Source of the DNA: Euprymna scolopes
Taxonomy: Eukaryota
Length of the DNA stretch: 64,000 bases
Reading direction: 5' to 3' (one strand)
Assembly: GCA_053919585.1 (NCBI GenBank)
Contig: CM132801.1
In this document: positions 1-64,000 of the stretch, in pieces
Position numbering within the stretch: the first letter of the stretch is position 1
How the letters are laid out: the number at the start of each line of letters is the position of its first letter
The notes under the pieces: generated by a model
Told to the model about the DNA's origin: nothing
Database searches by the model: none
Seen by the model: the letters and a program-made list of their open reading frames with translations, nothing else
Made by a program: the position numbers and the translations under genes

Positions 1-289
1 ACCCCCCCCCCCCCCCCCCGGAAACGGTTATAATCACAGAATTTGCTCAAGTTACCTGTCCTGATATTATTACCCCCAAAAATAGGTTGTCATATTGACA
101 CAGAAGATTCCAGGAGGATGTATTACCAGGGAATAAACTATCGTATGGTTGGATTTCCAAGACACTACTAGGCGTTTGAGGAATATATTGATCGTCATCT
201 TCTATCAACAATCGAGCAGATCCATTTTAATCATAGCTGGTTGTCTTCAAATCCGAGGGAAGTTTCTATAGTTTCTGTGAAAGTTACAT

Positions 290-1390
290 TGAAAATGCTC
301 ATTCTTACGTCAAGACTGAAATTTGAGGCTGGAATGGCAAGGAAATATTTGACGTTCTTAAGAGTGACTCGTGATGAGCAAATAATTACTTATACTTGAG
401 ACATTAACAAGAAAGTGATTTGTGTGTTGGTATTATTGGACATAGCTTTTTGGTCCTCGGACAAAAGGAGAGTGGACCTGGAAATTCACCCTTGTCCATT
501 TGTCTGTTTGCACTTTCCTCAATAACTACGCCTTGGAATTTTTAAAGATTTTGCAGAAACATTAAACATGATATGAGTAAAAAAAGTAACAGAACAAATT
601 TTCCGTGAAAACTCTGGTTGCCCCCCTAGGGATGGCTTTCAGGTTAAAATGACTAAAAGAAACAGTTTTGTGCTTATTAAAAAAAATTGATGCCTTAGAT
701 TTTTATTAAATTTTCTGAAAAAGTTGTAATTAACTGATTTCTATATAATTTTGTTTGTCTATACTTTGCGATAACTCTTGGGTGTGACCCAGGGGCTCTT
801 TTAAGGCTAATAAAAACACTCCATTTTTGGGACTATTTTACCATATTTGTCCAAAATTTTCTGTGTATGTCTATTTAGCAGTTTTGCATGGTGCTGAACT
901 CAAATTAAAAAATGTTAAAACCTTGGACTTTTGAGGCTAAATTTGTGGGTGGGTGGGGGGAGGGGGCAAATGATGGAACTTAGTCTTTTTTTTATGCCTC
1001 ATTCACTGTGCATTCATGAGGGACCATGCATGCTTCAGTTGTTATTGTTCCTATCAAGTTACCTGAAGGAATAAAAGTAATACTCTCCTGAAAGAGTCAT
1101 TGATGCCTTGATTAATTGACATATATCTTTTCCAGGGCTTTGTTTTTATGCATAACAACACCCCCTTTCACTCTGCTTATGCATTCTCAACCAGTTTGGG
1201 CCTCCAAAGTGGAAAGTTAATTTGGCCATCTTCCCCCGATTTAAATCTAATTAAAAATTTTGGGCTATCATCAAATTAGACGTTCATGCTGATAGATGTC
1301 AATTTTCATTGAAGATAACTTTGACAAGCTATTAATACTGCAGCAAAACAGTGCCAGGTGCTACTATTAAAGATATTGACTGATTCCATC
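290..1390 (+). mobile_element. Decayed Tc1-family (probably DD37E/TRT-like) transposase remnant in a DNMT1 intron, interrupted by a HINE-like insertion
   Basis: Fragments at about 1143-1390 read FMHNNTPFHSA...WPSSPDLNLIKNFWAIIK.DV...QF..., a decayed FMHDNAP.H / [13 protein letters not shown] motif with many frameshifts. Confidence 0.5.
447..1043 (+). mobile_element. DINE-1/HINE-like (Helentron-associated) non-autonomous element, copy 1
   Basis: T-run + GGTCC sub-terminal repeat with a nearby short inverted partner (GGACC), GTCY-type microsatellite, 3' sub-terminal GGGACC followed by a stem-loop. Homologous to about 10985-11665 and 29020-29617. Confidence 0.7.
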
Positions 1391-2471
1391 AGCACAAAAC
1401 TGTTTTTTCATGCAGTAAAACTCTGACTGTCATGTAGGTAAATAATGAAATCATTCCTGGTATTGTTACCAATTTTTAGATCAACTCTGAATTCTTATTT
1501 TGTATGTTTATTCCTTAGATAAAGGTTTGTATGATTTTAGTAAATAGCTTTTTTTTATTATCTCTTTTTAAATAATTTTTTTCATTGATGTTGTCATCAT
1601 GTTAAATTTTCTAAAAATATCTTTCAGGAATTAATTCAGAGAAAAATAGTAAATGATTACATCTATTACCAAACTATTATTGCTGATCTGAGCTAGAGAT
1701 TTTCTCTTGGCCCAAAGCCACCAGAGTCTTGGTCATTATTGAGTTGGCTTGTTCCCTGTTGAATGAGGTGTATGATTCTGGTCCTGTGTAGTTCTAGGTG
1801 GTCTACCCTCCCAGGCTTTAACTTCTCACTCTTTGAGAAGGTGTTAAGTTATTGTTCCTATTTACTTGCCTCCCCACAATGGTAAATTTAAACACAAGGT
1901 CGTTTTTTTTATGTGAGGAAAATCCAGCTCTCAAAAAAAGGGGCACTCTGTTGATCATGTGAGGCGCTCCAACTGAGAGATGCTGACATGTATTTTTTGT
2001 AGGCCAGAGTTTTCTTTCTGTAGAGTGTTGTTTTTTTCGATCTCATTTTTCTTGATTCCTGTGCCACATTATCGTGCTGTGGACAAGATAGACGAGAGAT
2101 AAATATTTCAAATTGCCATTTTTCATGGAAACACCTTCAGTATCTTGTCAGCTTGCCAAGCTAAGAAGACATTTAATGAAACTTCCTAATATTTGCATAT
2201 TGGCTTCAAAAAACGATATTTTGTTAGTTATTGTTTACATTCTTGAAATTTGTTTCCCCCTTTTTATATTAATTTTTTTTTATTTGTAATTTATTTCAAT
2301 TTTAATAAATTTCATAAATTAAAAAAAAGAAAAGATTAATTAGATTTATTCATGTTTTTTTTTTCTGTTTTTTTTAGATTATTATTACTAAAATATATAT
2401 TTTGTTTTTTTTAATTAAAATTCTTTTAATAATAATCATAAAAAAAAATGTTTATTTTTCTACAATTGTAG

Positions 2472-2712
2472 TTGTTACTCTCACCATGATTCGCGGAATG
2501 GAAAAGGAAGTGATGGTCAGCTGCGAGGTGTTTGTGCTTGCGCGATCGAAAACAAATGTGATCCATTAGACCGACAGTTCAACACTTTGATTCCTTGGTG
2601 TTTACCCCACACTGGTAACCGGCATAGCCATTGGGCTGGTCTCTATGGTAGAGTAGAATGGGATGGTTTCTTTAGTACCACAGTCACAAATCCTGAACCC
2701 ATGGGAAAACAG
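2472..2712 (+). CDS. DNMT1: DNA (cytosine-5)-methyltransferase 1, internal exon (catalytic domain, target-recognition region)
   Basis: AG acceptor 2470-2471, GT donor 2713. Translates to [80 protein letters not shown], matching the conserved animal DNMT1 segment [45 protein letters not shown]. Missed by the ORF track; upstream exons lie outside the window. Confidence 0.97.
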
Positions 2713-3214
2713 GTATTTTGATAACTTTTTTATTTCATATTTGACTATTTCTTTAATGGAGTCCTTAAAATTTGCATGTTAACTAATTTAGTTTTGTTTC
2801 TATTTTTTTAAGACAAAGTTAGACATGAAGTTGATTTTTATTTATTTTTATTTTTTAAATAAAAAAAAAAAAATTAAAACGAATTTATTTATACATTCGT
2901 TTTTTTTTTTTTTTGTGGTAAAAAATCTATCTTCTTAAAAAGGGACACTCTGGATTGGAATAAAAATCTGATAGGTGTAGAAAACGAGGACAGAATAGAC
3001 TGTAATTCAAACATTTTTTTTCCATGTAAAAAATTTTTTGCTATCGGAATAATCTCTTTTTTCGTAATAAGTTATTCTCGTTTTTTGTTTCAGAATTTTT
3101 GAGACAAGAATTGATGATTTTTATTAATTGGATTATCTTGGTTGTTATATTCACAATCTTTTGCCTGATTTAACGTGCAAACTTATTTCAGTGCATCTTT
3201 TCAAACTTGAAAAT

Positions 3215-3350
3215 ATTTATGATGAACTCAAGAAGTTGTACAGATTTTGAACTAAACTCTAAAGAGTTTAGTTCAAAATCTGTACAACTTCTTGAGTTAA
3301 TCCACATGTTCAGTTCAAAAACTTATGTAGGTTTTGAGTTCAACATAAAT
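3215..3350. repeat. Palindrome / MITE-like foldback
   Basis: 36-bp arms AACTCAAGAAGTTGTACAGATTTTGAACTAAACTCT (3225-3260) and its exact reverse complement (3263-3298); outer imperfect inverted ends ATTTATG(A/T)TGAACTCAA. Confidence 0.85.
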
Positions 3351-3674
3351 GTTATCAAGTTAGAAAAGCTACACTTGAAGAACGTTGGTTACATCTGTTG
3401 AAACCTGTAAATAACCATAAAGATGAGAATAATAGTTGGGATAAATACTCAGGTTATAGTCAGCTAATGTATTTCCTAATTTTCGACATAGCACTACTGG
3501 TGAACAGGCAAATCAGTTTGTTCACTTTTTTTCTCACATTTATAAATTATTTTTTTTATTTTGATTTCATTAATTTTATTTTTATATTTTCATAAACATA
3601 TATTTATTGTATAAATTCAAATAAAAACTTATTTTTAAAATTAAAAAAAAATTTATTTTTATAATTTCATAAGC

Positions 3675-4663
3675 ATATAATACTAAAATAATACTAAAAA
3701 ACTCTGTCATTCTTGGTTGTTTGCTTGTGCAATATCCTCCTCCTCCTACTACTACTATGCCTCCTTCTTGCTACTACTATTACTTCTCTTTACGCCTCCT
3801 CTTCCTAGTACTACTACTACACCTCCTCTTCCTTATCCTACTATTACTACTACTGGTTGACATGTATTTTCCCCACTACTACTCTAAACAGAATGACTCA
3901 TAGAAATCTATCTATATTCTTTTTTTCATGTTAATATACTTTCATAGAAATGTTTCTGTTATGTCACAAAAAAACTATTTTCTTTACGTCACAAGTGTCA
4001 CACTCGTACATTAATTCCATAGCTAATATAACATACTGACCCTTAGGGGATGTTTTGCAACTATTCTATATTACAACTATACTGTCGCAATTTTCTCACA
4101 AATGAATCAACTTTGACCTGTTGACAACATTTTTTTTTTTACTGTGTACGTTTCCAGCGGGCTAATTTTTTTTTTGCGTTTTAAATTATCCAAATAAACA
4201 ATTGTTAATATTTTCTACATTTTTTCTTTTTTACATCGTTCATTTCTGTATTACGTTCAAGTTATTTTAACGCAATTTTCTTACAAATAAATCTATTATT
4301 TTACTGTGTACGTTTTCAGCGACCCAATTTTTTTTTTTTCCCACGTTTAAGTTAATAGATATTTCAAAATTTGAATTTAACTTTAAGTATTATGGTATCT
4401 GTTCAGTGCACATTTACCTATAAGTATGGCAAACCACTTATAATTCAATGGTTGTAAGTTTTCTTTTTTTCCAAGATTAAACAATTATAAACAGAACGAT
4501 TCATAGAAATCTATCTAAATTCTTTTTTCATTTTAATATACTTTCATAGAAATGTTTCTGTTATGTCACAAAAACTATTTTCTTTACGTCACAAGTGTTA
4601 CGCTCATACATTAATTCCATAGCTAATATAACATACTGACCCAACGGGTCACGGGTAGTCTAG
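3675..4663 (+). mobile_element. Non-autonomous Helitron-like element with an internal direct duplication of about 155 bp
   Basis: 3' hairpin TGACCCAACGGGTCA followed by CTAG|T at 4660-4664; near-identical segments at about 3886-4042 and 4488-4642. The 5' end is approximate. Confidence 0.55.
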
Positions 4664-5514
4664 TTTCTTATAAAATTTCAAATAAAGTAGTAGCTTATTT
4701 TTTCAATTTTGTTATTAAAAGTGCAAACAAAGACTAATTATTATTTTTATCTGTATAATTGTGTTAATTTTTAATTTGGGAAGTACGTTAATGGACTATA
4801 ACCAATACCTAATTTTGTTTTCACTTTAAACGTTTGAAATTTATTAAATTCATTTGATGGAATTGCTTGATTTTTTTTAGTTATTTTCTTTAAATGACAA
4901 TTTTACCCCCTCCCTCCCCTGGCTTAAAATTGGACATAATTAATTGCATTGTCTATTTCTTGTAAACTGCTATCTTGTATTTCACTAGTCATTAACCTCT
5001 TCCCTGAATATCTTGAATATTCAGAGGTTTTTTAATATTATACCAAGTATTTGTGCTGGAGACATTTCGTTTGCCAATAATTTCCCTGTTTTCTGAATCT
5101 CGAGAACTTCTAGTTTTTTCTACAATGTGAGAAGTCTTGCCCTGCTGTTTCTTATGGTTATTTCTAAATACAAGTCATTAATTTTTTCTTAATTAGCAAT
5201 TGTGGGTTTTCAAAATATAAGATAATACCATTTAATTAGTTTATTTCTGTATTGTGCCCCAAATTCTAAATTGGAACAGATGCTGAAAAAAAAATTTTTT
5301 TTCTAATGAATGCATATAATTTTAGTTGAAAATAAAATTTTGCCTTACAAAAATGAAATCATTTTTAAATAAACTTAGAATTTTTATTTTATTCTGTTTT
5401 GTATGTCACCTATACCTATAGTAACAAGATAAATTCTAAACACATATAACTTCCAAAATATAATTTTATCCATCTGGTTTGTATAATTGCTCTTTACTGC
5501 ATTCAAATAAGCAG

Positions 5515-6010
5515 TGTAGCAGCAAGTCCTGGGAACATTAACCTGAAAGAACAGTTGGAAATGACTTATATACCATACATTACGACCATGTAATCCTTAC
5601 AGCCACCTACCTTGAAAATGCTGCTGTCAAACCTGACATAGTTATATGGAATAAGTCAGAAAGAGTGGCAGCCTTGGTTGAAGTGAGTGTCCCTAATGAT
5701 GGTCTGAACAGAGCTGAAAGAGAGAAACAGACCAAATATCAAGGTCTCGTGTATGATATGAAAAGAAACTGGAAAAGAGATATCAATCATACCAGTTATT
5801 ATAGGTGCTACAGGACTTATGAAGAAGCTGAAGTCCTACCTAACTAATATTCCTGGTGAACCAAGTGCAAAAGAGATTCAAACAATTGCACTTAAGGAAC
5901 AACAAGGATACTAAAAAAAGCTCTCGGTTGATTTCAATAAAAAGCAGGACAATGTTGACAGCTGGTTTGGCTGTCCCATACCCAGTATTACAATCTTCAA
6001 AGAAAGAAAA
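5515..6010 (+). mobile_element. R4/RLE-clade non-LTR retrotransposon 3' fragment (restriction-like endonuclease)
   Basis: KPDIVIWNKSERVAALVEVSVP...EREKQTKYQGL...IIPVIIGATG is the PD-(D/E)xK RLE signature. The 3' end is homologous to 46600-46670. Confidence 0.8.
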
Positions 6011-6118
6011 TGAAAAAAAAAAGGATAAGATCTTTCATTATTTAGCCCCATTTTATGAGTATGTCTCAGTAGTTGTTGAGTAAAACTTACAAAATAATTA
6101 GGAAACTGTTTACAATGA

Positions 6119-6322
<204 letters not shown>

Positions 6323-6420
6323 TAAAGTATTTAAAAAACATATTTGTAATTTTTCAAGTAAAAATAAAGTAATCTTGTTCTTGCTCTGTCAATTTCTCCT
6401 TGGGTGTGTATGCTTTCTTT

Positions 6421-6720
6421 TATATCTATTACTTTCTATGCAATTAAAATTATATCTATTACTTTCTATGCAATTAAAATTATATCTATTACTTTCTATG
6501 CAATTAAAATTATATCTATTACTTTCTATGCAATTAAAATTATATCTATTACTTTCTATGCAATTAAAATTATATCTATTACTTTCTATGCAATTAAAAT
6601 TATATCTATTACTTTCTATGCAATTAAAATTATATCTATTACTTTCTATGCAATTAAAATTATATCTATTACTTTCTATGCAATTAAAATTATATCTATT
6701 ACTTTCTATGCAATTAAAAT
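6421..6720. repeat. Perfect 30-bp tandem repeat x10 in the last DNMT1 intron
   Basis: Unit TATATCTATTACTTTCTATGCAATTAAAAT, identical in all ten copies, with no spacers. Confidence 0.98.
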
Positions 6721-6928
6721 TATTTTTAATTCTTAATAATTATTAGTCTTTACATCGTTTAACAATATGACCTGTTAGAACAATATGACCTTTATAATAG
6801 GATTGGAATTCGGTATATACTTTTTTGCCCTATTGACATCTAAAGATCTCCTTCTCTTCCTCTATCTTGTTCTGATTTTTTTTCTCCCAACTCAATTATC
6901 TTTTTGAAACAATTTTGTTCTATTACAG

Positions 6929-7054
6929 GTCGGCAATGCTGTCCCCCCACCAATGGCACGACAAATTGCTCTTGAAATCAAAAAATCTTTGCTTTGGAAG
7001 AAACAGTCCGAAGAATCAAAGTCCCTGAAAGAAGTTGAAAAAATGGAACATTAA
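6929..7054 (+). CDS. DNMT1: DNMT1 last coding exon (motif X) with stop
   Basis: CAG acceptor 6926-6928; encodes VGNAVPPPMARQIALEIKKSLLWKKQSEESKSLKEVEKMEH, then TAA at 7052-7054. Confidence 0.96.
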   Translation, partial: VGNAVPPPMARQIALEIKKSLLWKKQSEESKSLKEVEKMEH

Positions 7055-7493
7055 AATTTTTTTTTTTTTAAATTTCAAAACACAAAAATACTGAATGAAG
7101 TTGTCTCTTTTCCATGCTAAATTAACTTCATAGAAGACTGATTAAATTGAAATCCACACGGCTCCTCCTCAAACCTGATATTCAATTGAATATCATTAAT
7201 TGATTATTCACTGACAAACGCTCATCAAAAAAGAAAATAAGAAATACATGTAAATATCAAGTAAATCATGGTTTGTTCTGAATGTTAGAATCCTACTGAA
7301 AAATTCCAATTAAAAAATTATTTTAGATGGTCTTTTTTTATTTTTAAATACCAATAGTTTTTAGCTAATTCCCCTTAAAATAATCTTGATTTTGAAAGAT
7401 TATCATTTAGATATTTTTTAAATATATATTTCTAAATTTGAACCGTTTTTAAATCGCATAATGATCATTCTCTAGATTTGTTTGATTTATCAG

Positions 7494-7499
7494 AATAAA
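7494..7499 (+). promoter_or_regulatory. Candidate polyadenylation signal for DNMT1
   Basis: AATAAA about 440 nt after the stop, followed by GT/T-rich sequence. Other AATAAA hexamers occur downstream (about 8128 and 8958), so the site actually used is uncertain. Confidence 0.35.
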
Positions 7500-8475
7500 T
7501 TTCATGCATACGTTTGTCAGCAAAAGTTTGTTTTTAATGAACTGATAAGTTTTCTAAGTTTGATTTTAATCGAATTAAATTTTAGTGACTCTTAATTATC
7601 TGCTGGGTGCATAACATATTTGAAGGCCAATTTATACATGCAAAAGAAAATTAGAAACATATTCTTTTTACTGAAAAAAACATTTTTGAGGATAAAAGTA
7701 ACTGTTTTCTTATTTTATTCATAAACATTTTTGATAATGTGAGATCTGAATTGTCTATCTCTTGTGCATGTTGGGCATTAAATTTTAGACTTTTTTTTTT
7801 TTTTTTTACTGCTATAAGGATGTTTGTATGTCCCTTTTCTTAAGTCTTCTCGAAACAGTAATCCACAAGATTAAGAAATTTTACTAACAAAGTAAAATGT
7901 TAGTGTTCATTGGATCATGAAAATTTTCCACCATCCATTTTTTCTTTTTTTTTTTTTTTGTTTTTGTTTTTAATTACTTTTTATTTTATTTTTTTTAAGT
8001 GTAAAATCATGTATCTGATGTCTTTGTGCATAACATTTCAGATGGGATTTTCTGGCATATAATGTTCTTTTGCATTTAATCTCATGGATATTCTGGGAAT
8101 ACCACTATTGGTGTGGTGTATTTGTCAAATAAATTCTGGCATTTTAATTCTGGTATCAACATATCTTACATTTTGATAATGTTGATGTATTTTTAACTGA
8201 AAACCTTATTTAGAAATGGAAGATCAAGTGACTTAGCAAAATGGTTAATTGCTCCATTCAGTCTTTATTATAATGATAAATATGTCTCTTCATTGCTATT
8301 AATAATTCTGAAATATAGACGATATAAAGAAAATTTGAAGAAATATAGACAATATAAGTTAAAATAATACTTGTTTCACAGTAGAAATAATGCATGTCTT
8401 CCAGTACCTTATGCACCCATATGTATATATAATGTATTTATAATTAAGAAAATTTTGTTAAGCATAACAATTCAG

Positions 8476-8896
8476 TGCTTGTTAAGATAGTTGACAAATT
8501 GATTTTTTTAAAATGTGTGTTTTAAGCAAAAACAATTATGTGGAAAATCCAAAATTTATGAAAATTTATTGAGCAGAACAACTGCTATCGTGTTTTTAAC
8601 AAAAAAAAAAAAAAAAAAAGTCTATCGCTATGATCTAAAACAGTACATTGGCCATTAGTGGCAAAACGGGTGATAAGTATGTCCCCTGTATTCACAATCT
8701 TCAAGGTATTCATATCTAGGGAAAATGCAGTTTCCTCTAATTTTCTTAACTATAAATAATTTTCTACTCCATGAATTTTTATAAGTTTTGAATATATTAC
8801 TATTTTCGATATGACAAGTAAGTACTGTTTTTGTTTAAAACATTCCCCACATATTTAAAAAAAAAATCAATATGTCGATTCTATCTTAACAAGCAC
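8476..8896. mobile_element. MITE with imperfect TIRs
   Basis: GTGCTTGTTAAGATAG.TGACA.ATTGATTTTTTT at left and AAAAAAATCAATATGTCGATTCTATCTTAACAAGCAC at right. Confidence 0.65.
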
Positions 8897-9957
8897 CCCG
8901 AATTCTTTTGCTTGATTATACCGTTTGTATATTTTCAATTTAAAAAATCTGTGTCAAAATAAAAAAATGTTCTGTATGTATCATGAATGTTTTCAATTCT
9001 TCATTGTTATCTTCAGGTAACAAAACCAAATGAACAAAAAGTTGAAGAAAAGCAGTTTAAAATATGTATGTGAAGTCGTTAAACATCAAAAGAATAAGCG
9101 GGCACAAAAGATCGTTTACAATTTAAATTTGAAATTTGAGGTGCTTTTCTTTCTTTCAGTTTTTTGTTTGTTCATTTATTTTTCTTGAAGATGATTCAAT
9201 GAAGAATCAAAATGGCTGATGATATGGAATATTCCTCAGTTTTTTGACGCAAAAAATTAGAAAAAAAAAAATTAGAAAATTTAAAAAAAAAAAAAAGTAT
9301 AATCAAACAGAATTCTGTTATGTTTAACAATGTTTGCTTGAATGAAATATAAATATATTTTCTTCCAATCTAACATAATTTTTGTTTGTTAGGGAATTAT
9401 GAAAAAATTTTTTTTTTATAAACTCTGAATTTGATCCCATAAACACACTTTTATTTTTTAAATTGTTTTTATTGTTCCTATTATTTTGAAAAAGTACATT
9501 TTTTTTGTAAATAAAAAGAAAATAATCTAAAATTTTATTGTTGTCAGTTTAATTTTGTTTTCATTTTCATACAAATATTTTCTTTATTTTATTTTTTTTT
9601 ACATCTTTTTCTTTTTATACTTTTTTAACCATCAACTGAAGATGGTCGAACGAAAATCGTTTCATAAATCATTTGAATGAGGCAACATCTGTTTTGATCA
9701 ACACTTTTTCTTAATCATTTAACAATACTTTTCAATTATAGTTCAAGTGATGAGTTTAAAGGTAGCCTATGCGACCATAGTTTCATTTTTAATTTTAATA
9801 TTTTTATTTTAATAAAATGACTCTACTAAACATTTTAAGTTTAACTATGAAAAATGCAAAACTTTTTAACCAAATTCTAGACCCCCACCTCTGAAAAAAA
9901 AAACAAAGAAATTTTTGTACATCTTTGCTATTTCCTCAAACAATGATTTATGTAAGA

Positions 9958-10413
9958 CGAGTGGGAGGGGTGGTGCCCGGTGTTGCCCGGTCGTAAAAAG
10001 AAAAAAAAAATAGGACTTGGGTGCCATCAGCCAGAAGTGAAACACAAAGTAAAATTTTGTAAGTAAAAAAAAAAAAAAAAAAAAATAAAAAAAATAAAAT
10101 GCGGCATACTGAGCGTGAACTCGCATAAGTTAGTAAGCGAACGTGTTATCAATGAGCCTATGAGGACACAGATATTATCACGTTGCAAATTTAGCTATTT
10201 AAAACGAAAATGTAATGAACGTTTGCACATGCACGGTTTGCAAACCGTGTTGAAAGCAAGACTTTTATTTAACCTCCCCTCCCTCAAACAAAGCATTCAA
10301 TTTTTTTCAATATTTGTCAGAGATTGCTCTTTTACGATGCCGTACTCATGTCTGTATGATGTGGATGACAAAAGTTTTAGCGGACACACAAACACAGACC
10401 TTTATAAGATAGA
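9958..10413 (-). mobile_element. Non-autonomous Helitron-like element
   Basis: The minus strand begins TCTATCTTATAAAGGTCTGTGTTTGTGTGTCCG and ends with a CCGGGCAACACCGG hairpin then CTCG|T (CTAG variant). Confidence 0.55.
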
Positions 10414-10984
10414 AATCTAATTCCTGGTATCATTATTTTATATATCAAAACTTTTTATGCTAAAATTAATTTGGCATTTTTAAAGTGAATGCATATAAAA
10501 AGATATAGCAAAAGTTAGGTGTAAAAAGAAAAATATTAGTATTTTAGATTTTACATATTTCATGGCATCTAAAAATAAAGATTATCTACTTTCTGGTCAG
10601 ATAAGTTTTAAGGACAAGTCCGGAAGTGGGGGATCATCTTGCATTAAATTTAATGCAGAAGCGATCCCTTGGCAAATTTCTAAAATATTTGTTTTTTTTA
10701 TTCATGGACTTTTCACCTTTATTCATGGACTTTTCACCTTTATTCAATCGCCTATAAAAAAAAATTAGAATCATTTTTTTTACTTTTAATTAACAAAAAG
10801 TGAAGGATTACAATATTAACAAAGATACAAACTAATAAAGATGTGTCAAGTTAGAAAGTTGGATGAAATATCAGTGAATATATCAATTCAAAATAACAGG
10901 AAAACTTATGAATGTACTTGTGAAAAATATTAAGGTATGCCAAAATTATATGAAATAATAAAAAAATAAGATTTTAATAAAAAC

Positions 10985-11665
10985 AATGAAGCATGCGTGA
11001 GTGCACACTAAATGAGGCATAAAAAAAAATGACTAAGTTCAGCATCCCCCCCCTCCATTTAGCCCCAAAAGTCCCCAGAGAACATTCAATCCTCGTGCAA
11101 ATGAACAAACGGTGCAGTTTTAATCAATTTGAGTTCTGCACCATGCAAAAAAAGAAATGACTAAGTCCATTTGCCTCCCTCCATCCTCATTTAGCTCCAA
11201 AAGTCTTCAAGTCCTTAACATATTTAAATTTGAGTTCAGTACCATGCAAAACTGCTAAATAAACATACACAGAAAATTTTGGACAAATATGGTAAAATAG
11301 TCCCAAAAATGGAGCTTTTTATTAGCCCTAAAAGAGCCCTGGGGTACACCCAAGAGTTATCACGAAGTATAGACAAACAAAATTATATAGAAATCAGTTA
11401 GTTACAACTTTTCAGAAAGTTTTATAAAAATCCAAGGCATCAATTTAAAAAAAAATTTTTTTTTTTTTAATAAGCACAAAAGTGTCAATTGTAGCCATTT
11501 TAACCCAAAGTTTTCTGGGAAAATCCGTTCTGTTATTTTTTTTTTATTCATATCATGTTTAATGTTTGTGCAAAATTTCAAAAAAAATCCAAGGTGTACT
11601 TATTGAGAAAAGTGTGGACCGACAAGGGTGAATTTACAGGACCATCTCCTTATGTCGGGGACTAA
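10985..11665 (-). mobile_element. DINE-1/HINE-like element, copy 2, with a partially duplicated 3' segment
   Basis: Reverse-complement homology to 447-1043, e.g. ACCATGCAAAACTGCTAAATA, ATTAGCCCTAAAAGAGCCC, GACAAGGGTGAATTTACAGG. Confidence 0.75.
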
Positions 11666-13061
11666 TAAAATGAATTTATTATTCAAAGTCCATGAACTCC
11701 GAACAACATGTGTCAAGCTAGCATGCCGTAGATCTCTCTCTTTCTAATATGGAGAGGCCACACGGTCTTGTCATTTGTAGTTTGCTGACCTTAATATAAC
11801 TCGCAATACAACACTATCAGATCTGTTGCCAAATTCATAAGTCATTAAGTAGTTTAGGAGTGAATCTTGTACATAAAAATATATATGCATATACACCTTT
11901 TTTTTTTTATTTTTTTTATTACATTTTCACCCTAAACCAGGCAAATTGCCACTTTGGTGTAGGGGGCTACTATCAGGGCCAACAACTACTGGGGTACTAT
12001 GTAGGGATTTGGGCAGCAAGATATTGGTTCACGTTACACTTGAACTTCTGCATGTCAGTACTGTTGGGGAAGCAGGGACCTGGAATGGAATTCCAAAGTC
12101 TAGTAGTTCTGGGGAAGAAACTTGGAGTAGAAAGATATTTTACATCTAGGGATCTCTACAGTGTGGGGATGGGATTTAGCAGCCTGTCGGGTTTGTCAAG
12201 GGTGCTCACGTCGTGGGGGTACAAGTGATTGCAATTCGTCAGAGCATTCACCACTAAAATACTTGTAGAACAGGCAGAGGGATACAACATTTCGTCGATG
12301 GGACAGAGGCTGAAGCTTAGATGCCAGTTCAGGACCTATCAGGTTTGCGACTCTCTTTTGAACCTTCTCAAGGAGCGAGAGACTAGTAGCAGATGCACCA
12401 GCCCAAATGTGACAACAATACTCCATACATGGGCGAATGGTGGCCTTATAGAGGTACAAAATACTTTCGGGTGTTAGTAGTTGTTTAGCATGGTAGAGAG
12501 AGCCCATCTTTCTTGCAGTGACCCTGGCAATGCGTTCAATGTAATTGTTTCAACTCGTTTCCTGTGAACGTTAGGCCGAGGAGTTTGAAAGATGTAATCT
12601 CAGATAAAGAGTCGCTGGCCGTTGCTATAGGTGGTAGAGAGGGTTTCTTGTAATTATTGAATGAAACTAGTTTAGTCTTGGTGGCATTGAACGTGACCAA
12701 CCATTTTTGTCCCCATTCCACTACAGATTGGAGGTCTTCCTCTAGTGTTTCTGCCCTTTCTTTAGAAATGTGTTCATTCGTCTTCCTGTCGTAGAGTGTA
12801 GTGTCATCAGCATATATACCCATCTCAGAGGCAATTTTGTCGGGGAAGTCATTTATGAATATTAGGAACAATAGAGGTCCAAGGATGGACCCCTGGGGCA
12901 CTCCCGCATTTATTGTTTAGATGTACAACCGTCGAGGACAACCTGGATTTTTCTCTTATCTAAGAAGGATTTGATTATGTTAAGTATTCTTCCAGTGATA
13001 CCGTATGATCTAATTTTCCTGAGAAGACCCTCATGCCATACCCTGTCAAAAGCCTTAGATA

Positions 13062-14353
13062 CGAGGGTAAATCAAAAAGTTTTAAGACAAGTGATATAAA
13101 TTCAATCTAAATGAAAATAGAGCAACAAAACAAGGTTTAATTGCACTACTGATTACTTAACAACAAATTTGACAAGTTACAGCATTCTAAATCTTTTATT
13201 CTTTTTTTTTCAGATAATATTTTATAATAGTAACTTTTTGACAATCCAAAATGAGTCAATTTGAAGTTCGTGCGAACATTAAATTTCTAACAAAACTGGA
13301 ATGGAAACCGACGGAAACCATTAAAGCTCTACAAAATGTTCATTGAGACTCGTCACCTTCTAGAGCTGTTGTTTATCGTTGGATCAGACGATTCAAGGAT
13401 GGTAGGAATGATCTTCAAGATGACCAAAGAGAAGATGGGCCTTCAACATCAAAAAATGCTCAAAACATCGAGCTTGTCAGGAATCTTGAAGAAGATCGGA
13501 GAATAACAGTGAATGAGATTGCTAAGGAGCTTGACATTTCATTTGGGTCAACCTTTTCAATTCTGAAAGAAGATCTTGGTCTGAGTAAGCTTTCTGCTCG
13601 TTGGGTGCCTAAAGCGTTGCAGTTGAATCTGAGATCAGATCTTTCATTGGCCCTTCTGACTAGAATTGAAGCAAATGAGGCAAACTTTTTTGAACGGGTC
13701 ATAACCGGTGATGAAACATGGATTTATCTGTACGATCCTGAAAGCAAAATTCAGTCTAAACAATGGTTACCAAGAGGATCAGCAGGCCCTATCAAGTTCA
13801 AAGCAGAAAGGTCAGCTCAAAAAATAATGGCAACTGTTTTTTGGGATAAAGATGGAATCGTTTTATTAGATTTTCTTGAAGGACAGAAAACTATCACCGC
13901 AAGCTATTACGAAGGAGTTTTGAGAAAGCTGAAGACTTCATTGGTTAAGAAACGACGAAGAAAGCTCCATCGTCAAATTCTGTTCCATCATGACAACGCT
14001 CCAGCACACACGGCCAAGACTGTAAGAACAATTTTACGCGAGTTTCGCTGGGAAATCCTTTCACACCCTCCCTATAGTCCTGATTTAGAGCCTAGTGATT
14101 TCTTCCTATTTCCAAAACTGAAGGAACATTTGAAAGGAATAAGATTTCAATCCATAAATGAAGCAAAGAAAGAGGTTGTGACCTGGTTCACGAGACAAGT
14201 TCCAGAATTTTATGAAGAAGGAATTTATCGATGGAAACATCGCTTACAAAAGTGTATTGAGTTAGGCGGATCGTATGTAGAAAAATAAAGTTTTCAACTT
14301 CCATAAATAAAGTTTTTCTTCAATTTGTCTCAGAACTTTTTGATTTACCCTCG
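13062..14353 (+). mobile_element. Full-length mariner (DD34D), irritans/Hsmar2-like, 1292 bp
   Basis: TIRs CGAGGGTAAATCAAAAAGTT(T/C)T(A/G)AGACAA at both ends; TA TSD at 13060-13061 and 14354-14355. Removing the element restores the LINE sequence seen intact at about 52385-52410. Confidence 0.97.
13251..14288 (+). pseudogene. Mariner transposase with a premature stop
   Basis: ATG 13251 MSQFEVRANIKFL..., in-frame TGA at 13344-13346, then WVPK, TGDETW, HDNAPAH, YSPDLEPSDF, ending GSYVEK. Confidence 0.93.
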
Positions 14354-16755
14354 TATATCTAGAGCTACTGCTCTGCCTTCCCTCGCTTTGTCCAGTGACT
14401 GGTATATACGTTCAGAGATACAAGTGAGGATGTCTGCTGTGGAACGGGCTTGTCTAAATCCATATTGTTGGTCAGTCAGAAGTTTAGCATCTGTAAGGTG
14501 ATGGACGGTTAATTAAGGTCTCAAATATTTTGGCAAAAAGTGGGAGGAGGCTAATGGGGCGATAATTTAATGGGTCAGTTCTTTCGCCAGAATTCTTGAA
14601 TACTGGTACAACAGAAGCAGTTTTCCAACAGCCCGGAAAGCAAGCTTCATTAAGGCATTTGTTGTAGAGTTTGGAGAGAACTGGAGCTACTTCGGCTGAG
14701 CATTTTTTTAATAGCACAGCTGGGATGAGATCAGGTCCACATTCTTTTGGAGTGTCAAGGTTTTTTATGATAGCATGCACCTGAGCAGGGGTGATTTTCA
14801 GATCGTCTAGCGTGGCGTCTATCCGCATAGGAAAGTCAGGTAGGGGGTGGTTGGAAGGGTCCAGTGTGGAGTTTGAGGCAAACCGACTGGCAAGCATATT
14901 AGCCTTTTCGGTTGCTGAACTTTATATAAATCTAATTTATAAAACTCACTATGTCTGTCACCATATTTTCAAACTCTATCTCTTCCGAAACTAAAAGTCA
15001 CAGAGCGGTGCTAGGGGCCTCAAATGATTGGATTTTTTATGGGCTGTTCTTTTATAGGTCTTTAGCTGGTTAAAATAATTTTTAAGGGGTCAAGATTGAA
15101 AAAAGTCATACATTTTTGTACATTCATCTTAGTTTATTTTTAATCAGTTCATATGCGTGCTATGTTGGTACAGTGGTAACATCACCAGCTGTGTGCTTTC
15201 AGTTTCGATTGATGATATTCAAATACTTTTTTTTTTTTTTTTTTTGCTTTTGAAATCCCGACTCTATAATAATATATACGAAATCTGGGCAAATTAAAAT
15301 ATCATATTTAAGCATATTTTACAACCAGGCAAAGACCCCCCCCCCGCCCCCCGCTAGTAAAATCTATAACAAAGTAAATATTTTCCATAGATAACCTGAA
15401 CCAGATATTTATCCCGGCACAAGACATTGCACATATTGTTAATTTAACGAAAATGTATCATTGAGTATATTTGCAACACTTCATGGGATGCATCGAAAGT
15501 TGCAATATTTATTACCACAGTAATAATAAATGCAATTCTAGTTATTATACACTCTAATAAAGAGTCTGAAAAAGTTGACTAAAAATAAAAAAAAGATTAA
15601 AAATTTTTGCATATTCAGCATGATTACCTACTTCCGGTCCACCAAGTGGTAATCACCGAGTATACACAGCAATAATGGATGCAATTCCTTAAAATATACA
15701 TAAGTGAAATAGGACTAATTTTAATTATTAAATAGGCTATACGTGTACTGATTTGTTTTGGGGAAGAATGAAGAAGTAAAAACAAAAGTCAAAATGGTGC
15801 TTGTAGTCAAATTGTCTGTATTAAATTTTGTTGTCTTCATTGCAGACTTGAAGGTGGCAAATTTGTAATGAAGAAAATTACCAGGAAGAAGGCGTTTGGT
15901 TCTTTTGCATCTGGGAATTTGGAAATTGAGAAAACCAATCTGCGCTTTAGTCGTAGTACACATAATGAAATCTGGTTGCCGTGATTTAAAGAATGAGGCG
16001 TTGACATTTTTCTTTCTCTCACCACCCATATCGATTTATCTTAAACTAAGAAAAAATAATGGAATTCCTCCTGAGCAATAATTCCAAGGTTTTAGTTTTC
16101 TGGGAAATTGTAGCGCACATCTTTTAACATTTTTTTTTTTTTAATTATTTCCAGACTCCTATAAGTTATTTAAAATTTTCTAACTTTAAATATTTGTTTT
16201 CTATAGCATATCAGCTCACTTGCTTATATATCTACTAGCAGGACCTGTGTACTGGTATTACCTTGTGGAAAGATGGCACAAATCCAGAACAGATTTGTTA
16301 CCCCCCATCGAAAACAAATGAAACTATGATTATCTTGTGTACGTGAATCAAGTAAAATAGTGATTATGAATAAACTGCTAAAAACTTTAATACAGAGTAA
16401 AATTATTTCTTATAACTTTGGGAACTGAAAGAAATGAATGTTTATTAATCAGAGTATGTAATAGTCAAAAAAAAAAAAAATATATAAAAATTTGTCCAAA
16501 AAGAAAGAATAAAAACAAGTGAAATTGATTGATGAAAAACGAAAATGCCAGCACCAGAATTTTCAGAAGTAAAATTAAGACTTTGCCCATAATCACCACC
16601 ATTAAAAAAAATGTTGAAATATTGTAAAATGTTGAAGCCTTTCTGTGACTGAGAAATCCTTGTAGACTGAGGTAATTTTGTTTTGTATTTATGAAGTGGT
16701 GGATAAGTTAAGAATTGTGACTTCCACAAAAGTTGTGTAGTTTAACAGGGGTTCA

Positions 16756-16944
16756 ATTATACAACTTGTATAGCTTAACAGGTAATTTGCAGTTTAATTA
16801 ACCGTTTTTTCGTAAATAACATGCCGTCATTTACCGATAAGAATACCATTTAGCATTTTTAGAGGTTTTACTATTTTCTTGCTTACATTGGGGCGGAGGG
16901 GCGGTTGAGGTGCATGCCTGTTAAACTACACAAGTTCTATAATT
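16756..16944. mobile_element. Small MITE-like inverted repeat
   Basis: AATTATACAACTTGTATAGCTTAACAGG versus CCTGTTAAACTACACAAGTTCTATAATT. Confidence 0.5.
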
Positions 16945-17156
16945 GCCCCCCCTCCCCCCCCAAAAAAAAGAACGAAGAATATAAAAATGTTTGGTGCTTA
17001 TGTTTTTGTAAACCGCTCATGAAAACTTTGTTTTAGATCAATTAAAATGCATTAAAAACTACGTAAGACAAAAAAAAAAAAAAAAAATGAACCACATACA
17101 TTTTTTGAAAACTTTCTTATTTCAAATCATTGTGTAAAGATTTCTGCGCAATGTCA

Positions 17157-18860
17157 TTTTTTTTTTACATAGGCATCACCACTTATCAAGGCACAGAGGC
17201 CACTTGAGGATAAGGGTTAAAGAATGTACAGTAGTCAATTGGATAATATAGTAATCGTTAGTAATGGAAATTTGGTAAATTTGTTAACTTAAGTGGAACA
17301 ACGGCTCATCAAGAACTTGTTTATGTTGGCCTTGAAGACAATCAGATTGTAGCCAGCTGGAAAACGGAAGACAGTTCCACAGGCGTGCAGTTCTAAGGAA
17401 GAAGCTTTGTTCATGGAATCTATGTTTAGGTTTAGGCACAGATAAAGAGTGGGGGGAATTATTGAGTGTTTTCAGCTAGACAAGTGTTTCTTGTGAAAGT
17501 TTAGCAAGAGGCGGGGGCCATAGATTGAAGCTCAGTCAAGCACTTACCATGAAAATAACGATAATGCAAAGACAAACTCGCAACATCTCTTCTGTGAGAA
17601 AGAGGTTGCAGGGAAGAGAAAAGGACGTCTCCTACGAGGCTACAAAGTCTATTTTGAACTCTATCAAGGCAGGATAAGTCCTTTCTAGCAGCTCCTACCC
17701 AGATGTGGCAACAGTACTCCGTCCTTGGACGTACCTGGCTCTTATATAGATAGAGAATTGCATTAGCAGTGAGATATCTACTGGATCGATAGAAGGATCC
17801 CACCATTTTTCCAGCGGCCTTGGCAACGGATTTAATGCATGTGTTCCATTTCAGATCAGGAGTAAAGGTCAAGCACAGAAGCTTGTCAAAACATGAGGCC
17901 TCCCCAAGACGAGAGCCATTCATTTCAAGTGATGCCAGATGGGGATCAGAGCATTGATGATGTAAAGATAAAAGCTTGGTTTTAGATGCATTGAAAGTAA
18001 CCAGCCACTTCTTTCCCCATTGTACCATGTGCTCAAGATCAGAGGAGAGAGAATCGGAGAGAACTTGGTCGTTTACAGTCTTAGATGTGCTACCATAGAT
18101 GGTAGTGTCGTCAGCATAAATGTCTATGAATGATGTAAGGATGTGATTTGGAAGTACATTAATGGAAGAGAGTTGGGCCCAGGATGGACCCCTAAGGGAT
18201 CCCAGCATTAATACTGTGAGCTGATTTCTGCCCATCAACCACTACTCTTCTGAACCTATCAGAGAGAAATGATTTAATAATTGAGAAGACATTTCCAGTT
18301 ATACCATAGCTGGAGATCTTGTGAAGTAAACCTTTATGCCATAGCCTATCAAAGGCCTTTGATATGTCAAGAGCAATTACCCTAGAAAGGTTGCCTCCGT
18401 CGAGAGGTTCGCTAATCCTATGAGATATAACTGTAAGCACATCTGCTGTAGATCTAGCAGAACGGAAACCATATTGTGTCGCTAAGAAGGTTATTTTTGC
18501 TAAGATGATTGATTACTTCTGTATTTAACACAGATTCCAGATTCCACTCATGACACACAGGAGACTTATTGGCCTGTACTGAGAGGGGGATGAGCGATCA
18601 CCTGAATTCTTAAATACAGGGCATACTGATGAGATTTTCTAGGGTGATCGGAAGCAATTCTCCTTAAGACAATGTTTAAACAGTTTTGTAAGTATGGGCG
18701 CAAGTTCTGGTTGAAGTTCTTTGAGTACTATAATTGGAATACCGTCAGGACCAGTTGCTTTACTGGAATCAAGGTTTTTGATTAGCTTGGCAACATCACG
18801 TACAAATATTTGTATATCACTTAGCGTGTTTTCTGATACAGGAGGAAATACTGGAGATCG
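17157..18860 (-). mobile_element. CR1-like LINE, second family, 5'-truncated and frameshifted
   Basis: SKATGPDGIP, ALDISKAFDRLWH, YADDT, RPRTEYCCHIW, LQPLSHRRDVASL; T-run tail near 17157-17166; 3'UTR differs from family 1. Confidence 0.9.
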
Positions 18861-19769
18861 GCGGCCTTCACTACGCCCATTCGCATGTGAAAACACCACT
18901 GAAGGCGGTGAAATCGTGCAAAATAGTCCCAAGGTCCATGGGTTCATACCATGCAAATGGTAAATTTGCGATGGGTTTGATTATCAGATTTGTTGTCAGC
19001 GATCTCGAATATCCCTAGAAATCCAAATTAGAGTGGTCGGTGTTCTGTTGTAGCATAAGGTAATATTTACCGATATTTTTATCAGATAGACAGATAGATA
19101 GATAGAAATACGCGTTTTGTATTAGATTAATTGCGATAACTACTGGCCTCATTGTTTTGAAAGAATAGAATGTGGACGGGTGCCATGTTAAATTTAACGA
19201 AAAGTATTCTGTACTGTTCGGTAAATGCATTCTATAGAATGAAGGTTTATGTCTGAGTATCTAATGAAATTGTCGTTAGAATCAGAAGTGAAAGTAAGAG
19301 AGCGATTATTATTTACCTAGGAAATGAATTGTACGTGAAAGATAGAATCATGAAATATTTACAGTCATTCGCGATAAGTGGAGACTATAAAATATTTGTG
19401 GTAGAGAAACTGGGAAAGTGAAAGTAGAAAATAAAGAATGAGTAAAGTGTCTTCCTACCTACTGTAAGTATGAATTTTGTGGGGAGAGTGACTCGGTTTG
19501 GAAATATTGTACCAATTAACGAATTGTAATTTAACCGAATGATAATTACCTGAAAACATGCATTAGGTACAGACAGATAACTTGGACATTTTGAATTAAT
19601 GGGTGGCGCCCGTGTTTGTTTTCCTATAATGTCTTTTAATAGAGGAGAATAATTAATTTTATTATTATAAAGAAGATTGCTAATGGAGTTTTAGTATCTG
19701 TGTGAAGCCGAAACTATACTATTACTTTTATTAATGTACCAACTTTTAATTCGAAATTCGGGAGTAACG

Positions 19770-20035
19770 TAGTATCTGTTTTGTTCTCATTAGATCATTC
19801 TTCCAAGCATTATCTCCCTCTTTAATGGGAGTAGTGTAATATATGTTCTGTTGCCATAAGCTCATCCTTCTAGGCATTAAATTCTTTTTTGAAGGGGGGG
19901 GGGCAGTGTAGTAAATGTTCGTTTGCCATGATACCATCTTCCCAGACATTACCAACTTCTTTTCTGGGGAGAAAGATAGTGTAGTATTTCTCCTATGGCC
20001 ATAATGCCATACCCCGAGGGATTATATCATTTTTT
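19770..20035. repeat. Degenerate tandem repeat, unit about 75 bp, 3-4 copies
   Basis: Recurring TAGTGTAGTA...GCCATAA/G...CATC.TC..GGCATTA...TTT motif. Confidence 0.5.
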
Positions 20036-20611
20036 TTAGGTGTGTGGATGGCAAGTGATATACTAGCAAAGATAAGCGACCAGATGTTGTATATCTTTGC
20101 TATTATATTCAACAATAATAAATGTGGCTTATTTTAACAATTTACTACAATTTCATGAGTCATCATATCATTTTATTAAAAACATTAAAAAGTTCTTAAA
20201 TATTTGAATATAAATTCAAATCTCTTAAGAGGTTTGGAATCGTATCAATACACTTCTAATTACACAGCGCCCCGAACAAAACTGGATGTTTGATTTTTGA
20301 TCATCTTGGCTTGTATGGCAGAAAGCAAGACATTTTCATTCTTTCCACGCATGTGGTTACTCCAGTCGACCAATCAGAACTTATCAAAGCATCGTATTAG
20401 CAACAGCTGGTAAAACTGTATAAAAATGGGGTCGTCTCTCCACTCAGCCCCACCAACGGGGTCTCCACTCCCCCCCCTGGAATATTTTATTAGGCATCGA
20501 ACAGCAGCTTTTTCTCCTGAAATCCCTGCTGAACGAAACAACAATTTCACTACCACGATGAGAACAAAGAATAGCAGTGTCAACTTGGACCTTTCTTTCA
20601 GCAATGACTGC

Positions 20612-20667
<56 letters not shown>
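20612..20667. repeat. (CAT)n microsatellite
   Basis: Uninterrupted CAT run; explains the poly-H/M/I ORFs. Confidence 0.97.
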
Positions 20668-20882
20668 CAACACTAATCGTAACTCAACCTGGTTATCACT
20701 GTATTGTACAGCACTGTAGCAGTATCACCCTAATCATTATCAGCACATCAGAACTAATAGAATAATTGCAGTCATTTCTTTTAAAATCTTATACCTTTTC
20801 TTGTGGGTTCTTGGTTTTCTTTGAGTATTTGTTAAATATTAAATTTGAAAATATTAATTCTTTAACTGAATTTATGCTGATT

Positions 20883-21420
20883 ATACAGAGTGACGCACTT
20901 AAAAAAATGTAGTAGACAGGAGAAACATTGTTTTATTGTTTAAATTTCCTGTAGCATTGTTTAAGTTACCTGCAGCATTGTTTTAATTACCTGTTATATT
21001 GTAGTGTTATAAAAGATGCTGGAAGTGCTCCCCGTTGACATCTATGCATTCCTGTGGCACGTTTAACCACGTTTGCAGATACTGCCTGTAGATCGTCTCT
21101 GGTGATTCTTTTGATAGCGTTGGTAATGTTCTCCTTTAGTTAGTCTAGATTGTGTAGATTATTTGCCTAAACTGTTTGTTTTAAAGTCCTCCAAAGATAA
21201 AAATCACATGATGACAAGTGCGGGGAACATGGTGGCCATAACCCTTTTGCTTATTGTTCTCTCTTCCGTAAACATGTAATGAACTCGTGTCAGTGATCTG
21301 TGAGACGTGTGACATGTAGCGCCATCTTGTTGAAAAAAGAATTGCCTTTTGTCTTATGGTGTCAGTTGGTCATTAAGAGAAAGATTAGAGAGATCGAGCT
21401 ACCTTTGAGTGGGCCGCTTA
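20883..21420 (-). mobile_element. Decayed Tc1/mariner 3' half (rosa/maT-like)
   Basis: The minus strand reads FFQQDGATCH...(frameshift)...LWPPCSPHLSSCDFYLWRTLK; TA-CAGAGTG terminal sequence at about 20884. Confidence 0.7.
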
Positions 21421-21480
21421 ATCTAGAAAAAATGATTAGAGAAAGATTAGAGAGATCGGGCTACTTTTAAGTGGGCTACC

Positions 21481-21540
<60 letters not shown>

Positions 21541-22064
21541 TTTGTATAGGAAATTAGGATATGTGAATTTGCTATTTTAGACATATAAGGGAGGTAATTC
21601 TTATGTATCAAACATTTTTTAATTAAAATTTTAATTACATTTTAACTTAGTAACTTTGTATATCATTCATATTTTTAATTTAAATATTTTCTCTCTCTTC
21701 TTTTCTTCTCCTTTGAAATATTTTAGTATATTTATTTATTTATTTAAATGTTGTCTACTTTTATGATTGCTTTTAATTGTATGCATTTATTTACGGCTGT
21801 TTATGATATGGAAGTAAATCATAATACTTTGTCTTAAGTCTAATAATATAAAAGATGGCGTAAGATAACTTTCTTTCAAACTGCATTTATGAGTCGCATA
21901 GTAGCTTGTGTTGTTTTGCGCACTTTATTATTTTTTTCCTGGAGTTTATGGTCACGATTTTTGCACCTCTGAAGTCTCACTATGAAAAATCCAGGATATA
22001 TATCTTTATTGTTTCCGTGTTATATGTAAACTGTAAATGGTAATAAATTGCCTATGGGCCCCTA

Positions 22065-22269
22065 GATCATTCTGACAGACGTTAAAAACATTTAAAAATA
22101 AATGTTTAAATTTCAACGAAATTCTTCGTGGTTGACGGTGGCCGAATGAATTTATTCCTTGCTAATGGAGCCAGAGTTGGCTTCGTTGCCGGGTTCGAAT
22201 CTCCCAACCGGCGGTAATCGTGACACCCTGCACTGATGATTCCCGAAAGGATGAAACACTAGTGTGTGT

Positions 22270-22272
<3 letters not shown>
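22065..22272 (+). mobile_element. tRNA-like Pol III promoter + hammerhead ribozyme cassette, copy 1
   Basis: A-box TGGCCGAATG (22139-22148), B-box GGTTCGAATC (22192-22201), then a hammerhead core; homologous to 48510-48718 (minus). Confidence 0.75.
22227..22272 (+). ncRNA. Minimal type I hammerhead ribozyme motif (this copy has G at cleavage position 17)
   Basis: Stem I CCTGCA/TGTAGG, CTGATGA, stem II TCC-CGAAA-GGA, GAAA, palindromic stem III ACACTAGTGT. Confidence 0.7.
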
Positions 22273-22348
<76 letters not shown>

Positions 22349-22351
<3 letters not shown>

Positions 22352-22878
22352 AGGTCATGTCATATGCTACTGATACCATGTAACCTAGTATTACCTGCCT
22401 CATGGTCGGGTCACCGGCGACTACCTGGTTCCCCAACCAGACTTGTTTGGTGAAGAGGGTGACTAGTCTCCCTGAAGGATTAAAAACAAGACCTTTCAAA
22501 GGGCGAATGAACCCTTTTTCGGGGTCAACGGCTAACTAGCACCGTGTGTGTTTGTGTGTATGTATGTGTGTGCTGGGGTGAAGAGGGCTCCCGTAAGACG
22601 TGGTGAAGGCAACCTTTCTAGGAAGAGCAAATCTTAGATTTAAAAAACCATAAAGCGGGAGACCAGTACCCGCATTAAGCTGATCTGCAGTTTAACTTGT
22701 TGCTGGCTATCTTGCTCTTGCTTGTTGCTGGATCTCAACATTTTGAAGCGAGAGGGAGACTTAGCTGTCGTACAAAGCTAAGACTCTGTAACATCATTTG
22801 TGTATAGATGGAAGTCATTTTTGGGCTCATGGACTTTAAGTGTCTGAGGGAGTGACACTCGTCTGACAAGACGTTACA

Positions 22879-22881
<3 letters not shown>
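22349..22881 (+). mobile_element. Probable RTE-type LINE 5'UTR fragment between two (TA)n tracts
   Basis: GC-richer structured segment with GGTGAAGGCAACC...GGAAGAGCAAATC...AAAAACC, a pattern I associate with RTE leaders. No ORF. Confidence 0.4.
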
Positions 22882-22916
<35 letters not shown>

Positions 22917-22917
22917 A

Positions 22918-23078
22918 AATGTCTATTAATGAATATATATTTAATATCTAATATTATATATGAAGCAAGCGTTAGTAACAATATGAATGACTTTTATGTT
23001 CTTCGTTATTAATATTGTTACTAACGATTGCTTCATATATAATATTAGATATTAAATATATATTCATTAATAGGCAAT
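22918..23078. repeat. AT-rich hairpin with arms of about 65 bp
   Basis: CTATTAATGAATATATATTTAATATCTAATATTATATATGAAGCAA.CGTTAGTAACAATAT followed by its near-perfect reverse complement. Confidence 0.9.
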
Positions 23079-24599
23079 TATATTTGATTCTACAATGCAA
23101 TGGCATAAATTATTATATTTATATTAAATAATATAATTATATAAATAATAAATTATTATATTTATATTAATAATATAATTGCTCTTATTGTTTTAGTATT
23201 ACTTATTTGTGTTGAATTTCTTTATTGGTATTTGAACATTTTCTTAAAAAACACCAAATTTAATGTTTTTTTTCTATTGATCATTTTTAGGGAAATAATT
23301 ATCTATTCTTCCCAATAATAACCCGTGTTTTTACTTAACTATTATAAGGGGGCTAAAACGAAAATATATTTTGTTTTCTATTATTTAAAATTTTATCATA
23401 ATGCTAATCTATCGTTGTATCCGCTGTATATTTAAGGTTCTTATTTTATGTACAGTCACATGCAACCGTGAGCATACTACTTTTGACTGCAGGAAAATGA
23501 TTAAAAAATATATTTGAGATACCACGCATAGCACATCACATAGACACATCAATTCATCTGCATGTAAACCATAAACGAACGCAGCTCACCACCATCAATC
23601 GAATTCAGAGTAAGATGCACCTCTAAGCCGGAAAGGTCACTAATCCCACCGTCACGAAAAAAAAAACCCCGGGGGCCAAATCTAGAAAATCTTTCTTCAT
23701 GCCGAACCGCTGTTTGACAAAGTTAACCACTTTTGATCAAACCAATAGAAAATAAAAGCCGGCAAACAAAAACGCAGACTTGTTTGAACAAGTTATTGTG
23801 AGAATCAGATTTTCTCTTTCTAACAATCTAAGAAACTTTGAATTTTTTTTTATATTCGCTTGTTTAGGCGGAGGATAGCGAAGGTACCATTCTATTTTAT
23901 ATCATTCCTTTTGCTTGAGGCTTCACCATATTTTTTTTTATTTAACTCAACTAACTTATTCGACTTTTGTATCGTTGATCCCGTGAGTCCAGCCTGACAA
24001 AACAACTGTAGGGCAGAGAGTTTGCTTATNNNNNNNNNNNNNNNNNNNNNNNNNNNNNNNNNNNNNNNNNNNNNNNNNNNNNNNNNNNNNNNNNNNNNNN
24101 NNNNNNNNNNNNNNNNNNNNNNNNNNNNNNNNNNNNNNNNNNNNNNNNNNNNNNNNNNNNNNNNNNNNNNNNNNNNNNNNNNNNNNNNNNNNNNNNNNNN
24201 NNNNNNNNNNNNNNNNNNNNNNNNNNNNNNNNNNNNNNNNNNNNNNNNNNNNNNNNNNNNNNNNNNNNNNNNNNNNNNNNNNNNNNNNNNNNNNNNNNNN
24301 NNNNNNNNNNNNNNNNNNNNNNNNNNNNNNNNNNNNNNNNNNNNNNNNNNNNNNNNNNNNNNNNNNNNNNNNNNNNNNNNNNNNNNNNNNNNNNNNNNNN
24401 AGAGAAGTAGCATAAATAATAACGAACATTATCGACAAAATTCGCCCTGAAGTTTTTAGTAGCACTTTTCCAAGATTTTTCTAAATTCATTCAAGTCAGC
24501 CACAAGGTCAACATCATGCTAGTTTACAAATCCTTATAAAAATATCGCTACATAAATAAGTGAACATATACATAACAAATTAATAATATTAAGCCTCCA

Positions 24600-25210
24600 A
24601 CAACTATAAACCAATTAATTTGATAATTACAAAATGCCAACATTTCTTAAAGTTAGTGAGCAAACGCTACAACATCGACACACAAACTATTTAATAGAAA
24701 AACTCTAAAAATTACCCATCCATGCACTAAAAACATGGGCAATATAATTAATGTCCACATCACAAACAATAACCCGCCGAACAAACGAGACAAATCCTAA
24801 CACTGGTGGATGCAACCTCAGAAATAAATTTGGAGGAAAAAGCAATATTATCTACGTTGTCGAAAAGACGACTACTTTTGCTAACGGAGGATAAGAAAAA
24901 AAAAATCAGAAATCAGGACTTCCCCTGAAATTTGAGAGCAGAGATATTACAACCGCAAACACTTATTCTGAAATCCTGTACTAAAATACAAAATGGTCAT
25001 TAGCGGCCATTGAAAGAGTCTAAATGTATAATTTCTCACTAGATTTAATCTAAATCCAACTTCTTTAAAACGCTAAACGGTGGTGTAATCTATATTTAAG
25101 GGAAAAACTAAGAATCATAAGATACGTAAAAAAGAATATGTTATACCAATGGGACGAATTAATATCGAAATGCTGACACAAAAGTAAATTCAAAATAGCA
25201 TCGTAAACTA
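24600..25210 (+). mobile_element. Decayed Penelope-like element, linker + GIY-YIG region
   Basis: Frameshifted pieces FNRKTLKITHPCTKNMGNIINVH, GGCNLRNK, NIIY, QRYYNRKH, CNLYLREKLRII, RDELISKC*HKSKF follow the PLE C-terminal motif order. Confidence 0.75.
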
Positions 25211-28200
25211 GGCATCCAGTAAGATTTTTAAATTATTTTAAAATTAGTTTCATTCACAAAATCATCGTAACTAGGAATCTAAGAATTTAACTTAGATCTA
25301 TATCCCTAAACAAAGTATTTTATTTATTCATTCATAAAGTATTTGCATTTATAGAGCAAAAATAATCAACCAGAAGACTTAAGTATTTTCTTTTATATAT
25401 GTAGGTATGTGAATATAGTTTTGCGGATATTTTGTATATAATAATGTTTTAAAATATATTTAAAATAACTACTAGTTTTTTTTTCTAAATAATTTCGATT
25501 TACTAATTAACAGATTCAGAACTTAAGAACTTTTATATACGTGTGTGTATGTGTATGATGGTTTTATACAAACTAATTGTATTGATCCGGCGTCGCCAGG
25601 ACGGCACCATATTGCCAGGTAGATGACAGAAATAAGATTATCAGTCATGGAGAAAAAGATGTTGAGTTGAACTTTCGGTCTGAACCGACAACAATGTTCG
25701 AAGTTGAATCGATTTCAGAAAATAAAGAAAAATAGTTTCCGTTGTAAAGATTATGTTAGTGCACACAAACGCAACACATTCGCAAAAATGAGGTTAACGA
25801 AGGTGAAAACAAAGGTGGAGTGATACCCTTCATCCCACCAAAGCCGTTGATCGTGTATTGGGGAAAAATAAACCGCGNNNNNNNNNNNNNNNNNNNNNNN
25901 NNNNNNNNNNNNNNNNNNNNNNNNNNNNNNNNNNNNNNNNNNNNNNNNNNNNNNNNNNNNNNNNNNNNNNNNNNNNNNNNNNNNNNNNNNNNNNNNNNNN
26001 NNNNNNNNNNNNNNNNNNNNNNNNNNNNNNTCAAACGTGTATGAATTATTTTTGTAGGCTGATGATTTACTTCTGTGATGTATTTATGTATATTCTGTGT
26101 AGAAAGAAAACAATGAAATCTTGCAGTTCTTAATTGGCTTTTCTGACTCTAATTGCTATCCGAATCAGTGGAAGCAGAAATAATATTATCGATTCATGAA
26201 GATAAAGTTGTTGGCCGGGACATTCGGTCTGCCCATATTCAACCATACGCGTAGTTATATCAATATTTGAAGAAAATGATGGAAAATCGTCTTAGTTTAG
26301 AATGCAAGGAAAGGACGACAACATCGCGAAAATTAGATTCAAAATAGAAAAAAAATTTTAAAAAGAGATTTTTTCATTTATATATTTTAATTTTTAGAAT
26401 CTGAAAATATTCATTTGATTTCTTTAAAATATCTAAAACAAAATTTAAGTAAACAAACATTTCAGAAAGTTGGAGAACCATGTTGTTTCAAAGAGATGAA
26501 AGAATGAGATTCAAATTTGAGAAAAAATCCGAAAAAAAGAGATGTTGCTATTTTTTCTTTTACATTTTTAATTTTTAGAACCTGAAAATTTTATCTTCAT
26601 TTGATGTTAATCTTAAAAAAAAAATTTAGCAGACAGAAAACAACACACCAATCCCTCAAACAGAATCCAGTGAACATCTTCATCCCTGCCCTCATTGTCT
26701 TTACCATAACTAAGTGTTCTGTACGACGACCCGCTGATACAAAGACTCGATCTGGTCTTGCTGACCACCATAACTGATTGTCCAGAATCTCAGTCATTGT
26801 TGGTGTCAGAAATTAACAAACAGACGGTCATCAAAATATCATTTCACATGTCAGCCATCATTCCCTCGAGACACAAAGAAGACAGACCATGATCATTTTG
26901 GTCACCAGATTATAAAGATGTAATCTGATGTCAATGATGAAGAAACGTTGATGCCGATAAACAAACAAAAACAGAATGTGATAAGTCTTCTTAGACCCAA
27001 GAGTAAGATTATATATATTTTTTTCGAATAGAATCACTTATACATTTTTTATATCTAAAACTGTTTGTAGTAATGAAGTTACGAAAGAAAAACAAACCAT
27101 TGCGTAGTATATTTAACAAGAAATAAAGGAATAAAAAAACCAAACGAATTTACAAAAAATAACTTTTACCAAACGCAAGAAAATTTAATCGATCTGCGTT
27201 ATTTTTCATTTTTTCCTGATTTTGTATCGTAGCCTATAAGACTTAAAAATAACACGAGTCAATGGTTCATTATAGCACAAAATATTTTGAAACGAAGAAC
27301 TTAAAAACAGTTTCAGTATGTTATAAATATACAGATCCGTTGAAAATTAAACATTTGACCGATTGATTACAATTATTACTTGTATTTTGTTTAATTGTCA
27401 ATTTTTAAATTGGTAAACATACGACATCGACTCTTCACATTGACTAAAAAAATAAGTAATCTTGAATTTGTATTTTTCAAAGCCGTCTAGGCTGCAATAC
27501 AAAATCTGACCCCCCCCGCCCCCCAAAACAGTAGGATTTAAAAAGTTCAAAAACTACGCAAATCGATATAAGATTAAATTTGCTTGCATTTGATAAAGGT
27601 TATTTGTTTCCAATTTGTTTTTTTCTTCTTTTCTTTCTGTTACCTATACTGCACAATCGCCGAGAAGATATTCTGCCGAAAATTTGTTTGCTTTAGATTC
27701 TGTCTATTTTATGACATTTTATAAGTCTTTGGATCTTTGAGTGCCGAGACATCATAATTATTGAAAACGATTCGTTGCATGCGATGGATTGAACACAAGT
27801 TGCTGTTTCAGAAAGTCCTCATCAGTCATCCAGCACCTGTCAAAGTAACTACAGGGTGACCCTCTAAAACTGAGACCGATGGAATCGTTCATAAGTTTCA
27901 AAACCCTTTCTGCAAACCAACCATATTTCGTAAAAATAAGCTTGAGTTTATATTTGACGAATCCACCAAGTTTTCGTTATGAATATTCAACAGTCATTGT
28001 TTTATCGTCGTTCAGTGAAAATTATCCTCTCCCTCTCTCCTCTCTTTCCATTCCTTCTTCTCTTTCAACTCTTTCTTCTCTCTCTCTCTATCTATCTCTC
28101 TCTTTCTCTCTCCCTCTCTTTCCTTTCTATCCATTTCAATCTTTTATTTACATCATTACATTCCTCTCACCATTTCTACCATCATTCGCCTTCAAGTTAC

Positions 28201-28282
28201 GTTATTCGCTATTCCTCCCACCATCTAAAACTTTCATGCACACGTGAAGTATGCACGGTGACAAGCAAGACAACATAAACGA

Positions 28283-28558
28283 GGTGATGGTGGCTAAGTC
28301 CAATAAGAACTGGCAACCTGAATGTTTCAATCCATTCCGTTCCACTGAAATATCTTCACTTAAGGATGTTAGCAACCTCTACATGACCCTTTCTCTAAGT
28401 ACCTGATGTCTTTTTAGAAAGAATTCTATCTAGAAAGATATCGGGAAAACGAAAGCCAACAATATTCACTTGATTCATTTGAAATGAATGAATAAATGAA
28501 TGGATGGTGCCCAACAACAACAACAACAACAACAACAGCAACAGCAACAACAACAACA
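28283..28558 (+). mobile_element. tRNA-derived SINE with a (CAA)n tail
   Basis: GGTGATGGTGGCTAAGT A-box-like start, decayed B box, body shared with 29808-30060, (CAA/CAG)n tail. Confidence 0.6.
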
Positions 28559-28661
28559 TCATGAGAGTTTTAGAGGGTTTTCTGAGTTTGTTCACAAAAA
28601 CGATTTGGCATCTCTAGTGCTTTTTCTTAAAAAAAAAAAAACTAGTTTGGAGCAACTTTTT

Positions 28662-28808
28662 GATGCTACTACACAATACGAACTAAACTGATTGTATACA
28701 CCCAAACCCTAATGTAACTAACCTAACCTTAACCGAACCTTAATTTAACCCTAACCTAAGATTTAGGTTTAGTTCCGCAAAAGTTTGGTTCATATTTGTA
28801 GAAGTGCC
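28662..28808. mobile_element. MITE with internal (TAACC[C/T])-like repeats
   Basis: Imperfect TIRs of about 24 bp (right end reverse complement GGCACTTCTACAAATATGAACCAAAC), candidate 8-bp TSD AACTTTTT/AACATTTT; related copies at about 54875-55005 and 56235-56345. Confidence 0.55.
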
Positions 28809-28902
28809 AACATTTTGTTCTGTTATTTTTAGTCTTTTCAAAGCTCATTTTGAGCACTAGCAGGACCTGCTGGAAACCCATGGTTGCTTACCTACCAGCT
28901 TC

Positions 28903-28933
<31 letters not shown>

Positions 28934-29019
28934 CCGTACAAACACTTGTCAGTTTAATGTATTCAAATTAAAAAAAAAATTTCATCTTTTCATCTGTCTA
29001 TATATTTAACAATTAAAAT

Positions 29020-29617
29020 TACTTCAACACAAGTGAAGCATGCATGGTTTCCCGTGAGTGCACAGTGAACAAGGTATACAAAATGACTAAGTTCATCATG
29101 TGCCCCCCCATTTACCCCCAGAGTCCCCAAGACCTTAACATATTTAAATATAAGTTCAGCACCATGCAAAACTGCTAAATAGACATACACAAAAAATTTT
29201 GGACAAATATAGTCCTCAAAATGGAGTGTTTTTATTAGCCCTAAAAGAGCCCCTGGGGCACACACACCCAAGAGTTATCGCGAAGTAAAGACAAAGAAAA
29301 TTATATAGAAATCAGTTAGTTATAACTTTTCATAAAGTTTTATAAAAATCCAAGGCATCAATTTTCTTTATTAAGCATAAAAGTGTCAATCGTAGCCATT
29401 TTAATCCGAAAGTCACCTGTAGGGGGACAACCGGAGTTTTCCCGGAAAATCCGTTCTGTTACTTTTTTTTTACTCATATCATGTTTAATGTTTATGCAAA
29501 ATTTCAAAAAATTCCAAGGCGTAGTTATTGAGAAAAATGCAGACAGACGAACAACGAACAACGAACGGACAAGGGTGAATTTACAGGTCCACCCTCCTTT
29601 TGTCGGGGGACCAAATA
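29020..29617 (-). mobile_element. DINE-1/HINE-like element, copy 3 (least decayed)
   Basis: Minus strand TTTGGTCCCCCGACAAAAGGAGGGTGGACC, (GTTC/GTCT) microsatellite, 3' CGGGAAACC plus CTTCACTTGTGTTGAAG stem-loop. Confidence 0.75.
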
Positions 29618-29807
29618 AATAATTTACTTGTTTCAAATTAGATACATTGAAATAAAACGACTGCAAAGAATATGTTGTAAAACTGTTTAAATTGACGACA
29701 GAATTTTATGCACGACAGTTCATTTGATTTTAAAACAATACCGTTTGAAATGAATAAAATTAAAGAGTTTTAAATAAGCAGCGAAATTAGCGACTTTTTG
29801 GTTACTT

Positions 29808-30060
29808 TTGTTGTTTTTGTTGTTGTTGTTAAGCTTCAGTTATTCATTTCGAATGACTCAGATGATTATTATTGGCACGCGTTTCCCTGATATCTTTCTA
29901 GTTAGAATCCTTTCTAGAAAAACATCAGCCACTTACCGAAAGGATCATGTGAAGGTTGCCAACATTCCTGCCTGAAAGTGTTTGCGTAAAACGAACTGGA
30001 TTCGAACCTAACACACTCACTTTGTCAGTTCGTGTCGCTAAATATTAAGCCATTATCACC
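29808..30060 (-). mobile_element. tRNA-derived SINE with a (CAA)n tail, second copy
   Basis: Minus strand GGTGATAATGGCTTAAT...AGGTTCGAATCC B box; body homologous to 28283-28558. Confidence 0.7.
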
Positions 30061-30212
30061 TTTTACCTTTTGCATTTCATCTTTGGCGATCGAATGATCT
30101 CACATTTTGGAAATGGGTGTGAACGGTGATAACGTACGCATGAACACGTATTATTATGCAGATTTGTAAGAAACAATTTTTGATCTTATTTATTATTTTT
30201 ATCGGAATCCTC

Positions 30213-30591
30213 TGAGATGAGTATTTTGTGCATTCATTCTTTTTTACGGACTGTTATCCTCATCTATATAGTAGTTGCTGTCTCACCACGTTTTGGCCAA
30301 CTAATCCTCTGGCCTGCCTTGGGGAGGATTGAAACCGCTATCTTGAGACAATGCTCACTTGGAACCGGAGAGACTTAACGCCTTTATCCACTGCATCACG
30401 GGCTCCGAAGGCACAGTGGGTAGGAGCTACGGCTCCAGGTGAGTATTTCAATCCTACCAAAACAGGATTAATTGGCCAAAATGTGTTGAGACAACAACAA
30501 CTATGGAAGGCAGTAATTACTGGGAATAGTTTAAAAACTCAACATTCCTATCCCGTTGCGGTTAACCATCTGAAGAAGGCCAGAGGATGAG
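30213..30591. mobile_element. Foldback Penelope-derived element, family B (right arm lost in a gap)
   Basis: Starts GAGATGAG like 40938. Left arm CACGTTTTGGCCAACTAATCCTCTGGCCT is the inverse of the right-arm CTGAAGAAGGCCAGAGGAT running into Ns. Confidence 0.6.
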
Positions 30592-31115
30592 NNNNNNNNN
30601 NNNNNNNNNNNNNNNNNNNNNNNNNNNNNNNNNNNNNNNNNNNNNNNNNNNNNNNNNNNNNNNNNNNNNNNNNNNNNNNNNNNNNNNNNNNNNNNNNNNN
30701 NNNNNNNNNNNNNNNNNNNNNNNNNNNNNNNNNNNNNNNNNNNNNNNNNNNNNNNNNNNNNNNNNNNNNNNNNNNNNNNNNNNNNNNNNNNNNNNNNNNN
30801 NNNNNNNNNNNNNNNNNNNNNNNNNNNNNNNNNNNNNNNNNNNNNNNNNNNNNNNNNNNNNNNNNNNNNNNNNNNNNNNNNNNNNNNNNNNNNTCCGCAA
30901 AAAAAAAAAAAAATGAATTTTTGATCTTATTTAAAATAATATTTGAATCTTAAAAAGATATTAAGGTATTTTAACATGAGTTCATATTTTATCTCAAGGT
31001 TTGAAATTCATAATTGTGATTTTTTTTTATTGGTTGTAGCGTCATTATCAGCTGGTGACGTTCTGTAGGTTTATCTCTATTTGTAACATTACACACATTT
31101 ACACACGTGTTTATA

Positions 31116-31375
31116 TGTAAAGACGCAGCACGTTGTAGACTCTGTCGCAAGGAACGTAAGAAAGAAAGAGGAAATAACTTACACTCGTTGTTTCAGGTTT
31201 TAACAACAGACCTTTATTCCTCCTTCTCCGGCCACGCTTGACTCCACGTCTCAGAATGTGGTCGTAATCCGCACGCACGTTCTTCGTTTAATCTTTTTTC
31301 TTGCCGTGACGTCATCTCGCACACGGCTCGGGTATTTGCATACAGCTGCTATACGCGCATCCACGCTCTGCTACA
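31116..31375 (-). mobile_element. Solo LTR (Gypsy-like)
   Basis: TGTA...TACA termini, flanks TATA / TATG (4-bp TSD with one mismatch), AATAAA on the minus strand near 31213-31218, 260 bp. Confidence 0.65.
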
Positions 31376-31995
31376 TATGGAAACAAGGGATTTCACATGA
31401 TATTATGATAGTTTATACGCCGAATTTTCTATAAAATACCCCCCTCCTTAAAAAAAAAAAAAAAAAAGAGAAGAAAAAGAAGAAAAGAGTAGACACATCT
31501 GAGCCTGTAATCTAGTCATAGTGAGCAAGTTCAGAGGTTACGAGGTCACTTCATGAAAAATATCATTTGACATTGGCATGACTGTACAGTTGAGGGTTCA
31601 AACGACACTGTTAGTTAAATGAAATTAAGACTAAGAACGTGATGCGATGACTTTCTGCATGTTTCCCCCCATTTTTTGAGAAGAATATTGGCCTACTTTT
31701 AAGTATCATCGTAAATCGAAGTGTGAAACATTTTCTGGATCAACCACAAAATGAAAACAGTCATTCTGCTTGTTCCTATTTACTATGCCTCCCCACGGGA
31801 CAGAGTTAGACACCAGGGTCGTTTTTAACGTGGAGAAAAGGAACAAAAATAAAAATTGTCCCAGTCGTGAAGGATTTCTCCTCCACTGACAGAGAACAAG
31901 AAATTGAGGTCCAGCATCTGAAGAACAGATACTACACTTTGATCTTGTCTCGAAGGCCACTGCTTGTTATACTGCGTAGGGCAGGGATTATTTTA

Positions 31996-32068
<73 letters not shown>

Positions 32069-32562
32069 AAGATGGATAAAATTAATTCCACGAACAAAAC
32101 AAAGTAGATTTGCTCCAATTTCATATCCTCTTACGAAAATCAAAATCTTAATGTTACTCAATCTTATGTCTAGAATCCTTATCCCACTTTTAAAACAAAA
32201 TCCGTGATATTTTAATTCTAGAAAATTTAAGTTAATGGGTCTCGAGAAGAAAGTAAAATTCAGGAAATCTTGCTTTATAGTTTAATGACTATAGATCAAA
32301 TTTAATGCAAATCTGAAATATTTTGATTTTCAAATGGAAGTCTGTGCTCATATTTGTCCCTGAGATCATTTAAAATGTCCCGAAGAAATGAAATTTTTTT
32401 GAATATTTATTAATTGATGTCTAATAAAGATTCACAAAAATCCGGGTATCTAAATTTTATTTTTATAATCCCTTTCCCCTCTGCATATAAAATATTTTAA
32501 ACTAAATAAGCCCACGTTATCATCCCTCACGCATAGCAGCTGTGTTCTAAATTCAGAATTTA

Positions 32563-32634
32563 AGAAAACTCGTCTCCGAAAAACTCGTCCCCAGAAAACT
32601 CGTTCCCGGAAAACTCGTATCCGGAAAACTCGTC
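32563..32634. repeat. 15-bp tandem repeat x5 (GAAAACTCGTNNCCG)
   Basis: Five consecutive AAAACTCGT cores at 15-bp spacing, probably sub-terminal repeats of a DNA transposon. Confidence 0.8.
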
Positions 32635-33592
32635 TTTTTTTGTTAGGTAGGAAAACTGGTCCTTTATTGAATAAATATCGATTGAAAACACATTTTATAA
32701 CCGTTATGAAAGGAGATATTGTTTTCAAGAGACTATACCCTTATAATATTTTTGAAAATTTTTTTTACTTGTTTACTGTTGTTTTAAAAAAATAAAATCG
32801 ATTTCCTAAGTGTCCATTTTCTACCTAACTGACTAAGTTGTTAGTGGTTTTACTTATTTTAAAGCGTTTATTCTGTTCAAAAACGAGACTACAGACTGTG
32901 TAATATTTTTTTAAAATATTTATACTTATTTACTGTTGTTTTTAAAAGGGCAAAATCGAATTTTCTACCTAGCTGGCTAAGTTGTTAGTGGTTTAATTTA
33001 TTTTGAAACGTTTACTCAGTAACACAAAAACAACAACAAAAACAAAAAAAAAACACACAAAAAACACAAACAAAAAACAAGTCTTTATTGATTACTTAAT
33101 CTGTTAACGATGTTGAAGTAAAACTTAATCTGTTTAACAATGTTGAAGTAAAAATTAAAAAAATTAAAAGTGAGTTAACGAGGGATTTTTAACATACAGC
33201 ATCTCTCGCGCCAAAAAATGTTTCGCTTTTTATTTATTAGTTGATTACAAAATAATGACTCGTGCACCACCGCCGAGAATCGAAATCATAACGTTTAGCT
33301 TACGATTTACTTTTTCCTTTGACGTTTATGCCTGAGCTATGAAGACATGTTTGTCGCAAGGCTAAAAATTAAAACATGAACCAATAGCTATTACGTTACA
33401 CATGCATATTCGTAATGCCGTCGTTTGACCTTCACATGGCGAATTACATTTTTTTAATTTTCACACTTTTGTACCGATTTTCCAAGGTTATAACCCAGAC
33501 ATAGGTTCACATAGGTTCGAATACCCTATATATTAAGTTTCATGTCTGTAAACCAAAAATTGACAGAGGAGTTTGGTAGGTAACATTTTTAT

Positions 33593-33628
<36 letters not shown>

Positions 33629-34319
33629 GCATACATAAATATATATATATAGAAAGAGGTTTGTGCTTACTATAATCTTTTTACGCAAGTATAAATCATG
33701 TAGAATATCTGCATGAATATAATTACACGTAATAGTTAACTAAAGACGATCATCACATAAGAAAACTGAAAAAACTAATAGGGAATTAATTAAAATGAAT
33801 ATTTTAAAAAATATGCAAATTAGCTAGATCTTTTGCAGATGAATACAATTCCACGACCAATATATAACAAAGTTGTAATTTACTTCTATATATTTAATAT
33901 TATTTTTGCACCAACCTGATATTATTGAAAATAAATAAAACATTTACGCTTTTTGAACAAATCTGTTTTTTCAAGATACAAACGTTCGAAATAGAAATTA
34001 CCTCAATTTTCGGCTGTTTTTACTTCTTTTTACTTTTTTGCATTTTATTAAAAACAAATAATTCAAATAAATTATTGTCGTAGTAAAATTACAGGTTAAA
34101 AGATAACGGTTGTGCATTTGTAAACAAAAATTTTAAAAATAATAAAATATGGCAAACGCAGTAGAATGAAATTTTCTATATTTTATTTCAGAATTTTATT
34201 TCAATATATGTGAGCCAATACAACACGAAAACCAAAATGGCGGTCGAGATTACTGCTTACTTAAATCAGAAGTATCGACACCCTTTAAATTGGACAGATA
34301 GCACTTCATAGAGATGTGT

Positions 34320-34820
34320 GATAGACCGATGAAAATGTTATTTCAAATTTAAGCAAGATAGACCGACGAGATAGGCCAACAGAAATGCTACTTAGTACTT
34401 AAACTTGACTAACCAACAGAAATTATATTTTAAACTTAAGCGTGACAGACCAAAGAAAATGCTATTCTAACATTAAACGTGAGAGATCGATGAAAATGCT
34501 ATTTGAAAATTAAGCGAGCCTAACCAACAAAAATGCTATATTCTAATCGTCTAACCAATGAAAATATTGTTTGAAATGTAAGCGTACCTGATGAAATACT
34601 ATTTCAAAGTTAAGCGTGGCTGAGCAACAATAATATTAATTTAAGCCTAAGTGTAACAGACCGAAGAAAATTAAACGTGATTGAATACCGAAAATTCTAT
34701 TTCAAATAAACTTAAACATCACTGATCAGCGAAAATTATATTGTATTCTTAAACGTGACAGACCGATTAAAATGCTATTTCAAAGCGAAGTTAGATAGAC
34801 CAAAGGAAATGTTATTTAGA
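34320..34820. repeat. Degenerate minisatellite, unit about 37 bp, roughly 13 copies
   Basis: Consensus about GACAGACCGATGAAAATGCTATTTCAAACTTAAGCGT. Confidence 0.75.
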
Positions 34821-35183
34821 ACTGAAGGAGGAGGGGGACCAACCGACGGACGGAACTTCATGTAGAAGTTCAAGGACACATCTAAACGCAAACAAACCTT
34901 TAAGTCATCGCCTATTGCCACTTAAATGCCCCAGGGCATTTCGAGTAATCTTAGCGGGGGGTAGAAAGACAGTGTGTTGCTGCTTTCTGCAAAGCGGACA
35001 GATTGACACCGGGCGTCAAATGAAATACTCAGCCCGACTTCCATCGGTCGACGTCCCGTGAGAGTTGAAGCTGATTCAAAGATGGTTGAAACGTCCCTAT
35101 TCCGGTTACCTCCGCTACCGCAGAGACGTAAGTACGACGTTTCGAATGATCAGCTGAGCGTTGAGTTGACCCCTTTCTTGTAT

Positions 35184-35186
<3 letters not shown>

Positions 35187-35272
<86 letters not shown>

Positions 35273-35458
35273 GCCTGGGCAAGAGCCAACAGTTTCGTCC
35301 CTGGAATCAGTTTACTGGTCTTGGCTCACTGTGAATGCGGCGAACACTTGCTGGGGAAAGGGCCACCAATCTCTGCCAAGAATCACTTGGGACGTTTTCT
35401 TTTGAACGGTGATGGAAGCTAGATAGGTAGATAGGTAGGTAGGTAGGTAGGTAGGTAG

Positions 35459-35504
<46 letters not shown>
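35187..35504. repeat. (AG)n and (AGGT)n microsatellites
   Basis: (AG)n at 35187-35270; (AGGT)n then (AG)n at 35421-35504. Confidence 0.95.
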
Positions 35505-35505
<1 letters not shown>

Positions 35506-35881
35506 CAGGGGAAGGAGAATAAGAATAAGAATTATTATTTGGCCGCTGGTGGATGTCAACAGAGATTCACTTTCAATATGTTATTGTTGACAAGAAGTTC
35601 GAAGCAAGTCCATATAATATACAAGCAAGAAGATACTGAAAGACCCTTTAATAAGTGCAAGGCAGTTGGACACACACATGTAATAATGTATCCCTTAGAA
35701 GAGGCTCTTGTAAAAAAACAAAAACAAAAAAAACAGACACACAACAGTGGAAAAAAGGATAATTGGAACAAAATAATAAAACCAAAAATGGGTTACGAAA
35801 ACAAATATACAACAAATAAATATTACCAAAGGCAAGATAAGTAGTTTTTCTGCCTATCTGAGTAAGTTCTTTTTGTGATTG

Positions 35882-36200
35882 AAAGCGTTTTTGTTTTAAC
35901 AGAAACTGTATGTCCACTTTGTTTAATTAGAACGAAAAAAAATGGTCTGCCATAAGCATTGCATGAGGACTCACGATAATCGTTCAAAAATCGAAAATTA
36001 ATCAAAATACTAACAGAACATTGCATCTTCGCACGAATGGTGATATTTGTCAGACGTATTTTTATCAGAATTTTGTTTAATTTTCGATTTTTGAACGATT
36101 ATCAAGAATCCTCGTGTAATGTGTATGAAAGTCATGTTCTTTCCGTTCTAACTGAACAGAATGGGCACGAGGTTTCTGTTGAACAAACAACAAAGCGCTT
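35882..36200. mobile_element. Foldback/MITE with inverted arms of about 135 bp
   Basis: GATAATCGTTCAAAAATCGAAAATTAA versus TTAATTTTCGATTTTTGAACGATTATC, extending outward to AAAGCG.../...CGCTTT. Confidence 0.8.
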
Positions 36201-36611
36201 TAAAATATGCAGAACACACACATACACACACAACTACCGAGGTAGGTAGAATAGTAATTTATACTCGCTTCTTCATTATTGTTGGTACAGTAGTTAGATA
36301 TGTCAATTCCCATCTTTACCTAGCTTATGCCGTTTATAGCTCGCACGAAAGAAAATATTTGTGAAGTTTTGTTGAAAGAATGACACTACTTAGTATTTAC
36401 ATGACGGAGTAAATAACTACGATCAATACATATAATTTTATTAGAAAAAACACACACACAAACATTAAAATATGATTTTAAGCAAAAATTAATTCGCTTT
36501 GAACTAAACATTTTATGTTTACCTTTTTGCAGATTATTATTATTGTTTACTTAGTTTAAAAATATATTTATGTAAAGTTTTTATGTTAGTATATGTTATT
36601 AATTCATTTAA

Positions 36612-36664
<53 letters not shown>

Positions 36665-38179
36665 CAGTATAATAATGTGACTGCAGAAATTCCCCTCTGG
36701 ACCAAAACATCGTAGGTTTGCGACAATATGTGCCAAATACAAATTCATTATATCTAGCCTGTTAGCCACTATCTCATGCAACTTTGGATCACCGTTACAT
36801 ACACGTCCATTCGTGATAATAAAATCCTAGGAGCGACACCATCACAATCGCAACATCTTCAGAGGAAGTAGTTCCAATTTCGCCCTCTATATATTAAGTC
36901 TTATCACCGCTACCAGTTGACACAGGGTACATTTCAACATTTTCCATCGACATTGTGGCTGGACCGCCATTAACTGGTTATTACATACCTACACATAACA
37001 TAATCTCATTTTCCATTTTCGCAAATAATAACGTCTCCTTTCTGATTCCGACCATTCTGATTGGCCGAGCTCCAACAATTCTTACATTCCGGATTATCGG
37101 ATTACTCATCTTAAATGAACAATAACCTACCATTCAAATATATCGTCACAATGATGCTTTTTTTCCCTGCTCATTGCATTCTATATTTTTTTTATCACCC
37201 TCCCCTCTCTCTCAATCTAAAAACAAACATAAAATCCAGCTACATATGTACTCTTACAGTCACCCAACAAGGTCTTCCCGTGCCAAATTGAGTAACTGAA
37301 TTTCTTACATTATATTTTTTTTTTGTTATTTGTCTTCGTTCAGTGGATATTAAATCTTTCCATATAGCCCTTCTATAGTTATCGACTATATGTTCGACTT
37401 GGCGGGGCGTAACTACATAACTGGCGGGGCGTAACTACATAGCCGGGTATTCTTACAATACAGTAACCAGCATAGTTTAAACACCTCCATCATAGCAAAA
37501 TAACCGTTAGAACAGAAACGAACGCACGGGTACCATTACTTATTTATCGATTTTGGAGCATCTTTTCAACCCTTACACGATCATATTTTCTTTTTTTGTT
37601 TTCGTTTGGTTTTGGGGGTGTTATTATATTTTTCTTATTTTTTAACATTTACTATTACTGTGGATGATTTTACTTATATATTTCCTTACGCTTACCTAGG
37701 CTTCAATCATGTTAGCGTATCAACCGCATACAACCCATACACGATGGTATTTATTTTGTTTTGTTTTCGTTTGATGATAGACGCACAACTCGTAAAATCC
37801 TTTTTATTTTTATGTAAAACACATAGGCTGAAATAAAACCAGAACAAAATTTTCATTTTTATTATTTTCCATTATTTTTTATTTAACTAAATTTACGCCA
37901 GTTTTTATAATTTTTGTGCCTATCAAGTAATTTACGCCGCTAAACTACAAATTTACCCTAAATTACATCGTCTACATTTGTTTTTTGTTTACTTCTCTTT
38001 TCCGGACTCATTATTGTTACTACCCAAACATTAACTTTTTTAAGGTAAATTTTTACCTTAGCTTCACCTAGACAATTTCCTTTCAATTGACAACTTTTAT
38101 AGATTTTCGACTATGCTGAATAAGACAATACCTTTTAACTTTTAACGAAGACAAGTATTTTTCGAGATATAAAGACATG

Positions 38180-38559
38180 CATTATGCACTGAAATTCAGT
38201 AGCCGCCAGATTTGTATACACGCGCGATAAACAAATCTACTTTTCTCTGACCGACTCTGCTTACCCCTCAGGTGTTTTTGGTTTTTCATCTTTGCGGGTG
38301 GGTATGCTGACAGGGCCAAATGTTTTGACAATTTCCCCTCATAAAATGGGGTGTCTATTCCGAAAGCCGTTCTTACCATCGCGAGGTTGAGGGTGTCTAT
38401 TCCATAAGACGTTCTTAACATGAGGAGGCTGGGGGTGTTCCGAAAGCCGTTCTTAACATTAGGACGTTATTGATTCGACTCTAACAACCACCGTAGTTAA
38501 ATTTTTTACGAGGAGGGACAGGCTTCCACCGGACGACGCCAGTTAACGGATCCTGCTAG
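38180..38559 (+). mobile_element. Helitron-like 3' portion with internal tandem repeats of about 41 bp
   Basis: GGGTGTCTATTCCGAAAGCCGTTCTTA x3; ends with a CCGGACGACGCCAG hairpin-like motif and CTAG|T. Confidence 0.45.
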
Positions 38560-38636
<77 letters not shown>

Positions 38637-39499
38637 AGTAAAAATAATTCTTTAGACTTGCGCGATGTTTGAACTCAAGTATTTACTTCGTGAAACTTAC
38701 TGCCATAATAAAGTGTACTCTGCCTAATCTGTTTTTGTCAAGAATGTTACGTGTTTGTAGGCAAATAGAAATTATTCATTGACAAAAAATACTACTACAC
38801 ATCTATAAATATCTTCTAAATATTAATTTACTTATCCGGCGTCCGGTATTACAAAAAAAAAAAAACAAACAAAAAAAAACATCATTATCGCAAACATTAT
38901 TTAATGAGAAACGAATTACCTTCCTTTATTATCGCTCTTAAAACCATTTCCTCTCTAAAAATTTTAAAAATAAATGCAAAAATAAAACATGACTGTCTGT
39001 TTACAGGTACAAATTAGTTATTTATTTTATAATTTAAAAAAAGTCATGTTTACAGGAGACTGTAAGTTTTTTTTTTATTATAGATTCTTTTTAAAATTAA
39101 AAAGAAATGTGCACGTGAATTGACATCTGTTCCTTTATAATTTATATTAAAAATTATTCAGAAAAAAAAAGACAAAACAAACAAAAGCAATACAATGTGT
39201 CATGTGTCGAATTTTCAATGAAAAAATTAAATTTTTTTACAATTAATTCTTTTTTAGCTTTGAAAGATTAAAAAAAGAATTTACTAAAAATTATTTTAAA
39301 TTCGTTATTTATTTTATTTTATTATTTATTTATTTAAAAATTTTCCAACTACCGTGAATTTTTCTCGGGTTATTCTAATATAACAGGAAGCTTCATGCAC
39401 CCCAAATTCATACTGTAAGTATCTACATAGACCTGTGGCACAATTGATGAAGTGTTAAGTAATAATCATAACTGACAGTCTGCTGGAGGGTCAATCCTT

Positions 39500-39670
39500 A
39501 GTACAGGCACCTCTATCCAATTGAGAATTACTGAAGACCTTTTAACTGAGTATGGTTCAACATAAAGATTTTCGAATTTGAAGAAAGTAGAAGGTTACAT
39601 CGATCGAAACGTTGTAAAAATAACACAGATGAGAACAATAGCCCAATTAATCTGGATAATATAAATAACA
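39500..39670 (+). mobile_element. Decayed copy of the foldback PLE family A right arm
   Basis: ACCTCTATCCA loop motif and TGAAGAAAGTAGAAGGTTACATCGATCGAAACGTTG...GATGAGAACAATAG, matching 41179-41375. Confidence 0.65.
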
Positions 39671-39869
39671 GAAAACCAACCAGCAAAATTCGTAAATTTA
39701 CATTCGATCAACGAGTGTGCTTAAAACATAATAAGTTTGTGAAAACCGATTACACATTTAAAGATGAGGAGGTTAAAGTTTGGGGAAAATTTACATTTTT
39801 TTTTTTTTAGTAAAAAAATACTTAAAAAGTGTTTTAGGCCTATTAGCTTTTGAAACCTGAACATGCAAA

Positions 39870-40922
39870 TAATTACATATTAAAAATCTATCAAGTAAAC
39901 ACATATATTAAAAATAAACCCCTAAATACTCAGATTAAAAAAAAAAAATCATTAAATATTCATATATAGAAAAAAATAATCCCCAGCTTACACATATAAT
40001 AAGCCCCATACTCATGCATTAAAAACAATCAACTAAATACTCATATATCATAAATATTCCTTTATCGAAATAACAACAACCTAAATAGTCATAAATAGAA
40101 CAATTCGTTGCTTGTGTCGGTCGGCACTAATCCTATTCGGGTGTAACTGGATTCCTCCGAAGGAGGAAGTTTTATGGGAATATGAAATTCACAAGCGGTC
40201 CTCAGTTGCATGTAAATGTTAGAGGAGATGACGACGTTAGGTTTTTGCAACTCTTGCAGGGAGGTGTCGACGTCCTGCTACATACAGCGCCTGGAATTCC
40301 TAAATTGGTCATCCATTTTAGTAATAACCAGGCTCAACGTCGCTTAACTTCAGTGATCTGACGGGAACTGGTGTGTCAACGTAATTATGCCGTATAAGTC
40401 GTTGCTTACTGATATCTAAAAATCTCGTCAATACTCATGCATAAAAACTCGTCTAATTACTCATATATTAAATCTAAAACGATCATATATTGAAAAAAAA
40501 AAAAATCGCAAATACGCGTATATTAAAATAACTCCTTACATACTCATATATTGAAAAAAAAAAACTTGCTAATTAATTAAAGCCCATAAATAATCATATA
40601 TATTAAAAACAATTTCCCAACTATCCATATATTGATAAACATAACCCGAAACATTCATGTATAAAAATATCCTAAATATTCATATATTTAAAATAACCTT
40701 TTAAATACCTACATATCGAAAAACAATCGCATAAATACGCATGCCCCTAAATACTTATAAATTAAAACAACTCACAAAAATACGACGCTATAGATATCTA
40801 TATATTTGAGAAACAACTCCTATGACCTCATATAATAAAAACAACATCATAACCCCTTAAATACTAATATATTGAAAAAAGATCCTTAAATACTAATATA
40901 TTGAAAAAAGATCCTTAAATAC
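39870..40922. repeat. Degenerate minisatellite of about 30 bp, interrupted by a 5S SINE
   Basis: Recurrent CCTAAATACTCATATATT(A/G)AAAA units; perfect pair at about 40855-40922. Confidence 0.75.
40114..40398 (-). mobile_element. 5S rRNA-derived SINE (SINE3-like)
   Basis: The minus strand begins CTTATACGGCATAATTACGTTGACACACCAGTTCCCGTCAGATCACTGAAGTTAAG..., a 5S-like head of about 120 nt, followed by a body of about 165 nt. Flanked by the 9-bp direct repeat TCGTTGCTT (40105-40113, 40399-40407). Confidence 0.8.
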
Positions 40923-40937
40923 GTTTCTGCATTTTGG

Positions 40938-41393
40938 AGATGAGGATTGGTCATTCGTATTATTTGAATTCTTCGGACTACTGTTTTCATCTTGGGTATC
41001 ATTTTCACAACGTTTCGGTCGATGTAACTCCGACCTTCTTCAGGTGTATCTTATCGAACTCGGGAATGTTTCTGTCGAACTCGGGAATTTGGACGGAATT
41101 TTGAACAGACCCTTTATTTTATTCACAGGAGTAGTATGGTCTCATTCCATCAGCCATTACCGTTGCGAATTACTTAGGACCTCTATCCAGTCATGAATGA
41201 GAGTATGCTACACCCCCCCCGTGAAATAAATAAAGGGTTCTGTTCAAAGTTCCGTTCAAATTCTCGAGTTGGATAGAAACATTCCCGAGTTCGATAAGAT
41301 ACACATGAAGAAGGTCGGAGGTTACATCGACCAAAACGTGAAAATGACACTCAAGATGAGAATAGTAGTCCGAAGATTTCGAATAATACGAAT
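40938..41393. mobile_element. Foldback Penelope-derived element, family A, arms of about 195 bp with hammerhead-like cores
   Basis: Arms at about 40953-41147 and 41195-41393 are inverted. Minus strand 41006-41046 reads CAC-CTGAAGA-A-GGTCG-GAGTTACAT-CGACC-GAAACGTT-GTG. Confidence 0.8.
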
Positions 41394-41439
41394 ATCTACA
41401 ATTCCAGGGGAGCATTGTCATGTATTAAAACGAATTAAA

Positions 41440-41630
41440 ACAGATTATTTAGGAAGGCCAGTCAACAAAATTCAACAACACATCGTTACGACGCATCAAC
41501 CTTCACTTTGCGACGTCTGCAACCGACAATGTAGATCGAAGATAGGTTTATTCAACCAAATCGGACGGTGATCAACCACAACCTCTACAGGTGCAACCCT
41601 ATAGTCTTCGTGACTGACGGATACCAACTC
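41440..41630 (+). mobile_element. RTE-clade LINE 3' end fragment
   Basis: CDVCNRQCRSKIGLFNQ matches the RTE C-terminal C..C.R.C.S.IGL motif; short 3'UTR ATAGTCTTCGTGACTGACGGAT. Confidence 0.65.
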
Positions 41631-42739
41631 CAAAACAATTCACTAAATGCTAATACATTTGTAAACTATCAACTCAAACTGGCCATCTGTACTTAAAAAA
41701 AGGTAACAGATGACTTCGATATTTAAATACGTTCGCACATTTCTATAAGAGGCATTAACCTTTGTAGGTTTGTCACGTTTCAGTTTAAAATGGCGCTTCC
41801 ATTGCAGGTTTAATGGATGCATCTCATGTAAAATGCTTGAACGCATCTTATATGAAAAGCACTGTCTGTTCATCTGTATATCACGCTTGTTTGAAATATT
41901 TACATCGTTAAATGCTCTGATCGAATGGACGTATGTTAAGAATACGTATTCTCGTTTCTCGTATTCATAAAAATGTTTATATTTCATCGTTAAACCATAA
42001 TGACACCGAATTAATTGATTTTTTAGCTGATATTGTTTTGATTTAAGATGATGTTATTCCGACACTTCATTAATACTAAGGTGTGAATCATTATTGAAAC
42101 ACAGAAATGTCATTCCTTCAGTGATACGAACACCAATTGAATATGTTGTATAAGTAACCGAAGGAATAAAAGAAAGAAATAGAGAGAAGGGGGGGAGACT
42201 CTCTTTATGGAAACAACGTGCTAGCCACTGGAACTTTCTTATGTAGTATACTTTTCTCTAGTATATACTTTCTTACGAAGTACACATTTTTCTATTATAT
42301 ACTTTCTTACGTAGTATACTTTTCTCTAGTAACATTACTTAATGCAACAACGTATTTGTAACTAAATCTTTATCGCGTAATAAACGTTTCTCCAACAACA
42401 CTTTTTACAATACTGATCTCGGAAACAACGTGCCCACCGCTGAAACTTTATTATGTTCTATACTTTTCTCAGATGACACCGAATTTGATGAAATAATTTG
42501 TTACGTATCACGTAGTAAACTATTTTCCAGTAACATGGTTTTCAATACTCATCTCAGGGACAATGTGCTCCCTGCTGGAACTTCGTTATGTGATATATTT
42601 TTTTCCAACAACATCATTTTCAATACTGAACTCCATCGCTTAATGAACTTAGCTCTTTGTGTGCTAAAACCCATGTAATAACTTATATTAAGCTCCTCCT
42701 TTATATATGGCAAAGTACATAGGTTATAAGTGGTCGATG

Positions 42740-43200
42740 CGCATTTAAAGCGTAGCCACCAAAATGCTTGCAGTTTATAGCCGATTCAACTTTTACATTT
42801 ATCCCAGTCTTTAAAGCTAAGAATCGGCTATTTCTCTGCTAAACATAGATAACAGGGTGAAGTTAGTGAACTAAATATTTTAGATTTTCTACGAATTTTC
42901 CATTCGATTGAAGGTGTTTTATTCGTCTCGATTAGCCCGCAGTAGTGTACTGAGAATGAGGTGTCGGTAGCATATGCTTTATTGTTCATTGATAGTGTGT
43001 GGCCATAGAATCTGTTTTTAAAAAACACCTTCAGTCGGATAAAACATTCTTAGAAAGTCTAAAATATGTAGTTCACCAACTTCACCCTGTTACCTATGTT
43101 TAGCAGAGAAATATGAGATTTCTAGTTTTAAAGACCCGGATAAATGTAAAAGTTGAATCGGCTATAAACTGCAAGCACTTTGGTAGCTACGCTTTAAATA
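42740..43200. mobile_element. Penelope-like GIY-YIG C-terminal remnant in inverted configuration
   Basis: Minus ORF FKNRFYGH..S....Y...T.FS.H...L......PSIEWKI....CYLCLAEK; arms at about 42740-42900 and 43045-43200 are inverted copies. Confidence 0.8.
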
Positions 43201-43675
43201 AACTGTAAAAAGCTAATAGCTAGCCACCCACAGTAGAAACCGTAAACCCCTCACTCCCAATATCTTAATTAATTAATGAATTAACCAAGGTAAAAAGGAG
43301 TTGGTCCCGATACACCACTAATTAATAAAAACCAACGCATCCCTAATTAATAACGCCACTCACCTAATCATAGAAGACGCTAACATAAAGCCACTTGGCT
43401 AATGTTAAGGTAAGAACCTTTCTCTGATTACTCTCCGGCTCCACCTCAAACGTCCGCCGCTTATACCAAACTAACCGAGTAGTAACACATTTTGCCAACA
43501 ATTATATTAAGGTGAATGCACTTTACATTCTTAATAATTAAGCATATGAAAACGTTTAACTAAAATAGTCTATGGGTCGTGCACACCCTTAATTGGAATG
43601 TTGATATGCACGTTCAGGAATTATTATCGAAAAACAACGCCACTTTAGGAAACCAACAACACAATTAACCCCAAA

Positions 43676-45413
<1,738 letters not shown>

Positions 45414-45849
45414 GATTAGTCAAATTAGGATTTTCATATTTTGATCACTCAGACAATTTGTGAACGAAAAAACTAACAAAGATTTCCTGAAAAGGAGCAA
45501 AGACATGTGCTATTTCTTGTAATCTTCCACCGACCACATTGTATATCTCCACATAGACAGGACGTTGGTCATACGCTCGGTTAAAAGAGCTGTGAACCTA
45601 TCGGCCCAATTATTTTTAGGTATGCACCTACGTAATCCACTGACGCACTCGTGTTAAACACCCATATGAGCTTTAAGAAAAGGAAACGAACAAGAGATAG
45701 AGACATTCGTCTCAATGTTCGATTCAGACATCGACGATGATGTTGAAGAAGAAAAAAGGGGAAGAAAAAGAAGAAGAAGAAGAAGAAGAAGAAGAAAGCG
45801 ACAAAGACAAAGAAAACAAAAATACCCTTATCGTCTTACGCATAATATT

Positions 45850-46760
45850 TTGACTAGAAGTGACGACCTGGAGGAAATGGTATTTCGTATACCCGCTGTA
45901 AACTGCTTGTATTATTTTGAAAATTTTCACTGACACGAAGAAAGGAATTCAACTTGATGACCTATGCTTTTAAGAAGACGAGTGGTCTCAGCAACGACAA
46001 GTGCAAGTTTTGCCACACAGGATTAGAGAGTATGAGGCACTTAACATACAGCTGTAAAGTTCTGCTGGGGGATGACTACTGTACTATGCGACACAATGAA
46101 GTGTGTAAATATTGTAAGAAATTCTGCTGACATCTCATTGGTCGGTTTAACCGCCCACGATTTTCTTTGGACCAATCAGATTGATCGTTGTTATTAACAG
46201 TCGAATCGTATTTTGGCGCTGGAGACTTGAATCCTGCAAACGCGAAGATAAACATGAACTATTACTCTTTACAGGTGTTACCCGCTCTGTTTCGCGTAAA
46301 AGCTAAAGATGACGCATCTTTTGCAATTGGATCTTTAATAAAATTTGCGTTGAAGTTTAAAAGTGATTCTTGTTGCGATTCTTGGTGCCTTTCTTTCATT
46401 TTGCCAAGAGCAAAACCGAGGTGGGAAAATATCTCACAATATCTTCATTGGATGATCTGTAAAATGTTGAATATCGAATGCAGCTTCAAGCCCTGGGAAC
46501 ATGTGCCACACAGCACAGTTTGGAATAAGTCATGCACAACACATTATGACTATGAAATTCGTACAGCTACGTACCTACATGGAAAATATATTCGGTGAAC
46601 TGAGTGCAAGAGAGATTTAAACAATTGCACTTAAAAAGAGGGTTAAAATTTTTATAAAAATCTCTCGGTTGTAATATATGAGATAGTGAGTGAATGTCTG
46701 GCATCAGGTAGGATGCCCCATCCCCTGGTAGAAAAAATGATGAGAAAATTGAAAAGAGAA
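45850..46760 (+). mobile_element. R4/RLE-clade retrotransposon 3' fragment interrupted by a solo LTR
   Basis: CCHC knuckle CKFCHTGLESMRHLTYSC, then RHNEVCK|YLHWMICK joined across the insertion. The 3' end is homologous to 5870-5930. Confidence 0.8.
46113..46438 (+). mobile_element. Solo LTR (Gypsy-like), 326 bp
   Basis: TGTAAGA...TCTCACA termini, perfect 4-bp TSD ATAT (46109-46112, 46439-46442), CCAAT motifs and AATAAA at about 46337. Excision restores the host codons V-C-K-Y-L-H-W. Confidence 0.8.
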
Positions 46761-47200
46761 ATAAATGAACTCATGCTTCCCATATTATTAAACTTTCAAC
46801 CTTATTGGGTTACTACTTGACAGACTCATCGATATAAGTAAACGATTGTATAGAAACTTTAATTTGTTTTTTTTTTAAATTATTTATCGTTTGATTGTTT
46901 GTTCTTTTCCTTTAATACATGGTGTGTTGAATTCCCTTCACCAGTGTTCTTTTGTTGATTATATCGGAACCCAGGGATGCAAGCCACTTCCGAATTTTAT
47001 CTTTTTTTAAAAATCATTTTCGTTGCCCAATATTACTTTTTGGTGATGTTTTGATCTTTTGCTTTACCTTTATTTCAATTATTTTTACTAATTCCGCATT
47101 TCCTACTATATACGTATTTTCCGATATTTATGTAACGGATGAGTAAAAATAGGTTTTACTTTGTTATGTGAATTCAAATCAAGGTCATGCTGACCTCCAA

Positions 47201-47277
<77 letters not shown>

Positions 47278-47616
47278 AATGTGATTGATAATTTAAAATT
47301 TAAAAGTCAAATTATAATTAAATTAAAAATCCGTTTCATAAGTAGGAACAACAACAAAATCAATTATCTGTACGATCGTTTCGGAAAACAATGCTTTTTA
47401 TTGTGGTAGACATCAAGTTACGTACAATAATTACATATAGTTTTTTAATAAGCAAGGTCTCCTCGTCAGCAAATTTTGAAGGGTTTTTATTAAATTTAAA
47501 AGACACCATAAATAAACCTAGCATTAAAAGTAAGGCAGATGTATCTTTTAATTTTTCGCTTTTTGAAATCAGGAACTATGGTTAAAATACTCATTTAGAT
47601 GTTTGCAATAGCTTTT

Positions 47617-47676
<60 letters not shown>

Positions 47677-47705
47677 ATATATGTGTGTGTGTGTGTGTGT
47701 GTGTT

Positions 47706-48035
47706 AATACGGCGCAATCACGTTGACACACTGGTTCTCGTCAGATCACCGAAGTTAAGGAACGTTGAACCTGACCTGCACCAGATGGGTGACCATTTGG
47801 GAGGCTAGGCGCTGTATGTATCGCGAGGTAAAAATACCAGGTTGAGAAACTGTCGCGGTCTATCCTTCTCTCGAAGGTAGATGGGACTCTCTTAAGCTGC
47901 GATAGGCACCCCATCTAGTGTTGGCGTCACGATAAGAAATACCCTTGATAGCTCTGGAGAAGCATCAAATATTCAGCTACCGACAAGATTTGTATTTCAC
48001 TGCAAATTCGTGTAGTGAGTTCAATGGATGGTGTG
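47706..48035 (+). mobile_element. 5S rRNA-derived SINE (SINE3-like), second body type
   Basis: TACGGCGCAATCACGTTGACACACTGGTTCTCGTCAGATCACCGAAGTTAAG...GATGGGTGACC...GCGCTGTATGTA with no T-run terminator after the head. The 3' end is approximate. Confidence 0.75.
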
Positions 48036-48072
48036 TGTTAAGCAATGTAGTATATTAAGAAATATATGATAT

Positions 48073-48304
48073 GTCAAGCACCGTTGAGCCTGGTCAGTTC
48101 TAAAATGGATGACCATTTGGGAATCCCGGGTGCTGTATATGTTCTCCGCTTATATCGGCATTGTTTTCAGTCAATCTTGGGCCTCTCCTTGCCACTGGAC
48201 CCAAGCAGAGCCGGTTCAGGGGAGGTGTTGTTGAGGATTGTGTAACCCTTGCTTCACAATCTCATGCGCATCTATCCTTACAGGGATATCCAGTGTCTCT
48301 TGAG
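48073..48304 (+). mobile_element. 5'-truncated 5S-derived SINE, third body type (runs into a gap)
   Basis: AAGCACCGTTGAGCCTGGTCAGTTCTAAAATGGATGACCATTTGGGAATCCCGGGTGCTGTA is the 3' half of 5S. Confidence 0.65.
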
Positions 48305-48509
48305 NNNNNNNNNNNNNNNNNNNNNNNNNNNNNNNNNNNNNNNNNNNNNNNNNNNNNNNNNNNNNNNNNNNNNNNNNNNNNNNNNNNNNNNNNNNNNNNN
48401 NNNNNNNNNNNNNNNNNNNNNNNNNNNNNNNNNNNNNNNNNNNNNNNNNNNNNNNNNNNNNNNNNNNNNNNNNCATATAAAATTATTACTATAATAATTT
48501 TTTAAATAT

Positions 48510-48718
48510 CTACAGAAACTAGTGTTTCATCCTTTCGGGAATCATCAGCGTAGGGAATCACGATTACAGCCGGTCGGGAGATTCGAACCCGGCCACGAAG
48601 CCATCTTTGACGTTGTTAGCAAGGAACAACTCCCACAGCTAACGTTAATCTTAAGAAACACAGTTGAAATTTAAACATTTATTATTAAATGTCGAGACAT
48701 CCATCTATAGTGATCTAA
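48510..48718 (-). mobile_element. tRNA-like Pol III promoter + hammerhead ribozyme cassette, copy 2
   Basis: Minus strand ...GCCGGGTTCGAATCTCCCGACCGGCTGTAATCGTGATTCCCTACG-CTGATGA-TTCCCGAAAGGAT-GAAACACTAGTTTC-TGTAG; the upstream AT-rich leader also matches copy 1. Confidence 0.75.
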
Positions 48719-48889
48719 TGATTATACCATCATGATATGCGTAGTAACCGACTTTCNNNNNNNNNNNNNNNNNNNNNNNNNNNNNNNNNNNNNNNNNNNN
48801 NNNNNNNNNNNNNNNNNNNNNNNNNNNNNNNNNNNNNNNNNNNNNNNNNNNNNNNNNNNNNNNNNNNNNNNNNNNNNNNNNNNNNNNNG

Positions 48890-50072
48890 AAGTTTATTAA
48901 GTAAATGCAAAAGTAAGCCTCAGTCCAATGAACGTATAACTGTTTATATCTCAACCAAGTACCAAGTAAAAAAACTTGATACAACAGATCGAGATAGAGC
49001 TTAATTTCATAAGTATAAATAAAAACTGCAAATCAGAAATTTATAAAATCAGATATGTCAATTATCATAAGTTAGAGGAATAATCATCCTAAGTGAGCAA
49101 TGAATATTATAACTGTTATTGTGATCGATCTATATGACTGTTTTAATACAGAAGTTAATCAAGAAATGAATTACACTAAACTTATCAATCTTGATAATAA
49201 TGGACGGGAGATAAATAAGGGTACTATTTCTGTTTGTGCTTCCACAGGTTCTATTCATCCTAGTAAATTTATTGACCGTAGCCAGATGATAATAAGAATA
49301 ATATTAATAATACTAAAAATAAATTCATATATGCTAACTATGATAACTTGCAATGTGGCAACAGTAACAATCTAGGGACGGCTTTGAAAAGATTATGTAG
49401 TTAGAATAAATTGGGGTTGAGCGTTGAAAAGGTCATGAGTAGATCGATGTGGTTATAGTAATATATCTATTCATTTTAAAGTATAATTGTAGAGAGTACC
49501 GAATTTTAACCTGGTGTATAGTCTCATTGGTAGCTACGGAAACTGCAGATTATGTTGTGGAGACATATTAAATTAAGACAGTCAAGCTAATTAAGGACCA
49601 GTATATAATTTAAAATAAATTAAACGTAAGATAAGCCGGGAATAAGTGGGGGATTAAGTAGGGTTAGTTATGAGGCAGTGGAAAGGGTGCCAGAGAGGTT
49701 AGGTAATTTCAAAGTTATTATATTTGTATTTAGCTTTATGTTTGCATAGGAATATCAACTCACTTTTAGTTTTAACCACATTTTTGCGGGGAAGTCATTA
49801 TTCTAACTGACTCGGATAAGCACAGGCGACAGATTTTGGAATATGGGNNNNNNNNNNNNNNNNNNNNNNNNNNNNNNNNNNNNNNNNNNNNNNNNNNNNN
49901 NNNNNNNNNNNNNNNNNNNNNNNNNNNNNNNNNNNNNNNNNNNNNNNNNNNNNNNNNNNNNNNNNNNNNNNNNNNGAGAAGAACATTACATTCTTTGAAA
50001 TCCGCGGAATAAAGATATTTCTCCGCCCCTTGTCTGTCGAAAAATAAATTTGTACATGTAAATTTATGATTT
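48890..50072 (-). mobile_element. Penelope-like element 3' region (GIY-YIG tail + AT-rich UTR), fragmented by gaps
   Basis: Minus strand PYSKICRLCLSESVRIM (about 49772-49847) is the PLE C.LCL.E motif; downstream is non-coding AT-rich sequence. Confidence 0.55.
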
Positions 50073-50477
50073 NNNNNNNNNNNNNNNNNNNNNNNNNNNN
50101 NNNNNNNNNNNNNNNNNNNNNNNNNNNNNNNNNNNNNNNNNNNNNNNNNNNNNNNNNNNNNNNNNNNNNNNNNNNNNNNNNNNNNNNNNNNNNNNNNNNN
50201 NNNNNNNNNNNNNNNNNNNNNNNNNNNNNNTCTATTATATTTCATTTAGTTTCTGATGAGATGTATTAAGCAATTTTGAATATTTTTGTTGTTCATCTGT
50301 ATCCATATAAAGTTGAGTTTTTGTCGCACTGACATCGATATTAAAAGCCGATTTTTCTATTTAAAAAATATTAAAACGAGCTTCTTAATATACTCGGTCA
50401 TTGATATGCGAGCTACTAAATAAAGATGAACCAATTTGCATATTCTTTGAAAAACGAACTTTCATACTGACTTTTAT

Positions 50478-50624
50478 GAGATGAGAATTGGTTATTCGTA
50501 TTATTTGGATCCATTGGACTACTGTTCTCACCTCATCTCGAATTTCCATCCAAATTCCCGAGTTCGACAGAAACATTCCCAAGTTCGACAAGATATACCT
50601 GAAAAAGGTCGAAAATTACATCGA

Positions 50625-50627
<3 letters not shown>
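50478..50627. mobile_element. Internally deleted copy of foldback PLE family A
   Basis: GAGATGAGAATTGGTTATTCGTATTATTTG left end joined to right-arm AAATTCCCGAGTTCGACAGAAACATTCCC...CCTGAAAAAGGTCG...TTACATCGACC, truncated at (TA)n. Confidence 0.75.
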
Positions 50628-50691
<64 letters not shown>

Positions 50692-50694
<3 letters not shown>

Positions 50695-53529
50695 AGGCTT
50701 ACATTCACGAACATCCGTGGGCTTAGAACTAATTTAGCTGATGTTGAAGCACTTCTCATAACAAATACCCCGGATATCTTAGCACTACACTCCTCCATCC
50801 CCTCTAACTACTTTAACATGCCGTAAGGACTCTGAGAGACATATGCACGGACTTGGAGTCTACATTCGTAATACCCTTCCCTTGACTAGAGAAACAAACC
50901 TAGAATCGAACGATCAAGCCTTTATGTGCTTTAGACTAAACATGCAACATAACATTAGCTACTTTTATTTTCTCTACCGCTCTCCCTCGACCCAGGACTG
51001 TACCATAATAAACAAAGTCTCTGACAGCATAGACACAGCACTCTCCCTTGACACTAGCGCACAAGTACATGTATTTGGTGACTTTAATGTCCACCACAAA
51101 AACTGGCTTGGATTCTCTACTTACACAGACGCAGCGGGCAGCACAACACATAGCTTCTCTATATCTCACTCCCTATCACAAATGGTTACGTTTCCAACCT
51201 GTTTCCCTGACCAGTAATAGCAACACGCATCACTTCTAGATCTGTTTCTGACCACAGTTCCAGATGATTGTATAACGAATGCCGACAGCCCACTTGGAAA
51301 CGCTGATCATGCATTGATAATGGTAGAAATCGCCCTAAACTCTAGACCCAAAACTGAAGAGCCAGTGCACAAAACAACGAGATATTATAAAAAGGCTGAC
51401 TGGGAAGCCATCAGAAATCTTATCAGAGATGCCCCATTGGGAAATTTTTTTCTCTTCCTGCTGAACAGTGCGCCAAGGAGACCACTGAGTGGTTCAAAAC
51501 GGCAATTGAAGCACATGTTCTCATGCGGAAATTTTATAGTAAGCCCCACTCTCCCCAATGGTTTACTTCTACTTGCGCAACTGCCATTGCTCAAAGGCAG
51601 CATGCATACCGCAGATTTAACCGACATAAGTCCAGTTCAAACAAACAGAAGTATATAGAAGCTAGAAGTAACTCTAAGAAAGAAATAGCGACAGCTAAGA
51701 GAAAATTTACTGAAACCACTAAAAAACGCATAGAAGCACAAAAATTAGGAAATCGTGACTTCTGGAAAATCTACAACAGTGTAGTAAATAATGGGCAATC
51801 AACAATTTTCCCACTAATCAACAATCACGAGGTTGTTTGTTCAGCAACCGAGAAGGCTAACATGCTTGCCAAGTCGGTTTGCTTCAAACTCCACACTGGA
51901 CCCTTTCAACCACTCCCTACCTGACTTTCCTATGCGGACGATCTGAAAATCACCCCTGCTCAGGTGATTGCTACCATAAAAAACCTTGACACTTCAAAAG
52001 CATGTGGACCCGATCTCATCCCAGCTGTGCTATTAAAAAAGTGCTCAGCCGAAGTAGCTCCAGTTCTCTCCAAACTCTGCAGTAAATCTTTTAATGAATA
52101 TTGCTTTCCGGGCTGTTGGAAAACTGCTTCTGTGGTACCAGTATTCAAGAATTCTGTCGAAAGAACTGACCCATTAAATTATCGCCCCATTAGCCTCCTT
52201 CCACTTTTTGCTAAAATATTTGAGACCTTAATTAACCATGCTCTAGTCCATCACCTTACAGATGCTAAACTTCTGACTGACCAACAATATAGATTTAGAC
52301 AAGCCCGTTCCACAGCAGACATCTTAACTGTAATCTCTGAACGTATATACCATTCACTGAACAAAGCGGGGGAGGGCAGAGCGGTAGCTCTAGATATATC
52401 TAAGGCTTTTGACAGGGTATGGCATGAGGGTCTTCTCAGGAAAATTAGATCATACGGTATCACTGGTAGAATACTTAACATAATTAAATCCTTCTTAGAT
52501 AAGAGAAAAATCCAGGTTGTCCTCGACGGTCGTACATCTAAATAATATGATATAAATGCGGGAGTGCCTCAGGGGTCTATCCTTGAACCTCTATTGTTCC
52601 TAATATTTATTAATGACCTCCTCGACAAATCTGCCTCTGAGATGGTTATATATACTGATGACACCACACTCTATAACAGGCACGACAGGAAGACGAATGA
52701 ACACATATTTAGGGAAATGGCGGAAACACTAGAGGATGACCTCCAATCTGTAGTGGAATGGGGGAAAATGGATGGTCACGCTCAATGCCGCCAAGACTAA
52801 ACTTGTTTCCTTCAATAATTACAAAAAACCTTCTCTACCACCAATAGCAATGGCCAACGACTCTTTATCTGAGAGTACATCTTTCAAACTTCTCAGCCTA
52901 ACGTTCACAGGAAACATGAGTTGAAATAATTACATTGAAAGCATTGCAAGGGCCGTTGAGAAGAAAGTATGGTCTCTCTACCGCGCTAGAAAACTACTAA
53001 CACCCGAAAGTATCCTGTACCTCTATAAGGCCACCATTCGCCCATGTATGGAGTATTGCTGTCATATTTGGGCTGGTGTATCTGCTACTAGTCTCTCGCT
53101 CCTAGACAAAGTCCAAAGGAGAGTCGCCAATTTGATAGTCCCTGAACTGGCGTCTAAGCTTCAGCCTCTGTCCGATCGACTCTGCCTGTTATACAAGTAT
53201 TTTAATGGTGAATGCTCTGACGAACTGCAAGCACTTGAACCCCCACGACGTAAACACCCTCGACAAACCCGACAGGAAGCTAAATCCCACCCCCACTCAG
53301 TAGAAATCCCTAGATGTAAAAGATCTTTCTACTCCAGTAGTTTCTTCCCCAGAACCGCTAGACTTTGGAATTCCATTCCAGTTCCCTGCTTCCCCAACTG
53401 TACTGACGTGCAGAAGTTCAAGTGTAACGTGAACCGACATCTTGCTGCTCAAATCCCTACATAGTACCCCAGTAGTTGTTGCTCCTGATAGTAGCCCCCT
53501 ACACCAGTGGCAATGTGCCTTGTTTGAGG
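50692..53529 (+). mobile_element. CR1-like LINE ORF2 (APE endonuclease + RT), decayed, family 1
   Basis: FTNIRGL, LYRSPS, GDFNVHH, LDLFLT/DH (APE), then YRPISLL, LDISKAFD, PQGSIL, YTDDT, MEYCCHIW, FFPRT; several stops and frameshifts. The 3'UTR runs into a gap. Confidence 0.93.
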
Positions 53530-53659
53530 NNNNNNNNNNNNNNNNNNNNNNNNNNNNNNNNNNNNNNNNNNNNNNNNNNNNNNNNNNNNNNNNNNNNNNN
53601 NNNNNNNNNNNNNNNNNNNNNNNNNNNNNNNNNNNNNNNNNNNNNNNNNNNNNNNNNNG

Positions 53660-53743
53660 AGTTATGTGTTCATCAACGTTTCGTCTTTATTTCGAGATTT
53701 CCTCTGGGTGAAATAAAAGACGAAACGTTGATGAACACATAAC
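53660..53743. repeat. Hairpin between two gaps, PLE-terminus-like
   Basis: AGTTATGTGTTCATCAACGTTTCGTCTTTATTTC / GAAATAAAAGACGAAACGTTGATGAACACATAACT. Confidence 0.8.
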
Positions 53744-55019
53744 TTGGTCTGTTCCTTTTTATTTCTCTATTTTGTCGGNNNNNNNNNNNNNNNNNNNNNN
53801 NNNNNNNNNNNNNNNNNNNNNNNNNNNNNNNNNNNNNNNNNNNNNNNNNNNNNNNNNNNNNNNNNNNNNNNNNNNNNNNNNNNNNNNNNNNNNNNNNNNN
53901 NNNNNNNNNNNNNNNNNNNNNNNNNNNNNNNNNNNNNNNNNNNNNNTATATTTTATCTCTATAGAGATCTATGAAAAGAGAGAAGAACAGAGTTATAACA
54001 AGTAAAAATTCAACCGAACCAAAAACAGAATTTGTTCCCGATCAACAAAAGAGGCTGACATCATGAATTTATTGAGAAAATTCAGAGGTGTTGATGGAGA
54101 AAATGATTGAGTGAGTTTGATATATTAGTCGTTGTTTATATCCGCCTTCTTTTTTGCATCTTTTTTATTTTTCAAGATGGCGCTGGCGGCGGTCGTTGGT
54201 CCGGCCATTTTCAAAACTGTCCACTTGCTGTAAAATGGCAAACTCACGCAAATCTTTCATTCATTCAGATTGACTGTATTTGTCAGATTAGAAGAAGAAA
54301 ACCCAACGGGAATTCATTCGCCATTCAATTCTGTAAATCTTTTAGTTTTCAAATGGTTTCCAATTATTTTCATTTTCTATGTTGGATTCACTTCTTTTGT
54401 TTTTTATTTATTTTTTTTTTGTATATATATATTTTATTCTTTTTTTTCTGTGAGTTTTGGATGCGAGCTGATTTAAAAAATATTAGTTTTGATGAAAGCT
54501 CGATAATTTTTCAAAACATTCCGGTTTGTCTCATGTTTCTACTTTTCTATTCATCATTCAATTATTTCTTATTTAGGGTTACATCGGCCTGACTTATTCT
54601 TATTCACGCCCCAAAAATGTGTTTCGTCAACAGCCGATTCTTAAATTTTCAAAAATGACAAACTTATATTTTAAAATATTTTTCCTTTTGGCACTTTTTT
54701 CATTCTTTGTCATTTATTGTTCTTTTCTTCTTTTTTATATTTCTTTCTTATTTTTCTGTCATTCTCAAGTTTTCTCCATTTTCTTTCCTTTTAATTTCAT
54801 ATTATTTTCTTTAATTCTCTATATTTAATTTTTTGTTTACGTATTGCGTTTACTTTCGGTACTTTTACTGAATTTGAACCGAACTGTTTTTTAATCTAAC
54901 CCTAACCTAACATTAAATTAAGCCTAACTTTCAACTAAGTCCAACCTCATCCAAACTAACTTTAACCCAGTTTTTAGGTTTAGTTCGAAAAGAGTCAGCT
55001 TTCATTCTTTGTCATTTAA

Positions 55020-56068
55020 AATTTTTCTTTTACTCATGTTCACTCTTTATAAAGCATATCACCACTTGGACGTAAGGGGCTTCTATTTGGGGCCATGACT
55101 AGGAAAGATTAACAAGATATCTGTTTATGTTACATTTAAACTTCTGCATATCAGTACAGCCAGGGAAGAAGCAGCAGGAAGGGAATTTCAAAGTCTAGCT
55201 GTTCGAGGGAAGAAACTATTAGAATAGAAAGCTTTCTGGCATTTAGGGACAACAACAGTGAAGGGGTGAGATCTTATTGCTAAGCGCGTTTGTCGGGGAT
55301 ATGTACGTCGAGGGGGTACAAGTGAAACAAGTTCATCAGAACAAATTCCATTAAAATATTTGTAAAACAGGCACAGTGATGCAACATAGTGGCGATGGGA
55401 CAGGGGCTGGAGCTTAGTTGATAAATTTTGATCGATTAGATTGACAACTCTTTTTTGGATTTTATCTAAGAAGGAGAGAGTAGTGGTAGATGCACCAGCC
55501 CAATATGGCAACAATACTCCAGGCATGGGCGAATGGTGATCTTGTAAAGGTATAGGTTACTTTCAGGCGTGAGCAGACTTCTAGCTCGATCTAGGGAACC
55601 CACCTTCTTTGCAGCAGTCTCTGCAATATCCTCTATATATTTGCTCCAGTTCATATTTCCCACAAATGTTAGATCGCGGAGCTTGGAGGTCGAATTCTCA
55701 GGTAGGGTGCGCTTTGGATATAGGCGGTTGGAGAGGCGTCTTGTAATTGTTAAAGGAGAGCAGCTTAGTTTTACTAGCATTAAATGTTACCATCCATTTA
55801 CAGTCTCATTCCACTTTAGTCTGGAGGTCATTTTCTAACAATTCTGCCATTGTCTTAGATTTATGTACATCTGTTCTTCCCTCATGCATATTATAGAGCG
55901 TTGTATCACCAGCAAATATACCCATCTCGGACACAATATTATCAGGGAGGTGGTTTATAAATATAACGAATAATAATGGTCCAAGGATCGACCCCTGAGG
56001 CACTTCCGCATTAACGTTATGCTGCTTTGATATACGTCCGTCAATGACAACCTGTATGCTTCTATTGT
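55020..56068 (-). mobile_element. CR1-like LINE 3' fragment
   Basis: PQGSILGPLLF, FAGDT, RPCLEYCCHI, LQPLSHR, FFPRTARL on the minus strand. Confidence 0.88.
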
Positions 56069-56924
56069 TATTTCACTTCTTTCTAGTTTATATTTTTTGT
56101 TTTTTCTTTAATTTTCAAGTTTGTATCCATTTTTCTTTTTTTCTTTAAATTCTCTGTCTTAAATTTTTGTTTCTGCTTTGCATTTTACAACATTTTTTTA
56201 TATTTGCGTTTTCTTATGGTATTTTGCAGCATGTGAAATGAACTAAGTTTTAAACTCTAATCCTCATCTGACCCTCAACTAATTCCAAGTTTTAGGCTTA
56301 GTTCAGCCATGTTCGGCCTGGTCCGATTCAAATTATGTAGAAGTCTCTTTTTGTTGTTTTTTCTTTTAATGTTTTTGTTTTGTTGTTTGTTTCATTCGTA
56401 TAGTTTTCTTTCTGTTTCTCTTTATATTTTCTTTTTTCTATTGCTACCCATTCTATTTTTACATATTGTATTCTATTGCTAAAATGTTTTTAAAATATTT
56501 TTATTTCTTTATTTCACTATTCTCAATTTTAATTGTTTTATTCTGTTTTGTTTAATTGTTTATATTTTATTGTTTTTGTCTTTTAGTTTTGTTTATTTCT
56601 TGTTTTTTTTTTCTTTTGAATAAAAAAAATTTCCTTTCATTCTAAAATTTTTCTCTCTTTTTCATGTTTTTTTAAAAAAAAATTATTCTACATTTCTTTA
56701 ATTTACTGTATTTCATTTTTGTTTCTATCTTGCATTTAACAATTTTTATACTCGCGTTCTTTATTCTTTCTTATTTTTTCGGTATTATCTAGAAGAATAA
56801 ATGCAAAAATCGCTGAGTTCAAAACCCATTACTTCAAGTTCACACAATAGCGGTTAATAACTGTTGTCGAATACTTGCCGAGTTATGCCCTTAAGTTATC
56901 CAATTTTGTCAGTTCCACTCATGA

Positions 56925-57381
56925 CAGGGTTCAAAAGAGAGTCGCAAACCTGATAGGTCCTGAACTGTTATCTAGGCTTCAGCCTCTGTCCCATCGACGA
57001 GATGTTGCATCCCTCTGCCTGTTCTAGAACAACTTTAATGGTGAATGCTCTGACGAACTGCAAACACTTGTACCTCCTCGACGTAACTACCCCCGACAAA
57101 CCCGACAAGCTACTGAGTCTCATCCCTTTATAGTAGAGATCCCTAGGTGCAAGAAAGCCTTTTACTCCAATAGTTTGTTCTCCAGAACTGCAGGTCTTTG
57201 GAACTCCCTTCCGGGATTCTGCTTTCCCAACTGTACTGATATGCAGAAGTTAAAGTGTAATATGAACAAACATCTTTCTACTCATCTCCCTTCATAATGT
57301 ACCTGATAATTAAGTCCCTAATAGTAGCCCCCTGCTTCAATGTGGCACTGTGCTTGTTTGAGGTGAAAATTGAAAAAAAAA
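56925..57381 (+). mobile_element. CR1-like LINE short 3' end with A tail
   Basis: VQKRVANLIGPEL.S.LQPLSHRRDVASLCLF; 3'UTR ATAGTAGCCCCC...GGTGAAAAT then an A-run. Confidence 0.88.
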
Positions 57382-57410
57382 GAAACAAAACGAAAAACAA
57401 AAAAAACATC

Positions 57411-58201
57411 TGTTCGAATCTGCTCATAATATTGTTCATTATTGTTTAGGATAAAAGTTAAAGAGATCGTCATTTGGACGATGATCGCCATCACGAGAGT
57501 GAAATAGACAGAATATTACTTAAGAGGGATTGATTATCCAAGAGAACAGCTCAGCAAGTATTTGTTTACATTAGACTTAATGAAGACCGCGTGTTGTGTA
57601 GCAGGGGACTCATTTGTAAGGATGACGGGGTGTTCATATTGGGGCACATATATAACGGGACTCATGTAATACAAACATAACGATAGTGATGATGAAGAGG
57701 AGAAGACATTTATATATATTACAGTTCTTTTAACACATAATAGAGAAGAGGGAGATACTTCACTTATGATGATGGTGGGAGGACACATAATCTTCGAAGG
57801 GTTACACAATGTTCATTATAAGATGATAAACACAATTACTTTTCGTTCGTGATGAAGGATGACATAAGATAACACTTACAACATAAATGATGACTCTTTT
57901 ATTCATCTGATCAGCCGATCGATGACTTGTGGAATTCCCCTTGTATCTACATGGTTAATCTTCTACCTTTCGACTCTAAGCGATTCTCCTCCCAACTCTT
58001 GGCTGATCAACTGACTCTCACCTCAACTCTTGCTGACCGACTGACTAAAATCCGAACCTATAGTATCCTATATGGAGAAATGTCCTTTGTCTATGACGTT
58101 AGAAGTGTGTTTTCAAACGTAACTAAATTTTCACGTGGCTTTACATATGTTTGTCCAACACACTCTTGACAAACAAAAGAATCCTTAATTCTAATCTAAC
58201 A
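57411..58201 (-). mobile_element. Possible solo LTR, about 790 bp
   Basis: TGTTCGAAT...AATCTAACA inverted termini, AATAAA on the minus strand near 57898-57903. Flanks CATC/TATT are not a clean TSD. Confidence 0.45.
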
Positions 58202-59096
58202 TATTTTTAAACAACATAATTTAATTTGCATTGCTCATTCTTTTACTGAATATTTAATATTCAGATTTGTAAAAGAATTAACAATAGACTTGATTTCTAA
58301 CATTCCATTTCTTAACTTTGCCGACAGGGTTCGATTCTAGGCTTATCCTAATCTCATTTTACTTATCTAATATTCTTCTTATTTACATAGTAAGGGGACA
58401 GACCTTTTCCATGTAACACATGTTGCAGTTGGTTAGGAATTAGAATCGTTTTATGTCGTTGCAGAGATGTGATTTTCTAGGAAATAAACTTTGTTAAAGA
58501 AAGTTCCTCTTTTTTGGGGGGGGGCGAGGAAGAGATAGAGAAAGAAGTAGTGAAAGAAAGTTTGTAATTGTAAATAGAAGCGTTATTGCTGTGAATGTTT
58601 TAAAAGGGGGAGGGGCGTTTGAAATTCAGTCCAGCACTTGTCAAGAAAGAATTAGAATTCAAGTAAAATTGTTTTCAAAATGCCATTCTTTCTGAATATT
58701 CACGTATAAAATATTTTGAGTCTTGAAATATTTAGAATCTTTCTTATCTTTTCAAACTTGTAAATAATATTGAGGTCCGATTTAAAAAAAAAATAGAGAC
58801 AGTATTGAATAAGGATCCTGGAAGTCGAGTGGTTGAAAGGGGACACTTTTCAATTGACACCGGTTGACTGCGAACGCACGTGACATTTATAAACCAACAC
58901 ACACAACCTGAATTGTTTGTTTTATTTGTTGATTTTAAATATTAAGGAAAGATTTAAAAAAGTGGGGGGGGGGGAATATATATTTTTTATGTATGGTGCG
59001 TTTTCGAGAGGGGAGGGCTTTCATTATTTTCCACATAAACGAACGTAATTTTTCGAACATAATCTTTACCAGTATTCAATTTCATTTTTTTTTTTA

Positions 59097-61190
59097 GTAA
59101 TTTCCAAGGTAAGCGTGATGATTATCTAGCGTAAAAAATAATTTTGTATCGGCAGTAAAAATGCTTTTTATTTGTTAAATATTATGACATGAGCAGTCAT
59201 TTCGATTTAATTGTTATATTTTAAGCATTGTAAGTGAGAAAACATCACATTTTAAATGTGTCCAAAGTCCGTGAATCAAAGCCAAGATGCCTATCTGTTA
59301 TGAAACCTCGAACTTCATGAAAATCCTTGACCTTGCTAACTAAAAAAACGAAACGTCATCAGCGGAACGAAATGAGAAATTGATTGAGAATACTTGGATG
59401 AAAGCTAAATGGAAACTTCGCCGTCAATACAGCACATCTAGGGCTCTCTTCACTTCATATTTATTTGAAGTTATGTGGCGTGAAAGAGTCGGCCCACATA
59501 AATTTAGCGAGATTCTTTGTTGCATTGCTTCCATCTAAATCTATGAAAAGGAAAGAAAAGAAAAACTGTTTTTTGTACATAAAATATTTTTATAAAAAAC
59601 ATAACCTTAAAATTTTTTTAATACATTCGTCTACATTATTCTAAATAACATTGTTTTGCATAAAATATTTTGATGAAAAACTCTTTTTTGTATATAAAAT
59701 ATTTTTATAAAAACATATGATATTAAAATTTTTTATTACAAATTAAAATTTCTAAATGATATTGCTTTGAATAAAATATTTTTCTGAAAAACTTTTTGGT
59801 ACATAAAATCTATATATCTATAAAAGTGAAGGTGTCTGCGTGTGTATCTGTGTGTGTGTGTATGTGTGTGTGTGTGTGTGTATATGTACATTTCCCTTCA
59901 CAATAACTTTTAAATCTAAAGAATTTTCAGTCAAAAGACTCGAAATTTAATATACAGGGTACTGAGATTTGGGAAAATCTTTGTAATCCGTTTTCGGACA
60001 GAAATTTGGCTGTTAAGGGATCAAAATTCAACGATTTGACCTTTGAGAACTCTATCAAACTTCTCCGACAATTTTGGGTCTAAACACTTGAAATTTTAGA
60101 TATAGATTTCTTGGACATGGATCTAACTTAATAACTTGATTTGAGCCCAAAACAATAAATGTTAAGGGGTCATAATAGGGGTCAAAGTTAAAAAAATTGA
60201 CCTCTGCGGTCTCTTCCAAATTACTCAGACAATTTCTGGTCTAAATATTTGAAATTTTACATAAAGGGTATTCAGAGATAGGGCAAGCTTTTTATCAGTT
60301 TGGGTCGAAAATTTTTAGTTACCAATATATATATATATATAAATGTATGTATGTATGTATGTATGTGTGTTTGCATGTCTGCCTTAAACTTTCAATAGAG
60401 GCGACGGATTTTACCAAGATCAGTATCGTTTTAAAGTTCGACCTTTCATACGACAAATATCGAAAAAGTGGCTAAAAACATTAATATCTTCCCCTTCAGC
60501 TAGGCACTTTTCTACGGGAGAGGGGGTCACTGTTTTCGCCGATATTTTTGAAAGTTATCCTCTCCTTTAGATTTCTAGCCTTAATTAAAAAATGTCGCTT
60601 CCGGTTTGGCGGTGGTCGTAACAGCATAAACGTTAGGTTTTACCCCGTTCTTTCCCTGCTTTGCGGTACGGGTTCGAGCCTGCCTTCCTACTACCCCTTT
60701 TTTGTTTTGCTCACCATACATATCCACACACCCTGGCAACGCCGGGTTGAAATGCTAGTATATTTATAAAATATATTTATAAAATGTTTAAAGTAAAATG
60801 ACGGTTCATGTTTCTAAATAAAATATTTTTGTTAACACATTGTTTTCAATAAAATATTTTTACGGTTGTTTCTCAGTGTGCCTCCAGTTTTCATTTTAGT
60901 TTAAATCTTTCAATTTTGTCTCGTTGCATTTTTCGTTTCATATTCCGACGATTCTCTTTTTAAGTCATCGAGCTGACGTTTTTTTTTTTTTGAGCAGCCG
61001 ATTTACTGCCATTTTAGCGCTGTAAAATGCATGTAAAATGTGATTTTCTTCACTTAAAATATTTAAAATAAAGTAATTTTTAAGTCGAAATGACTACCCA
61101 TGCCATAATATTTAACAAAAACGCATTTTTATTGCCGACACAGAATTATTTTTACAAAAGATGATCATCCCGCTTACTTTGGAGATTATG
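59097..61190. mobile_element. Large foldback/MITE with inverted arms of at least 165 bp, containing AT-rich tandem repeats and a nested Helitron
   Basis: About 59097-59258 is the inverse of about 61030-61190 (CCAAGGTAAGCG.GATGAT...GTCATTTCGA...TCACATTTTA). Confidence 0.7.
59809..60758 (+). mobile_element. Non-autonomous Helitron, 950 bp
   Basis: A|TCTATATATCTATAAAAG start with a (GT)n tract; 3' CCCTGGCAACGCCGGG hairpin then CTAG|T. Confidence 0.75.
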
Positions 61191-61575
61191 TTTTTTTTTT
61201 TTAGGCATTGCAGAAAATTTTAAATATTTATTTTTCAATGTCGGATGCGTGTTTATTTCTTTCTTGGTTCTCATATACTTTTTGTATTTTTGCTTTTACT
61301 TGACTGAAAAAGTTATTCTCATGGACCTTTTTAATTGATTAAATAATTTGAAATAGCAAAAATGAGAACCATTTATATGTTTCCGCGCTATTTTTCCATA
61401 GTATTTTCAAGTTTAATTCAATTTTTACGATGTTTTTGTTTATCGAATTGCTAGTGCAGAATAGTTACAAAAACATCCTCCTCATGTTAAGAATGGCTTC
61501 TAAATAATAATGTTATTATTTTAGCGCGGTAACATCATTTTTTTTATTTTGAATTATGTAATTAAGTAAAAATTT

Positions 61576-62305
61576 GGCACTTCTGCATGTCAGTGAATGA
61601 GGCAAATATGTGTATTTTAGTTTCAAGAACGGCTAACATATGTCGCTTGTCAGCCAAAGTAGAGGGGTTGATAACTCTTCCTTTTCTAAAAGTGCATAAC
61701 AGCTAAAATTATATTTTGCTACATTTTTATACAATCTTTCTGTACAAAAAAATTCTTAAACCTCTATAAACGTTTACTGTTTTTAAATTCTATTTTGCTA
61801 CAGTGACAAACAAAAATTATATTTTGATATGTTTTATACAATCTTACTGTGAAAAAAAACAAACAAACAAAAAATTATTCTTAAACCTCTATAAATGTTT
61901 CATGTTTTTAAATTTTGATATATGTTTATACAGTCTTACTGTGAAAAAAAAAGCAATTTTACTGTAAAAAAATATTGTTCTTAAATCTCTATAAACGTTT
62001 CATGTTTTTAAAATTCTATTTTGCTACATTGTCAAACTAAAATTATATTTTGATACATTAAATCACTCATTGAAAATAAATTATATTAATACATTAAAAT
62101 TATATTTTGATACATTTTTTATTCAATAAATTCGATTTTCATATATTTTTGTGTCATTTAGTTCGTTATATATTTGTGCGTTATCGTAAACACTTGTTTA
62201 TATTTGAGGTTCACGTAATGGCCGCTAGATGTCATTTCTCTTTCGAAGAACAAGGGTCGATAACTCGTCTCTGTTGCTAATATGTCACTGTCATGCAGAA
62301 GTGCC
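61576..62305. mobile_element. MITE with TIRs and internal tandem triplication of about 110 bp
   Basis: GGCACTTCTGCATGTCAGTGA versus TCACTGTCATGCAGAAGTGCC; internal repeats TTCTTAAACCTCTATAAACGTTT x3. Confidence 0.75.
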
Positions 62306-62995
62306 AAATTCTAACCTTCCAATTTACTAGAATATTTTTTAAATTTAGTAATCGAGTAAGAAATGAAATTTTTTACTAAAATATTTTGAAGCAACAAAAA
62401 TAATTTTTGTTTTCATTTATTTATTTTTAGATAGAAAGATAATGAAATTGTTTGCAAACTGATCACGACAGAGTTTCGTTTGTTTATTAAATTAAACTAA
62501 ATATCTAATATTTGATGCATAAAAATTGCCTAGGTCTAGAAGGATTTCTCCTTCACTCACCGAAGACAATAAAGAGGAGCATCCAAAATTCTCATTTAAA
62601 AAAAGATCATGATCTTTACGTTCGTTTATTAAAATGTTTTAAAAGCAGACCCTCCGAGACGCATTAAAAAAAACAAACAAACTCATCCAACATAAAATAT
62701 ATAGTCTCTCCATTTTTGTTTGAATAAATCTTTCCTTTATATTAAAAATCAACAAATTAAAAAACAAAACAACTCAGGTTGTGTATCTTTGTTGACAAAA
62801 TCATTCTTAATATGGGGAGAGTGTTTAACTATTCTCGACTTTTATTTAATAAGCGACCCACTTGCTACGAATTCGTAATAGAGACATGTGAACGAGAAAA
62901 TAAAACAAACCGAAATAAAAAAAACAAGAATAGAAACAGGGATACAAAAAGTACACGAGAACCAAGAAAAAAAAAACTGGTCAGGAGTAGTCCAG

Positions 62996-63555
62996 TCTAT
63001 ATATATAAAAGGCAAAATGTGTGTGTGTGTGCTTGTATGTCTCGCAAAAAATTTTCGACACACATAACAGATCCTGACCAGATCACTTTCAAACTCGATA
63101 TCTTGGACGACAGATATAAAAAAAATTGGTCCCAAAACATTCATTCCTTCATCCTTAACTGGGCAGTTTTGTACAAGGAGGAGTCACTTTTTCGCCGACA
63201 TTTTTCCGAAGTCATCATACGCACTTGCAATGACTAGCCTTAATTTGAATGGCAGTGAAGTCATATGTCATGGTGGCCGCGGAGGTTAAGCGATTTTTTT
63301 CGCCTTCTTTTCCCCCTTCGCATTACAGGTTCGAGCCCGCCTGTCTGCCTACTCTTTTTTTTTTCTTATTTCGAAGCTTACGTGATTGGGATTTTTTTCC
63401 TTTTAAAACAGAAACTGATTTATTTTACCGTTCGCTTAAACTTTTTTTTTCTCACACCTCTCTTCACCCAGGCAGCGTTTATTTTTTTCCTGGTTGTATT
63501 GACGCCTTACTGCACCACCTCTCCACACTCGGACAACGCCGGATACCATCGCAAG
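62996..63555 (+). mobile_element. Non-autonomous Helitron-like element
   Basis: TCTATATATATAAAAGG + (GT)n start; 3' CGGACAACGCCGG hairpin then CAAG|T. The 3' region resembles 60670-60758. Confidence 0.6.
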
Positions 63556-63893
63556 TCTTTTATAAAATGTAACCGGCGGGAAAATATTTTAAAGTTATGT
63601 GCGAAACATTTTCGTAGATGTACTGTAGGCGGTTTTTTTTATTGAAACTAAGAATTTCTTACATAATATAATAACCAACGTTTCACAGATGTTGCCCTTA
63701 AATTAAAATAGTAATAGAAATAATTATTAAAATTATAGTATAAATAATTGAAATTATAATACAAATAATTAAAATTATAATACAAACAATTAAAATGATT
63801 GTATAAATAATAAAAGATTGTAATACAAATAATTAAAAATATAATGGATATAAAATTATATAAAAAAAACAATTGCCCATTAATAATGAACAA

Positions 63894-63965
<72 letters not shown>

Positions 63966-64000
63966 AGCAATCGGTGCCCGGACTTGCCAAGGTGTTTTGA

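What the first reader, a model, noticed from the sequence alone, without database searches (positions are those of the whole stretch)
22065..22272. Pol III (tRNA-like) promoter fused to a minimal hammerhead ribozyme: a SINE/retrozyme-like system
Seen: A box, B box, then stem I-CTGATGA-stem II-GAAA-stem III-stem I', present twice (here and 48510-48718 minus). The two copies have complementary defects (GAAACACTAGTGTG versus GAAACACTAGTTTC), so their consensus GAAACACTAGTGTC restores a GUC cleavage site and a 10-nt palindromic stem III. Stem I stays paired in both despite sequence change (CCTGCA/TGTAGG versus CTACG/TGTAG). Known: minimal hammerheads with palindromic stem III act as dimers in Penelope-like elements and retrozymes, and Schistosoma Sm-alpha repeats pair Pol III boxes with hammerheads. 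Inference: a self-cleaving, Pol III-transcribed non-autonomous retroelement family, possibly undescribed in this lineage. Caveat: both copies have U-U instead of the usual G10.1-C11.1 pair.
Basis: partly seen in the sequence, partly recalled or inferred. Interest (0 to 1): 0.85.

Follow-up and report, generated by a model that had tools for sequence, protein, structure and literature searches.

The report
Hammerhead-bearing short retroelement, tRNA-like core
The stretch is a broken, front-truncated copy of an abundant 342-base non-coding jumping element of a mollusc genome that joins a tRNA-derived piece to a self-cutting "hammerhead" RNA motif and was very probably spread by Penelope-like retrotransposons; the design is real but resembles known fluke and "retrozyme" elements.

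Summary

They belong to a dispersed family: at least 5,561 first-look candidates and 1,440 exact copies of the intact 34-base core.

- **Size and layout:** the full unit is 342 nt. The tRNA-like module sits inside it, at about unit 205-290, not at its head.
- **Insertion style:** copies end about 36 nt past the cleavage site, lie in (TA)n, are 5'-truncated or preceded by a partial upstream copy, and sometimes have an inverted copy. This is the Penelope-like-element style.
- **Sister families:** more than 14,000 hits elsewhere in this genome share the tRNA-like-plus-hammerhead layout. One related family forms 322-nt tandem arrays, and their hammerhead helices covary.
- **Not shown:** self-cleavage and Pol III transcription. 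The family has U-U at 10.1/11.1, poly(A) RNA reads show no ends at the site, and 5' ends of copies do not mark a Pol III start.

Closest known relatives are the schistosome Sm-alpha elements and metazoan non-LTR retrozymes. Earlier follow-ups of this scan reached a similar reading on other DNA of this genome.

The parts
22063..22275 (+). Copy 1 of the family. It is 5'-truncated, covering unit positions 140-342 plus the first ~9 nt of the tail.
   Evidence: BLAST of a natural 342-nt unit (L003) against the window gives 89.7% identity over unit 140-341.
22087..22106 (+). Short A/T-rich inverted repeat (AACATTTA ... TAAATGTT) inside the element. Its role is unknown.
   Evidence: Read. It forms a hairpin in the fold of a natural unit. 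This is the best-conserved part of the unit in sample A, at 0.96-0.98.
22130..22214 (+). tRNA-derived module, class II-like with a long variable arm.
   Evidence: ARAGORN at a relaxed threshold finds a cloverleaf in 26 of 56 family copies, against 0-2 of 56 shuffles, but the anticodon calls are inconsistent. Default ARAGORN and the Rfam tRNA model find nothing.
22139..22149 (+). A-box-like motif. It reads TGGCCGAATGA here and TGGCCGAATGG in the family majority.
   Evidence: The family form matches TRGCNNAGTGG at 10 of 11 positions. That consensus is from established knowledge of Pol III type 2 promoters.
22192..22202 (+). B-box motif GGTTCGAATCT, lying 53 nt after the start of the A box.
   Evidence: It matches GGTTCGANNCC at 10 of 11 positions. 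The spacing fits a class II tRNA; sister families have the class I spacing of 44.
22227..22272 (+). Type I minimal hammerhead motif. It is dead in this copy: position 17 is G at 22266, and 10.1/11.1 are U-U.
   Evidence: Rfam HH9 scores only 16.3 bits against a gathering score of 52.
22273..22348 (.). (TA)n microsatellite directly after the element. It is the target-site context and replaces most of the 36-nt tail in this copy.
   Evidence: In the family, (TA)>=5 lies downstream of 70% of copies and upstream of 52%, against 6% of control windows.
48486..48736 (-). Copy 2 of the family, covering unit ~121-342 plus a 28-nt tail. Its 5' side runs into a masked N stretch, which I did not fill.
   Evidence: 80.5% identity over unit 121-337; tail at 48514-48486.
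48510..48553 (-). Hammerhead motif of copy 2. It has C17, but U at 16.2 and A at 1.6.
   Evidence: (Rfam Hammerhead_1 at 13.7 bits against a gathering score of 34).
48579..48589 (-). B box of copy 2 (GGTTCGAATCT). The A-box region of this copy is degenerate.

Best explanation
The two window stretches are old, inactive copies of a ~342-nt non-coding, non-autonomous retroelement of a mollusc genome, probably a cephalopod.

**Anatomy of a unit, counted from the hammerhead cleavage site.**
- About 200 nt of A/T-rich sequence.
- A tRNA-derived module with A and B boxes, at about unit 205-290.
- A short linker.
- A type I minimal hammerhead whose stem III is a 10-nt palindrome.

**Shown: how copies were made.** Target-primed reverse transcription of the Penelope-like-element kind best explains the insertion scars:
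- a fixed 3' end about 36 nt past the cleavage site;
- insertion into (TA)n;
- variable 5' truncation;
- a frequent partial upstream copy, so that a unit is flanked by two hammerheads;
- occasional inverted copies.

**Shown: relatives.** The family is a diverged relative of a 322-nt tandem-array family in the same genome. It belongs to a superfamily in which a tRNA-like module always sits just 5' of a hammerhead.

**Inferred: the ribozyme.** In source elements, the two hammerheads of a 1.1- to 2-unit transcript pair through the palindrome into a double hammerhead. They cut at GUC^U and release unit-length RNA. That RNA, linear or ligated into a circle, or its uncut precursor, is the template for a Penelope-like reverse transcriptase.

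**Inferred, weaker: the tRNA-like module.** It may supply an internal Pol III promoter that drives transcription through the downstream hammerhead into the next (partial) unit. The sense strand of the unit has no T4 terminator.
For: - **Family size and intact cores:**
- **Unit and architecture:** a 342-nt unit, a tail of 28-39 nt in 68 of 99 copies, 5' truncation in 51 of 99, and an upstream partial copy in 23 of 99. There are 135 hammerhead pairs at unit spacing and rare trimers. An inverted copy is present in L007 and in sister locus L118.
- **(TA)n context:** 52% upstream and 70% downstream, against 6% of control windows. A (TA)n bias, pseudo-LTR partial tandems, 30-40-bp tails and inverted 5'-truncated copies are described for Penelope-like elements in PMC8557442.
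- **No coding body:** none of 99+60 sampled copies is attached to one.
- **5' ends are enriched near one unit length:** 25 of 99 start at unit 1-36, and several more 9-17 nt upstream of the cleavage site.
- **Hammerhead core:** canonical in the majority, with GUC in 52 of 59.
- **Covariation between four sister families:** 88% of cells are paired against 77% in shuffles (0 of 500 reach the observed value). Six pairs and 14 cells change on both sides. The palindromes ACUAGU, ACGCGU, AUGCAU and CACGUG replace each other.
- **Dimer favoured over monomer:**
- **tRNA-like fold beyond chance:**
- **B box followed by a canonical hammerhead:** 14,277 hits against 0 for the control. A-B spacing is 44 or 53, as in class I and class II tRNAs.
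- **Collinear similarity to the 322-nt array unit:** z = 5.6.
- **No T>=4 run in 379 nt at 33% T:** shuffles average 3.05 runs, P = 0.03.
- **Family RNA in three poly(A) RNA-seq runs:** the two read directions differ 3-6 fold.
Against: - **Atypical core pair:** the family has U-U in place of the nearly universal G10.1-C11.1 pair. PMC4209133 lists G10.1-C11.1 as highly conserved, so activity may be low or nil.
- **Weak database scores:** Rfam scores stay far below gathering.
- **No within-family covariation:**
- **No sign of cleavage in RNA-seq:** reads laid on a natural two-hammerhead locus show no pile-up of starts or ends at either cleavage site. Most reads run from the tail into (TA)n, as read-through of dispersed copies would. 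Only a few reads and one contig continue from the tail into the next unit.
- **Strand of the RNA uncertain:** with the commonest stranded chemistry, the strand bias would mean the RNA is antisense to the ribozyme.
- **5' ends do not fit a simple cleaved template:** several copies begin 9-17 nt upstream of the site, inside stem III, rather than exactly at it. That fits a circle or a template jump better than a template cleaved at its 5' end.
- **No trace of a Pol III start:** none appears in the 5'-end distributions.
- **The unit RNA is not unusually structured:** z = -0.56, unlike the highly self-paired circles described for retrozymes (PMC7761336).
- **No partner found:** I did not identify an autonomous Penelope-like partner sharing the 3' end. 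The Penelope-like fragment next to copy 2 is an unrelated repeat.
- **The family is old:** copies are 87-91% identical to the majority, with a maximum of 96%.
Confidence: 0.75

Rival explanations
1. The element is a classical tRNA-derived SINE. Pol III starts at the tRNA-like head, the transcript is the template, a LINE supplies the enzymes, and the hammerhead is a passenger.
For: - A and B boxes match their consensus at 10 of 11 positions, with tRNA-like spacing.
- ARAGORN at a relaxed threshold finds cloverleaves beyond chance.
- The unit has no T4 run.
- Copies are dispersed and 5'-truncated.
Against: - The tRNA-like module lies about 200 nt inside the inserted unit.
- Only 3 of 99 copies start at unit 195-215, and 48 of 99 extend upstream of the module.
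- Partial tandem copies, the 36-nt tail past the ribozyme, inverted copies and the (TA)n context are Penelope-type features, not LINE-type (PMC8557442).
- There is no similarity to the RTE-related Ceph-SINE bodies described in PMC5786205. This rests on comparing the quoted motif by eye only.
Confidence: 0.07
2. The stretches are fragments of the terminal repeat (pseudo-LTR) of an autonomous, coding Penelope-like element, not a separate non-autonomous family.
For: - Penelope-like elements carry minimal hammerheads in their terminal repeats (PMC4209133).
- Copy 2 lies about 1 kb downstream of, and in the same orientation as, an ORF remnant that an earlier scan note read as the endonuclease tail of a Penelope-like element (note s1-241450).
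Against: - The sequence between that ORF and copy 2 is a separate repeat with 334 first-look candidates. In other copies it ends about 150 nt before the unit and lacks the unit downstream.
- A different hammerhead, with a CCGCGG palindrome, lies beside that ORF remnant on the opposite strand and recurs in other loci of that repeat.
- In 99 sampled copies and 60 hammerhead-pair loci, nothing but the 342-nt unit, (TA)n or unique DNA adjoins the element.
Confidence: 0.05
3. The hammerhead motif in this family is an inactive relic. The family descends from a ribozyme-bearing ancestor but lost cleavage through the change to U-U at 10.1/11.1, and spread as a plain non-coding passenger of Penelope-like machinery.
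For: - U-U is fixed in 56 of 59 copies.
- Poly(A) RNA-seq shows no cleavage-site ends.
- The monomer does not fold as a hammerhead.
- Penelope-type minimal hammerheads cleave poorly in vitro even with G10.1-C11.1 (PMC4209133).
- Some Penelope-like clades thrive without hammerheads (PMC8557442).
Against: - The exact 34-mer core survives in 1,440 copies, while an exact 27-mer of the tRNA-like part survives in only 147. Copies sampled on an intact core differ most in the tRNA-like part. Together these suggest constraint on the core in the source elements.
- All other core positions and the GUC site are canonical.
- The palindromic stem III is kept.
Confidence: 0.2

Closest known systems
Sm-alpha / Sj-alpha SINE-like retroposons of Schistosoma (Ferbeyre et al. 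1998 and Laha et al. 2000, as cited in PMC2770079)
   Same: These are short (~335 nt), non-coding, very high-copy elements that combine a tRNA-derived part with a type I hammerhead. About 2,300 Sm-alpha copies are called tRNA-Gln-like (PMC2770079). They occur both dispersed and in tandem.
   Different: - The phylum differs, and I could detect no sequence relation with the tools here.
- This family has U-U at 10.1/11.1 and a class II-like tRNA part.
- It shows a clear (TA)n target context and Penelope-type scars.
- I could not compare where the tRNA part sits within the Sm-alpha unit, because that paper is not in the library.
Metazoan non-LTR retrozymes (Cervera and de la Pena 2020, PMC7229834; review PMC7761336; Li et al. 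2026 preprint 10.64898/2026.07.22.740005)
   Same: - Non-coding units of 170-400 nt with type I hammerheads.
- A weak, palindromic helix III that needs a dimer.
- No LTR, PBS or PPT.
- Proposed mobilisation by Penelope-like elements.
- Monomers, dimers and multimers all occur.
- A sister family here forms 322-nt arrays.
   Different: - The review states that retrozymes seem to harbour no promoter, whereas here a tRNA-derived A/B-box module sits directly 5' of the ribozyme in several diverged families.
- This family is mostly dispersed 1.0- to 1.5-mers in (TA)n, not arrays.
- No circular RNA was shown, and the unit RNA is not unusually self-paired.
Minimal hammerheads of Penelope-like element terminal repeats (Cervera and de la Pena 2014, PMC4209133) and Penelope-type insertion anatomy (Craig et al. 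2021, PMC8557442)
   Same: A minimal type I hammerhead near the 3' end, a palindromic stem III, partial tandems (pseudo-LTRs), a 30-40-bp tail, inverted truncated copies, and a (TA)n bias.
   Different: - There is no ORF.
- G10.1-C11.1 is absent.
- There is no extra base between positions 9 and 10.1.
- A tRNA-like module is present.
Classical tRNA-derived SINEs, including cephalopod Ceph-SINEs (PMC5786205)
   Same: A tRNA-related segment with A and B boxes; short, abundant and non-coding.
   Different: - In SINEs the tRNA part is the 5' head and the 3' tail comes from a LINE (RTE for Ceph-SINEs).
- Here the tRNA part is internal, and the 3' end is a hammerhead plus an A/T-rich tail in (TA)n.

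Membership tests
Hammerhead ribozyme, type I | Conserved core CUGANGA ... GAAA with three helices around it | tested here: met
   The core is canonical in both window copies and in the majority of 59 copies. Helix I has 6 bp. Helix II has 3 bp plus U-U. Helix III has 3-4 bp within a 10-nt palindrome.
Hammerhead ribozyme, type I | Cleavage triplet NUH (position 17 is not G), with A15.1-U16.1 paired | tested here: met
   The family has GUC in 52 of 59 copies, U17 in 5 and A17 in 2, and 1,440 exact cores with GUC. This is not met in window copy 1 (G17 at 22266). Copy 2 has C17 but a 15.2/16.2 mismatch.
Hammerhead ribozyme, type I | G10.1-C11.1 pair, highly conserved in natural hammerheads (PMC4209133) | tested here: not met
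   U and U in 56 of 59 copies. Sister families in the genome do have G-C.
Hammerhead ribozyme, type I | Score at or above the Rfam gathering threshold (RF00163, RF02275) | tested here: not met
   Scores are 13.7-32.4 bits against gathering scores of 34 and 52. Rfam also misses the sister families that have canonical cores, so these models fit minimal hammerheads poorly.
Hammerhead ribozyme, type I | Covariation that supports the helices | tested here: met
   There is none within the family. Between four sister families, 6 pairs and 14 cells change on both sides, and 0 of 500 shuffles reach the observed pairing. The sample is small and the sequences are related.
Hammerhead ribozyme, type I | Demonstrated self-cleavage | tested here: inconclusive
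   Poly(A) RNA-seq reads show no pile-up of ends at either cleavage site of L101. Such libraries are poor at showing this, and the strand of the RNA is uncertain. An in vitro assay cannot be run with these tools.
Metazoan non-LTR retrozyme | Non-coding unit of a few hundred nt carrying a type I hammerhead, with no LTR, PBS or PPT | tested here: met
   The unit is 342 nt. No ORF-bearing body adjoins any sampled copy.
Metazoan non-LTR retrozyme | Tandem arrangement, so that a unit is flanked by two ribozymes | tested here: inconclusive
   23 of 99 copies have a partial upstream copy that includes the hammerhead. There are 135 pairs at unit spacing and rare trimers genome-wide. Most copies are single or truncated. 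The related 322-nt family forms long arrays.
Metazoan non-LTR retrozyme | Expression as unit-length circular RNA | tested here: inconclusive
   Only 2-read joints and one contig run from the tail into the next unit, and these cannot be told apart from tandem DNA copies. No total-RNA or RNase R data were available.
Non-autonomous element mobilised by Penelope-like elements | Penelope-type insertion scars: partial tandem (pseudo-LTR), 30-40-bp tail, inverted truncated copy, 5' truncation, microsatellite target | tested here: met
   compared with the description in PMC8557442.
Non-autonomous element mobilised by Penelope-like elements | An autonomous partner that shares the 3' terminal sequence | tested here: inconclusive
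   No partner was found among the sampled copies. The neighbouring Penelope-like fragment is unrelated.
tRNA-derived SINE (Pol III) | tRNA-related region with A and B boxes | tested here: met
   Each box matches its consensus at 10 of 11 positions, with a spacing of 53. ARAGORN at a relaxed threshold finds 26 of 56 against 0-2 of 56 in shuffles. Default ARAGORN and the Rfam tRNA model find nothing.
tRNA-derived SINE (Pol III) | The tRNA-related region forms the 5' head, so full-length copies begin at the Pol III start | tested here: not met
   The module lies at unit ~205-290. Only 3 of 99 copies start at 195-215, and 48 of 99 extend further upstream. Upstream partial copies show no boundary there.
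tRNA-derived SINE (Pol III) | Transcription by Pol III | not testable with these tools
   Only indirect hints are available: no T4 run on the sense strand (P = 0.03), and strand-biased RNA reads of unknown orientation.

The most novel reading that the evidence does not exclude
Cephalopod retrozymes form a superfamily that carries its own tRNA-derived module directly 5' of the hammerhead.

The module could work at the DNA level as an internal Pol III promoter. That would make these the first retrozymes with a built-in transcription unit, and would answer how such elements get transcribed.

Alternatively, or in addition, it could work at the RNA level as a tRNA mimic that recruits tRNA-processing or ligation enzymes to the cleaved RNA.

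Its persistence across at least four diverged families, with different tRNA-like sequences (class I and class II spacing) and covarying hammerheads, would then reflect selection and not shared descent alone.
Probability: 0.3. Interest if true: 0.7.

Novelty: new member of a known kind. Interest (0 to 1): 0.42.

Why it matters
Hammerhead-bearing non-autonomous retroelements (retrozymes, Sm-alpha) are known, and so is their likely dependence on Penelope-like elements. As a kind, this find is therefore not new.

Three things are useful here:
- **Size of the component.** This is a very large, previously unreported component of a cephalopod-type genome: more than 5,500 candidates of this family, and more than 14,000 hits of sister families that pair a B box with a hammerhead.
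- **A constant layout.** The tRNA-like module always sits directly 5' of the hammerhead, across diverged families. A 2020 review states that retrozymes seem to lack promoters (PMC7761336). These families give a direct way to test whether Pol III drives retrozyme transcription.
- **A natural ribozyme variant.** A hammerhead with U-U at 10.1/11.1 is fixed in thousands of copies, and can be compared with G-C sister ribozymes in the same genome.

For the window itself the result is ordinary. Both copies are dead, truncated repeats.

Tried and rejected
- **Rfam at gathering and at permissive E-values,** on the window copies, 20 family copies and sister families. No hammerhead reached threshold and no tRNA appeared. 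The output was dominated by (TA)n artefacts that resemble microRNAs.
- **Default ARAGORN:** no tRNA.
Rejected: it is a separate repeat, and the adjacency is coincidental.
- **Search for an ORF in loci of that repeat:** the copies are degenerate and give no usable protein.
- **Within-family covariation of stems I-III:** none beyond shuffles.
- **Template 5' end exactly at the cleavage site.** Only partly borne out, since several copies start 9-17 nt upstream of it.
- **A cluster of upstream boundaries just 3' of the tRNA-like module** (an RNase Z-type end). It dissolved on inspection, with boundaries spread over -49 to -75.
- **A boundary at the predicted Pol III start:** not seen.
- **An unusually stable fold of the unit RNA:** not seen, z = -0.56.
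- **Literature searches** for a cephalopod hammerhead SINE, and for retrozymes with a Pol III or tRNA-like promoter: nothing found.
Full report
**What is in the window.**

At 22063-22275 (+) and 48486-48736 (-) lie two copies of one repeat. Copy 1 reads, in order:
- an A/T-rich part with a short inverted repeat;
- an A-box-like motif (22139-22149);
- a B box (22192-22202);
- CCTGCA, then CTGATGA (22233-22239);
- a short helix II;
- GAAA;
- the palindrome CACTAGTG;
- position 17, which is G at 22266;
- TGTAGG, then (TA)n.

Copy 2 has C at position 17 but a U at 16.2 and an A at 1.6. Its 5' side runs into a masked N stretch, which I left as it is.

The 208-nt stretch has at least 5,561 first-look candidates in the 5.9-Gb genome, and the 40 that were scored are 87-90% identical. 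The intact 34-mer from CUGAUGA to GUC occurs 1,440 times, against 0 for the reversed control.

In 59 copies not chosen on the ribozyme, every core position is canonical in the majority. Position 17 is C in 52, U in 5, A in 2 and never G. Positions 10.1 and 11.1 are U and U in 56. Copies are 87-91% identical to the sample majority, with a maximum of 96%, so the family is old. Run records naming mollusc metagenomes, the genome size and the number of large contigs point to a mollusc, probably a decapodiform cephalopod. Earlier notes of the scan say the same. The cephalopod assignment is an inference.

**The element is bigger than the finding, and the tRNA-like part is internal.**

Aligning copies with their flanks shows a 342-nt unit, measured from cleavage site to cleavage site. 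In 99 copies drawn in three different ways:
- the 3' end lies 28-39 nt past the cleavage site in 68;
- 51 are 5'-truncated beyond unit position 36, and window copy 1 starts at unit 140;
- 25 start at unit 1-36;
- 23 carry a partial upstream copy that includes a second hammerhead.

Inspection shows that several of the copies scored as starting at position 1 really begin 9-17 nt upstream, inside stem III. The tRNA-like module occupies about unit 205-290. Only 3 of 99 copies begin at 195-215, where a Pol III start would lie.

In 60 further loci with two hammerheads at unit spacing, the upstream boundary decays smoothly from -32 to -335. There is no step at the predicted start. An apparent cluster just 3' of the tRNA-like part dissolved on inspection.

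**Insertion style.**

(TA)>=5 adjoins the 5' end in 52% of copies and the 3' end in 70%, against 6% of control windows. Only 135 hammerhead pairs at unit spacing exist genome-wide, with rare trimers. One sampled locus has an inverted copy next to a direct one (L007), and so does a sister-family locus (L118).

Partial tandems (pseudo-LTRs), a 30-40-bp tail, inverted truncated copies, 5' truncation and a (TA)n bias are the published marks of Penelope-like elements (PMC8557442). Minimal hammerheads with a palindromic helix III are found in the terminal repeats of those elements (PMC4209133).

None of the sampled copies is joined to a coding body. The Penelope-like fragment next to copy 2 is a separate repeat of about 334 candidates. 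In other copies it ends about 150 nt short of the unit. A different hammerhead lies beside that fragment and recurs in other loci of the repeat. That adjacency is therefore coincidental.

**Is the hammerhead real?**

Rfam scores stay below gathering, at 13.7-32 bits. Rfam also misses the sister families that have fully canonical cores, so its models say little here.

Within the family there is no covariation: 45 changed cells stay paired, against 45.1 expected. This is as expected for neutrally decaying copies of one source.

Between families the picture differs. A pattern of B box, an 18-48-nt gap, CUGANGAG, a 6-22-nt gap and CGAAAC has 14,277 hits, against 0 for the control. The hits fall into several families. 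On seven representatives of four families:
- the hammerhead pairing holds in 88% of cells, against 77% in shuffles (0 of 500 reach it) and 18-47% when the partners are slid;
- six pairs and 14 cells change on both sides;
- the stem III palindrome is kept while its sequence changes (ACUAGU, ACGCGU, AUGCAU, CACGUG).

The sample is small and the sequences are related, so this is support and not proof.

Folding a natural copy gives -3.4 kcal/mol for the monomer hammerhead, against -9.5 for an alternative fold. A dimer with a 10-bp intermolecular stem III gives -24.2, against -19.0 for two monomers. This fits the double-hammerhead mode described for such motifs (PMC4209133, PMC7229834).

Against activity, the U-U at 10.1/11.1 replaces a pair that is highly conserved in natural hammerheads (PMC4209133).

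**Is the tRNA-like part real, and is it a promoter?**

ARAGORN at a relaxed threshold draws a class II-like cloverleaf in 26 of 56 copies, against 0-2 of 56 shuffles. The anticodon calls are inconsistent. The A and B boxes each match their consensus at 10 of 11 positions. Their spacing is 53, as in class II tRNAs, while sister families have different tRNA-like sequences with the class I spacing of 44.

The family majority has no run of four or more T in 379 nt at 33% T, despite 11 runs of exactly three. Shuffles average 3.05 such runs, P = 0.03. This is compatible with Pol III reading through the unit.

Against a simple SINE reading stand the internal position of the module and the 5'-end distributions above. 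An exact 27-mer of the module survives in only 147 copies, against 1,440 for the 34-mer core. Copies sampled on an intact core differ most in this region.

**RNA.**

I laid three raw poly(A) RNA-seq runs and the contigs of one more on a natural two-hammerhead locus (L101), at 80% likeness or more.
- They show family reads at depth 100-430 and none on the unique flanks.
- The two read directions differ 3-6 fold.
- No place has a pile-up of starts or ends.
- Most reads continue from the tail into (TA)n.
- Only 2-read joints and one contig pass from the tail into the next unit.

The family is therefore transcribed, mostly as read-through of dispersed copies. Neither cleavage nor circles are shown. 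The library's strand convention is unknown, and under the commonest chemistry the RNA would be antisense to the ribozyme. The unit RNA folds no better than shuffles, z = -0.56.

**Relation to the array family.**

The unit aligns collinearly with the unit of a 322-nt family that forms long tandem arrays and has a G10.1-C11.1 hammerhead. Identity is 70% over ungapped columns, and z = 5.6 against shuffles. The dispersed family of the finding is thus a diverged relative of a classical array-type retrozyme.

**Verdict.**

The best reading is an old, non-autonomous, hammerhead-bearing retroelement spread in the manner of Penelope-like elements. It is a member of a genome-wide superfamily in which a tRNA-derived module sits just 5' of the ribozyme.

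The Pol III promoter and self-cleavage are plausible but unshown. The simple picture of a tRNA-headed SINE does not fit the anatomy.

The closest known systems are Sm-alpha/Sj-alpha of schistosomes (PMC2770079) and metazoan non-LTR retrozymes (PMC7229834, PMC7761336; preprint 10.64898/2026.07.22.740005). I found no paper describing this family, or a promoter-bearing retrozyme, in cephalopods.

Earlier follow-ups of this scan (s1-263274, s1-244842) reached a similar reading on other DNA of the same genome. My tests were made independently of those notes.

Noticed in passing
window 40279-40397 (-) and 47705-47820 (+): Two 5S rRNA matches above the Rfam gathering score (69.8 and 66.1 bits).
   Followed up: no
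window 41011-41043 (-): A different minimal hammerhead motif (CUGAAGA ... CGAAAC followed by GUUGUGA), similar to motifs seen in loci L034 and L116.
   Followed up: partly
window 49772-50245 (-), and 49971 onward (+): An ORF remnant, heavily N-masked, that an earlier scan note reads as a Penelope-like endonuclease tail. Beside it, on the opposite strand, is a minimal hammerhead with a CCGCGG palindrome. The ~800-nt sequence downstream of the ORF is a repeat of its own (334 first-look candidates), and one locus has an 82-nt sub-repeat array (C17:26935095-26936983).
   Followed up: partly
window 50843-53464 (+): A run of ORF pieces that look like the endonuclease and reverse transcriptase of a non-LTR (LINE-type) retrotransposon, broken by stops or frameshifts.
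   Followed up: no
G000:C1:11251781-11257642 and C1:35132921-35137480 (locus L113): Long tandem arrays of a 322-nt unit carrying a tRNA-like B box and a canonical type I hammerhead. This is a classical array-type retrozyme, related to the family of the finding. A TTTT run lies about 30 nt after its cleavage site.
   Followed up: partly
loci L114, L115, L118, L119, L120: Further short families with class I tRNA-like modules (A-B spacing of 44). Their hammerheads have the palindromes ACGCGU, AUGCAU and CACGUG, a TTTT run 12-15 nt after the cleavage site, and insertion in (TA)n or (TAAA)n. L118 has an inverted partial copy at its 5' side.
   Followed up: partly
G000:C7:171684103-171929109: A class II tRNA D-loop pattern (GGCCGAGTGGTTAAGGC) recurs about every 3.25 kb over ~245 kb, and has 2,325 hits genome-wide. 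This is probably a large tandem array of tRNA genes.
   Followed up: no

What the first reader, a model, noticed from the sequence alone, without database searches (positions are those of the whole stretch)
48510..50072. The tRNA-hammerhead cassette lies co-oriented downstream of a PLE endonuclease tail
On the minus strand the order is GIY-YIG tail (CRLCLSE), about 0.9 kb of AT-rich UTR, a gap, then leader-tRNA boxes-hammerhead. Homology between the two cassette copies extends about 70 bp upstream of the A box, which is not expected for an ordinary SINE. Inference: the cassette is the terminal repeat of a Penelope-like element (or a tandem retrozyme unit) that has acquired an internal Pol III promoter, linking a self-cleaving small RNA to its mobilising RT/endonuclease.
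Basis: inference. Interest (0 to 1): 0.7.

Follow-up and report, generated by a model that had tools for sequence, protein, structure and literature searches.

The report
Hammerhead retroelement beside dead Penelope fragment
A copy of a very abundant 341-base hammerhead-carrying mobile element sits just downstream of a dead Penelope-like retrotransposon fragment, but the two are separate insertions that probably hit the same target, not one element; the kind is already known.

Summary
On the minus strand, 49847-49772 encodes the C-terminal CxxC..E tail of a GIY-YIG endonuclease. Intact relatives of this protein carry every diagnostic motif of the Hydra clade of Penelope-like elements (PLEs). 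About 0.75 kb of its 3' UTR follows, then a distal piece of its own terminal repeat (49047-48889), a masked stretch, and the cassette (48756-48474).

The cassette is not this PLE's terminal repeat. It is one worn copy of a separate family:
- The unit is 341 bp from cleavage site to cleavage site.
- The hammerhead 39-mer occurs 21,286 times in the genome.
- Copies occur as 5'-truncated partial tandems with a 24-35 nt tail, inserted in (TA)n or (TG)n.

The PLE carries a different hammerhead. None of 38 PLE loci holds the unit. None of 29 other cassette copies follows this PLE's ORF, UTR or repeat. Two follow related PLE repeats across a microsatellite, and others lie head-to-head with PLE pieces. 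The best reading is pile-up at shared microsatellite targets.

The tRNA or Pol III part rests on A/B-box motifs only; Rfam and ARAGORN find no tRNA. Earlier agents of this scan reported this family on other DNA of the same genome. It is a new member of a known kind (Sm-alpha, animal retrozymes). The masked letters were not read.

The parts
48474..48756 (-). Visible part of one copy of the 341-bp-unit hammerhead element (about unit position 88 to 341, plus a tail of about 40 nt). Both ends run into masked stretches.
   Evidence: 89% identical to the family consensus over unit 115-341, and 97% over unit 1-33. Aligned with copy B. Family consensus.
48630..48641 (-). A-box-like region, degenerate in this copy. 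The family consensus TGGCCGTGTGG matches 10 of 11 positions of TRGCNNAGTGG.
   Evidence: Motif reading only.
48579..48589 (-). B-box-like GGTTCGAATCT, matching 10 of 11 positions of GGTTCGANNCC.
   Evidence: No tRNA called by ARAGORN or Rfam.
48508..48555 (-). Type-I hammerhead-like motif. Helix I is CUACG/UGUAG and the core is CUGAUGA. Helix II is UCC/GGA closed by U.U. GAA follows, then helix III ACACUAGUUU (family consensus ACACUAGUGU, a 10-nt palindrome). The predicted cut is after C48515.
   Evidence: The 39-mer consensus occurs 21,286 times in the genome against 0 for the control. It is below threshold in Rfam.
48757..48888 (.). Masked stretch, not read. It must hold the 5' end of the cassette copy and/or the 3' end of the PLE repeat.
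48889..49047 (-). Distal segment of the PLE's own terminal repeat. In fuller copies it lies just downstream of the PLE hammerhead, about 1.2 kb beyond the point where the window's UTR stops.
   Evidence: matches L036 3514-3658 and L034 3491-3618.
49050..49771 (-). 3' UTR of a Hydra-clade PLE-derived repeat.
   Evidence: At least 334 candidate copies. Twelve were aligned at 77-84% identity, ending at query 794-811, which is window 49054-49037.
49772..49847 (-). Last 24 codons plus stop of the PLE GIY-YIG endonuclease (the CxxC..E part of the Hydra-clade C-terminal motif).
49976..50072 (+). Inverted fragment of the PLE terminal repeat with the 3' two thirds of a PLE-type minimal hammerhead (GAGAAGAACAUUACAUUCUUUGAAAU). 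Its CUGA part would lie in the mask.
   Evidence: matches L036 3426-3529 direct and L035 429-322 inverted.
22088..22278 (+). Second, 5'-truncated copy of the same 341-bp unit. It has G instead of C at the cleavage position and is followed by (TA)n.

Best explanation
Two separate retroelement insertions lie head-to-tail.

(1) A dead fragment of a Hydra-clade Penelope-like element. It is 5'-truncated and internally deleted. It consists of an inverted terminal-repeat piece, the last codons of the endonuclease, the 3' UTR and the distal terminal repeat.

(2) One worn copy of a very abundant non-coding family built from a 341-nt unit. The unit carries a tRNA-gene-like A/B-box region and, at its 3' end, a minimal type-I hammerhead. 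The palindromic helix III of this hammerhead suits cleavage as a dimer.

Inferred mechanism: multimeric transcripts of the family are cut, or could be cut, to unit length by the hammerhead. They are copied into DNA in trans by PLE reverse transcriptase/endonuclease, which nicks (TA)n/(TG)n microsatellites. This gives 5'-truncated partial tandems with a 24-35 nt tail.

PLEs and their non-autonomous riders use the same targets, so they pile up in the same microsatellites. That explains the adjacency in the window.

Shown here: family structure, abundance, insertion anatomy, PLE identity, the different hammerheads, and the lack of recurrent linkage. Inferred: self-cleavage, Pol III transcription, mobilisation by PLE enzymes, and what lies in the masked junction.
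For: Family:
- The unit is 341 bp and contains no T4 run.
- The 39-mer gives 21,286 hits against 0 for the control.
- The 29 other copies are 219-664 bp long, with 5' ends spread from unit position 2 to 309. Most 3' ends fall at unit 24-35 (a few at 1-17) and run into, or lie beside, (TA)n/(TG)n.
- Many loci have a second hammerhead or a whole second unit upstream.
- Reads with 'goes back 340' joints are seen.

PLE identity:
- Alignment A2 of intact relatives shows RWK, ADKT, YRDD, CxCx5C, GIY..YIG without inner cysteines, and CxxC..E..N..CxH.
- These are the features listed for the Hydra clade in PMC8557442.

Different ribozymes: the PLE repeat has CUGAYGAGAAG..CUUYGAAAY.

No recurrent linkage.

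Shared targets:
- L002 and L016 have a PLE repeat, then (TA)n/(TG)n, then the cassette.
- L012 has an inverted PLE ORF, then (TA)n, then the cassette.
- PLE-type hammerheads are about 9 times enriched in cassette flanks: 5 seen in about 80 kb against 0.58 expected from 43,117 genome-wide. They occur in both orientations.
- The literature reports (TA)n bias, 30-40 bp tails, and tandem or inverted PLE insertions.
Against: - The junction itself is masked, so a microsatellite between the two elements in the window is only an analogy.
- The 29 copies were chosen by similarity to the window copy and have only 1.5-kb flanks.
- No autonomous PLE with this hammerhead or tail was found.
- Rfam does not call the hammerhead, apart from HH9 at 19.7 bits. 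Helix II closes with U.U. Free-energy folding does not give the hammerhead fold.
- PolyA RNA reads show no pile of ends at the predicted cut.
- The enrichment of PLE hammerheads near cassettes could also reflect repeat-rich regions in general.
Confidence: 0.72

Rival explanations
1. Co-integration. The PLE fragment and the cassette were laid down in one event. The PLE reverse transcriptase started on cassette RNA and switched template to the 3' end of a PLE RNA, the same way PLEs build partial tandems.
For: Three co-oriented junctions of PLE repeat followed by cassette: the window, L002 and L016. PLEs are known for complex tandem and inverted insertions.
Against: In L002 and L016 a 36-90 bp microsatellite separates the two. 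The PLE repeats involved belong to different subfamilies (69% identity or a different helix II). Head-to-head cases are about as frequent: L012 and L017. The copies differ in age-like divergence.
Confidence: 0.12
2. One reading: the cassette is the terminal repeat of this Penelope-like element, one composite element.
For: Co-orientation and closeness in the window, at most 132 masked bases apart. PLE terminal repeats do carry hammerheads (PMC4209133).
Against: This PLE family has its own repeat with another hammerhead. None of 38 PLE loci holds the unit. None of 29 cassettes has this ORF, UTR or repeat upstream.
Confidence: 0.04
3. Pure chance adjacency in a repeat-dense region, with no shared target or machinery.
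For: The window is packed with repeats: 5S-derived elements, a LINE and SINE-like repeats.
Against: The expected number of co-oriented PLE repeats within 150 bp of 30 cassettes is far below 0.1, against 3 seen. There is a 9-fold enrichment of PLE hammerheads in the flanks. Microsatellites sit at both kinds of ends.
Confidence: 0.07
4. An ordinary tRNA-derived SINE moved by a LINE, with the hammerhead motif incidental.
For: A and B box-like motifs 41 nt apart. A LINE with APE and RT domains lies next door.
Against: About 200 nt of element lie upstream of the A box. Copies are longer than one unit, with a second ribozyme. The 3' end is fixed 24-35 nt after the ribozyme. There is no similarity to the LINE. 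No tRNA is called by ARAGORN or Rfam.
Confidence: 0.05

Closest known systems
Animal non-LTR retrozymes / PLE-derived hammerhead repeats (Cervera & de la Pena; PMC4209133; bioRxiv 10.64898/2026.07.22.740005)
   Same: A unit of a few hundred nt bounded by type-I hammerheads with a short palindromic helix III. Units are dispersed and in partial tandem. They are non-coding and proposed to depend on PLE enzymes.
   Different: This unit also has a tRNA-gene-like A/B-box segment just upstream of the ribozyme. Circular RNA was not shown here. No similarity to the terminal repeat of any sampled PLE was found.
Schistosoma Sm-alpha / Sj-alpha SINE-like elements (from my own knowledge; the scan's earlier notes name them as well)
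   Same: A short abundant retroelement combining Pol III-type boxes with a hammerhead ribozyme.
   Different: The host is a different phylum and there is no sequence relation. Here the box region lies in the middle of a 341-nt unit rather than at the 5' end of the element. I made no direct comparison.
Hydra clade of C-terminal EN+ Penelope-like elements (PMC8557442)
   Same: For the neighbouring fragment and its intact relatives: RWK, DKT, CxCx5C linker, no CCHH, CxxC and CxH around E and N, its own hammerhead, (TA)n-associated ends, and Pfam-invisible RT.
   Different: No phylogeny against reference Hydra sequences was made. The window copy keeps only the last 24 visible codons.

Membership tests
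Hammerhead ribozyme, type I (dimer-type, metazoan) | Catalytic core C3-A9 (CUGANGA), G12A13A14, the A15.1-U16.1 pair, and H17 not G | tested here: met
   The family consensus has CUGAUGA, GAA, an A..U pair and a GUC cut site. In the window copy the core is intact and position 17 is C, but helix III has a C.U mismatch. Copy B has G17.
Hammerhead ribozyme, type I (dimer-type, metazoan) | Three helices around the core; helix III short and palindromic | tested here: inconclusive
   Helix I is 5-6 bp and stays paired in both window copies despite different letters. Helix III is the 10-nt palindrome ACACUAGUGU. Helix II has only 3 bp plus a U.U closing pair. The MFE fold is not the hammerhead.
Hammerhead ribozyme, type I (dimer-type, metazoan) | Match to a curated covariance model | tested here: not met
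   No Hammerhead family hit at E<=10 on the window copy. On 12 copies the only hit is HH9 at 19.7 bits, against a gathering score of 52.
Hammerhead ribozyme, type I (dimer-type, metazoan) | Self-cleavage | tested here: inconclusive
   PolyA RNA reads show no pile of ends at the predicted site. This is a weak test, and in vitro cleavage was not testable.
tRNA-derived SINE (Pol III) | tRNA-related head recognisable as tRNA | tested here: not met
   ARAGORN finds nothing in the window or in 29 loci. On the consensus it gives only a 101-nt oddity at a lowered threshold. There is no Rfam tRNA hit.
tRNA-derived SINE (Pol III) | A and B boxes at proper spacing near the 5' end | tested here: inconclusive
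   Each box matches 10 of 11 positions and they are 41 nt apart. They sit at unit positions 215 and 267, with about 200 nt of element upstream.
tRNA-derived SINE (Pol III) | Pol III transcription | not testable with these tools
   Only polyA libraries were laid. Most reads continue into unlike sequence.
Non-LTR retrozyme / PLE non-autonomous element | Non-coding unit bounded by hammerheads, in tandem or partial tandem | tested here: met
   Period is 333-342.
Non-LTR retrozyme / PLE non-autonomous element | PLE-style insertion: microsatellite target, 30-40 nt tail, variable 5' truncation | tested here: met
   compared with PMC8557442.
Non-LTR retrozyme / PLE non-autonomous element | Sequence relation to the terminal repeat of an autonomous PLE | tested here: not met
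   No similarity to 38 PLE loci. Only a small sample of the genome's PLE families was covered.
Non-LTR retrozyme / PLE non-autonomous element | Circular RNA of unit length | tested here: inconclusive
   'Goes back 340' joints occur in RNA, but genomic tandems give the same joints.
Penelope-like element, Hydra clade (the neighbouring fragment) | RT followed by a C-terminal GIY-YIG EN; RWK and DKT motifs; CxCx5C linker; no CCHH; CxxC and CxH around E and N | tested here: met
   Alignment A2 consensus and invariant columns. Sequences. Definition. The window copy shows only CxxC..E. Pfam finds GIY-YIG only weakly, E 0.005, and finds no RT.
Penelope-like element, Hydra clade (the neighbouring fragment) | Placement inside the clade in a phylogeny with reference sequences | not tested
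   No reference Hydra-clade sequences were at hand.
Terminal repeat (pLTR) of this PLE | The cassette recurs at the ends of other copies of the same PLE | tested here: not met
   The PLE's real repeat and hammerhead were identified.

The most novel reading that the evidence does not exclude
The co-oriented junctions 'PLE terminal repeat - microsatellite - cassette' (the window, L002, L016) may be scars of Hydra-clade PLE enzymes working on cassette RNA and PLE RNA at the same nick. They would then name the autonomous partner of a hammerhead element driven by Pol III boxes. The element would be a SINE-like rider of Penelope-like elements that makes its own multimeric transcripts, since the unit has no T4 terminator, and trims them with a ribozyme.
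Probability: 0.15. Interest if true: 0.55.

Novelty: new member of a known kind. Interest (0 to 1): 0.3.

Why it matters
The adjacency that looked like a physical link between a self-cleaving small RNA and its mobilising enzyme does not provide that link. The useful residue is threefold. First, the work gives a clean description of a family with more than 20,000 hammerhead copies and PLE-style insertion anatomy in a large mollusc genome. Second, it identifies the neighbour as a Hydra-clade PLE, a clade reported as rare in molluscs, with at least 23,000 candidate tails here. Third, it measures clustering of PLE-type elements at microsatellites, which fits a shared endonuclease target. If Pol III transcription of the box region were shown, the family would be a second, independent case after Sm-alpha of a Pol III promoter joined to a hammerhead.

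Tried and rejected
- Rfam at gathering and at E<=10 on the region and on 12 copies gave no tRNA and no hammerhead above threshold.
- ARAGORN on the window, on 29 loci and on the consensus gave nothing usable.
- Pfam on ORF pieces and on intact relatives gave only a weak GIY-YIG hit and no RT. PDB sequence and profile searches gave nothing. PLE identity therefore rests on motifs matched to the published clade definition.
- I tried to fetch 40 unbiased cassette loci with 5-kb upstream flanks, and the downstream ends of the PLE copies. The adjacency statistics therefore rest on 29 loci with 1.5-kb flanks.
- Free-energy folding of the hammerhead segment does not return the hammerhead fold.
- PolyA RNA reads show family expression on both strands with a 3.5:1 bias. 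The library chemistry is unknown, so the sense of that bias is unknown. There is no cleavage-site pile-up, and the back-joints are not decisive because genomic tandems exist.
- I first judged the PLE to end about 150 bp before the mask, with unrelated DNA in between. I dropped this when fuller copies showed that 49047-48889 is part of the PLE's own repeat.

Masked stretches:
- Loci cut from the window's own place (L001, L031, L043) hold real letters where the window reads N. I counted only the kinds of letters there and did not print or interpret the letters themselves.
- L001 was one of 30 rows in the first consensus and was left out of the recomputed one.
- Two BLAST rows touch a mask edge and were not used.

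Full report
**What is at the coordinates**

Read on the minus strand, the region contains the following, in order:
- An island at 50072-49976.
- A masked stretch.
- Codons reading PYSKICRLCLSESVRIMTSPQKCG-stop at 49847-49772.
- AT-rich sequence down to 48889.
- A masked stretch, 48888-48757.
- The cassette, 48756-48474.

The cassette holds a B-box-like GGTTCGAATCT at 48589-48579. It has a hammerhead core from CUGAUGA to GAAAC at 48548-48524, and a predicted cut after C48515. A second copy lies at 22088-22278 on the + strand, 81% identical over about 190 bp.

**The cassette is one copy of a large family with a 341-bp unit**

A search of the whole assembly (5.9 Gb) with the cassette gave 5,172 first-look candidates. 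The consensus 39-mer of the ribozyme, with up to 2 mismatches, occurs 21,286 times. The reversed control occurs 0 times.

Aligning 29 other copies shows that homology runs far upstream of the box region. It reaches a second hammerhead, and the distance from cut site to cut site is 341 bp.

The insertions have this anatomy:
- They are 219-664 bp long.
- Their 5' ends fall anywhere from unit position 2 to 309.
- Most 3' ends fall at unit position 24-35, a short tail beyond the ribozyme. A few end earlier, at unit 1-17.
- The flanks on both sides are very often (TA)n or (TG)n.

The window copy runs into masks at both ends. It is visible from about unit position 88 to 341, plus the tail.

**The ribozyme**

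The family consensus has the complete hammerhead core:
- CUGAUGA and GAA.
- The A15.1-U16.1 pair.
- The GUC cut site.
- A 6-bp helix I.
- A helix III that is a 10-nt palindrome, ACACUAGUGU.

This is the design that Cervera and de la Pena describe for metazoan and PLE hammerheads that work as dimers (PMC4209133).

In the window copy, helix I stays paired although two letters differ from copy B. Helix III has one C.U mismatch. Copy B has G at the cut position.

The weak points are these:
- Helix II has only 3 bp and is closed by U.U.
- Rfam models do not reach threshold.
- Free-energy folding does not give the hammerhead fold.
- PolyA RNA reads show no pile of ends at the predicted cut.

I therefore call it a hammerhead-like motif with an intact core. 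Activity is not shown.

**The tRNA or Pol III part**

The consensus has TGGCCGTGTGG and GGTTCGAATCT. Each matches 10 of 11 positions of the A and B box consensus, and they lie 41 nt apart. There is no run of four T anywhere in the unit.

ARAGORN and Rfam find no tRNA in the window, in 29 loci or in 12 copies. Only a lowered threshold gives an odd 101-nt call on the consensus. The boxes lie at unit positions 215 and 267, not at the 5' end. A Pol III promoter is therefore a reasonable idea but an untested one.

Loose read ends show the same ribozyme module joined to a different tRNA-like T-arm in another subfamily. The modules are evidently shuffled.

**The neighbour is a Penelope-like element of the Hydra clade**

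The stretch 49847 to about 49050 belongs to a repeat with at least 334 candidates. Twelve copies were aligned at 77-84% identity. Those copies carry decayed ORFs ending in the same tail. The tail alone has 23,665 first-look candidates.

Intact relatives have 539-569 aa open frames. They have 700-800 aa homologues in public data, one of them from Octopus.

Pfam and PDB searches do not recognise the RT. GIY-YIG is only weakly hit. However, alignment A2 shows RWK, ADKT, YRDD, a CxCx5C linker, GIY..YIG without inner cysteines, and CxxC..E..N..CxH. This is the list of features by which Craig et al. define the Hydra clade of C-terminal EN+ PLEs. The same clade is noted for insertion into (TA)n and for carrying hammerheads (PMC8557442).

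**The cassette is not this PLE's terminal repeat**

Fuller copies of the same PLE subfamily continue about 1.2 kb beyond the point where the window's UTR stops. They then show the PLE's own hammerhead, CUGACGA-GAAGAA..UUCUUU-GAAAC, which has a 6-bp helix II typical of PLE minimal hammerheads. After it comes the segment that in the window lies at 49047-48889.

The island 49976-50072 is the same repeat in inverted orientation. On the + strand, the 3' two thirds of that hammerhead are visible. An inverted piece next to a 5'-truncated copy is the arrangement drawn for PLEs in PMC8557442.

The window's PLE is therefore a dead, 5'-truncated and internally deleted fragment. It has its own ribozyme type, different from the cassette's.

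The 341-bp unit has no similarity to any of the 38 PLE loci I hold. None of the 29 other cassette copies has this ORF, UTR or repeat within 1.5 kb upstream.

**The adjacency is more than blind chance**

More sensitive comparisons showed three further junctions with PLE pieces:
- In L002, a related PLE repeat (69% identity, with its own hammerhead) lies co-oriented just upstream of the cassette. A (TA)n(TG)n tract separates them.
- L016 has the same layout with another PLE subfamily and a (TA)n tract.
- In L012, an inverted PLE ORF fragment faces the cassette across (TA)n.

The PLE-type hammerhead pattern occurs 43,117 times in the genome, one per 137 kb. It occurs 5 independent times in about 80 kb of cassette flanks, against 0.58 expected. 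It appears upstream and downstream and in both orientations.

There is no fixed distance or orientation, so this is not a composite element. It fits repeated insertion of PLE-type elements into the same microsatellites, which is the published target bias of PLE endonucleases. A minority reading is that some junctions arose in one event by template switching.

**The masked stretches**

Both sides of 48757-48888 are non-coding and belong to different repeats that run into the mask. Family alignments show the PLE repeat has about 80-140 nt still to go. The unit has up to about 88 nt plus an optional upstream ribozyme. Both cannot fit complete into about 132 nt, so at least one is truncated.

Across 49848-49975 no reading frame can be followed, because the far side is an inverted non-coding repeat.

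I found that loci cut from the window's own place carry real letters at the masked positions. I did not print or interpret those letters. I left those loci out of later analyses and did not use two BLAST rows that touch a mask edge.

**RNA**

Two polyA RNA-seq runs of the same species label cover the family at about 70 reads per million. Coverage is on both strands with a 3.5:1 bias, whose sense depends on an unknown library type. Most reads continue into unlike sequence. Coverage is highest on the shared ribozyme module. There are 13-15 reads per run with a 340-nt back-joint. Genomic tandems exist, so these joints do not prove circles.

**Comparison with what is known**

The element works like animal non-LTR retrozymes, that is PLE-derived hammerhead repeats (PMC4209133; bioRxiv 10.64898/2026.07.22.740005). 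From my own knowledge it also resembles the Sm-alpha SINE-like elements of schistosomes, which join Pol III boxes to a hammerhead.

Earlier agents of this scan described the same or sister families at other places of this genome and reached the same class.

**Verdict**

This is a new member of a known kind. The specific claim of this finding, that the adjacency ties the cassette to its mobilising PLE, is not supported.

Noticed in passing
window 40279-40397 (-), 47705-47820 (+), 48062-48141 (+, partial): 5S rRNA-like sequences. Two score above Rfam's gathering score (69.8 and 66.1 bits). They lie next to (TA)n/(CA)n tracts and are probably heads of 5S-derived SINEs.
   Followed up: no
window 50700-53530 (+), and 55188-56003 (-): A LINE with Exo_endo_phos_2 and RVT_1 domains, broken by frameshifts and preceded by (TA)n at 50622-50699. 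A second LINE RT fragment lies on the other strand. Neither has similarity to the cassette.
   Followed up: partly
window 50295-50465 (-): A 170-bp repeat with more than 4,000 first-look candidates in the genome at 83-89% identity. It is probably another SINE-like family.
   Followed up: no
L001, L031, L043 (the window's own place in G000): The whole-genome copy holds real letters where the window reads N, so these Ns are masks rather than assembly gaps. The letters were not read.
   Followed up: no
L036:3672-3796 and many places listed: The last ~125 bp of the PLE terminal repeat match themselves on both strands (an inverted repeat). The same stretch also occurs as short separate hits in several cassette loci.
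   Followed up: no
L016:1557 (loose ends in RNA reads): About 150 reads per run join the same hammerhead module to a different tRNA-like T-arm (GGGGTTCGAATC...). The ribozyme module is therefore shared by several families with different heads.
   Followed up: no
window 41043 (-); L033, L050, L051, L069: Another hammerhead-like family (CUGAAGAAGGUCG..CGACCGAAAC) recurs near PLE loci.
   Followed up: no
L025 and L026 (C14:21,663,675 and 21,644,297): Two cassette copies 19 kb apart have identical structure and flanks, including an inverted PLE-type hammerhead 160 bp downstream. This looks like a segmental duplication.
   Followed up: no
L004:140-184 (-), L011:2215-2259 (+): Rfam Hammerhead_1 hits at 33.9 and 33.6 bits, just under the gathering score of 34, in the flanks of cassette copies. 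These are further hammerhead families close by.
   Followed up: no
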